From Octopus sinensis (lineage: Eukaryota), in contig NC_043001.1 in assembly GCF_006345805.1 (NCBI RefSeq), positions 62,310,001-62,374,000 of the forward strand: DNA of 64,000 nt, given 5' to 3'. Position 1 is the stretch's first letter, and every line of letters begins with the position of its first letter. The notes under the pieces were generated by a model. It was not told where the DNA came from and ran no database searches. It saw only the letters and a program-made list of their open reading frames with translations. Below, in pieces: positions 1-64,000 of the stretch. A program made the position numbers and the translations under genes.

Positions 1-99
1 CAAAAATCCCCTACCTTATGGGAATAATACATCTTGAAGTTAGCTTTTACACCTTGATCCACTGGCTAGAACAAACAAGTTGTATTCTAAGGGATATCT

Positions 100-936
100 T
101 CTACTCTCAAATTAGGAGAAAGCTCATTTAAGTTCACTAGGTAGTTTGATGTCTTGTCTAAAATGAGCAATATTTTATTGGCACTGTATCTTTCTACAGT
201 AGACAAAAATGTTTGCAAATCATTCTTAGTCATCTATGCTTTCTTATTTGAATGCCAAATCAGAAGCAAATTCAAGTTTTGCACTTCAATTTTTGGAGTG
301 ATACACGAGTCGGGGACTTGAATTTTATATCACCAGAGACATTTTCTCTTAGAAACTTGATGATTCTTGGAAACTTTACACCTTGATGTTGACTTTTCTT
401 CTTGAGAAATAAAAGTTCTAGCAGGTAAGCACTTCCAGAAAAGTGCAGTTTCATCAGTATTGTAAACTTCTGGTATGTAGCCCTCTCCAGTAACCATTTT
501 TTTTTCAGCAGCTTGGAATAATTAGCAGCAGCTTCAGTCTCAGCACTGGCAGCTTCTCCAGTTAATTTTAGGTAGTGTAAATTCAAGCACTTCTTCAACC
601 TTTCAAATCAGTCTTTACTAGTCAGAAAAGGTTTTTATTAGAAGTTACCCCTTACTTTCTCTGAAAATACTCATACAAACTTCTTGCATTTTTTAAAATT
701 ACTATGTGTTTATTGACACCATGTGTTGAGCCTTACCATCTACCCAAACAAAAAATAAGATCTGAACAGTTAACAGAGTATTGTTTTTGAACACTTGACT
801 TAATTTTCTCCCTATTGTCACATATTATTCCAGGTGTTGATGTTACAAACTTTTGTTTTGGAAATGTGGCTGGCTTTTTCACCTGTATGAAGACTTTTTC
901 AAACATCAAGTTTAGTATCCAGTACAATTTTTTCAT
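100..936 (-). mobile_element. pogo/Tigger (TIGD1-like) transposase remnant
   Basis: Frameshifted peptides KLTGEAASAETEAAANY, VYNTDETALFWKCLPARTFIS, plus an N-terminal HTH-like segment (733-936). Confidence 0.75.
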
Positions 937-1039
937 GGTTCATTTTTAAACTACTTTCATTCTATTTTATGGTTTCTTTCTAGACATCCTGAATTGTAGG
1001 TATTTACTTACAATGGAACTGTAAGTAAATCCAACGGTC

Positions 1040-1345
1040 ATAGCAAGTTACTTAGTGATCCTGTCAGTGCTGGTGCCACATAAAAAGTATCCTGGTGGTT
1101 GGTGTTTGGAAGGGCATCCAGTTGTAGAAACCATGCCAAAACAGACTTTGCTGGTGTTGGTGCCACATAAAAAGCTCTCAGTCCACTCTGTAAGGTGGTT
1201 GGTGTCAGGAAGGGCATCCAACCATAAAAACCAAGTCAAAACAGACAGTGAAACTTGGTGCAGTCTTCTGCCTATCCAGCTCCTGTCAAACCGTCCAACC
1301 CATGCCAGCATGGAAAACGAATGTTAAATGATGATGATGATGACA
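1040..1345 (+). mobile_element. Short retroposon copy with RTE-shared 3' tail and (GAT)n end
   Basis: ggaagggcatcc motif twice, ccgtccaacccatgccagcatgg..(gat)n tail that also ends the RTE copies in this window. Confidence 0.75.
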
Positions 1346-2334
1346 CACATACACACACACTGACAAACACATACACACTGAACATGGGCGATATACTTTT
1401 ATGGAAAGTAAGAAAGTTTACCATGAGAAAATGAAAGCGATAGACAAATAGAGAGAGGGAGGAAAGAGGGAGATCTTTTCTGTTGCTGTCATAGATTTTG
1501 AAATTTTAAAATTAAGTGAAAATTTGATATATTGATGTACTTTTTCACAATGAATCTGAGTTTGTGATTCATTCATTTCTAAAAAGAAATTAAGGAAAAG
1601 TTAGAGAGGTTTGAAGTTTGATTATTTTTACCCAATCAGAAAACAGGATTTGTACATAACAGCTATGATAAAAGACTAGGTTTTAAACAAAACAAAAATA
1701 ATGTGTGAGCATTAATACATACACAGTGTCAAAGGGTAAATATATATATCTCTATATATATTTTATATAAATTGGTGAAAGGTAGTGAGAGATTTGTCCC
1801 CCACTTCCTCTTATATACTCAGGTTTCACCAATCAATGCATTCCCCACCCACACATTCTTTGCATTCATGTGAAGTCCATACTTCCTTACTCATGCACCA
1901 TTGTTGGATTTATCTACAATTCCATGATCACTGATTTCCCCAATTTCTTTTTTAAAACCTTCAAGGCTTTTCCTATCATTCTAAGTGCATAGTGCAAATA
2001 AATATTGGCCAAAATTGGTACTGTGTGGCAGGGTGAAAAAAATTCATAAATAAATTTTTTAATTTTTTGTTTTTTACTGAATAAGCATTTCTCATTGTTT
2101 TCAAGAACGTAGAGCAAAAAAGGTGGACAAAATCAACCCAGAAACAGGGGAGGGGGATCCATAAATTTTCAAAAAAATTTTTCATTAAAAGTTTCCCTAC
2201 CCATCATTTGCAAGGGTGCAGTGAAAAGAAAATTTGAAAAATCACCAGCAAAATGGAGAAAATTCAACATATGTGGGTATGCTATTCCCAAAGTTCACCA
2301 AGTCATTCTATTGTGAATATTACCTGGCAACAAT

Positions 2335-3385
2335 GGGTGTAAAAAGTAAGCAATGTTTTGAACCATGAAGAATTTGTACCAGATTTTTGCAGTTTTGAAT
2401 TATTTTTTAAACATTTTCTTGAAACTGCCCAATAATACAGACATAGACTTGCCCAAATGCATCAATAAATTAACATTGATATTTTTTTCACTGTTATTAC
2501 AATCATCTGAAACGGAACTGTCAAAGCATGATATTCAAGCAATTTTGTTATTCAACTTCAAAAACGGACGTAAAGCAGCTGAAACTGTTTGCGATATCAA
2601 CGAAACATTTGGTAAAGAAATGACCAGTGAGTGGTTAGCTCAAAAGTGGTTTTAATGATTTCACAGTAGAGACTTGAACCTTGAAGATCATGAGCATAGT
2701 GAACGCCCATTTGTCATTGATGACAGTCAATTAAAGACCATCATTGAGAAAGATCCACATAAAACCACTCAAGAACTGGCAAAAGAATTTCAAGTTAACC
2801 GGAAAACCTTTCCTAAACCCAAGCTCTTCAAAAAGAAGGTTATGGTGACTGTTTGGTGGTGTACTGCTGGATTTAACCACTGTAACTTCTTAAAATCCGG
2901 AAAACCCATTAGTGCAGAAACATATTGCCATGAAATTGCCAAAATGAATGAAAAACTGTCTACTCCTCTGTCCCAGACAGGTCAACAGAAGAGGGCCAAT
3001 CATTTTTCATGACAATGCTCGACCACATGTTTCACCAATGACACTCCAGAAGTTGAGGGAATTTGGCTAAGAAGTTCTTCCCCACCCAGCTTATTCCTCA
3101 GACCTTTCTCCTTACAACTACCACTTTTTTGAGCACCTTGATAGTTTCCTGCTAGAGAAGAAGTTCAAAAATCAAACGGATGCTGACAGTGCGTTCAAAG
3201 AGTTCATCAGCTCCAGAACTCCAGATTTTTATGTTACTGGAATAAACAAACTTGTAACTTGTTGGCAAAAATGTGTTGATTGTAAGGGTATTTACTTTGA
3301 TGAATAAAATTTCTGCATTGTTGAAATATATTGTGATGAATTTCATGTTTCAAAATGTTGCTTACTTTTTATTCAGTCTGATATA
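2335..3385 (+). mobile_element. mariner element, internally deleted
   Basis: HTH (FKNGRKAAETVCDINETFG), KKVMVTVWW, HDNARPH, YSSDLSPYNYHFF, WQKCVDCKGIYF; matching terminal repeats aaaaagtaagcaa(t/c)(g/a)ttttgaa at both ends; first catalytic-Asp region missing. Confidence 0.9.
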
Positions 3386-3431
3386 TAAAAACCATAAAAA
3401 GTCAGGAGGTATGAGCAGTGAATATATTTAA

Positions 3432-3803
3432 CCACTTGTCATCCTTAGGATTACAGCCATTTCACAGCCTTCTCCATGTAATAATAATTTCAGCATATAA
3501 TAAATTATGCTTACATGTCTGCACTAATATGCATGCTACACATTATACAATATTTTATATTCATAAATCAATGCAGATAAAGAAAGTTAGCTCATCAGAT
3601 CACAACAACATCATGGTTACACCAGTGATTCAGTTCTAATGAGCTACTTTTCTTTATCTACATTGATTTATGAATATAAAATAGTTTTGTATAATGTGTA
3701 GCATGCATATTAGTGCAAATATGTAAACAGTTTATGATATGCTGAAATTATTATAACATGAAGAAGGCTGCGAAATGGCTGTAATCCTAAGGACGACTAG
3801 TGG
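3432..3803. mobile_element. Fold-back MITE, TTAA-flanked (piggyBac-like termini CCAC..GTGG)
   Basis: About 170-bp inverted arms around a short loop; TTAA at 3428-3431 and 3804-3807. Confidence 0.75.
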
Positions 3804-4535
3804 TTAAACATATTTACCTCTCATACCTCCACACTTTTTACTGTTTATATACTCCTCATGAAATAATTTCATCAATTGGATCTCTTGAATTTCAGCTGCA
3901 TGGAATTCTGCATTATATTCCTCTATATTGGAAATACTATGTGGTCTGTTTGTTAGCTGAGACTACTAGGGGAGCTTTCTTTAATAACCACACAAATTTA
4001 TCAATCCATATATTGCACAACACACTGATAGATAAATGAGTGGATGGATGAATAGATATTCATTGCGATCCAAGAAAATATACACAGATATTCAGTGAAA
4101 TATTCCACCTGATATCTTGCATGTATGTTTGCATGTAAGTATTGTGATTATAGTTTTTTCAAATTAAAATTATCTATACATTGATCTTAGCTATTGACTT
4201 CACAATTTGCCTAAGAGCTAAATCTTGTAACCTGAAGTTATATTTTGCAGTATTTCCTTGCCTTTTCTCAGCACTAAGAGACAGCAAAAGTTGTTTAAAA
4301 AAAAAAAAAACTTATGGGGAAATATATATATATATTTCGATGGGTGAATGAATTATCCTATGTTTACCATCAACATGGAAAATTCGATGAACCGATACCA
4401 GAGTAGCAAATTCACGTCAGAAACACGGTTGAAGCGACCTATTCAAAGGTAGAAACTCCAGGTTCATGTGCAGAAATTTGTGTTATATATATGAATAAAT
4501 AAATAAATGGAGTCGAACGAAGATGTTAATAAAAT

Positions 4536-4630
4536 TCCTTTACTTTCGACATATGTTTCGAAGACAACATGGTTTTATTCCAAAGGAATAAACGGTGTAA
4601 GATGCAATCTTCTCATCAGGAAAGAAAGGG
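4536..4630 (-). ncRNA. Type I hammerhead ribozyme (canonical core) in PLE pLTR
   Basis: CUGAUGA 4619-4613, stem II GAAGA/UCUUC, GAAAC 4559-4555, palindromic stem III ACAUAUGU, GUC cleavage triplet 4550-4548, stem I CUUUC/GAAAG extended by CCUUU/AAAGG. Confidence 0.85.
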
Positions 4631-5420
4631 AGCCTCTCTCAACAACAAGACAATATAATAATTACAATAACTGCCTACATGATAAACAAAACGTTAATAA
4701 GTGTTTAAAAAAAACTGTTAGTAGAATTGACGTCAAAGTTAGATCTCTGAGGACAACCCCAACAGAATTAAATTTTTGTCTAATAATTCTAAGATTAGGA
4801 ATTCTATATACCAGTGTAAAATTTCTTCCGGTACCGATGTCTTCTTCTATATAGGTGCATCCACTTCCCAGTTATCCAAGAGAATTTCAAACCATTATTC
4901 ATCATTTAGGGATAGCAAAAAACGACATAGTACAGGGCTAAGTAAATTAGTTTGGCGTCTTAAAGACAACAATATAGATTTTAAGTTAGATTGGTTCATA
5001 CTGTCTGTATCCTTTCCTTTTGATAAGGGCAGGAGATTTTGTAACATTTGCAACTCTGAACTCTTCCATATTCTCTTCTCTAAGGATCCCCTTGTAAACA
5101 CACATTTGTACGAGAAATCGTACAAATGTAAACACTGGCAGAAACATACATTTTACTCATATAAATGATTTCGATAGTCATAGTTTGAACAATTAGTTTA
5201 ACGTGCACTTCACTTCAATAGAGAAATCCTTTCCTAAGCCTTTGAACATTCTTTTAATCAACGTACCCCTCCCTCTCTATTTTTCCTTTAACCCTTCTCT
5301 TCCTACTATCTAACTTTGATGTCAATTCTACTAACGGTTTTTTTTAAACACTTATTAACCTTTTATTTATCATGTAGGCAGTCATTGTAATTATTATATT
5401 GTCTTGTTGTTGAGAGAGGC

Positions 5421-5516
5421 TCCCTTTCTTTCCTGATGAGAAGATTGCATCTTACACTGTTTATTCCTTTGGAATAAAACCATGTTGTCTTCAAAACATA
5501 TGTCGAAAGTAAAAGA
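5421..5516 (+). ncRNA. Hammerhead ribozyme copy with G12A core substitution (probably inactive)
   Basis: Inverted twin of 4536-4630; CUGAUGA at 5433-5439 but C-AAAAC at 5492-5497 instead of C-GAAAC. Confidence 0.7.
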
Positions 5517-5859
5517 ATTTTATTAACATCTTCATTCAACTCCATTTATTTATTTATTCATTTATATATATATAACACACACACAAATAGGCATGTATTT
5601 AAATTTATAAATAAAATGTACACATTTAAAGGACAAGAGGAATCCTGCTAATTAGTGGTGCCACTGGTGGAAGAAATGGGGAAGGAAAATACAAGGACCC
5701 CTATCACTCTCTGCAACCAAGTTTTATGATTATTAATGACGAGAAATTTTTTAATGGTAATATTTCTACATTTTATATCATTACAACTTAATGAGATAAA
5801 ATGCATGCATAATATGAATCAGTAATGCCTGTAAATCAATAAGAAAATTCAGTAGGTGC

Positions 5860-6770
5860 TAGGTAGACTATACAAGAAATGAGGGAGACAGAAAGACTAC
5901 TGAGGAATTCTATCACATATTAAAAGGAAAAACAATTCATGCACTTTATCTTTGACAAAGACCATATCAAGAGTGAAACACACACTGACACACACAAACT
6001 TCTTCAGTTTTTCTCTATCTATTTCACTCACAAGATATTGGTCAACTTGCAGCTGTAATACAGAATGCCAGCTGATAGCATACATGCAATGAAAAACCTT
6101 AACCATGTGATTCTGAGAAGTTCAAAGCAGGAGGGAGATGAAGACATTCATAGATGAAATAAGGAATTCCAACAAGACAGTCTGCTGTAAGATACAGACT
6201 ATATCTGTGGCTAGTATAAAGCTCCAGCCAGAAAGAAGCTAACATAGTGATGAAATAATACATATCACAGAGATAGTTCTAGAAAGCAAAGAACACAATC
6301 AACTAACTAAAAGAGAAACTAAGTGTCAAGTGTATTCAACAGCATCGCTATTTACCAAAGCAATATAGCAAAGAGAATCAAAATACCATTGAGAAGATGT
6401 TTGTCACTAGTCAAAAAATGCTGCTATTAGATATTAAATGAAGATAGTGAATAAAAATAGAGGGCCTACTCCAACAGAGGAATCAGCCATCTAAGCTGAT
6501 GGCTTTATAGTTTAAAGCATGATAAAGAAAAAGCAAATAGAGTGACATCAAACTGATGGACCAGGTCATGAAAGATACTAAACAAGCTACAGCACAACTG
6601 ATTAGGAGCTAGAAATAACCTAAATGAGATGCAGTGATGTAACTACAAGAGAATTACTTAGTAAAGAGTAAGCTTGTGTAAGAAGTGCAATGTTGCATGG
6701 TAGCAGGAGAGTAGCCTTGAGAGTAGAATTATGAAGGCTGGAAAGAAATAAGCATGCTCTGCTGAAAATA
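5860..6770 (+). mobile_element. Old RTE LINE remnant
   Basis: Degenerate EEFY (APE) and IKLMDQVMK..AQLIR..NLNEMQ segments matching the younger RTE copies. Confidence 0.55.
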
Positions 6771-7509
6771 ACGTTATTGGCAATGATTACTTTCTTACCA
6801 TCACTCAGTTTTATTGCTATCCATCTCTCTCAATACACATATTTATGGTGATCCATCACTCTCCTCTCATACTACATCTTCCATCAACACTCTCTTCCTC
6901 ATCACTATCCTCTATCTTCATGACACCTCAACAAATTCTGAGTTAAACATACATTGGCAGAGATGCATAATAGCTACTCTTAAAATCCCCTGCTTATGTT
7001 TTTTATTCAATGTCATATTATAACAACCATCATGTCTCCTTCTCTCTCCTCAGTAACTCATTCTTCTATTACCCTCTCATACCTCTCTTTCTTGTTCTCT
7101 CCATTACTTCTAACCTCTTTTTTTTCTCATTCCCTTCTCACACAGCAGTGTAGGATAGAAAAGAATGAATTAGTGGAGAAAAGTAGAGGAGAGGGGACTC
7201 TTGCCAGTAGAATGACAATTTCTTTAGTGATGCTGCCATGATAAAATGCACTCAGTGAAGTGAGTGGCAATAGGAAGGGCATTCAGGCATAAAAACCATA
7301 CTAGAAATGTAAAGTACAAGTGAGGCATGGTCCTAACCTTTGAAGTTTGAGCAGTAACTCCAAATATGATGTGTCAAACAAGTGACAGCATGGAAAGCAG
7401 ATGTAAAATAGTTATGTTTCTAAACTATCATTGCATACACTTATTAAAGTAGAAAGTCAGCTGGAAATGGAAATGCCAGTTTTGAAACAAGCTTTCAACT
7501 TTCATGTCA

Positions 7510-7674
<165 letters not shown>

Positions 7675-8491
7675 CTATAAAAAATTGAAAACAAAGATTC
7701 AGATTCATAACAGAAATTTTCTTTTTCAAGGCTGTATTGAAATATAAACCACTGCAAATAATTCTAATTTAGATCTGTAGGAAATCTGGAATCTGATGGC
7801 TATGTGGTTAAGAAATTTGCTTTACAACCATGGAGCTTTAGGTTCCATCCTACTGTGCAGCCTGTGGGCTAGTGCCTTCTACCACAGGCTTCTAAATGAA
7901 ATTTAATAGACAGAAATTATGTAAGAGTTATGTAAGTATGTATGTATCAGTGAAGGATAGCTGATAAATTTGTCCATCAAACAAAAATGCCCCTCTATAC
8001 GAACCAAGAATTGATTTATTTTAGAGATTCTCTTTCAATTAAAATTCTAAAAGTCTGGCATGACTACAGTCCAAAGACTGATAAAAGCATAAAAGATAAA
8101 TATTTTAGTATAAAGATGAAATTAGCTCAAAAATTTGTTTATTCATGTATTATGCAACTGGAGCATAACATAAACTATGTTTCATATTCTTCTAAGCAAG
8201 GGATTACTTTCATTTCTAATAAATCACACACACACACACACATATATATATAAGTATATGTGATTTATATATGCATTTCAAAATGTAACCACATGTGAAT
8301 TGTCGGTGATTTTCTTCCTCTGCCTTCCTTTCTATTGGACTTTCCTCTGTTTCTAAAGAGCATTGCTCGAAATGTTAAGCCATCTTTCTTTCCTTCCCAG
8401 AACATCTGCTAATACTTTACCAGTACCTCGACCTCGTGTTGTTGTTTTTTGTTTGTTGTTGTTCTTTTTTTAGATTTACTATATATATATA

Positions 8492-9160
<669 letters not shown>

Positions 9161-11740
9161 TCATGTCATCATCTAATATTATAACTAATTTCTGTGTGTC
9201 ACACATTAATCCCCTCTTTCACTATTCAATGACACTCCTACAATTCCTCATGATGGGGTAAGAGTAATAGTAGACATAGAGACAGCGAGGGCAGTGGTGA
9301 AGACAGAGAGAGAGAGAGAAAGAAAAAGACAGGGAGGGTGGTAGTGGAAGTAACAATAAGAGAGAGAAAGAGTGAGATGATGTACAACTTTGTTAAACCA
9401 TGTCTATTTGACAGAAATTCCTGTGGCCAACATACTGACCAGCATACTGAAAACTATCATTTTTGTTTTGTCTTTTGCTTGGCACTTTAAGGGGAAAAAA
9501 TGCTTTTAATGATGACTGTACCCCATTCTATTTTCATTGTTTTCCCCATCCTTGAACTCATGTCTCATGCCAGTAACTATACAACAGGGGAAAAAACTAA
9601 CTAAATAAATAAATGGTAAAAAAATTTCAAATTGAAAAGAAATCCCTCCCCCTCCTGCTCTCTACCTATCTGTCTGTCTGTCTGACTATCCATCTATTTA
9701 TCTCCATTGTCCTGGAACCTCACACCAAAATTAAACATCTATATCTTCTACCATAAATATCTGAAAATCATGAAGACAAATGTTTTTGCTTTATTATGAT
9801 ATAAAAATCCATGGGGGTAGGTCAGATAATTGTTATGGAATATAAAAGTGAAGATTTTTATCATTAATTTTCACTTTGAAAAGTGTAGACTTTTTTTTTC
9901 AAGATCTTTATATCATAAGGGAAAAAATTTCTCACAAATTCAATATGGTCATTGTTAAATCTAGCCATCATATGGCAAAAAAAAGCAAAGCCGACAAAAA
10001 GGGTGGTATACTGATATACTTCCCAAAACTAACATATTTGCATATGACAAGAGGTCAAATGGAATACAAATCCAAGGCTAAATTGAGTTTAATAAGTCTT
10101 CTAGAGCCCAAACTTAGCATGGAATCATTGTATTGAGAATGTTTATTTCCTCTCGCTGTTTTAACACATGGAGGGCTGGATGGGTAAACCTAGCAAGATA
10201 TTCTTGTACATGTAAATTTCGTCTTTCTTTGAGAAATATTGGTCAAATTCTGCCAATAAAAATTATATTATGCAATGAATATAATTTTGTACACTATTAA
10301 AGTCAGATGCGATTTTTTTTGATTTTGAATACAGTCAGGATAATTTGTGTTAGTGTTTACATATTTGTGGGGGTGGGGGTCTCTCTCCAACTAACAAGTT
10401 TGCTATAAACTACAGATGTTTTTAATGTCTTTATATTTTTAAAGCAAGGAATTAGATTTCACATTTTGTTTGTTTTTTAATCTAGGTCTACATGCAATTC
10501 TGAGAAACATATTAGGTGGTCGTAGGATGTGCTAGAAACACCAGCTAAATCTCCCTTAAACCACACACCATTCCATTTGAAAATATTTTCAATTTTTTTT
10601 TTCTTTCTTAACCAAAAAGGCTTCTCTCATCGTTTTTTAAGTGTATAGTACAAACAAAATTGACCAAAATTGGTCCAGGTGGGTAGGAGGAGAGAGGAAG
10701 GGGGAATCCTAAATTAAAAAAAAAAAATTTTTATAGAAAGCTTTACCCCCATCATTTCCAAGATCATGATGCAAAACAATTGGGAAAATCCAACTTATGT
10801 GGACATCCTAATCTGAAATTCAACTATTTATTGCCATTTTTAATAGTTCATTAACATTTTATTGAAATGGTGTCAATTCCCAAAATCTCATGATTTTTTT
10901 TTACCTCCATACCTATTACAAATATGCCAAAACTCAAGTTTCTGTGGCCTGTGTTTTTGGATTTGGCTAGGTCTTAAAACGCTGCAAAATCAACCATTTG
11001 TTGCATGTAACAAAATAAGCTTTACATAAATATCTAAAAAATTGCCAAACAAAAAATTCTTTCCAAGAACCTAAAAAAAAGTTAGGCAACTGCTATACCA
11101 TGGTCACTATTAATTTATGTAACTTGAAGATGATTATCACCTCAGTTTCAAAGATATGACATCACAAATATGGCTAATTATTCATTTAGGCCAATTAGGC
11201 AAGATTTCAAACAATTTGCTAACTACTGAAATTGTCATATTTCCTAAAATATTCATCCAAATTTCACAAATGATGTTTCAAAATGTTTCTCTTTAGATGC
11301 TCTCAAACAAAAAATACAGCAAAAATTACAATGTTAATACCAGTTCAAATATGCCAGGAGCATGTTCAGACTTGTAAACAAGTCAGTCACTGTGTTTTGT
11401 CATGGAGAAAATTTCTCACTGTAGACAAATGGTGTAAAATACAACCAAGTAGAAATTACATTTAAATATTTTCAAAACTTCATAGTGATAGCTATTATAA
11501 TAGGCTATATCAACTGCTCTAATTAATAACTTCTGAAACATCATGTCTTTTGAATAAATGTAATGATTTCTAAATCATAAAATTGTTTGTAATATAGAAT
11601 TATGAGAAAGAAAATTAAAAGTTTATGACTTTCCTTGAAAATATTAGTGACTCCAGTAAAATAGCTTTAACCAGAAATTGTATATGGTTATTTTGTGGTG
11701 GTATTTTAGCCGCATTCAGATTTCGTATTATTAAATTTTA

Positions 11741-11959
<219 letters not shown>

Positions 11960-12018
11960 TCAGAAATGAAATTCCTAATATATCTTTAAAATATCTTTAA
12001 TATCTTTCTAATATATAT

Positions 12019-12232
12019 TCTTTTACTTGTTTCAGTCATTTGACTGCGGCTATGCTGGAGCACCGCCTTTAGTCGAGCAAATCGACCCCAGGACTTATTC
12101 TTTGTAAGCCCAGTACTTATTCTATCGGTCTCTTTTGCCGAACCGCTAAGTGACGGGGACGTAAACACACCAGCATCGGTTGTCAAGCAATGCTAGAGGG
12201 ACAAACACAGACACACAAACATATACATACAC

Positions 12233-12265
<33 letters not shown>

Positions 12266-12406
12266 TACAACAGGCTTCTTTCAGTTTCCGTCTACCAAAT
12301 CCACTCACAAGGCATTGGTCGGCCCGGGGCTATAGCAGAAGACATTTGCCCAAGATGCCATGCAGTGGGACTGAACCCAGAACCATGTGGCTGGTTAGCA
12401 AGCTAC
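12019..12406 (-). mobile_element. tRNA-derived SINE, 5'-truncated
   Basis: Reverse complement of the 8492 copy lacking box A; flanking direct repeat atctttaaaatat at 11982-11994 and 12409-12421 (possible TSD). Confidence 0.9.
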
Positions 12407-13491
12407 AAATCTTTAAAATATGATCCCAAGACATCGTACTTTTCTTTTTTTGATGTGGCTAACAAACTGAAACAGATAACAAATCAAAGCATTTACCGTT
12501 AAGTGATATACTAAAAAGTCTTCAGTCAGCCATAGCTGTGAATTTTGCATTGCCTGGAACTATGAGCAAGAGTTGTCAACCATAGTCTTAGATTGATCAA
12601 AACATTGAGAGTGACATTCAGTAGACAGAGGGTAGAAGGCCATTGGAGGAACCATTCCTAATCTTGGCCAGTACACTTCATAAGTTAAGTTGTATGTGTC
12701 TATCTGTTTTCCCATTAATGTTTGTGCATAAATACATTATTTTCTATTTTCTAAGGAATAATTATATCTTTCTGTGTTGATAAAATAAAGATCAAAGATC
12801 TTCTATTTGGAGGGTTCCAGGACTCAGAAATGAACTGGAAGTGATTTTAAGCAAGAAGCATTTCTGCAGTACAATCAAATGTTTTCACAAAATTTGAATG
12901 TACACAAGCAGATTCTGAAATGTAATAATATTATATAGTGAAAGGTAATAGAAGTACTGAAGTAAACATTTAATGGTTTCATTCCCTTACCACCACCTCC
13001 TAACTGTTATTTAGGTCTAGGTCACTTCTGATCTAGCAGAACTCTGAACAGACATTCCATGTGTAACCATCCCATTCTTTCTCAGACAGTGTCTAAAACT
13101 ATATTTATCAAATGAGTCCAATCCACGCCAGCATGGACAACAGACGGTAAATGATGATGATGATGCGTCCTTTCCTTTTTTTTTTGTCAAATAGAATGGG
13201 ATGTTTAAAGGGGAACTTGCTTGCGGCAAGTCAAACAAAGGTGTCAGAGGCCCTCTTAACAACTGTGATCATTCATTTGCTAAGTTGTGTTCTTAGAACT
13301 CTCAAATTTTTCTTTAGTTTAACATCACTTTATGATACATATAATATAAACAACATACAATACTAATGAAATAACATTAATTTCAAAGTGATTGGTTTTA
13401 AAAAATCATTTTCCATCAACTGTTTATCATAATTAGATTCACATTTAACATAAGCTAAGATATATAATACAATACTAATATTTGACACTCA

Positions 13492-13683
<192 letters not shown>

Positions 13684-13917
13684 CTATTAGCAGACATCAA
13701 GGTCACTATCACTTCTCCCAGGTTACTGTAAATGTACAGACTATACTGGTAGTGATTCCTGATTTACACAGCATGGAATGTTTTTTGTTCTTCCCCTACA
13801 TATTAAATTATCAAAACAAAACTTATGCACAATACATTGACTAGAAAATGAAGGGGAAAAAAACACTATAATTCAATTCTACTTTTGCATGAAAATATAT
13901 ATTATTCTACACTGTCA

Positions 13918-14307
<390 letters not shown>

Positions 14308-14338
14308 TTAATTATCTCTATAATGATCCGGTACAACA

Positions 14339-16200
14339 CAGCTTCCCAAAGTGGATGATGGGCGATTAGAGATTTCGGCAGGCGATATGAACATTTGTTG
14401 AGTGACAATGAATTTTTAGAAATTAAGTGTGCATTTACTGATATCTAGGTGTGCCTAGAATAAGGATGCACTCACATGAGACATCCCTTTGTATTAAAAA
14501 TGCAAACTTGTTTATCGAACAAATATTTTTGTCGCAGTCATTGAGATGGTTGTCATATGTGCTAAAAATAGCAGTCAAATAGGCCTACGCCTTAAATCAC
14601 TCCACTACAAACTTTTTTTGGCATAATTATATGAAGTCCCATGTGTAGAATTCAAATTCGCAAAAATTTCCTGAAAACTCCAAAAAATAAAAAAGTTATG
14701 AGGGGTTATATGTTGTGCTTAATTCTGTGGTTTCGTATCAAAACACAAATGCTATTTTCAGGATGTTGACAAAATGTACAGTCACGCACAAAATGACAGC
14801 TTTGAAATCGTGTTTCTTGACTGGGTGAAAATGATCAAACTTTAAACCTCTATAACTTTTTTAAAACATTTTTCTGGCGAAAGTTGAACAACTCCAGTAA
14901 TTTAGCTTGGAAAGGTACATTAATGTGCCAAATTTCAAAATTTTCTATAAACTTTAATTTTTGAAATGCTGGCAGCCAAACAATCTAGATCCATATTTGC
15001 TCTAGTAAAGACGTGTCACCTGACTCTGCCCTATTGACTTCTTCTCTTTGGGAATACCATACTGCCTTTCTGACACCATCTGTAAAAATTTGTTTTCACA
15101 TTTTCACTTTACTGATGCCGCCAGTCAAGAAAATTTTTCAACAGTACAGTAGTGATTATTTATCATTTGGATTTATTCCCTCTCCTCAAAACTGTCAGTT
15201 ACCAATGTGCCATCTTTGCCATCAGACATTGACCAACAAAGCAATGAAACCTTCACGCCTGAAGTATCACTTTGATGCAAAGCATTCTGACAAGAAGGAC
15301 AAGCCATTATCATACATCTTGCAAATGAACTCCACTTTCAAAAAGTAAATACAAACATTCAACATGCTACTCCAGTAAACTAATAAACAGGAGAATGACG
15401 GGTTGATTGCATCATACAATATTGCATTGCTTGTTGCTAAGTCTAGGAAGTTTCATACAACTGGAGAAACATTACTTCACCCACTTATCAAAGAAATTTT
15501 GTCAACCGTTATGTACCTAAAACCCGATAACATTATGAAGATCCCATTTAGTAATAACACAATTTCTTGAAGCATCGATGAAATGGTCAACGATGTCAAA
15601 CATCAGCTCGTTAGTATTTTCCAGCGTTCTGGATTTCCCATACAAGTGGATGAGTCAACTGTTGTTGTCAATACATATTTGATGATGGTATATGTTCAGT
15701 ACTTCAACCTTGTGAGGAAAGGCTGTTCACAGAGAAATTGCCACTTGATTTTAAGAGGTGCAACTATTTTTCACACTCTCAAGTCTTTACTTTTTGAACA
15801 TAATATCCCACTCAGTAATATTCTAGCCTGTGCTTCTGATGGAGCCCCTTCAATGATAGGAAGATACAGAGGTTTTCATTTCTCTTAAAGTGTGAAATTT
15901 CCTACCAGATACTAATTGTTCATTGCTTGGCATACTGGCAGCATTTAGTGACAAAAAATATGAACGGTAGGTTGAATGATGCGCTACACTTAGTTATCAA
16001 GACTGTGAACAAATTGAAGTCCAATCTCTTGTCTGATTGAATTTTCCATCAACTCTGTGAGAAATGATGAGGGCCATACTAAACTCTTATACTACACCAT
16101 CAAAAAGAAACTGTGTTTTACACTTTGTTGAAATGTTTCATATATATCATATCTTTCTTTGAAGATACTCCACTATTTGCTTCATTGGTGGCTGCAAGGT
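14339..16200 (+). mobile_element. hAT (Buster/Charlie, ZBED5-like) transposase remnant
   Basis: YLSFGF..PMCHLC..MKPSRLKYHF..H BED finger; IASYNIALL; SNNTI; IQVDEST; SDGAPSM; left end cagcttcccaaagtg. Non-hAT sequence may be inserted at about 14600-15000. Confidence 0.8.
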
Positions 16201-18946
16201 GAGATAAATCCATATTTTTTAAATTGCATTTGATTTATATAACTAGCATTTTTCTTTACATTATCTTTTTTTAGTGTGTCTGTTTCATGTAACTAACCCA
16301 GTTTCTACTATATTTCTTGTGAAATACACAACTTTCATTTCAATTAATTCTGAAAATAATGAAGAATTTAGTAAAATAACTATCACTATTTAGAAGATAA
16401 ATTAACATGAAATTTTGATAGAATGTTTCAATTTAAATTAGCTTATAACAATAAGTTTGTATCATAGAACCAGGAGCAGTCTCAAACAGATTCATATCAA
16501 TAGAGTTAATTAACAGCTAACATGCGCAACATTATTTTTAGTACAAATGACCATTTATATTTAAAAAATTAAGCCTTTTTTGCAATACTATCAATTTTTA
16601 CAAGTACAGAAAGACATTATTAGCATTTAAATAAACCTATTATTTATGTAATTTCTGGTCAAGACTGTAAGACTGAGCTTTTGATTTACAAAATTCTCAA
16701 CAGTATGTTACAAGTTAATCTATTTTTCTACTTATACATTCCTCCTAATGTAATAGAGGTTGCAATCACACAAATATTATCAGATAGAATAAACCTAAAA
16801 TACCAAATACATACAGTGAAGATAAATATTCTACAACCAATATTTCATCACGGATTTAATAACAACAACAAATACACCTTAATCAACACCAAAAGGAAAA
16901 ATGGGAATGATTAAGATAAAGTATAGCTCTCACTCAAAGAGTATATGACTTATTGCATTTCAGATTCCTTAAAGCTGAATAAAGCATGTTTTTAATTTTG
17001 TTTTAATAAAATCTCTAGGGAATGCTTAATAGAGTTTTAAAACATTAACTCTTTCTAGTAACTGACCTTCAACTGCTCAAATTCTAACCAGCAACATATA
17101 ATATACTATATATATTTCACAATAACCAATAAGATTTCCAATAAATCTGTAGTAATCTATGGATATAGATGAAGATAATATTTTTACCTGGTAGCAATTT
17201 TAATTGGAAAATTATTTCTGTCTGTTGTTGCCACAAGAACAGAAATCAATATAAAAAGGAAACGATTTTTGAATAAAGATTCCCTGTTTTTAGTTTCATT
17301 AGAGAGACTTTTTTTCAAAATGAATTGCTCTGCAATAATACTGGGATTAGTGAGTAACTTTGTTATTTTAACTCTTACTCTCATGTACAGTTCTCTATGT
17401 TTTAACTCCTTCTTCATAGAAGGATTTGGCAAAAAGAGACTAAAAACAGGTGGGTATGTTTAGAATATAATAACTTTTCTTCTAATGGATAGATTTCAAT
17501 GATATTTTTGAATTATTCAAGGATATGATTGTTATCCATGTTGAGAGTATTATTTTTATTGTCATTGCCATATGTTGATGGATTTGTTTATTTTACCTGT
17601 AATTAGTATGAAAATTTAATAAACTAGTAAAATAATTGCTAGTAAAATAAACAGCACTGATGAACAAACAACAGCAACAACAAAAATATTTACTGACCTA
17701 TATGATGCTTGAATGCAAAATTAGTATTCCAATAAAAGGTGCAAACAGGTAAGTAATCCATAGCTTGAGAATCATACTTGAGCCACTTTCAAAGTCACAG
17801 TCACTTTATGAATAATGAATGTTTACTGTACAACACACAAAAGTTCTGCTACACAAACATGTACTGAGTGAGTTTTGGCTTGTTGTCCTTGTTACTGTCT
17901 GTGACATCGTTACAAGGGAGCACAGGTGAGCCTCGTTCCTTTGAAATGCATCCATAAGGAAACAAAACTATAGTTGGTAATTGTGGAATGTGGCAAAACA
18001 TCCACTGCCTTTGCAAAGTGCTACTCCACAACATTTGCATTCCCATGAGGTCTGGATTTTGTTACCAGCAGGTGTATGAACTGTGCCCTTTGAACACAAG
18101 ACACAATTCCATAGTCCTCTCTTGGTCTGGATTTTTGTTGGCTCATGATATGATGGGTTCTTCAACATCAGTATGGGACTCCCTTTTCCTGGATGAAAAG
18201 TTGTTGAGACTCTTAGTGACCTTGACATGAAAAGCCAGGTGAGACAGCAGTTTAGGGTGGGACCCACCTGGTGCTTCCTTGTGCAAAATGTATGTGTTGA
18301 TCATGGTGATGTTACAGAAAAACCAGAACATGTACTTCCACCATTTTCATGCACTGACAGCAATGCCATAGTAGGACCACAGCTGATTGTCTTTGTCAAC
18401 AGCATTGTAGTTTGTGCTGTATTCTTGGATTGCAATGGGTTTCTGGTATATATGGTCACAGGTATGCCACATCAGTTGCTTCTGATTGTGCCATAGGAGT
18501 AGATTATTTTTCTTCAAAAGACCTTCCATCAAATCCATGGAGGTGAATAAGTTGTCAAAATAGCTGTAATGCTATTTCTTGTAGTATGGGGGCACGAGTT
18601 TTCTCACTACTCTAGTACCAAGAAGCAGGTTGTCTTCAGACACAATTTCTTTTCCTGTGTACATGCCAAAGTCCACAAGGTAAAACAACTCGCAGTCACA
18701 TTGCCCAGGCCTCTATTCCCCGTTTGTACAGCTTTGATGGAACATACTGAAGAAACAAGCATCTTCCCTTGAAATTCACCATTGCTTCATCCACTGCCAT
18801 GTTTCTATGTGGCTTGTAATACCTTGAAAACTGGTTCTTGGCATTGTTGATGATGGGGTGCACCTTGTGGAGTTTGTCAAGGGTTTCCCCTTGGTGAGTT
18901 TTGGGTAAAATCATTGGCATGAAAGTATTTCGTAATTTCTTCATAC

Positions 18947-21271
18947 TGTAGCAAGTCTTAATAAACCTTTATCGGCAGTGATTTGACGTCATGGTCATGT
19001 TGGCCACATAGGTATAATTATTAGTTTCCCATTGGTTAAAATTACTACCCATATTTGAATTCTAACTTTCGTCAAAGAGAAATCTTTCATAGCTAAGCTA
19101 CAAAGAAATCCACTTATATTCTCTTCTTAAATATAAATCTAGAGTTAAACTAATTTCTCCAAATGTTTGGATGTCAGACTGATTCTTCACTGCTTGTAGG
19201 GTCAAATAAGCAGGTTTAGGCTTCTCTGTTATAAATTTTAGCAGGCCAAATTGAACAAGCCGCTCCTGTATCAACTAAGAATCTTTGTTTGGAGTTAGAG
19301 TCAAATATGAAGAATATGTGACTTTTTATGAAGTTGTCCACGGATTTCATTGTGTCTAATCTGTGGTTGAGAGGTTTCCCAGCTTTTTCTTTGTTCAGAA
19401 AATCAAATGAGCATGGTTTAATACAACAATAAGATTTGACACTAAATTTTGAATGGTACCAGCATATAGCATTTCTTCTGGGACTTTTTGGTCATCCACG
19501 CCATCTTGCCTTATTTCTGTTATGAGAACGCTTATCTCTTCTAAGTTGAAAACTTTCAATTTTGTCTGTTAATAATTTTAATTGTTTTTCGTAAGTTTCT
19601 TTCATCTTCTGTAATTCTGAAGAAATGGATGGTAAAGCATTAACGGACTTTCTAGATGATAATTCCAATATACCATCTGCTAAATCTGCTGTTTGAGAGA
19701 GTTTTGCTCTTTCACCGCTGAAAGTAGAGTTTGAGTTCTATGAGGCAACTTACCAAAGAAAACTTCTTTAAGATAAGACTCTTCTATCTGTTGATTCCCG
19801 AGAAGTTCTTTCATTCTACAAAAAAGTTGAGTAGGTTTTCTGTCACCTTGTTCGTTATTGAACAACTTGGCGAATTCTTTTTGCTTGGAGTTGGAAGTTC
19901 TCTTTAGCATCTCTTCTTTCACAGAAGAATACGAAAATGGGTCAGTAGGATCTATTAATAAGTCTCTAATTTCATTGCTCACAGGTGGTGGTAAGTTGCT
20001 TAACATAATGTTATATTTTTATGCCTCTGTTATTCTGTTTGCTGCAAAACTTGCTTCTAATTGAGCAAACCAAATAATGGTGTCTCCTGTCCAAGGAGGA
20101 GGCAAAACTATCACAGAAGTTTGCATATACCCTCTATTGAAATAAGACATTTCAAACTCTTTAATATTTTCTTCCATTCAAATGTATTAAAATTTACAAA
20201 AAGAAAATTTTTCCCTTAGTGAAATAATGCTTTCAACAGCTATGAAGTATAAATTTAGCTTGCTAGAAAGTGCAGCTAAAACTTTTTACGACTATTATTG
20301 TTTTATTTCTTCAGCATTCTTTCTTCCTTCAACCTTTAATATCAAATATTTCTGTTTATAAAATTTTGTATAATGAAACTGTCATCTATTTTCATCTTTT
20401 TTAATATTTTTCACAAGGGTCACCAAATTTATAACAGTGTGTGTATTGAGAAGAATGATGAGTGGCAATTTATAACAGTGGAAAATTACCAATAACAATT
20501 AGATCATTTAATCTGTTTATAATGTGTTCAACTTGAAAATATAATGAATATAAATATTTCTTTAGCAGGAATCTGTGGTAAATCCATCACTTATAACTTA
20601 ATTATAAGTATTTTATCACCTTACATAAATTCTAGCTCAGACTACATAAACGCTGTGGTGAATTATATACACCAGGATGCTGAACATGCATGTATATTGA
20701 ATATAAACAAGCTCACTCTTTTTCACTGCTATACAGTTTCAATAGTTACAGAAATAAATTTCATCAACAGGTTAAAGAAAGGAAGATAAAGAAATCATTT
20801 ACTAAATTAATTTATTTACGTACACTTGATATTTGCAGTACATTTTTATAAGTAAAAAAAGAGACTGTCATAGAGAGTTATGACATAAAAATTGTATGGT
20901 TAATGTTTACATGTATTATCTAATTCTTTCATAACTAAGCTACAAAGAGTTTTAAACAACAATTCAAAATAGCCTTGTTGAGTTAGACAAAAGACTTAGC
21001 ATCATAATAACAAATCTCAGGAAAGTGAGTGTCATGGAATCAAGTGACAACCAACGAACACTGATTTATTTCCCAAAAATCAGGGTTTTTATAACTGCTG
21101 ATATCTGAATTCTAAGAACTGTATTTCATGAAAGATTTCTCTTTGATGAAAGTTAGAATTCAGATATGAACAGTAATTTTAACTAATGGGAAATTAATAA
21201 TTATACCTATTTGGCCAACATGACCATGATGTCATATCACTGCCGATAACAGTTTATTAAGACTTGCTACA
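18947..21271 (-). mobile_element. TGT..ACA element with 144-bp TIRs and ATAC TSD carrying gypsy-type PBS-gag-protease
   Basis: TIRs 18947-19090 and 21128-21271 (12 mismatches by eye); TSD ATAC at 18943-18946 and 21272-21275; PBS TGGTGACCC 20425-20417; gag from ATG 20150; FLVDTGA with DTGA at 19272-19261. Confidence 0.85.
19100..20150 (-). pseudogene. Ty3/gypsy-type gag and aspartic protease, disrupted
   Basis: LPPPW...IWFAQLEASF, LPPPVSNEIRDLL, GDRKPTQL, CWYHSKF..CCIKPC knuckle, RFLVDTGAACSIWP; stops and frameshifts; no RT, RNase H or integrase. Confidence 0.85.
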
Positions 21272-22179
21272 ATACCTATTTACAGTCATCACCTTGGCAA
21301 TAGACTGCTGGTGGAAGACTTCATCTTTACCCCACTACTGCCTATAACTAGGTAGTCGCACAATCCCCACAAGAATTAAAATTCCCACATTCGCTTTCAT
21401 TTCAGCCACACTGATTGTAAAGTTTTCATTGTTCTTCTAACTAGCATTCAAGCTTGTCAGCTCAACTGATCCCTCAGACATTGTAATTGGAAACAATTGA
21501 ATAAAGTAATCAATTGGTTCTGCTGTCACTGACAGAGGTCTTGTAGACCCACTAGCTTCATTAAACGTACCCATTATGGTGCCTCTGATAATGCCAGTCT
21601 ACTCCAAATCATCATAATCCAAATCATCTGAACTTGACAAGTCTGAAATTTCTGCCTCACTGAAATCCAAAAGATCACTTGTATACACTGACGACACAGA
21701 TACATCACTTGTACATTCTCCTCAATCATGACTAACAAAATTGCTAAATGAAGAATTGCTATCAGACGCAGCATCAACCATTTTCACAACAAACTTGCCC
21801 AAAATAAATTTGTAAAAAATATTGAAAAATGATCTCAAAGCACAACCAAAACAAGTATGGCCAGGGTAAAGCAGAAATCAAGCTTTTACAAAGCTTTCTG
21901 TGCGTAGGTGCAACTTTAATGTTATGGGTCATATCCTGTGCAACCAGTTTGTGTACCTAATGACAAGGCTCGTTTTCAGGTGGTTCATGAATGAGTGTCT
22001 ACCGCAGATTGGAGCGGTTTATGACGTTAAGAATTAAAACTGAAGACCTCTTAGACTACAGCATCCTTAAATTTGTGCAAACAACAATATTGTTATTCAT
22101 ATACATGAAAAGATACTGGGCAAAAACAAACATAAGCTAATGCATCCAGCATATAAATATAATAATCCAGCAAGAGTTA

Positions 22180-22371
<192 letters not shown>

Positions 22372-22810
22372 CTAAATATAAATTTAAAAGTTCCAGACAC
22401 TCATCAAGAAAGTGATTAAAGGATCAGTGTTCGATTAAATCCAATGATCCTAGATACCAAAAATGGTAAAACATTGATTACTAAATTTAGACAAACCTAA
22501 AATTAGATATAAGAATGAAATGAAGAATTTCACATCAACAAGATCCTCTTCAATATTTTTAGCTATTATTTCTGAATGAGAAACATGTCTAAATCCTAAG
22601 GTGAACCATAACAAGGAATGAAATTAATGAAATGAAAACAGAGATTACACAGTGTGTTTAAGAGACAAAAAAAAGTTTCATGGAATGAAACTGCAACAAC
22701 AGAAAAATTTGAAATTACATAAAATGTGTGAATCATTTCCTCCTGCCTCATTTCCTGGGCTCCTATATGTATTATTGTTATTATTATTCCTTTCACACTA
22801 TCTATAAACT

Positions 22811-25048
22811 TTTGGATCTTTTCCTTTTGAACGGCAGTTTGTAACATAATTTCTAGGTAACTAAAAAATTTTAAACTTCGTATACTGGTAGAATGTGTTT
22901 ATAAAACATCATTTTCTCTTGGCTTTACTGAGAAAATTCTATAGGTTGTAACATATTTCGTCTAAAATTTCTTGCATTTCAGCAATTTTAACCAATCAAT
23001 TACCTCCATTGACGTAAATAAAATTCTGTGCATAATGAATATGTCCCTCCTTTAAGAAACAGATTGGGTTTATTTACATTTGTGAAGAAAAAAAGATACC
23101 CTTCCCCCACCCCTAACCCACCCTAAGTAACCCTAAATCTAAAATAGATTGAAATGCAATAGATCGATACTAGGGTTATAATTATGGGTGACAATTTCAT
23201 ACGACACAGCTAAGTTTTTTATAGCGGTGTCGTATGAAATTGTCACCCATAATTATAACCCTAGTATCGATCTATTGCATTTCAATCTATTTTAGATTTA
23301 GGATTAGAGTTAGGGTTAGTTAGGGTTAGGGGTGGGGGAAGGGTATCTTTTTTCTTCACAAATGTAAATAAACCCAATCTGTTTCTTAACCCTTTCGTTA
23401 CTAACCCGGCCGTACCCGGCCATGAGAACCTATTGTTATTTAAATGTAAATTTGAACCCAAATCTCGTTGGTACATTCGTTAAAGCATGTGATTTCACAT
23501 TGTAAATAGTTAAGTTATAGTATCCGACATTGCTTGAAGTGATATCTCAACTCAGTGAATTTTGGGAGATTTTTTTCCACATGTTTTTCGGCATCGATTT
23601 TTCTTCAACTTTGAAAATGGATAGGAGTTTCATGTTATCAAGCATTGATTCCGAATTTAAAGCTTTGTCAACGGAAAATAGGGAGATATGGAGAAAAAAA
23701 ATGAAATAGGTACCAAAGCACGTGGTGTACAAAATAATGAATATTATTTTATCCGAAAATGAAAGCAGCGCCTTCCGAAGAAACAAAGCGGCGAAGACGA
23801 TTTTACATCGGAGTGAAGTAAAAAAACTTTTAAAATGTTTTTATTAGCAATTTTTCTGAGGAGATAGTTTATCTATAGTCTTTCTTAGGAAGCGAAACCA
23901 TTAGACTTTTATTTTTTTCAGTATGCTAGTTTGAAGCGATCACGTCGGAAACAAACTTACGCAGATTGTAAACAAACCCAAAATCGGGGTTCAAAGTTTG
24001 GGAAATTTGTGAAGCAAATACTGGGTACTGTTGTGGATTTAGTTTTTATACAGGGAAACTAATGTTAGTCAGCATGGCTTAGGGTACAATGTGGTCTGGA
24101 AGTTATTGTTTGAAGCGATCAATGTGGAAACAAACTTACGCAGATTGTAAACAAACCCAAAATCGGGGTTCAAAGTTTGGGAAATTTATGAAGCAAATAC
24201 TGGGTACTGCGTGGATTTAGTTTTTATACAGGGAAAATAATGTTAGCCAGCATAGCTTAGGGTACGATGTGGTCTGGAATTTATCACTTCCATACCATAA
24301 CCAGGGCCGTATATTATTTTTTGACCGATTTCTTTAGTTCGGTCAAACTTACGGTGGATTCCAATATTTCAGTTTATTCCACCTTTATGGTACACCTGTT
24401 GTGCATTAAATTCAACTAATGATATAGTGATGTGCACAATTCTTCTTTTTCAAAATTTTGTTGCATACCCATTTGAATATTAGCTGATGATTCATTTTCT
24501 ATAGTGATGTTTAAACAAAATTTTAATTTTTTACCTTTTGCTCAATTTAAAATTTTAATATTTTTACCTTTTGCTCAATTTACCTGGATTTACCTGTAAT
24601 TAAAGTCACTTTGAGACAAAAGTTATGCAATAGAATTGATTAAGAACCCTTTCTTTAATTATGTTCAAAATATCACATTTGTATGTTGATAAGTAAAAAA
24701 GTTACAGTTATTTAATGAAACAAGCCTAAATTCATGATTATTTTAGAATTTAGTTGAAACTCATGAGGGGTGTATTTTGGTCAGAAATATAGTAACGAAA
24801 GGGTTAAACGAGGGACATATTCATTATGCACAGAATGTTATTTATGTCAATGGAGGTAATTGATTGGTTAAAATTGCCGAAATGCAAGAAATTTTAGACG
24901 AAATATGTTACAACCTATAGAATTTTCTCAATAAAGCCAAGAGAAAATGATGTTTTATAAACACATTCTACCAGTATACGAAGTTTAAAATTTTTTAGTT
25001 ACCTAGAAATTATGTTACAAACTGCCGTTCAAAATGAAAAGATCCAAA
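22811..25048. mobile_element. About 800-bp fold-back element with TAACCC/TTAGGG motifs, right arm interrupted by a piggyBac derivative
   Basis: Left arm 22811-23207 is the reverse complement of 23222-23389 joined to 24808-25048. Confidence 0.8.
23390..24803 (+). mobile_element. Non-autonomous piggyBac derivative
   Basis: TIR ccctttcgttacta/tagtaacgaaaggg, TTAA TSD at 23386-23389 and 24804-24807; residual K.SGFKVWEICEANTGY and ILFFDRF; 179-bp tandem duplication 23929-24283. Confidence 0.9.
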
Positions 25049-25099
25049 CTTTTTTCTATGCTACTTCTGCTGTCAGGTAGATGAGGCATGTTTCTTTGC

Positions 25100-26265
25100 C
25101 AGTTTAGACTTGTCTGTAATGCTGTGGAAACACCAGAGTAAGAGGCCAATAGACTAGCCTATCAAACTACAAACACAAGCACACGTATGCATGTATGTGC
25201 ACATAGAGGACCCGCACATTTTACCTACAAGACAAATGTTGGTATGGGGAAGACGGTACAAACTGCCAGTTTGTTCACCCGAGATCCTGCCAAAACTACA
25301 GGGGCCTTAAGGGGAAATACTTCCCTGAGGAAAGGCACCAATCACCTCCAAAGAAAAAATGAACAAATGCAGTGTGCTCTTCAGATGTTATGCACAAGGC
25401 AGCAGCTGGGCAAATCGTTTTGTGCATGGTGCAAAAGATAGTGCAGCAGCTGACCTGGCTACATCAAGTACAAACAAGGAACCTTGCCCACCACTGCACA
25501 AGATCACCACAATCAACAGACATGGGATGGCCTCCCCTAACATCTGCACAGTTTCATGCAAATATTTTTACTAAACATTGGGAGCCTGTTGCATCACAAC
25601 AAATGCAGAATTTTTTTCCTGAGAGACCTTGCTGCATGCAATCTAGCCCTATGCATAGCACTCATGGAAACTCACCTGAGCCCTGATACAGAGGATGCAG
25701 AACTACACATACTGAAATACACCATACTGTGAACAGACAGAAGGGAAAGGAGTCATGGTGGATTTGCTGTATACATCCGTGAAGACATCACACCCCAGGT
25801 CTTTCTGTCATACTCAAATTCAGAATGTGACACTGTAATTGTATACATAAGACAACACAGTATAGCCATATGCAATACATCACCTACCAGATGCTCCAAA
25901 CCACATAGGCAAGTTTGAAGATTGCCTCACAAAAATTTAAGAAATCCTCATGAAACTGGAACACCATGTGAGCCTTTTTCTTATGGGTGATTTCAACTCC
26001 CCCAATGTCAAATGGCCCAAAGGCCTCATGCTCTCAGGAATGACTCATTGCAAAGAAGCACAGCTGGAATCCCTGCTCAACCTCACCAATGCCCTATTCA
26101 TGGAACAAGTTGTACTCAGATCAACTAGGGCAAATAACATTTTGGATCTCAGCTTCACAAACAATATTGACATCATTCATGATATGAAAGTCATGCCAAC
26201 ATTAGTTTTGGATCATAGCATAATACAGCTGTCTCTGTATGGACCAAAAGTCAGCAATAGAAGAA
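25100..26265 (+). mobile_element. CR1/L2-group LINE remnant (APE endonuclease)
   Basis: RTDRRERSHGGFAVYI, LFLMGDFNSPNVKW, NILDLSFTN, LDHSII. Confidence 0.75.
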
Positions 26266-26661
26266 AAGCAACCATCTTTGGTTTCAAGACAAAGGGTATT
26301 CTTCCATGCTCAGACACATACAGTAGGGATGACATTCTAAAGGCTGGAGCAGTTTGAATGGGAAATGATGCCCCAACCACCATATTTGACAGACATTGCC
26401 CCATCTAATTATCATTTATTCTGCAGTCTTCAAAATCATTTGGATGGAAAAAAAATATGAATTCTGTAAACAAGGTCAGAAGAGTAGAGGAAGAGTATTT
26501 TTCATCACAGACAAGTGAATTTTGAAAGAGAAGCCTTGCAAGTTTACTAGATAAGTGGAAGTGCATTGTATAAAATGAAGGAGAGTGCAATTTAGATTTT
26601 AAAAGAATGAAAAATAAAAGAAGTATTAAAAAACCGGCTTTACTAATGGGATCATCCAATA
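26265..26661 (+). mobile_element. mariner 3' fragment
   Basis: WEMMPQPPYLTDIAPSNYHLFCSLQNHLDG; ends in TIR-like tactaatgggatcatccaata. Confidence 0.7.
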
Positions 26662-27319
26662 CAATATTTACACCAGCACACTATGTAATTTCTACCTGCT
26701 AATTTTCTGCATGCTAAGCACTTCCATTTTCTGATGGTAGTAGCAGAGTCCCGTCTTCTTTCCTAATTACTTTGTTATGTTTACTGAAGGCTTTCCAGTT
26801 CCAGATTTTGCTTCCATGTCAGAATTTCTTCTCCAAATCCTCTCCTATGAGAACTGTGTCATTGAGCTCCACTGGAAATCAGTCATAAAAAACTCCTTTG
26901 TAAAGCTTATAGGATTCTAATAAAAGGGAAGTGGACCCCATGGACACTAAATTCATCACTAAACTAGTTGTTGGTTCATCATATTGGAAGCAGCTCTGTT
27001 CATAGCTTGTAAAGCCATCAAAAGCCATTTGTTTTCGTCTTCCTCAACAGCAAGGCATCCTACCAAATGGCTTCTTCATGTTAATAAATACTAAGTTCAG
27101 AGATTTGCACCTAGCTAAATATTTTTGTATTTGTTTCACAAAGAAACTGAACTTCATCTCACCCAGGTTAAATTTGTTTCTAATCAATTTTGCAATAACT
27201 GTTCCCATGACTTTCATATACGTACATATTTATAATATGTTAGCTGTCCATAAGTAATAAAAAAAAACACACTAAAAAATTTTTTGTGCAGTAATATATG
27301 TTATGTAAGTCAGTTGTGA

Positions 27320-28110
27320 GCTATCAGAAAGTTACCATTAGTTTCATGTCTACTATTGCACTAAGTAATATAGGCAGCTCATCAGACCTTCTGGCCAGAA
27401 GCACATAACCTCTTCGCTAATGGATGCAAAAATACAGTATTAGTCAGCTTGGGGGTGAACAAAACTCCTGCAACAACAAAAACCCCTTCAAGAAGAGACG
27501 GAGTTACTTCCCTATGAACAATTCTACCTGTAACCAAAATGGGTCAGTTTATGTACATTTTCCATTTAATAGCAAGCAGGGAAGCCCATGTTTCTAACAT
27601 GAATTTTCTGTCATTAGAGCATTGACTAAAATCCTCATTTTTTAAATTAAAGAAGGTACCCAAATCAATTGAATTTTCTAGGTCTCTTGCCCTAACAATC
27701 AATCAAAGTTTGAGCCATCTGCTTCCACTGAGGTATGGCCCTGGCTGTTTTAGGAACTTCTATTTAATTTTGTATGTTATTGACTCTTCTTTTAAATGCC
27801 AAATGTAACTGGCCAATGTCATAACATTGTGCTTCCTTGAGGTCCTAACAGAGAGCCTGTGGTTATTTAGTCTGATCTTGCTCCAACATATTTCTATGTA
27901 CCAGTCCCTACATTGTTGGTGCTGCTGCTGTTGTTGTTGTTATTGCTATTGCTACCAATGCTGCTGCTACTGCCTCTACCTCATAGACCCCAGCCTCTGA
28001 GTTGCCCTACTTAACTCTAAATGAGCATCCTTCCTCAGTGTAAGATTTTTTACATTGGAAACACAGATGAATGAGACCCCCAAGTTGTGTATAAAATAGT
28101 TACCTGTACC
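27320..28110 (-). mobile_element. Old Penelope-like (Naiad-type) GIY-YIG remnant with downstream pLTR
   Basis: YIEIC..RLNNHRLSVR..TLASYIWHLKE..YKIK*KFL..PY..NLKNEDFSQC..KFML aligns by eye to the intact EN at 36436-37227. Confidence 0.7.
27326..27392 (-). ncRNA. Type I hammerhead ribozyme fold (stem II degenerate)
   Basis: Stem I AGAAGGU/ACUUUCU (7 bp), CUGAUGA 27385-27379, GAAAC 27345-27341, stem III AC-UAAUG-GU, GUA triplet 27335-27333. Confidence 0.7.
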
Positions 28111-28807
28111 TACAGGATTGCATCAAATACTTAGCAGCTAATCTAAGAAACATCCTTCCCATGCAAGTTTTGACATTGAGTGAGAAGAGAGGGGAAAACC
28201 AAAGGAGGAGGATGGTTCATGACAACCTGAAAGATCAATGGAAGTGTAACAGACATACACTGAATTAATCATTAAAAATCAAAACCTGGGTCTTCACTGT
28301 TCTGGGAATTTGCACTTAGAATTATTAGTTCAACCTGTAAAGTGACCTCTATTTTAAGTAACAAAGAGTTTAATTTAGATAGCTGAACCAACTCTACTGT
28401 TATTGCCCAAATTCAACTTTAGGACAGCTATAATTTCCAATTACCTGTAGAAAAGTCTTCTCTTTACCCAGCAACTTTTGGAGAGTCAACTTCTCTCTCC
28501 CTCTTTACCTCAGCTACTAGCAGATTGTTAATTTTGTCATTAATGGCAACCATGCGTGACTTTCACTTCAACTTAGTAACAGGCTTTTACGACTACAAGA
28601 GATTTTCTATCAAAGTTGACCAACATATGTTTTAACTTCAGAATAGTAGTAGTGAAAATTTTGTAAAGGTGGAATAAAATCTATAAGTATGAAATACTTT
28701 TTTGCATTAGTCTCTTTCAATGCATCCAGAAATGATTAACAAGCGCCCTCAAGTTGCTACATACAGCCTTACTCAAACTTTTTACCAAATACAATTACAC
28801 TGCTAAA

Positions 28808-32162
<3,355 letters not shown>

Positions 32163-32172
32163 TCACTACCTA

Positions 32173-32280
<108 letters not shown>

Positions 32281-32694
32281 CTATTCACAAGAAGAAAAAA
32301 TAAAATATAAAGTTTCAGTTTCCACATAGCCATTTAACATAAAATTTATTCTATGTAGTTATATAAACTAGAAGGATACCCACCATTAAATGGGAAATAA
32401 ATTATTCAGCTGCCATCTAAACAGTTGAATTGAAATCAAAGTAATTGGGCTTAAGTATATTATTTCAAACACGTAGTTTATATTTGTAAAAAAGAAACTT
32501 TTTTTCACTTCTTAAAATGTTAGGGAGTATGGCTCCAAACTTACAGGGAAAAATTAAATTTAGGATTAAATCAAATTTCACAGTATAAGTATATAAAAAA
32601 TATGAATTAGAGATAAAACCACTATTAGGCAACTCAAACAGTAGTAGACATAAACCAATACATAAATAACAAATAATATAAATATAATTAACAT

Positions 32695-32725
<31 letters not shown>

Positions 32726-33373
32726 TTCAAAAAAGTATAAAAAGAATGATAAATATAATATAATAAGTAAAAACACTACATACGTTTCATGGCTATAATT
32801 AAATTTGAATTACAATTAAGTTTAAATTCAAACTAAAATTATAGTCAATATTCAGGTTAATGAATAAGCAAATAGAGTTAATATTTTTTAAGAAATAAAT
32901 AAAATAATTTTTCTTATAAAAAAAACTCCATTAGAAACTTAAAACATTAGGATTATGTCATACAACCCATTTATTATGTTAAATATTTATTTTTAAGGTA
33001 AAAAAAATAGATAGAAATATGTATTTATCTATGAAGATATAATATGGCATCAAAAAAAACATAATAAACTCACGAATATCCTTAACTCAGTTATAGTCCA
33101 AATATAATCAAATAATAAACATATAACCTATCTTAAAAGAACCGTATAACTATCTTATGATGAATATATCTCGTTGGCTAAGTAATATCTTACAAATAAC
33201 GTACAGTTATAATCTAATAATTAAATACATATCATCAACAACTAAATAATTATAGAATCAGATTAACAATCAGTAGTTATATAGTATACAATACAATAAA
33301 ACTTATTAAAATATCTTTAAAAATCTTAAATAGAAAGGGTTTACTTAGCTTTCAAAAACTGTGTCATTAACTA

Positions 33374-33434
<61 letters not shown>

Positions 33435-33640
33435 ATATACATGAATAGTTATCATCATACATACACACATGGAAGGACAGATAGATGTATATTCAATAGT
33501 TTAACTGATTGAATTTTTTTGCTCACTATATTAGTATGTACATTGCAGAGCATTCCACAAAAATATGTAATTTTAACATACCAGTTGGACAGAAACAACA
33601 ATGTGAACCAGACTTTTTAACCACAAATACATGTATTATA

Positions 33641-34035
33641 GGCGCAGGAGTGGCTGTGTGGTAAGTAGCTTCCTAACCAACCGCATGGTTCCGGGTTCAG
33701 TCCCACTGCATGGCATTTTGAGCAAGTGTCTTCTACTATAGCCTCGGGCCGACCAAAGCCTTGTGAGTGGATTTGGTAGACGGAAACTGAAAGAAGCCTG
33801 TCATATATATGTATATATATATGTGTGTGTGTGCTTGTGTGTCTGTGTTTGTTCCCCTAGCATTGCTTGACAACCAATGCTGGTATGTTTACATCCCCGT
33901 CACTTAGCGGTTCGACAAAAGAGACCGATAGAATAAGTACTGGGCTTACAAAGAATAAGTCCCGGGGTCGATTTGCTCAACTAAAGGCGGTGCTCAAGCA
34001 TGGCCGCTGTCATATGACTGAAACAAGTAAAAGAG
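33641..34035 (+). mobile_element. tRNA-derived SINE (full length)
   Basis: Same family as 8492-8890 with boxes A and B. Confidence 0.9.
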
Positions 34036-34109
34036 TAAAGAGAGTATGCATGTTTGTGTGTGTGTGTGTATATATATATGTGTGTGTGCATATATATATA
34101 TATATATGT

Positions 34110-34325
34110 ATATCATCATCGTCGTTTAACGTCCGTTCTCCATGCTAGCATGGGTTGGACGGTTCGACCGGGGTTCTGGGAAGCCAGAAGGCTGCACCAG
34201 GCTCCAGTCTAATCTGGCAATGTTTCTACAGCTGGATGCCCTTCCTAACGCCAACCACTCCGTGAGTGTAGTGGGTGCTTTTTACGTGCCACGGTCAGAT
34301 TGGTGTATTTTATGTGCCACCGGCA
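34110..34325 (-). mobile_element. RTE 3' UTR / short retroposon fragment
   Basis: Shared tail and gtgctttttacgtgccac motif. Confidence 0.75.
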
Positions 34326-34336
34326 CATATATATAT

Positions 34337-34396
<60 letters not shown>

Positions 34397-34429
34397 GTAT
34401 ATATATGTGTATATATATATATATGAATG

Positions 34430-34870
34430 TATATAATAATAATAATTGTGTACAGTGCTCAGGTGCACTACAACTCATCTAAAGTGTATATATAATCAGG
34501 TGTAGTTTCGGCAGATTTCGGAAAGCATGAGGGCCTTAAAGGATGCAGTGTCATGGCAGTCAACAACTGACGCAGGCAGTTTATTCCATGCTTCAGCAAC
34601 TCTGAGCGTGAAAAAATGTTTCCGAAGGTCATGGGAGCTGTGTTGTTTTCTGATTTTGTAGGCATGTCCACGTGTGTTAGACACATGTAGATCAAAAAGG
34701 GGTTCGGTGTTGTTGTTGGTGAGGTGGTTGATAACTTTGTGGGTGTTTACCAAGTCCGTCGCCATATATTGTGGGTGTGTACCAAGTCCGTCGCCAGTCC
34801 GTCGCTTCAGTAAATCCATGCCCAGGGAAACAAGGCGCTCAGAATATGGTAGGTGTCTGATGGAGGATTT
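34430..34870 (-). mobile_element. CR1-type LINE 3' end
   Basis: [34 protein letters not shown]; (ATT)n tail. Confidence 0.85.
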
Positions 34871-34876
34871 GCGTTT

Positions 34877-34995
34877 ATATATATATATATATATATATGC
34901 ATATATATGTATGTATATATATATATATGTATATATATATATTTGTATGCATATATATATATATGTATATATATATATTTGTATGCATATATATG

Positions 34996-35026
<31 letters not shown>

Positions 35027-35123
35027 GATATATATATATTATATATATATATGTTATATATATATTGTATATATGTATGCATATATATATATATATGTAT
35101 ATATATATCTTTGTATATATGTA

Positions 35124-35172
<49 letters not shown>

Positions 35173-35188
35173 ATATATGTATGCATAT
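34877..35188. repeat. Compound (TA)n/(TATG)n microsatellite
   Basis: Directly visible; source of the low-complexity IYIY ORFs. Confidence 0.95.
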
Positions 35189-35189
35189 A

Positions 35190-36106
35190 TCATCATCATC
35201 ATCATCATCATTTAGCGTCCGTTTTCCATGCTAGCATGGGTTGGACGGTTCTACTGGGGTCTGTGAAGCCAGAAGGCTTCATCAGGCCCAGTCAAATCTG
35301 GCAGTGTTTCTACGGCTGGATGCCCTTCCTAACGCCAACCACTCCGTGAGTGTAGTGGGTGCTTTTTACGTGCCACCCGCACTGGTGCCAGACAGAGCTG
35401 GCAAACGGCCACGAACGGATGGTGCTTTTTATGTGCCACCGGCACGAGGGCCAGGCGAGGCTGGCAACGGACACGAAACGGGGCGGTGCTGGCAACGGTC
35501 GCGAAACGGAAAGTTCTCTTACATGCCACCGGCACTGGTAACACATCCGCAATTTCCATTGATCGATTTCGATTCTGATCCTCACTTGCCTCAATGGGTC
35601 TTCACAAGCAGAGTTTTGTGTCCCAAGAAGGGAAGGTATGCATACGTAGGCTGGCTCCATCCCATGTAGAAGGCCACGGATTGTGGACTCATGTTGTCCT
35701 GACGGGTCTTCTCGCGCACAGCACACTTCCAGAGGTCTCGGTCTCTAGTCATTTCCTCAGTGAGACCTAAAGTTCGAAGGTCGTGCTTCACCACCTCGTC
35801 CCAGGTTTTCCTGGGTCTGCCTCTTCCACAGGTTCCCTCAACCGCTAGGGTGTGGCACTTTTTCACACAACTATCTTCATCCATTCTCGCCACATGACCA
35901 TACCAGCGCAAACGCCTCTCTTGCACACCACAACTGATGCTTCTTAGGTCCAGCTTTTCTCTCAAGGTACTTACACTCTGCCGAGTGTGAGTACCGGCAT
36001 TACACATCCATCGGAGCATACTGGCTTCATTTCTAGCGAGCTTACGCATATCCTCAGCAGTCACGGCCCATGTTTCACTGCCATGTAGCATGGCTGTTCG
36101 TACACA

Positions 36107-36108
<2 letters not shown>
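35190..36108 (-). mobile_element. RTE LINE 3' fragment
   Basis: MLHGSETWAVT..RRLRWYGHV..GRGRPRKTW plus 3' UTR repeats and tail. Confidence 0.92.
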
Positions 36109-36159
<51 letters not shown>

Positions 36160-36188
36160 ATACAATATGTTACATTACTCGGTAGTCA

Positions 36189-36251
36189 AGATAAAACTCT
36201 GAGTTTCAGATGCCGAAGTGGAAATCCACAACACCATCTCTTCGGTTATCT
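36189..36251 (-). ncRNA. Hammerhead-like fold (U4C, extra U before GAAAC) in PLE 3' region
   Basis: Stem I AGAUAA/UUAUCU, CCGAAGA, stem II GAUG/CAUC, U-GAAAC, stem III ACUC-A-GAGU, GUU triplet. Confidence 0.6.
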
Positions 36252-36435
36252 GGCTATTTGAAAACGTTATGAAAAAATACCGTTAAAAATGAAGGGAAAT
36301 TACTCTGTTATAACTCTGCTTTGCCTGCGTACTTATACATCGCTCGCATTTTTCGTCATAAAAATTATATAAAAATACATAAAAATATATAAAAATATAT
36401 AAAATCTTCTTGGGACATAACACAGAAAGCATGTT

Positions 36436-37227
36436 CTATCCGTTTTCTTTAGGGGACCAAAAACGTAACAGAAATTTAGTCACATGTGGGCATGATCCGA
36501 AAAGCTCTGTCCTTGTATTTAGACATGTGGTAGGGTCTAAGCTGCTTTTCCAGATAAGCCATCTCTCCATGTCGCATAAACCGCACCTTCCGCTGCCGTT
36601 AGTATAGGGCTTACATCTGGCCAAAATCTTCCATTGTATGTTATAATCGACACCTTTATCTCTTAAAGACCAAATATGATTGGATAATTGTGTCGCTTTT
36701 CTTTTGTTCCAGTGCCTAAAGCTCAAAGTGTGGTTATTGAACCTGGCCTTGAAATTACCCTCTGTCAGGCCCACATATTTCTTCGTCGAAACAGTGTCTT
36801 TAGTGGTTATAGAGTTTACGGTAGCTTCATATATGATGGTCTTGGACATGCAAGCTCCATTTAGCGGGCACAATTCTTTATTCCTGCATGAACAGCTGTT
36901 TTCTTGTGTTTTTTGTATGTTATGATTGATTATGTTTTTAAAATTGGTAGTTGAACTAAAACTAATTTTTAAATTGTGTCTATTGAAGAGTTTCCTATAA
37001 GCATGGTTAACTGGAAAATGTCTATCTATCAGTGCTAGGAAATATTTACCTATATTGAAGGCCACCTCGGGTGAGTAAGGGGGCGTAAACCAGATGACCT
37101 TCCTATTTCTATTATTCCTTTTCCTTATTGTTGGGCTGGTGATAGGTGTATATTTTATTTTTTCGCTAAAACCACTATCTTTTAAAGCTATTATAAACTG
37201 GGGCAACGCTATTGAAGATGTCCTCAT
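36436..37227 (-). CDS. PLE linker and GIY-YIG endonuclease (263 aa, uninterrupted)
   Basis: WFTPPYS, CxCx5CP, IYEA..YVG, RFNNH, CGLC, CPH. Confidence 0.85.
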   Translation of the reverse strand: MRTSSIALPQFIIALKDSGFSEKIKYTPITSPTIRKRNNRNRKVIWFTPPYSPEVAFNIGKYFLALIDRHFPVNHAYRKLFNRHNLKISFSSTTNFKNIINHNIQKTQENSCSCRNKELCPLNGACMSKTIIYEATVNSITTKDTVSTKKYVGLTEGNFKARFNNHTLSFRHWNKRKATQLSNHIWSLRDKGVDYNIQWKILARCKPYTNGSGRCGLCDMERWLIWKSSLDPTTCLNTRTELFGSCPHVTKFLLRFWSPKENG

Positions 37228-39718
37228 TAGATGAGAGGCTAGAAATCCTCTTACTAATATTTTTAACTAAATTTTTGAATACTATAGGGGGATGGCATGA
37301 ACCTACATTAATATAACTTAGTCTATCATTGGGCTTCCTATAAGGCTTATAAATATTATTATTAAGATCTAAGGAAACGTCTCAGAAATTGACAACCGTC
37401 AGGTTAGTGTCTATAGTTATACTAAGTCCGAAGTGTTTCATTAACTGGATAATATCCTTCCTAAAACGATCTTGTGCTGGTCCATTTGTATTAGCTGTTA
37501 AGGCGAGGGCATCATCTTTGTAGATGGCGAAATGTACGTTAGGGAATGTCTTACCGAAGGTATCTAGGAGAAAGAGTCCAATTAGATCACAGATGCCTGC
37601 CCCATCATATGAACCCATGCTCACATCGAAAGCGCCCTCCGCATATCACATAGATTATTCTATGAAAAATATACCGATCCCATCAAAGGTTTTTACTCTA
37701 AGAAACTTCTGCAAAAAATTACTGATGTAATTAAGCGTATGAGATGGAAGGCTTTCTTTTTTGACACAGAAGCGAACACCAAGGAAAACATTTGCTATCG
37801 GATAAAATCCAAAAAATTCCCTCCTAGGATTAAAGGCTTGGAAGATTTCGAAGCGGACCTGCTGAAGATCATGAGCAAAATAAAGTTTCGTAAGTCTTTT
37901 AACAATTTCCAACATAAATTGAAAAAAATATTGATCATATAAAAAGCTCCAAGAAAAAAGCACTTTTTTCGGATAAAACCAAGAACTTATACCTGGTAGA
38001 TAACAGCAAATACACACAACTCTTACACAACAGCATCATTAAAATTATACTAAGGCTAGGGCACAGACATATAACGAATTAATAAAGAAGCTAGCGTCAT
38101 CGCCGCAAACTTAAATTAGATAAAAAAATAGAAACTCTCCCCCAAAAGAGGCCTTTATTACTATTAAAGACCACAAAGAAAACTTCCTTTCCAACCCTAA
38201 ATGTAGGCTTATCAACCCAGCCAAGTCAGAACTAGGGATTATTAGCAAAGAAATTTTAGATAAAATAAATACGAAAATTAAGACCGATACTAGGCTAGTG
38301 CAATGGTCCAATAGTATAGAATTCGTAGACTGGTTTAAAGCTATTAAGAATAAGAAAAAACGAGGTTTACACAATTCGATATTGTTGATTTTTATGCCTC
38401 TATCTCTAAAGAATGCTAGATAGAGCCCTAATCTTCGCTAGTGACTTCATAGAAATTAGTACCAATGATAAGGATATAATCTTCCATGCTAGAAAGACAT
38501 TACTTTTCAGTGAGAATGCAAAGTGGGTAAAAAACACCGACACGGGGGGCGCTTTCGATGTGAGCATGGGTTCATATGATGGGGCAGGCATCTGTGATCT
38601 AATTGGACTCTTTCTCCTAGATACCTTCGGTAAGACATTCCCTAACGTACATTTCGCCATCTACAAAGATGATGCCCTCGCCTTAACAGCTAATACAAAT
38701 GGACCAGCACAAGATCGTTTTAGGAAGGATATTATCCAGTTAATGAAACACTTCGGACTTAGTATAACTATAGACACTAACCTGACGGTTGTCAATTTCT
38801 GAGACGTTTCCTTAGATCTTAATAATAATATTTATAAGCCTTATAGGAAGCCCAATGATAGACTAAGTTATATTAATGTAGGTTCATGCCATCCCCCTAT
38901 AGTATTCAAAAATTTAGTTAAAAATATTAGTAAGAGGATTTCTAGCCTCTCATCTAATGAGGACATCTTCAATAGCGTTGCCCCAGTTATAATAAAGCTT
39001 TAAAAGAAGTGGTTTTAGCGAAAAAATAAAATATACACCTATCACCAGCCCAACAATAAGGAAAAGGAATAATAGAAATAGGAAGGTCATCTGGTTTACG
39101 CCCCCTTACTCACCCGAGGTGGCCTTCAATATAGGTAAATATTTCCTAGCACTGATAGATAGACATTTTCCAGTTAACCATGCTTATAGGAAACTCTTCA
39201 ATAGACACAATTTAAAAATTAGTTTTAGTTCAACTACCAATTTTAAAAACATAATCAATCATAACATACAAAAAACACAAGAAAACAGCTGTTCATGCAG
39301 GAATAAAGAATTGTGCCCGCTAAATGGAGCTTGCATGTCCAAGACCATCATATATGAAGCTACCGTAAACTCTATAACCACTAAAGACACCGTTTCGACG
39401 AGAAGAAATATGTGGGCCTGACAGAGGGTATTTCAAGGCCAGGTTCAATAACCACACTTTGAGCTTTAGGCACTGGAACAAAGAAAAGCGACACAATTAT
39501 CCAATCATATTTGGTCTTTAAGAGATAAAGGTGTCGATTATAACATACAATGGAAGATTTTGGCCAGATGTAAGCCCTATACTAACGGCAGCGGAAGGTG
39601 CGGTTTATGCGACATGGAGAGATGGCTTATCTGGAAAAGCAGCTTAGACCCTACCACATGTCTAAATACAAGGACAGAGCTTTTCAGATCATGCCCACAT
39701 GTGACTAAATTTCTGTTA

Positions 39719-39818
39719 NNNNNNNNNNNNNNNNNNNNNNNNNNNNNNNNNNNNNNNNNNNNNNNNNNNNNNNNNNNNNNNNNNNNNNNNNNNNNNNNNN
39801 NNNNNNNNNNNNNNNNNN
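39719..39818. other. Assembly gap (100 N)
   Basis: Run of N. Confidence 1.
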
Positions 39819-39819
39819 C

Positions 39820-41400
39820 CAAGGATTTGGAAGTTTAAGAATCCTTTAAATAGTCAGAGATTTCGGGACACTCTAATTGAAAAATTTAATGAGAAGGAAC
39901 TATGGACCAAATCTGTGACTGGTGCAAAGTCCCAACAAGACCTAGGGTGACATGGTGGTGGAACAATGTTGTAGACAAGGCCATCAGAGGGAAGAAACAG
40001 GCCTGGAAGGACTGGATGAATGGTGGTAGCAGAGAACTATATCAGGTAACTAGGAGGGAGGCTAGAAGACATGTATGCCTAGCTAAGGGAGAAACAGAAA
40101 GGAGGAAGTTTGCCAATGTTCTGTGATATGAGGACCAGAGGCTTGAAGTGTTTCAGATTGCAAGACAGTGTGTCAGAGAAAATTGTGATGTTGTAGGAGA
40201 GAAATGTGTTCACATAGATGATGGCTCAAATGCAGCTAGTGATTCTACAAAGAAGGCGGCTTGGAAGTGCCACTACGAAAGGTTACTAAATGTAGGGAGA
40301 AGGAGAGCCTGCCTAATGATGACCACACTCGATATGAAAAGGTGTTGGGAGAACCTCCATAAAGTGTACCCAGTGCAAGCTATGAACATGTAAGAGGTGC
40401 AGCAATATCACTGGAAGACTAACAGAGAAAGTAGTCTTTACATGTGGCAGAGATACATTAAACACCAGGAATGTACAATAAATAGACTCCCTCAAATGTC
40501 AGTGGGGATTCTTAGAAGTAGTAGACAACTTCTGTTACTTAGGTGACCAAGTTAGTAGTGGGGAAGATTGTTCCGAAACCAAAGCTGCTAGAATAAGAAA
40601 ATGTGCAAAGATTTGAGAGCTACAACCTTTGTTACTAATAAAGGGAATCTCTCTGAGAGAGGAAGGCAGGTTGTATTATGCCTGTGTATGAAAGGCTATG
40701 CTACATGGCAGTGAAACATGGGCTGTGACTACTGAGGACATACAAAGGCTTGAAAGAAATGAAGCCAGTATGCTCCACTGGATGGGTAATGTCAGTGTGC
40801 ATGTGCGACAGTGTAAGTGATTTGAGAGAAAAACTGGGTGTACAAAGAATGAGATGTGCTGTGTATGTGAGAAGACTGGCCATGTAATGCATATGAATAA
40901 AGACAGCTGCATCAAGAGGTGTTGATCTCTAATTGTAGAGGGAACATGTGGAAGGGGTAGACCCAAGAAGTCGTGGGATGAAGTGATGAGAAATGATTTG
41001 GGCATTGGGACTCACAGAGGGGATAAGGGACCAAGACTCCTGGTGTTTTGTAGTGCTTGAAAAGACATGTCAAGTAAAAGCATGGTTGTCCTTGCATACA
41101 GGCTATCCCCTGCATTCCTCTCCAGCTGATCATTCATAACGTTGGTTAGGTACGTGGGTACTGGTGCCACATAAAAAGCACCCATACCAATTCCATGTAA
41201 ATGCACCCATGCCAGTGATGCATAAAAGCATCCAGTACACTCTGAAAAGTGGTTGGCATTAGGAAGGACAGCCGGTCAGAGAAACCATGCCAAAACAGAC
41301 ACAGAGCCTGAGCAGCTCTTCAGCTGGCCAGCTCCTGTCAAACCATCCAACCCATGCCAACATGGAAAACAGACGTTAAATGGTGATGATGGTGATACTG
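39820..41400 (+). mobile_element. Decayed RTE LINE with large internal deletion
   Basis: WWWNNVVDKAI, CHYERLL, PHD remnant, LHGSETW, GRPKKSW; (GAT)n tail. Confidence 0.85.
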
Positions 41401-41653
41401 AAGTTTATAGTAAAAGCATATGCCTAAGGTGTTGTGCAGCAGTAGAACCAAATCCAGGACCACCAATTAATGACAATTTTTTTTGATAATAAAAGAAAAA
41501 ATTTTCATATTGTATAGTGTGTAAAGAAAAACAACTTGCCATGTACAGAAAATTTCCAAGTATAAAATTAAGTTTTAAAAATTAATAAAGTAACTTTACT
41601 AAATACATCAATGACATTGTAAATTTTAGCTTTTTTGAACTGGCATTACATCA

Positions 41654-41776
<123 letters not shown>

Positions 41777-42354
41777 TCAGAAGATAAATAAGTCTTCATA
41801 TATTTTTATCAGATGACTTGGCTAATCTATCAGATCATGTCTGTGCTAAAAAGAACAGAACCGTTATGAATAATCTCATTTTCTTTTACTGGTTTCAGTA
41901 AACATAAACAGCAGAGTTTTTTTTTCCTTTGGTGTAAACAAATACGGACTCATAAAAAACATACATCATCATTTTCAAAATCTTTTAACATTCATCCTCC
42001 ATGCAGTTTGAAAGGATCTGACATGTCTAAGTACCATATCAGCTGCTTTGGCATCGCTTCTATGGATGAATGCCCTTCCAAACACCAACGCTTCATAGTG
42101 GTATTAGGTACTTTTTTCCATGAAGCTGCCATATAGCTTGCAAAAAAAAAAAACAATTTGACTGAGTAGAAGTAAAGTAGAGAGGGAGGTGGCTGTATGC
42201 AAGGAAATAAGCAGTTAAAGTATGAGAGAAGGACCCAGAATAAGTTTTTTGCTTCATAGGGACTACATGGGTATTTAAAGTTATAGAAGAATAGGTGGGA
42301 GTAATCAGAGTGGGGCTGGGGAAAAAATAGATAAAATAGTAGTGTTGAGGATAC

Positions 42355-42550
42355 AAAGTTAAGAAAACCCCCAGGTCCATCAGAACTTGCCACTGAGATG
42401 TTTAAAATGCTTGGTGGAGTAGGATACAACCAAATCACCCACATCATTTATCTGGTTGTACAGGGTGTCATACCCAATGACTGGTATAGCAGCATTATGG
42501 TTAACTGCTGCAAAGGTAAAAGGAAATAGTATTACAGAAGTATCAAATTA
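42355..42550 (+). mobile_element. RTE fragment abutting the Chapaev-like element
   Basis: KTPGPSELATEMFK..IPNDW..NCCKGK..YRSIKL. Confidence 0.65.
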
Positions 42551-43990
42551 CACTGGTTCACAGAGAAATTGAGGCAAACATAAAAATAGTTGCTCCAGCC
42601 TAATTTTGGGATGCTGATTTCAGATACAAAACCAGTTTCCACTCATCACTTCTAGTTTTTGAGATATATATTGTTATGATTTTGCATCAATTCCCGTAAC
42701 CATATATATGATCAAACTTTATTTTGTTTTCCAGATTTTTGTGACACATATCTCTACAATGGCTTCAGGTACTTCAAAATACAGGATGCATCAACAAGGC
42801 AAATTTATTCTGCTACATGTTGGGGGATTTCACAACAGTTGTACAGCACCAAACAATTACTTCCCTCCTGAAAACTGCTTACTTTCATTATTTTGACTGT
42901 AAAATTGGAGATCAGGACAAATCCTGGACCCCACATCTGTTGTAAACCCTGCTACAATGGACTAACTGCATAATTTAACAGCAAGAAAGCAGCCATCAAC
43001 TTTGCTGTCCCAATGGTCTGGAAAGAGCCACGAAGCCATGCAGATGATTGTTATTTCCCCACTCAAGATCTCCTTGTTTCTACACTCCCAGCAAACAAGG
43101 ATCTTCTTCCTTCATCAGATGAAGAAATGCCTTCAGAGGAAGATTCTGCCAGGTCAATCTCTTCTGAAGACAATGTCTTTATTTATTCAGGAGCAAGTGA
43201 CAATGACCCCCACTGAATCATGCAGGAAGACATGAATGACTTTGCCGTGATCTATGCAACAGTCAGAGCTCCTGGCATCCTAGCTTAAGCAGTGGAACCT
43301 GGTCAAGGCAGATGTAAGGATCACCAGTTTCAGGACATGGAACCAGAACTTTGCTTCATTCTTCGACATGGAAAAGAGGTTGTGCTACTGCACAAATGTC
43401 TCTGGCTTGTTCACCTTTGGTTTCACACACAATTCCACAGACTGGCATCTTTTCATAGACTCTTCCAAGCAAAGTATGAAGGCTGTGCTCCTGAACAATG
43501 GGAATACTTACCCCAGCATTCCCATTGCCTACTCAGCCCACCTGAAGGAGTCATATGACAATATGGAGCTCTTTTTGGAAGCTGTCAAGTACAACCAGTA
43601 TCAGTGAAGTCTCTCTCGGGACCTCAAGGTCACTGAGCTCCTTATGGGTGTGCAAGCAGGCTTCACAAAATACTGTTGCTTTCCCTGTCTCTGGGACAGT
43701 TGAGCTGTGTCCAAGCACTATAAGCGGAAGGATTGGGGATCTAGGAGCACTTTTATGCTTGGTGAACAATGTCCAAGAAAATCCTCTGGTGGACATGAAC
43801 AAGGTGCTTCTTCCTCCTTTTCATATCAAGCTTGGTTTAATGAAGAATTTCATGAAGGCCATGGACAAAAATGGTACTGCCTTCCAACATTTGTGCACCG
43901 TTCTCAGCTCTGTATCTACTAAGCTCTAGGAGTGCATCTTCATCAGACCTCAGATCCAAGAGGTGCTGAAGGATAAGGACTTCTTACTTT
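42551..43990 (+). mobile_element. Chapaev3-like (CMC) DNA transposon remnant, 3'-truncated
   Basis: TTA then CACTG terminus; GDQDKSWTPH..C..C, PMVWKEP..HADDCYF, IDSSKQSMKAVLL, GDLKV, KYCCFPCLWD, PPFHIKLGLMK. Family assignment from recalled motifs. Confidence 0.7.
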
Positions 43991-44153
43991 GAAGGAATTG
44001 AGAACATGGGAGAGCATATATATATATACACACACACACATAGATATATACATATACACATACATATGTAAAAGACTTTCTCACTCCCCGAGCGTTAAAC
44101 TAATACATCTGTTTGTTGTTTACACACCCATCTTCATATTTTTTTGTAAATAT

Positions 44154-44204
<51 letters not shown>

Positions 44205-44505
44205 CATATACATATATACATATATATATATACATCATCATCATCATCATCATCATCATTTAGCGTCCGTTCTCCATGCTAGCATGGGTTGGACGGTTCA
44301 AATGGGGTCTGTGAAGCTGGAAGGCTTCATCAGGCCCAGTCACATCTGGCAGTGTTTCTACGGCTGGATGCCCTTCCTAACGCCAACCACTCCGTGAGTG
44401 TAGTGGGTGCTTTTTACGTGCCACCCGCCCGCATATACATATACACATACACAACGATATATATATATATATATACACAAGATATATATATATATATATA
44501 CACAC

Positions 44506-44554
<49 letters not shown>

Positions 44555-44601
44555 ATATGCAAAGATATATGTATATATATATATATATATATATACAAAG
44601 A

Positions 44602-44666
<65 letters not shown>

Positions 44667-45127
44667 AGTATATAAATACATAGTGAAACTAATAGAAATG
44701 GAACTAATCTCTATATATAAAACTGAAATGCGTTTTTACCGCTTGGATCGCTTTCAATGCCACTACATCCCGTCCGATTCGCTCCAAAATTTACAGGGAC
44801 ATGTAGAATGAGGTGACGAAGCTCGTGGACTACCTTAGAAATCCCTATCTTAAAAGGTGTGGTTGCTAGGGGCCATCTTCCTCACTCACGCTATTTCCTC
44901 CAGTACCCTCCCACTCCTCTTCATTTATAACTTTCACAATTCCACTACCATTATTTAAAGTATCTGTCACTCTCGCTATTTCCTCTCTTTTTCACTAACT
45001 CTGTTTCCTACCTTCCCATCACTTCGGCGGCGTTCTTTTATGTATCTGTCTGTCACGAACAACACACGAGCATGAGAACAAATATTATGAATCAGATATT
45101 CTTGCGTTCATTTATGTGTGTGTGTGT

Positions 45128-45285
45128 TCTATATATAAATATGTATAAATAATGTATGTGTGTGTGTGTGTGTGTGTGTTCTATATATAACTATGTATAT
45201 ATAATGTATGTGTGTGTTCTATATATAAATATGTATATATGTATGTGTGTGTGTGTGTGTTCTATATATAAATATGTATATATAA

Positions 45286-45316
<31 letters not shown>

Positions 45317-45660
45317 TCTATATATAAATATGTATATATAATGTATGTGTATGTGTGTGTTCTATATATAAATATGTATATATAATGTATGTGTGTGTGT
45401 GTGTTCTATATATAAATATGTATATATAATGTATGTGTGTGTGTGTTCTATATATAAATATGTATATATAATGTATGTGTGTGTGTGTGTTCTATATATA
45501 AATATGTATATATAATGTGTGTGTGTGTGTGTGTCTTCTATATATAAATATGTATATATAATATATGTGTGTGTGTGTGTTCTATATATAAATATGTATA
45601 TATAATGTATGTGTGTGTGTGTGTGTGTTCTATATATAAATATGTATATATAATGTATAT
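45128..45660. repeat. Minisatellite, 12 units of TCTATATATAAATATGTATATATAATGTAT(GT)n
   Basis: Units counted by eye; spacing varies with (GT)n length. Confidence 0.92.
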
Positions 45661-45958
45661 ATACAAAGTGTATATATCTGTATTTATGTATATTAAACTT
45701 TTTCATACTTTTTCATAGTTATATATATTTTTAAACAAATTATAAATATAATTTAATAATTTTTATTTTCAATTTAAATAATTTAAATTTTTCAATTTTA
45801 TATTTTATATATTTTATATATTATATTTTTGTTTTTGGTTTTTCACTGTTTGATTTGCCTATTAGTGGTTTTATCTCTAATTTAATTTATACAGATATAT
45901 ATCTCATTTGTATACATTTGTATATATAATGCGTGCGTGCACACACACACATATATAT

Positions 45959-45997
<39 letters not shown>

Positions 45998-46799
45998 GTG
46001 TGCATTATGTAGTCGGTCGATTCAGCTGAAAATATGCACACCTATGTTAAAAGTGCTGGCAAGTTTGCATGACTACTATTTTTTTCCTCAAATGAAAGGC
46101 GTCACCTCTAGGACAAAATTCCTCATCTTATAAAATGTGGCCCCAGTAGACCCGAATGAAATCGGGTTATATTAACCAAAATGTGAAAAGGGGTCTAAAT
46201 GGGGCTGGAAGGGGATTAAAATTTCAAGGAGCGGGTGTTTAGGAATTCTCTGTTACATCAAGCTAAAAAATTTGCGCCAGCCTTTTAATTGTCAATGTGT
46301 TGCCGTCCATGATAAAGAAGTTTTGAATGCTTGCCATGGTGAGTCTACTGTCGTGAGAAAGAATCACTTCAAAACTTGATGTTTACGAATTTTCTTTTAC
46401 ATCAAGTTCAAAATTTTACGCCAGCCGTTAAACTGTCACTACGTTGCTGTCCGTCGTTAACAAATGCCAGCCATGGTGACTCTACTATCCTCAGATTTTA
46501 TCCCTTCAAACTTTGGTTTCCAATATTTTATTATTTTTATTCAGCTCACAAGTTCGTCTGTCCCTTTTAAATGTTAGCGTTTTGCTGTCTGCCTTGAAGC
46601 ATTGCCACTGCCTCATATTTCTGATTGATCTTTCTAAATATTTTATTTCTCAAATTACTCAAGATGTTCTGTTGTTTATAAATGGGAGAGAGATAGATAA
46701 AGATAGAGAGTAAGAGAAAGCGAGGGAGAGTCCGAGAGAAAAGAAAAGTAAGAGAGTGGGAAAGTGAGCGAGAAAGGAGAGAGAAACAAATACGGAGAA

Positions 46800-47095
46800 T
46801 CATCATCATCATCATCGTTTAACGTCCGTTTTCCGTGCTAGCACGGGTTGGACAGTGTGACTGGGGTCTGTGAAGCCAGGAGGCTGCACCAGGCTCCTGT
46901 CTGATCTGGCAGTGTTTCTACAGGTGGATGACCTTCCTAACGCCAACCACTCTGTGACTGTAGTGGGTGCTTTTTTCATGCCAGGGGGGCTCGCAGCGGC
47001 AACGAACGGTTGGTGCTTTTTACGTGCCACCGGCACAGAAGCAAGTCAAGGCGGCGCTATAATCAGCCATGTTCGGATGGTGCTTTTTACGTGCT
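46800..47095 (-). mobile_element. Short retroposon / RTE 3' UTR copy
   Basis: Shared tail and internal motifs. Confidence 0.8.
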
Positions 47096-47160
47096 GAAAG
47101 GAAGCACAGAAAGTAACAACCACACTCTTACCCACGCGTAGAGCGGGTCACCTTCAGCTA

Positions 47161-47239
<79 letters not shown>

Positions 47240-47244
47240 ATATA

Positions 47245-47525
47245 GTGGAAGTATTAATAGTGAAACTTAAAACTGAAAGTATAATCTCACATTACAATAG
47301 ATATGTTTTGTTTCAATTTTGACACATAATACTGAAATAGTGTAAGAGATAAGAGATTCCTCAGGGCTCACATTAGGCAAGAAGTTGAAAATTTTGGGGG
47401 CTCATAACACTGCATGGATCCTAAGTAAGGCATGTGTAAAATTTGAATGAAAATTGTTGGGTAGTTCTCGAGTTTTACTGATGCACACATAGAGACAGAC
47501 ATCCTTAGTTTTATATATATATAGA
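47245..47525 (-). mobile_element. Helitron-like 5' fragment
   Basis: A^TCTATATATATATAAAACTAAGGATGTCTGTC; no 3' hairpin/CTAG seen. Confidence 0.5.
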
Positions 47526-47529
47526 TGAT

Positions 47530-48115
47530 TTGATTTTATATTTTTTCAAATTTACCTAGTTTTTATATTTTATTTACCTGTAATTTTAATTTATCTGCAA
47601 GGTACATGACAAAGTTATCAATTTATACTGTGAATCATTATTGTATGTTTCTGTACATTTATGTATATTTATTTCATTTAGTTACTGGTATGTGTATTTC
47701 ATTTTCTAGTTTTCTTCAACGATAAATTCCAGTATTTCATTCTATTTTCACTTTTACTACTACACCTGTCTTACATGCATTTAAGTGCAACTGATAATCC
47801 AGTAATGTACACAATTCTTTGGTATTAAAATTTTGTTGTATACCTAACTGAATATTAGCTAATAACTCATTTACTATGCTGATGTTTACACAAAACTGAA
47901 TAATTTTATATTTAGTTGAATTTATCTGTAATTATAGTCTGTTTGAGACTAAAATTTGTTTATGAACCTCTTAAATTGTGTTCCAAAAATTACAACGTTG
48001 ATAAATAAAAACAAATTGTTTTATGAAACCAGTTTAAATTCACAATTATTTTAGAATTTAATTGAAACACATAAGGCATGTATTTTGGTCAGAAATACAG
48101 TAACAAAAGGATTAA
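47530..48115 (+). mobile_element. Decayed right end of the piggyBac derivative family at 23390-24803
   Basis: tattttggtcagaaatacagtaacaaaaggattaa matches tattttggtcagaaatatagtaacgaaagggttaa. Confidence 0.7.
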
Positions 48116-48169
48116 GAGCAAAAGCAATAGTGCCATTCATCAAATTAAAAGCAATCAGTTTAAAACTTA

Positions 48170-48418
<249 letters not shown>

Positions 48419-49089
48419 CTATATCATCATTATCGAATGTCCGCTTTCCATACTAGGATGGGTCGGACAGTTTGACAGGAGCTAGCCAGGCATGACAAAA
48501 AGGCAGAGGAGAAGAAACATGTCTTACTGCAGAGGACGTATGTGGTTATGTGGCCAGAGAGAGGGAAAGATCAAGAATGAGGGCAGTGTGCTGCTGTAAA
48601 GGAGATGCATGGCTACCCAGCCTGCGGGAAGAGCAAGAGAAAAAGAGAGAGAGTGGGGAAACAGCAAAAGAGAATTGGTGGCAAAGTGCTGAGGCATACT
48701 TACAAGGAACAGGGATCAAAATAAAAATGGGATGGCATACCCTCAAGGTATGGAGATCACAATATATGTGACAGGGTATTGCCAAAGAAGCAATACCAAG
48801 GGTACTGACTGGTTAAAACCTAGGTATACAGAGGGAACTACAGGATACCAATGATACAGTAAGCCAGGCCATGAGGACAGGATTAGAGAATGAGAGATAA
48901 GCCTAGTGCATGAAGAGGAAATGTGAAGAAGAGATGTAGTTTGGTTTGTTGGAGTAGGGTATGTGGAAAGTTTTATTGTTACATGTGGGTGGGTGGAACA
49001 CAGTGCTTCTAGAACTCAGTTTCGCTGACATGGAATACTGGAATTTATGGTTCTAGAACTCAGTTTTGCAGACATGGGTGGGTCTTCTC

Positions 49090-49855
49090 AAGAACCTCAC
49101 ATTGCTAGATATCTCAATCCATTGTCATATCCTCCAAGAGGCCCAACAACCCGAGATCAGTCCTCACCACTTCATCCCAAGTCTTTCTGGGTCTCCTTCT
49201 TCCAAGGGTACGATCTACTTTCAGTGTTTGGCACTTCTTTATACAGCTGTCTTCATTAATACATATCACATGTCCAAAGAGACCACGAGATAACAAAGTA
49301 GGGGACCTTGTCAAAAGCTTTCTCCGGGTCAATGAAAGTTAAGTACAATGGCTTACTTTTGACCAAATACTTCTCCTGCAGCTGTCTCACTAGGAAGATG
49401 GCATCTGTGGTACTCTTTCCAGGTACAAAACCAAACTGCATCTCATGTAGTTTAATTCTAATCCTAATCAATTGAGCTATAACTCTCTCTGTAACTTTCA
49501 TGACCTGGTCCAGCAGTTTGATACCTCTGTAGTTTTTTCTATCTAAGGCATCACTTTTACTCTTGTAGCAACTAACTATAATACTACTACACCAGTCATT
49601 GGGAATGGCACCTTCCTAAATAACCTGATTAACTACATGGGTGACTAGGCTGTATCCTACACCACCAGATATTTTAATCATCTCTGTAGTGATTCCTGAT
49701 GGCTGACGGACTTTCCTGGTCTTCATAATCTTCATTGCTTTATTTATTATGTTGCTATCAAATCTGATGGCTGGTCCCTCAAATGGTTTCCTATTTGAAA
49801 GACTCTCCTTCTCCCATGCATTTTCCACATTTAGTAACCTTTCATAGAGACACTT
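49090..49855 (-). mobile_element. Decayed, internally deleted RTE LINE
   Basis: MQFGFVPGKSTTDAIFLVRQLQEKYL..EKAFDKVP; GRRRPRKTWDEVV. Confidence 0.85.
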
Positions 49856-50011
49856 CTATGTCTGATCTTAATAAACATATTGAAATACAGTTTTTAAAAA
49901 ATCAACTTTTTTATGGCAACATTTTATGATTCAAGTATTTGCATGTTTAATCTCATAATAGTTTTGCTTTCAAGCAAATATCATTTAAACAGAAGTAGAC
50001 AAATATGTTTA

Positions 50012-50146
<135 letters not shown>

Positions 50147-50459
50147 TTACAAAGAGTACTCTTGACTGTGTGTACCAATAGTAAAAGTAGTTTCATCTTT
50201 GCAAATCTGTTGATACATAAATAGGTCTATCTTCTCAGTGGTGCTATATCATCTATAAACTCTGAGTGTACAAATGTAAAAAAAACTGTATGAAATTTCA
50301 AAATACCAAACCGTTTAGGATCAAAACAATGTAAAATTAACTAGTTAATCACAATGCATAATATTTTTTCTCCGAATTTTGTGAAAAATAAGACCAATTT
50401 TTATATAAATTTATTTTCAACTCATTTATTCATCAGTGGCTCAAAGAAAATAGAAGAAA

Positions 50460-50900
50460 GAAGCATGACCACTTAGAAAAAAGAAATGACTTGCATATTG
50501 CTGACTAGTATAAAAAGTTATAAGATGTTCCAGAGAGATGCAGCAAAGAAATTGGCATGTTCTGAATCCCAAATATTCAGACTGAAATAACAGGAGCATG
50601 TTAATCCAATGCCAATCTAATTGTAAAAAAACATTTAGGCAAAGATCAAGAAAAGATGCTGCTAAAGAGGACATTACCCCAATGGTTCAGTAAAGCCAGA
50701 CCCAAAGATATTCCACTATATGGACCAACTCTGTCAGAGAAGGCCAAAAGTTTAGCAGAGCATTTAAACAAGAGAGTTTAATTCTGCAAATAATTTTTTA
50801 TCCAAGCAAAAAGTGCTGCTGATAACTGATAGTCTTGATTTTTTTCAATGCAGACAAAACTGGATAGTACAACAGAGCCTTCCTAGATGTTACTCAAGAC
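50460..50900 (+). mobile_element. Highly decayed pogo/TIGD-like remnant
   Basis: QRDAAKKL, WFSKAR..DIPLYGPTLSEKA, NADKTG-like segments in broken frames. Confidence 0.4.
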
Positions 50901-52039
50901 AGAGAAAATAAAGGGAAACAAAAATGCTAAAAATTACCATAATGAAGATTTTTTAACATATCCAAAATTGATAAAAGAAAACTATTAGCCATCCATCCAT
51001 CCATTCAAATTCTCTATCTACTATTCCTAGAAGTGTTACTGGGGTAGAGTCCTCAGCATTCTATCAGAAGCAGCTGTCATTACACTTCCTGGCTGAATTC
51101 CCAAATGTGGCTAACTGAGATTATGGATATTATCTAACCATCTCATTATTGGATTACTCCAAGGTCTTCTACTGGTTGGTTAGACTTGAAGAATATGTCT
51201 TGCAATTCTTTCCTACAACATTCTAATCACATGTCTGTAGTACCAGAACTATAACTTCTGAATGTGAGGAAGCAGAAGCTTGACCTGGAGAGACTCACTG
51301 ATCTCCAAGCTATGCACCCTGTTGAATAATGTTTCTCTAGTAATCTAAAGAGCATTTATTTCTTATTTGTAGCTAAAAATTTCTGGAAATTGATAAAACT
51401 GAAGTACTGGGATGTCTTTGTTGTTGTGAGAGGTCCTTATTTGTAAATGTAAAAATCTACATTGGGTACAAGAGCACAGAACAGCATATTCCACAGTTTA
51501 GGTTAATGGGGTTGCAAGGGAAAAATAGGTCATAATGTTTAAATGGTTAAATATGAATATCTTGGTTTATTTAATCACTTTACACAGCAGAGATAATTAC
51601 CTTTTTTAGCAGGTCTCATAACTTTCCAAACTTGTTTCACCTTCACTTCTTTCACAGTTTAATATGCTTTAGATAGGATGAACCAATTTATGAGTGCAAT
51701 TATTAACACAGATAAGATCCTAATGCCACAAGAAATACTGTTTATTCTATACAATAAATATCATCATCATTCTTACATCCACTTTTCCATGCTTGCATTT
51801 GTCACAGTTCAAATATTTTATGGCCCTTCCTGTCACCAAACCCCACCCTTGTTTCCAAGCAAAGCAATATTTCTCTATCACCAGACAAGTTTGCATAGAA
51901 GATTGGAAACAAAGGACAGCACTTGTATGACAGTGACACTTATTGCATGATATCAAGACAGAGCCAATAACATACAACATTCTTTCAGTTTTCATCTACC
52001 CAATCCACTTACAAAACTCTAATTAGCCTGGAGCTATTG

Positions 52040-52400
52040 TGGAGGTGCAATGGCCCAGTGGTTAGGGCAGCAGACTCGATTCCCAGACCAGGCGTTGTGA
52101 GTGTTTATTGAGCAAAAACACCTAAAGCTCCATGAGGATCCAGCAAGGGGGGGGCTGACAAACCCTGCTGTATTCTTTCACCACAGCTTTCTCTTACTCT
52201 ATCTTCATGTTTCTGTTGTACCTGTATTTCAAAGGGTCAGCTTTATCACACTCTGTGTCACGCTGAATCTCCCCCAAGAACTACGTTAAGGTTATACGTG
52301 TCTGTGGAGTGCTCAGCCACTTGCACATTAATTTCACGAGCAGGTTGTTCCATTGATTGGATCAACTGGAACCCTCTTCATCATATGTGATGGAGTGCCA
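52040..52400 (+). mobile_element. Second tRNA-SINE family copy
   Basis: Head tggcccagtggttagggcagcagactcg..attccc with A-box-like motif; B box partly deleted. Confidence 0.5.
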
Positions 52401-52574
52401 CTTGATTGTAGAAGACACTTGCCAAGGTCCCACCCAATGGGACAGAAACCAAAATCATACGGTTGAGAAGCAAACTGCTCAACCCCATAGCCATGCCTGT
52501 GCCCAGCCATCTATCTTCCAGACATAAGAAAGCATTACTGAATTAGATACTAGTAGAAGTTTCATAATATTCTA

Positions 52575-52781
<207 letters not shown>

Positions 52782-53343
52782 TTAAATTAAAACATAAAAC
52801 ATACTTAAATAAAGTCACACTGTTTTTAATTAAATTTATTGTTAAATAGAGATAGTTTTACAATATTTTTACAGTTCCATGATCTTCTATATCAGTGAGT
52901 ATATAGTCTTCAGAAAACCTAATGCATAAATATTCACAAATGAAAAAAAGCACATTTTTTTTATATGTCTATGAATATGATTACTTTCCTGCAGTTTTGG
53001 CATTTGCAAATGTTAGAGCAAATGAGTTTACGACAAAAACAGCTTTTCTCTTAACACAAGTCCAAACATGATCATAGGCGACTACTGGTCTTCCATAAAC
53101 AACTTTACCCAGATTTGTGCCTTGGAGGGTAACTTTCTAAGTGCAATCCTATGGTCATTCATGACTGAGGAGGGTCTTTATCTTTTAGTACAGGTGGACC
53201 ATGCTGGGACACTGCCTTGAAGAATTTTTAGTTGAATGATGGGAAGATTTTTCTCAATACCTGAATGGTATATGGTTGTCACAGCAAACTCCAATTTAAA
53301 ATATAAAACATCGTTACATGTTCAGATACATAAATTAACTTAC

Positions 53344-53398
53344 CAATTCGTTCAATTCTAGTGACTTCACGTATTTCTTGAACTTTCTGCACAGTAGG
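53344..53398 (-). CDS. RUVBL2: RUVBL2 exon 2 (PTVQKVQEIREVTRIERI-G)
   Basis: ttctttag acceptor, gtaagt donor, 55 nt, conserved EIR.VTRIERIG. Confidence 0.95.
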
Positions 53399-54809
53399 CT
53401 AAAGAAATGATAATATAAAATTTCAAATTACTTACATAAACAAATACAAACTAAAATCTTCACATTCCTTCTCATACAGGTATCTATAAAGGTCTCTACC
53501 TTGAGATGATAGAAGTTTCCTGTTGTTTTCTCCTGTTCTCTTAACTACATCCCAACACCCTTAAAAAAACACAGACCAGCAAATGATGGTGGCATTATGT
53601 TCTATATCTCTCTTTTTAAATTATATTTCACTTGTAAGCTTTCCAGAATGTGCTTAGCTTTGAAGAAAGAAATTAACTATCTTACAATTTTTTTTTTTTT
53701 AAGAGACACACTTGTGGGGAAGAGGAAGACCCAAGAAGACATGAGATGAATTAGTGAAAGCTAACCTCACAGAAAAGGTGACAATGGTCTGAGATGGTTG
53801 TGATATGATGTGCTTGAGATTCAGTCAAGCCATCTCTCACAACTCATCTTCTATCATCCATCCCTCCATCACTTTTCTAACTACAGCACAGCTAACTCAC
53901 ATTGTCTCCTTATTACTGTCCCTTATCACTTCTGCCTCTTCCCTGACCCACTCCTATTTCCTTTACTTTCCCACAAACTGATATTCATCATTGATCATAC
54001 CATTACTGTGTCTACCACACTCCCCATTTGTAACACTCCTTTCACACTCTTGTAAACTTACCCACCCACACTTTTTGTTCCTCTATCCTGATTATTTTTT
54101 ACATTCACCTTGTACCTTTAGGTATATCTCCATCTCTCTCTTTCCAGCTGAAGGAGCCATGAATCTTTTTGGCAAGATACCCGTTTCTGTCCTATCACAC
54201 TTTCACCTCCCTCAATACTATGCCTCCACTCAATCGAGACATCTTCTCTCGTGAGTTCTTTAGTGCTGATGCTACAAAAAAGTGCCCAGCATGCACTCTG
54301 TAAAATAGTCAGTGTTAGGATGGGGATCCAGCTGGAGTAACTATGCCAAGGTAGAAACTGGAACTTGACTCAGTCCTTTGGCTTAGCAGTTCCCATCAAA
54401 CTATCCAACCCAAGCTAGTATAAAAAAAACACATGAAACAATACTGATGGGTACAAATCTTTTCACTCTCAACATATTTGATGTCAGTGATGTCAGTGAA
54501 ACAAAACATTATAACCTTATTAAAATTTTCAGAAACTTGGCTTTTCCCTTCACAGTTAAAATTATGCTAGCAGTAATTTCAGTAATTCTTCAGATCAATG
54601 CTTCTCAAAGTAGGTGGCACTGAAACTGCTCCCCACCCACTGTGCCTCTGCCTGGTGATTGATGAAAAATTTTATATATGTACTAGGGACAAGAAGGTGG
54701 TAAACAGGTGAGAGAAGCATTTTTACAGTTTTTTATTCTGTCTCTTTGTCTCCTATTTAAATATTAACATTTCATGCTTGAATATTGTTGATTTTGGCTA
54801 TGGGTGTCA

Positions 54810-55190
54810 TCTTTATATATAAAAGTGAAGTTGTGTGTCTGTCTCCTACGATTTAGATTCCTAACTACTCCCACATTTTGCGGTGCAGTGTAACCAAAAG
54901 CGGGTATCTTATAGTCATGATTCATATCGAGCCCTTCTGGGTATTAGCATGAGTCTACGATTTAAAAAAAAATTTACCATCATTTTTCCCCATTTTTAAT
55001 GCATTTCTTTGCTATTATATAAGGGAAGTAACTCTCTAAAAATGTATTAAGTCTCAGAACGTAAAAAACTACAGTAACACCCCCCCCTTTGTGGTTAGCC
55101 ATATTGAGATAGCTATTATACTTTACATCTCTAAAAATGCTTATATAGTTATTTCCCTTACAAACCCGAGCAGCGCCGGGCGACTGCTTT
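54810..55190 (+). mobile_element. Short non-autonomous Helitron-like element
   Basis: A^TCTTTATATATAAAAGTGAAGTTGTGTGTCTGTC 5' end; 3' hairpin CCCG-agcagcgc-CGGG 55165-55180; CTAG degenerate. Confidence 0.65.
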
Positions 55191-55955
55191 TTTGTTAATA
55201 TATCACCTCATATGTGTAAAGAGATGTGTCAACTGAAACATGGGTACAGAAATCAATATATATGTGAGCAATAGGGATACAACTTTTTTGCAACTCCATA
55301 GTCCTATATCACATTCTGATGAGCTTTTGCTAGAAAACAATGAAAATCAATAGGTTCTTTTTTTTTCTGTATTTGATTTAAAAAGTTCACCCATAACTAA
55401 CTTTAAAATTTTTATGCTCGGTTGCATTTCAGTGAATTTCCAAAAAACTAGAACCCTGCTTGAATAATAAACAAAAAAGGGGAAAAGATCCAAAACGTTT
55501 AATCCATAACTGTTAAAAGAACTGTATTCTACATTCCAGAACAATAAAAGGGTAAGTCATATAAAGTCAAATTAGTCAATAGTCAAGTTGCAGCAAGTCA
55601 TTAGAGAGAATGAAATGCAATGGCAGGTTAGCTTTGTTTTTGCACAACCTTAATTGCTTGCTCACAGCAGTGATTGCTTCTGCTGATGTTTAGTTTTGAT
55701 GGCTCATTTCCAGTGATTTGTTAAGCATTTCAAAGCAGTCTTGTACGGTAGTAAGGCTTGCGATAGCTCTGCATAATCTTCAGCTCTATACATTTGGTCA
55801 TTGAACCAGTGGTCTGCCCAATTATATGAGATGAACAGGCAGACCATCTGCAATCTTCTCTCACATGTGGCATAAGGAAAAATGCAAGAAGGGATAACAT
55901 TGCTCACGAATTCCATGTGGCATTACTGATGTTTGAAATTTTCTGAAACTTGATG

Positions 55956-55988
<33 letters not shown>

Positions 55989-56033
55989 ATGTATAGATGT
56001 ATATGTATACATGTATATGTACAGATGTATATA

Positions 56034-57015
56034 TCTTCTCGATCTACATCTTGCTGACAAAACACTGATTCCAAAAAATGACCAGCTAAGCGAACTTAAC
56101 TTTCAACCTGTCATTTATATTCATATTTTTAAGCGTTGATTCGTAACCCTAAATCCCGTTTCTCTATCATTTATTTCGCCATCTTGTATACATGGCTTCC
56201 TGTCTGTCTTAAGATCATGCATTTTCAATCCCTCCTTTAATTTCAGTGTCATCCCGTTATTATTCCATTCCCCAGAATTCCATACAAAATATTCTCTCTC
56301 TCTCTCTTATTTATATTATGTTTTACTCGATTCCCGAAGTTTCTAGATGTTCAGTAATTTCTGTTGCAGAAATTCCCCTACGAATTAATTAAACCTGTTG
56401 TTCCTTCGTTGTTATTCTTTTCCCCCAGAATTCCCTACAAAATATTCTCTCTCTCTCTTATTTATATTATGTTTTACTCAATTCCCGAATTTTCTAGATG
56501 TTCAGTAATCTCTGTTGCAGAAAATTCCCTACGAATTAAACCTGTTGTTCCTTAGCTCTCTCTTTCCTCATGTTGCCACCTGATAACCCCCCACCCAACC
56601 CCTAACTCTTTATAAAGCAGTGTTCGATTTATCTCGTCCCTCTTCTCGATCTACATCTTGCTGACAAAACACTGATTCCAAAAAATGACCAGCTAAGCGA
56701 ACTTAACTTTCAACCTGTCATTCATATTCATATTTTTAAGCGTTGATTCGTAACCCTAAATCCCGTTTCTCTATCATTTATTTCGCTATCTTGTATACAT
56801 GGCTTCCTGTCTGTCTTAAGATCATGCATTTTCAATCCCTCCTTTAATTTCAGTGTCATCCCGTTATTATTCCATTCCCCAGAATTTCCTACAAAATATT
56901 CTCTCTCTCTCTTATTTATATTATGTTTTACTCGATTCCCGAAGTTTCTAGATGTTCAGTAATTTCTGTTGCAGAAATTCCCCTACGAATTAACTTAAAC
57001 CTTGTTGTTCCTTCG
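56034..57015. repeat. About 375-bp direct repeat with 607-bp period plus internal 140-bp sub-repeat
   Basis: 56034-56408 nearly identical to 56641-57015. Confidence 0.9.
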
Positions 57016-57039
57016 AGGTGAACCCGCCCTCCCACCCCT

Positions 57040-57835
57040 CCACCGGAACATCTGCTGGATGTGTAATGTCAGTGTGCACACATGACAGTGAAAGTGCTCT
57101 GAGAGAGAAATAAGAAGCATTGAATGTGGCGTACAAGAGAGACGTTTGTGCTGGTATGGTCATGTACTACGGATGGGTGAGGAGAGCTGTTTGAAGAAGT
57201 GCCACTCCCAAACAGTTGAAGGAATCCGGGGTAGAGGAAAACTTGGGATGAGGTGGTGATGCATGACTTTCTAACGTTGGGCCTCATAGAGGCAATGATG
57301 AAAGACCGAGACCTCTGGAGATATGCTGTGAATCCGAAGACCTGACAAATAAAGTGAGTTCATGACTGTATCCTACACCAGTTTCACATAATCAGCCCCA
57401 GCCCATTCAAAAGTACCTTGGATCATGGGGCAACCTGCTGTGCTTGAGGAGACCTATTGAGGCAAGTACATCAACATCAAAATGAAAATCAAATGGAAAT
57501 TGTAGTTGTGATACCCGTGCCGGTGACATGTAAAAAGCACCATCTGAACATGCCCGATACCAGCACTGCCTTGACTGGTTTCTGTGCCGGTGACACATAA
57601 AAAGCACCAACCGATCATGGCCATTGCCAGTCTCCTCTGGCCCCTATGCCAGTCTCACATAAAAAGCACCCGCTACACTCATGGAGTGGTTGGCATTAGG
57701 AAGGGCATCTAGCTGTAGAAACACTACCAGATCAGATTGGAGCCTGGTGCAGCCTCCTGGCTTCCCAGACCCTAGTTGAACCGTCCAACCCATGCTAGCA
57801 TGGAAAACGGACATTAAACAATGATGATGGTGATG
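57040..57835 (+). mobile_element. RTE LINE 3' fragment with tail
   Basis: Degenerate WMCNVSV, GR..KTWDEVVMHDF; (GAT)n tail. Confidence 0.8.
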
Positions 57836-57917
57836 ACATCTATGCACATGCATCTATACATATACATCTGTACATATACATGTATATATATATACATCTG
57901 AACATATGCATGTATAC

Positions 57918-57960
<43 letters not shown>

Positions 57961-57963
<3 letters not shown>

Positions 57964-60900
57964 TCATCATCATCGTTTAACGTCCGTTCTCCATGCTAGC
58001 ATGGGTTGGACGGTTCGACCGGGGATCTGGGAAGCCAGAAGGCTGCACCAGGCTCCAGTCTTATCTGGCAATGTTTCTACAGCTGGATGCCCTTCCTAAC
58101 GCCAATCACTCCGTGAGTGTAGTGGGTGCTTTTTACGTGCCACCTGCACAGGTGTCAGGCGAGGCTGGCAACAGCCACGGTCGGATTGGTGTATTTTATG
58201 TGCCACCGGCACGGAGGCCAGTCGAGGCAGTGCTGGCATCGGCCACGAGTCCGATAGTGCTTTTTACGTACCACCAGACCAGGGATCCTGGCTGGTTCAA
58301 TTCGATTTCGATTTCGCTTGCCCCAACATCCAACATGTCTTCGCAAGCAAAGGGGGTTGGCATGGGTGCCTGTTGTACGGTCGGATTGGTGTATTTTACG
58401 TGCCACTGGCACGGAAGCCAGTGGAGGCGGCGCTGGCATCGGCCACGAGTCGGATAGTGCTTTTTACGTACCACCAGACCAGGGATCCTGGCTGGTTCAA
58501 TTCGATTTCGATTTCGCTTGCCCCAACATGTCTTCGCAAGCAAAGGGGGTTGGCATGGGTGCCTGTTGTCGGATGAGGTTCTATATCGACTTCACTTGCC
58601 TCAACAGGTCTTTGTGTCCAAGGGAGGAAAGGCATTCATAAGTGGGCTGGGCTCACTTGTCCTGCCTGGTCTTCTCACGTACAGCATATTTCCAAAGGTC
58701 TCGGTCGCTGGTCATTTCCTCAGTGAGGCCTAAAGTTCGAAGGTCGTGCTTCACCACCTCGTCCCAGGTTTTCCTGGGTCTACCTCTTCCACGGGTTCCC
58801 TCAACTGCTAGGGATTGGCACTTTCTCACACACCTATCTTCATCCATTCTCGCCACATGACCATACCAGCGCAATCGTCTCTCTTGCACACCACAACTGA
58901 TGCTTCTTAGGTACATTTCTCTCAAGGTACTAACGCTCTGTCGAGTATGTACACTGACATTACACATCCATCGGAGCATACTGGCTTCATTCCTCACAAG
59001 CTTACGCATGTCCTCAGCAGTCACGGCCCATGTTTCACTGCCATGTAGCATGGCTGTTCGTACACATGCATCATACAGTCTGCCTTTTACTCTGAGCGAG
59101 AGGCCTTTAGTCACCAGCAGAGGTAAGAGCTCCCTAAACTTTGCCCAGGCTATTCTTATTCTAGCAGTTATACTTTCAGCGCACCCACCCCCACTACTGA
59201 CTTGGTCACCTAGATAACGGAAGCTATCAACTACTTCTAGTTTTTCCCCCTGGAAAGTGACGGAAGTTGTTTTCTGCAGATTTTTGGAGGTTAATGCTCC
59301 CGAGCATCTGCCACATACAAAAACTATCTTCCCAGTTAGCCTACCTTTGACATTGCTGCACCTCTTATGTGTCCATAGCTTACAATGGGTACATCTTATA
59401 GAGTTTCTACCTACACCTTTTCTACAGATCGAGCAGGGCCATCTTCCTGAAGACATTTGTGGATTGTCTACCTTCCTACTTATTAGTACTTTGGTTTTAG
59501 CTAGGTTGACTCTAAGGCCCCTCGATTCTAAACCCTCCTTCCACACCTGGAACTTCTCCTCCAGTTCTGATAGTGACTCAGCAATTAGAGCAAGGTCGTC
59601 AGCGTAGAGGAGCTCCCAGGGACAACCTGTCTTGAATTCCTCCGTAATTGCCTGGAGGACTATGATAAATAGGAGGGGGCTGAGTACTGAACTCTGGTGG
59701 ACCCCAACCTCTACTTTGAATTCTTCTGTGTACATGTTGCCAACCCTAACCTTACTTACAGCATCTCTGTACATGGCTTGCACAGCCCTCACCAGCCATT
59801 CATCTATCCCTAGTTTCCTCATTGACCACCAGATAAGGGATCGGGGGACCCTATCAAAAGCTTTCTCCATGTCAACGAAAGCCAGGTACAGGGGCTTATC
59901 TTTGGCTAGGTATTTCTCCTGCAGCTGCCTTACCAGGAATATAGCATCAGTGGTACTTTTCACTGGCACGAACCCAAACTGCATCTCATCCAAACTAACT
60001 CTCTCTCTAATTAGTTGGGTGATGACTCACTCCGTAACCTTCATTACCTGATCCAACAGCTTGATACCTCTGTAATTATTTGTATCTAGGGCATCACCTT
60101 TACCTTTGTAGCAGTTGACTAGTATGCTGCTACACCAGTCATTGGGTATGACTCCGTGTATCACCTTGTTGACTATACGGGTGACTAGGTTATAGCCGAC
60201 ACTGCCAGATATTTTGAGCATCTCTGCAGTAATTCCTGATGGGCCTGGGGCTTTCCCTGTCTTCATGCTTCTAATTGCTTTAACTACCAAAGAATTTTCA
60301 ACTCGGATGGCTGGTCCCTCTGTTGGGTTGACATTCGGCAGACTCTCTTTATCCCATTCATTTTCTTTATTCAGCAACCTTTCATAGTGGCATCTCCAAA
60401 CCTCTCTCTTTGCATCCTCATTTAGCGCAAGTGAACCATCATCCATGCGAACACACTTCTCTCCTACCACATCACGATTCTCTCTCACACACTGTCTTGC
60501 AACACGAAATATCTCAAGTCTTTCATCCTCACAGCTCAGAACACTGGCAAATTTTTTCTTATCTGCTTCCCCTCTGGCTAAATAAACCTGTCTCTTAGCT
60601 TCCCTTCTGGCTGTCTGATACAATTCCCTGCTACCACCGTTCTTCCAGTCCTTCCAAGCCTGCTTCTTTTCTCTAATAACCCTGTCAACAACATTGTTCC
60701 ACCACATTATTTTGTGTTGAGAGGGGACTTTGCACCATTCATAGATCTGGTCAGTGGCCCTCAGCAGGTTGTCCCGTAGAAACCTCCAGTTGTCTTCTAC
60801 ATTGTGTGAAGCTATATCCCCTTCGAGTAATATGTCTCTAAATCTCTGTCCATTCACAGGATCTTTAAGCTTTTTGACCCTTCTCCTCCATGCTGGTCAT

Positions 60901-61100
60901 CTTCTGAGCATCCGTTTAGCCCTGATCCTGAAGTCACTAAGTACCAGTCAAACGCCTGAGGTTTTGGCATTTATAAGCAGCCATCTTTCCCTTTTTCTGG
61001 CGAGGATGTAGTCAATTTGGCTAGTGTGTCTACCAGAACGGTAGGTGACTGGCAAGTTTCCTGAAGTTAGTATTGCAAACCATATGATCATTTGCATCAC
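57961..61100 (-). mobile_element. RTE LINE, 5'-truncated, least decayed copy
   Basis: APE C-terminus, linker ORF 60027-60857, RT ORF 58653-59993, tandem-repeat 3' UTR, (GAT)n tail. Confidence 0.95.
58653..59993 (-). CDS. RTE ORF2 fragment: RT with C4HC3 PHD insert (446 aa open)
   Basis: VDMEKAFDRVP, HQSSVLSPLLF, LYADDL, KTKVL, PHD 59435-59304, FRYLG, RRLRWYGHV. Confidence 0.9.
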   Translation of the reverse strand: MDEMQFGFVPVKSTTDAIFLVRQLQEKYLAKDKPLYLAFVDMEKAFDRVPRSLIWWSMRKLGIDEWLVRAVQAMYRDAVSKVRVGNMYTEEFKVEVGVHQSSVLSPLLFIIVLQAITEEFKTGCPWELLYADDLALIAESLSELEEKFQVWKEGLESRGLRVNLAKTKVLISRKVDNPQMSSGRWPCSICRKGVGRNSIRCTHCKLWTHKRCSNVKGRLTGKIVFVCGRCSGALTSKNLQKTTSVTFQGEKLEVVDSFRYLGDQVSSGGGCAESITARIRIAWAKFRELLPLLVTKGLSLRVKGRLYDACVRTAMLHGSETWAVTAEDMRKLVRNEASMLRWMCNVSVHTRQSVSTLREMYLRSISCGVQERRLRWYGHVARMDEDRCVRKCQSLAVEGTRGRGRPRKTWDEVVKHDLRTLGLTEEMTSDRDLWKYAVREKTRQDK

Positions 61101-61700
61101 AGAGATCCTATACTATAAGGTTTTGCAGAATAGCAGCTTTACTAATAAAATCTTTTGTAACCTCCCAGAATATGTTCCACAATATTTTATGATTTGTCCC
61201 AATCTTCTTCCTAAATGTGAGGACAAATATCGGGAGAAGATACTTTTTATTAGACAATCACATACCCAGAAACTATAAATATAGGAAGTTGTTTAATAAG
61301 AACACAATTTCTGTAAAGGCTTTATATCAAGAAGTAACTGATGATTTAGACCAGTCCTTGATGCACATGCAGCAATAAATCTAAATGGTCTCTAGAGCAG
61401 GCATCAGGAATAGGTATCAGCAAACTTTGGCAAAGGCTGGACAAAGAAGAAATGTTTTATATGGATTGTCGAAGAAAACTTTAAATCCAGATACAGCAAC
61501 CATCTTTTATACCTTTAGATGACTCTAGAAGAGACATGCAACAACCCTCTCAACAATAAGGGCAAGAACATCAACTACAACATCAAATGGAAGATCCTGA
61601 TGTTCCATATGCCTGCTTGAAAAACTTCTTTTAATTGTATAAATACCAGGAGCAAGATACTTTTATGTCCCCATTTTACAAAATACATCTTAGCAAGAGT
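61085..61700 (+). mobile_element. Old Penelope-like (Naiad-type) linker/GIY-YIG remnant
   Basis: NVRTNIGRRYFLLDNHIPRNYKYRKLFNKN, EENFKSRYSNH, NYNIKWKIL, ICLLEK in broken frames. Confidence 0.65.
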
Positions 61701-62069
61701 TAAAGATAAACCATTGGATACTTAACACATTCCAGTGTTGGTTTACATAATTATTTGATATTCAAAAAACTGATTATATTTCCGGCAGAGTTAATTATCT
61801 CCCTTAGATTTCTCTTTTTCTAGCTACTTGTGCTCATTCAAACTTTAATTGCATTGAATGTAGTTGCTGATCTACCTTGTTCTTTTTATCAGTTTAATAA
61901 AAGGCAAAATAAATTAATATTTCAACCAGGAAACTCTGGGTAGCTGAATCTCACAAGACTTTTTATGGTTTTTATCATTATAATATATACTTACTCTCTT
62001 AATTGATTGAATGCTATATTACTTGTAGAATTTCATATCACACAGTATGTATATGTAATCATCAACATT

Positions 62070-62900
62070 ATCCCATCCTCTAACATATGTTTTCCATGCT
62101 GGAAAGGGTTGGATGGTTTAGCCAGAGCTGGCGAGCTGCACCAAGTTCTAGTTTGATTTGACTTGGTTTCTACAGCTGGATGGTCATCATTACGCCAACC
62201 ATATTACATTGTATGCTGGGTGCTTTTAATGTGGCATCGTAAGAATGCTTCAATGTGGCACTAGCAGTCAAATCCTCATCACCAAGGAGAATGGCTCAAA
62301 CACTTATGCTGTGGAGGATAGGTCTTCTTGAGTACAGCAAGTATCTCAGTCCTTTGTCATCCCATGTAAGAGGTTCAGCATCTAGAGGTCATCCTTCAGT
62401 ACTTCGTCCCATGTCTTCCTGGGTCTCCCTCTTCAATGTGTTCCATCCACTTTGAGAGACTGGTACTTTTTTATGGAGCTGTTGACATCCCATCTGCATC
62501 ACATGACCAAATCAGCACAGTCTTCTCTTGCACACTGTATCTAATTCCTCTTATGCCTAACTTTTCTCTCAATACACCAGCATTCTATCGAACATGTACA
62601 CTTACATTTCACATCCAGCAGAGCATACTAGCCTCATTCCTCTCTAGCCTTTGCATGTCTTCTGCATTCAGGGCCCACATCTCACCACCATATCCATATA
62701 CAACATCATACAACCTTCCTTTTGCTCAGAGCAAGAAACTTTTGCTTGTCAACAAAGGTAAAAGGTCTCCAAATTTTCTCCATGCTATTCTGATTCTAGC
62801 TATTACATTTCTGTACATCTTCTCCCACTACTAATTTGGTCTCCTAGGTAGCAGAAATTATTCACTACCTCTAAATGAGCCTCCAAGGCATTCAAGAAAA
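62070..62900 (-). mobile_element. Decayed RTE LINE 3' fragment
   Basis: Degenerate RIRIAW.KF, WMCNV, GRPRKTW; shared tail. Confidence 0.75.
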
Positions 62901-63991
62901 TCAATTTCCTGAGTATCTGTAGTGATCAATACTATTTTTTTTTTTTTTCACTTTAAGTAAATTCCCAGGTAAACGTTTCTAATAAAAAGGCAAAAGATAC
63001 CAGAAGTAAAAATAAGGAAAATACAAGCACAGTTAAATATAAAAGTGTGAAGTATAATTTGTTACATAATCTCTATAGTAAAAACGATATTGAATGAAAT
63101 AATTCCCCATTTGAATTTTTTAAATTACATATGTGTGTAGAAATCTACAGATGCACAAACGCACAAAACGGAGAAAATAAAACAAATATGGACTTGTCCC
63201 GAAACACCCCCGAGTGGGAAACAGTTCTCAAAATTAACCCCAATTGTTTTCCCCCAAAATTCTTGTCCTCGGTATATTTGTAGAGAATTTCAATATAAAA
63301 TATCCATTTTCTTGAAACTTAAAACGAAATGAAGTGGACTCCGGTGAATTTTCCGAAATTCCCTACCACCCCTCCTAAAACACTTTCCCCAAAACATTTT
63401 GTATATTCGGAATCTACACGATATAACATATTCGTAGACAATTTCATTAAAAAATATTCATTTTTCTGAAAGTTATGATCATCCAATCGGCGATGGGCAG
63501 AAATCTGTAATTATACTGGAAAAATTTAAGCGAAAATGTCATTATCACAAAGTTTAATAAATTATTGACGGCTTGGGCACTCTCGTCTCGTAAACTCATA
63601 GTACATTAACTAAAAAAAATTCTAGTGTTTTTTTTTATGGAATGTTTAGAATTGTAATAAAAATAACTGATATAAAAACAGAATATTCTAACTAAACATT
63701 AACTATAAACCTCAAATCTAATACGGTAAAAGAAAATTATAATGGTTTTACGATGAAGTTGAAGTAAAAATTCATCTTGACCAAAAGCATTCAGGTCTTG
63801 ACATGCATGCATTGAACAGCAGAACGCAAATTATGTAAAGCGAACAAGCTTAAACACCTAGAACATGTGGTAACATCTGTTTATTCAAAGAATCTTAAAT
63901 AACAAGCACAAAAGCAATAATTTAGTTACTAAGAAATTAAATTCTTAAACAGTCGTAATACAAATTAAATTAGTAAAAAAAAACTACTTAC

Positions 63992-64000
63992 CGCTGCCAT
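63992..64000 (-). CDS. RUVBL2: RUVBL2 exon 1 (MAA)
   Basis: ATG GCA GCG followed by donor gtaagt; phase 0 matches exon 2. Very short, supported by context only. Confidence 0.8.

What the first reader, a model, noticed from the sequence alone, without database searches (positions are those of the whole stretch)
18947..21271. Retroelement gag-protease packaged between 144-bp inverted repeats and cleanly integrated (Ginger-like ends, gypsy cargo)
Seen: TGTAGC...GCTACA termini; 144-bp TIRs about 92% identical; an exact 4-bp TSD (ATAC) whose removal restores the host piggyBac frame VMTVNRYEEITKYFHAND. Inside are a PBS-like TGGTGACCC, a gag ORF with CWYH knuckle and a FLVDTGA protease, but no RT, RNase H, integrase or direct LTRs. 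Known: TG..CA ends with 4-bp TSDs come from gypsy-type integrases, and Ginger DNA transposons have such TIRs but encode an integrase. DIRS elements have inverted ends but lack TSDs and protease. Inference: this is either (a) a Ginger-type non-autonomous transposon that captured gag-pro, or (b) a defective LTR-retrotransposon cDNA with two U3-type ends, integrated in trans. Either would be an unusual retro/DNA hybrid.
Basis: partly seen in the sequence, partly recalled or inferred. Interest (0 to 1): 0.8.

Follow-up and report, generated by a model that had tools for sequence, protein, structure and literature searches.

The report
Defective octopus retrotransposon with inverted ends
This is a decayed, truncated copy of an ordinary octopus gypsy-type retrotransposon whose far end was replaced by an upside-down copy of its own first 144 bases before it was inserted, a rare copying accident rather than a new kind of mobile element.

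Summary
Window 18947-21271 is a 2325-bp unit with TGTAGC...GCTACA ends, 144-bp inverted arms (12 mismatches) and an exact ATAC duplication. Removing it restores a piggyBac transposase frame.

The unit is not a retro/DNA hybrid. From its right end inwards it is collinear with the first 2.2 kb of Ty3/gypsy-type elements of Octopus: an LTR of about 846 bp, PBS TGGTGACCC, a DUF7041 gag and the start of protease.

Four octopus relatives continue into protease, RT, RNase H and integrase at exactly the base where this copy breaks. One full-length relative has direct LTRs that also start TGTAGC, and a 4-bp duplication.

The break shows two overlaps. A 10-nt match joins protease to LTR position 324-350. 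An 11-nt match joins that patch to the reverse complement of LTR 1-144, at the apex of a strong hairpin in U3.

My best reading is a one-off aberrant cDNA carrying two U3 ends, inserted by the element's integrase and since decayed. The Ginger-type option is not supported.

The host genome could not be searched, so copy number is untested. Interest is modest.

The parts
18943..18946 (.). Left copy of the 4-bp target-site duplication ATAC
   Evidence: Sequence read; the empty-site join restores the piggyBac frame.
18947..19090 (+). Left arm: an inverted copy of LTR nucleotides 1-144 (U3 start). It reads in LTR sense on the + strand, opposite to the rest of the element.
   Evidence: 132/144 identical to the right arm; it ends exactly at LTR nucleotide 1 (TGTAGC).
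19080..19106 (-). 27-nt bridge identical at 25/27 to LTR position e324-350 (window 20922-20948). Its outer 11 nt (ATGAAAGATTT) overlap the left arm and its inner 10 nt (TCTTTGTAGC) overlap protease. These are the two microhomology junctions.
   Evidence: Direct repeat D3; BLAST E 6.9e-5; junction alignment; the relatives diverge right after ...GTAGC.
19097..20177 (-). gag plus the first part of protease, a pseudogene. Stops at 20019-20021, 19492-19494, 19216-19218 and 19098-19100. Frameshifts near 19683-19701 and 19202-19216. DUF7041 at about 19860-20102, CWYH knuckle at about 19410-19464, FLVDTGA at 19261-19281. Protease is cut off at 19097.
   Evidence: 61-82% amino-acid identity to annotated Octopus sinensis and O. 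bimaculoides gag proteins.
20417..20425 (-). Primer-binding site TGGTGACCC
   Evidence: The same TGGTGACCCC follows the 5' LTR in L001 and L002.
20426..21271 (-). Complete 5' LTR (about 846 bp). Its first 144 bp (21128-21271) form the right arm.
   Evidence: Collinear with the region upstream of the PBS in L001 from e28. It starts TGTAGC like both LTRs of the full-length relative L002. The 3' boundary is inferred from the PBS position.
21094..21174 (-). Hairpin-forming palindrome in U3 (e98-178, apex e128-141), just upstream of a TATAAA at 21088-21093. The arm boundary and the 11-nt overlap sit on its apex.
   Evidence: I2, I6.: -18.5 kcal/mol as ssDNA, z -6.2, 0 of 200 shuffles fold as well. 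A weaker equivalent exists in L001.
21272..21275 (.). Right copy of the target-site duplication ATAC
17968..21700 (-). Host sequence: a decayed piggyBac-type transposase gene split by the insertion (approximate outer limits).

Best explanation
The unit is a dead-end product of a Ty3/gypsy-type LTR retrotransposon of an octopus. A linear cDNA carried the U3 start (TGTAGC...) at both termini, in opposite orientation. The element's integrase joined it to the chromosome with the family's usual 4-bp stagger, inside an old piggyBac copy.

Shown: the unit equals 5' LTR - PBS - gag - part of protease, then 17 nt of LTR position 334-350, then the reverse complement of LTR 144..1. Both internal joins lie in overlaps of 10 and 11 nt. 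The unit has a clean 4-bp duplication.

Inferred route: during DNA synthesis in the particle, a growing plus strand jumped from protease to LTR position 324 of the downstream LTR. This is a direct-repeat deletion that removed the rest of pro, RT, RNase H, integrase, the polypurine tract and LTR 1-323. At position 350 its 3' end, ATGAAAGATTT, paired with the complementary AAATCTTTCAT (LTR 134-144), which is exposed at the apex of the U3 hairpin on a second, polypurine-tract-primed plus strand. Each strand then copied the other.

Run-off at the 5' end of that second strand explains why the inverted arm stops exactly at LTR nucleotide 1. That stop creates a second ...GCTACA-3' end, whose last four bases match the normal U5 end (...TTACA).

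The unit lacks a downstream R/U5 and a polypurine tract, so it cannot retrotranspose again. It has since decayed: about 9% divergence between the arms and several stops and frameshifts.
For: 1. Inverted arms, termini and duplication are confirmed, and the piggyBac frame is restored without a gap.
2. The element aligns from e28 to e2175 with an O. bimaculoides copy at 78% identity.
3. Three further octopus copies also align only up to e2175. All four then continue with DLPYPILGVDFL..., RT, RNase H and integrase.
4. The full-length relative L002 has direct 854-bp LTRs that start TGTAGC and end TTACA. It has PBS TGGTGACCCC and a 4-bp duplication, CTAA.
5. The 27-nt bridge matches LTR e324-350 at 25/27 and overlaps both neighbours by 10 and 11 nt.
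6. The breakpoint lies on the apex of a strong U3 hairpin.
7. With L001 as outgroup, 6 arm differences fall on the right arm and 3 on the left, mostly CpG-type transitions. So both arms decayed after a common origin.
8. Integrated proviruses with an intact 5' LTR and a deletion running from upstream into the 3' LTR are frequent in HIV-1 and are ascribed to template switching (PMC9278108).
9. Only about 20 terminal nucleotides of U3 or U5 are needed by integrase (PMC7240061).
Against: The order and strands of the template switches are inferred from the end product only. A two-cDNA route gives the same sequence. Copy number in the host genome is unknown, so 'one-off' is not demonstrated. No 3' LTR of the closest subfamily was available, because L001 is truncated. 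The U5 end of this copy's LTR cannot be placed precisely (there is no CA next to the PBS), so the U3/R/U5 boundaries are guesses. The overlap in protease is 10/10 in this copy but 9/10 or less in the relatives.
Confidence: 0.7

Rival explanations
1. Two cDNA molecules, not one. Integrase joined the U3 end of one cDNA and the U3 end of another to the two staggered cuts of one target. The free distal ends were ligated by host repair, giving a tail-to-tail dimer, which is a long palindrome. Two microhomology deletions then removed most of one copy and the pol half of the other.
For: In this layout all three pieces keep their natural orientation. On the + strand the order is B 1-144, then A's 3' LTR 350-324 antisense, then A's pro-gag-PBS-5' LTR antisense. 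Both junctions then become simple direct-repeat deletions (AAATCTTTCAT and GCTACAAAGA on the + strand). Long palindromes are unstable and are resolved by asymmetric deletions (general knowledge). The duplication and termini are explained equally well.
Against: It needs two cDNAs engaged by one integrase complex in vivo, plus two separate deletions that happen to leave both termini intact. No remnant of the second copy remains beyond 144 bp. The position of the join on the hairpin apex is not explained by this route.
Confidence: 0.15
2. It is a member of a non-autonomous family bounded by terminal inverted repeats (Ginger-like). The family would be moved as DNA by a gypsy-type integrase or Ginger transposase, and would once have captured gag-pro.
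For: The 144-bp arms, the TGTAG (TGTNR) termini and a 4-bp duplication all fall inside the published Ginger ranges (PMC2836005).
Against: The right arm is simply the first 144 bp of a full LTR followed by a PBS, and the whole unit up to e2175 is collinear with autonomous retroelements. The left arm is joined through a patch of LTR-internal sequence with overlaps, the signature of a copying accident. None of four relatives has the layout, and there is no other copy in the 64-kb window. The target ATAC fits neither CCGG/CCGT nor RTATAY. No excision mechanism is known for integrases.
Confidence: 0.07
3. Two successive ordinary insertions of the same family in opposite orientation, the second landing exactly in the 4-bp duplication of the first, followed by deletions. 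Alternatively, an assembly artefact.
For: Nested and neighbouring insertions are common in this repeat-rich window. The window contains a scaffold gap at 39719-39818.
Against: The second insertion would have to hit one particular 4-bp site to leave the host sequence uninterrupted with a single ATAC duplication. Artefactual fold-back assemblies give identical arms next to each other, not arms 8% diverged and 2 kb apart.
Confidence: 0.05

Closest known systems
Ty3/gypsy-type (Metaviridae-like) LTR retrotransposons with a DUF7041 gag, as found in Octopus bimaculoides and O. sinensis (loci L001-L004)
   Same: LTR start TGTAGC, PBS TGGTGACCC(C), gag and protease sequence (70-78% DNA identity), and a 4-bp target duplication.
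   Different: No RT, RNase H, integrase, polypurine tract or direct 3' LTR. The 3' end is an inverted copy of LTR 1-144.
Defective integrated retroviral proviruses with asymmetric LTRs or inversions (HIV-1; PMC9278108)
   Same: Intact 5' LTR. A deletion starts in the coding region and ends inside the 3' LTR. Attributed to template switching during reverse transcription. Still integrated.
   Different: Those proviruses keep the normal U5 terminus. Here the terminus itself is replaced by an inverted U3 start, so both integrated ends are U3 ends.
Ginger1/Ginger2 DNA transposons (PMC2836005)
   Same: Inverted arms within 40-270 bp, TGTNR termini and a 4-bp duplication. These features reflect a gypsy-type integrase.
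   Different: Ginger elements encode the integrase-like transposase and have their own arms, multiple copies and target preferences (CCGG/CCGT or RTATAY). This unit is entirely retrotransposon sequence, with an LTR, a PBS and gag-pro.
DIRS retrotransposons
   Same: Inverted terminal repeats on a retroelement.
   Different: DIRS elements use a tyrosine recombinase, make no target duplication and have an internal complementary region. None of these applies here.
Non-autonomous LTR elements (LARD/TRIM type)
   Same: Loss of pol. Dependence on proteins made by autonomous copies.
   Different: Those keep two direct LTRs, a PBS and a polypurine tract, and they amplify. This unit lacks a usable 3' LTR and polypurine tract.

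Membership tests
Ty3/gypsy-type LTR retrotransposon (as a defective derivative) | LTR beginning TG.. followed by a tRNA primer-binding site | tested here: met
   TGTAGC at e1. TGGTGACCC is at 20417-20425 and is conserved next to the LTR in L001 and L002.
Ty3/gypsy-type LTR retrotransposon (as a defective derivative) | gag and aspartic protease homologous to those of elements with PR-RT-RH-IN order | tested here: met
   DUF7041 gag. 70-78% DNA identity to copies that continue into RVT_1, RT_RNaseH, Integrase_H2C2 and rve.
Ty3/gypsy-type LTR retrotransposon (as a defective derivative) | Two direct LTRs | tested here: not met
   Only one LTR is present. The other end is an inverted 144-bp LTR fragment. 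The relative L002 has direct LTRs.
Ty3/gypsy-type LTR retrotransposon (as a defective derivative) | Short target-site duplication of the family's length | tested here: met
   ATAC here. There is a 4-bp CTAA in L002 and in L004.
Ginger DNA transposons | Inverted arms of about 40-270 bp with TGTNR termini and a 4-bp duplication | tested here: met
   144 bp, TGTAG, ATAC. Ranges are taken from PMC2836005.
Ginger DNA transposons | Encodes, or shares its termini with a copy that encodes, a gypsy-integrase-like transposase without RT/RNase H | tested here: not met
   No integrase lies in the unit. The only sequences sharing the arm (L001) are retroelements with an LTR, PBS, RT and RNase H. A genome-wide search was not possible.
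Ginger DNA transposons | Target preference CCGG/CCGT (Ginger1) or RTATAY (Ginger2) | tested here: not met
   The target is ATAC within TTCATACCTA. This is one site only, so it is weak evidence.
Ginger DNA transposons | Multiple copies with the same ends and different flanks | not testable with these tools
   The host genome is not searchable. There is no second copy in the window. Exact-ORF look-ups were negative, and the 20-mer scans gave only chance hits.
DIRS retrotransposons | Tyrosine recombinase, no target duplication, internal complementary region | tested here: not met
   A clean 4-bp duplication is present, an aspartic protease is present, and the relatives carry a DDE integrase.

The most novel reading that the evidence does not exclude
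The unit is not unique but the founder or a member of a small family of inverted-repeat-bounded, integrase-mobilised DNA units. That would be a natural intermediate on the path from an LTR retrotransposon to a Ginger-type DNA transposon. The Ginger authors called that transformation unclear and imagined it arising from two oppositely oriented LTRs (PMC2836005).
Probability: 0.07. Interest if true: 0.8.

Novelty: new variant of a known kind. Interest (0 to 1): 0.35.

Why it matters
It is a natural, sequence-resolved case in which a gypsy-type integrase appears to have inserted a DNA whose two ends are both U3 ends. It made the normal 4-bp duplication. This shows in vivo that the U5 end is dispensable if an inverted U3 end supplies ...TACA-3'.

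It also shows one concrete way for a retrotransposon to acquire long terminal inverted repeats in a single step: a strand switch at a U3 hairpin. That bears on how Ginger-type DNA transposons could have arisen from LTR elements.

As a single decayed copy it has no functional consequence for the host beyond disrupting an already dead piggyBac. For annotators it is a warning: TG..CA inverted repeats plus a 4-bp duplication do not by themselves indicate a DNA transposon.

Tried and rejected
- **Other copies in the window:** I searched by BLAST of the element against all 64 kb and found none.
- **Same or sister loci in public assemblies:** exact-product look-ups of three window ORFs were not on record.
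- **Collection scans:** I scanned metagenome and viral collections with the 20-nt arm terminus. There were five metagenome hits with no further similarity, so they are chance matches, and no viral hits.
- **A close piggyBac paralogue to show an empty site at DNA level:** only one 51%-identical protein exists in the database. It did give a gap-free protein alignment across the site.
- **A 3' LTR of the closest relative, L001:** absent. That copy is truncated near its integrase end.
- **tRNA genes in the window, to assign the PBS:** none.
- **Literature on integrated elements with inverted U3 ends:** no direct precedent in the searchable library.
- **One-junction model, rejected:** protease AGATTT joined directly to the arm. 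It needs an unexplained 11-nt insertion, whereas the 27-nt LTR match explains every base.
- **Autointegration, rejected:** the internal joins are not to an LTR terminus.
- **Housekeeping:** a script wrote the interval of the degenerate full-length relative in L002 to a scratch file as a BLAST subject. Nothing was printed, and the file was deleted.

Full report
**Observation.**
- The window carries a 2325-bp unit at 18947-21271 that begins TGTAGC and ends GCTACA.
- Its arms, 18947-19090 and 21128-21271, are 144 nt long and differ at 12 positions. These are 9 transitions and 3 transversions, K2P 0.089.
- ATAC stands immediately outside both ends.
- Joining the flanks with one ATAC restores ...AKVMTVNRYEEITKYFHAND... 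on the minus strand.
- That stretch matches the piggyBac transposase domain DDE_Tnp_1_7. It aligns without a gap across the join to an intact relative, P0036.
- So the whole unit went in as one piece with a 4-bp staggered cut.

**What the unit is made of.** The element's sense strand is the window's minus strand. I use e-coordinates, e = 21271 - position + 1. Read that way, the unit is:
- an LTR of about 846 bp (e1-846);
- TGGTGACCC at e847-855, then a 240-nt leader;
- a gag that matches DUF7041;
- a CWYH...C...PC knuckle and the protease motif FLVDTGA.

The reading frame is broken by stops at window 20019-20021, 19492-19494, 19216-19218 and 19098-19100. There are at least two frameshifts, near 19683-19701 and 19202-19216.

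The best protein matches are annotated 'uncharacterized proteins' of Octopus sinensis and O. bimaculoides, at 63-80% identity. The window therefore comes from an octopod. The species was not determined.

**Relatives.** I fetched the four octopus loci that encode those proteins.
- The O. bimaculoides locus L001 aligns with the window element from e28 to e2175 at 78%.
- L002, L003 and L004 align from gag to e2175.
- All four alignments stop at the same base, just after ...GTAGC in protease.
- There L001 and L002 continue with DLPYPILGVDFL and then RT, RNase H and integrase. In L002 these match RVT_1, RT_RNaseH, Integrase_H2C2 and rve. That is the Ty3/gypsy gene order.
- L002 is a full-length copy with direct LTRs (4893-5746 and 10307-11074, 89% identical).
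- Both L002 LTRs start TGTAGC and end TTACA. The PBS TGGTGACCCC lies one base after the 5' LTR, and the copy is flanked by CTAA on both sides.
- L001 has the same PBS at the equivalent place.

Hence the 144-bp arm is the start of an ordinary LTR, TGTAGC is the family's U3 terminus, and 4 bp is the family's duplication length. None of the four relatives has an inverted arm.

**The breakpoint.** After protease ...GGATTTCTTTGTAGC (e2175) the window reads TTAGCTATGAAAGATTT, and then the reverse complement of e133..1.
- The 27 nt e2166-2192 match e324-350 of the element's own LTR at 25/27 (window 19080-19106 against 20922-20948).
- This 27-mer is native to the LTR, because L001 has a diverged equivalent there.
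- It overlaps protease by 10 nt (TCTTTGTAGC). The relatives have TCATTGTAGC or TCATAGTAGC at that place.
- It overlaps the inverted arm by 11 nt (ATGAAAGATTT, the complement of e134-144).
- Overlaps of this length are not expected at random joins. They point to template switching or microhomology-mediated joining.
- The second overlap lies on the apex of a hairpin formed by e98-178 of U3. As single-stranded DNA it folds at -18.5 kcal/mol with z -6.2. A weaker version exists in L001.

**Mechanism (inferred).** The abnormal sequence reaches the very end of the unit and abuts the duplication. So the rearrangement must have existed when integrase acted, or integrase must have joined two separate U3 ends.

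The simplest single-molecule route has three steps.
1. A plus strand growing through gag-pro jumps to LTR position 324 of the downstream LTR. This is an ordinary direct-repeat deletion. The same class is frequent in HIV-1 as 'asymmetric LTR' proviruses (PMC9278108).
2. At position 350 its 3' end pairs with e134-144 on a nascent plus strand primed at the polypurine tract and paused at the hairpin.
3. The two strands copy each other.

Run-off at the 5' end of the tract-primed strand accounts for the inverted arm ending exactly at LTR nucleotide 1. The new end...GCTACA-3', shares its last four bases with the normal U5 end...TTACA. Integrases need only the terminal 20 nt or so of either end (PMC7240061). 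Integrase protein would have been present in the particle, so no help in trans is needed.

The product has no downstream R/U5 and no polypurine tract, so it cannot make a transposable transcript.

With L001 as outgroup, six arm differences map to the right arm and three to the left. Most are CpG-type transitions. The arms were therefore once more alike and both have decayed in place, consistent with the broken gag.

**Rivals.**
- **Two cDNAs.** Integrase joins the U3 ends of two cDNAs to one target, host repair links the free ends into a tail-to-tail dimer, and two direct-repeat deletions follow. This gives the same sequence without any strand switch. I cannot exclude it and give it 0.15.
- **A Ginger-like non-autonomous family.** It fits the arm length, the TGTNR termini and the 4-bp duplication (PMC2836005). 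But every base of the unit is retrotransposon sequence, and the left arm is attached through an LTR-internal patch. The target is neither CCGG/CCGT nor RTATAY, and no other copy was seen. I give it 0.07.
- **Two sequential insertions into the same four bases, or an assembly artefact.** The first needs a base-exact coincidence. The second is hard to reconcile with arms that differ by 8%. I give them 0.05 together.

**Limits.** The decisive test is the copy number of the junction in the host genome. It could not be run, because no collection available here holds that genome. The LTR's U5 end and the U3/R/U5 borders are not defined, because the sequence next to the PBS (...CACTGTTATAAATT) lacks the expected CA. 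The exact order of the switches is a model.

**Procedural note.** briefly wrote the interval of the degenerate L002 element to a scratch file as a BLAST subject. It was not printed, and it was deleted.

**Verdict.** The unit is an unusual but explicable by-product of a known kind of element. It is of modest interest unless further copies turn up.

Noticed in passing
L004 4848-9005 (O. sinensis CM016860.1): A second rearranged copy of the same clade. It has normal U3 and U5 termini and a clean CTAA duplication. Relative to its LTRs and integrase, the PBS-gag and protease blocks are inverted and permuted, and RT-RNase H is missing. Because its ends are normal, the rearrangement could have happened before or after integration.
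   Followed up: partly
L002 4889-4892 / 11075-11078 and L004 4844-4847 / 9006-9009: Two independent relatives are both flanked by CTAA (TTAG in element sense for L004), while the window copy has ATAC. This may be a target preference or a coincidence.
   Followed up: no
window 20426-20439 and 20467-20480: A 14-nt direct repeat, CACTGTTATAAATT (sense strand), lies at the 3' end of the LTR. One copy abuts the PBS. The LTR has no CA next to the PBS, unlike the relative L002 (...TTACA C TGG), so the U5 terminus of this subfamily is undefined.
   Followed up: no
window 18980-18990, 19030-19036 and their counterparts in 21128-21271: The left arm and the O. bimaculoides LTR keep a TGACGTCA palindrome (CRE-like) and CCATTGG (a CCAAT box). 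The right arm, in the 5' LTR, has lost both by CpG-type transitions.
   Followed up: partly
window 58653-60857 and 30237-31961; also 25950-26357: Two diverged copies of a non-LTR (LINE-type) retrotransposon: RVT_1 with a PHD-like finger, plus endonuclease (Exo_endo_phos_2) fragments.
   Followed up: partly
window 36436-37227 (-) and 4776-5168 (+): ORFs of 263 and 130 aa share a C-terminal block (..NH..SFR......T.LS..IW.L.D.......W.IL..) and have no Pfam match. They are probably another repeat family.
   Followed up: no
window 34674-35234, 44407-44811, 39719-39818: Long TA/CA-rich microsatellite tracts that produce spurious 'YIYIYI' ORFs, and a 100-N scaffold gap.
   Followed up: no
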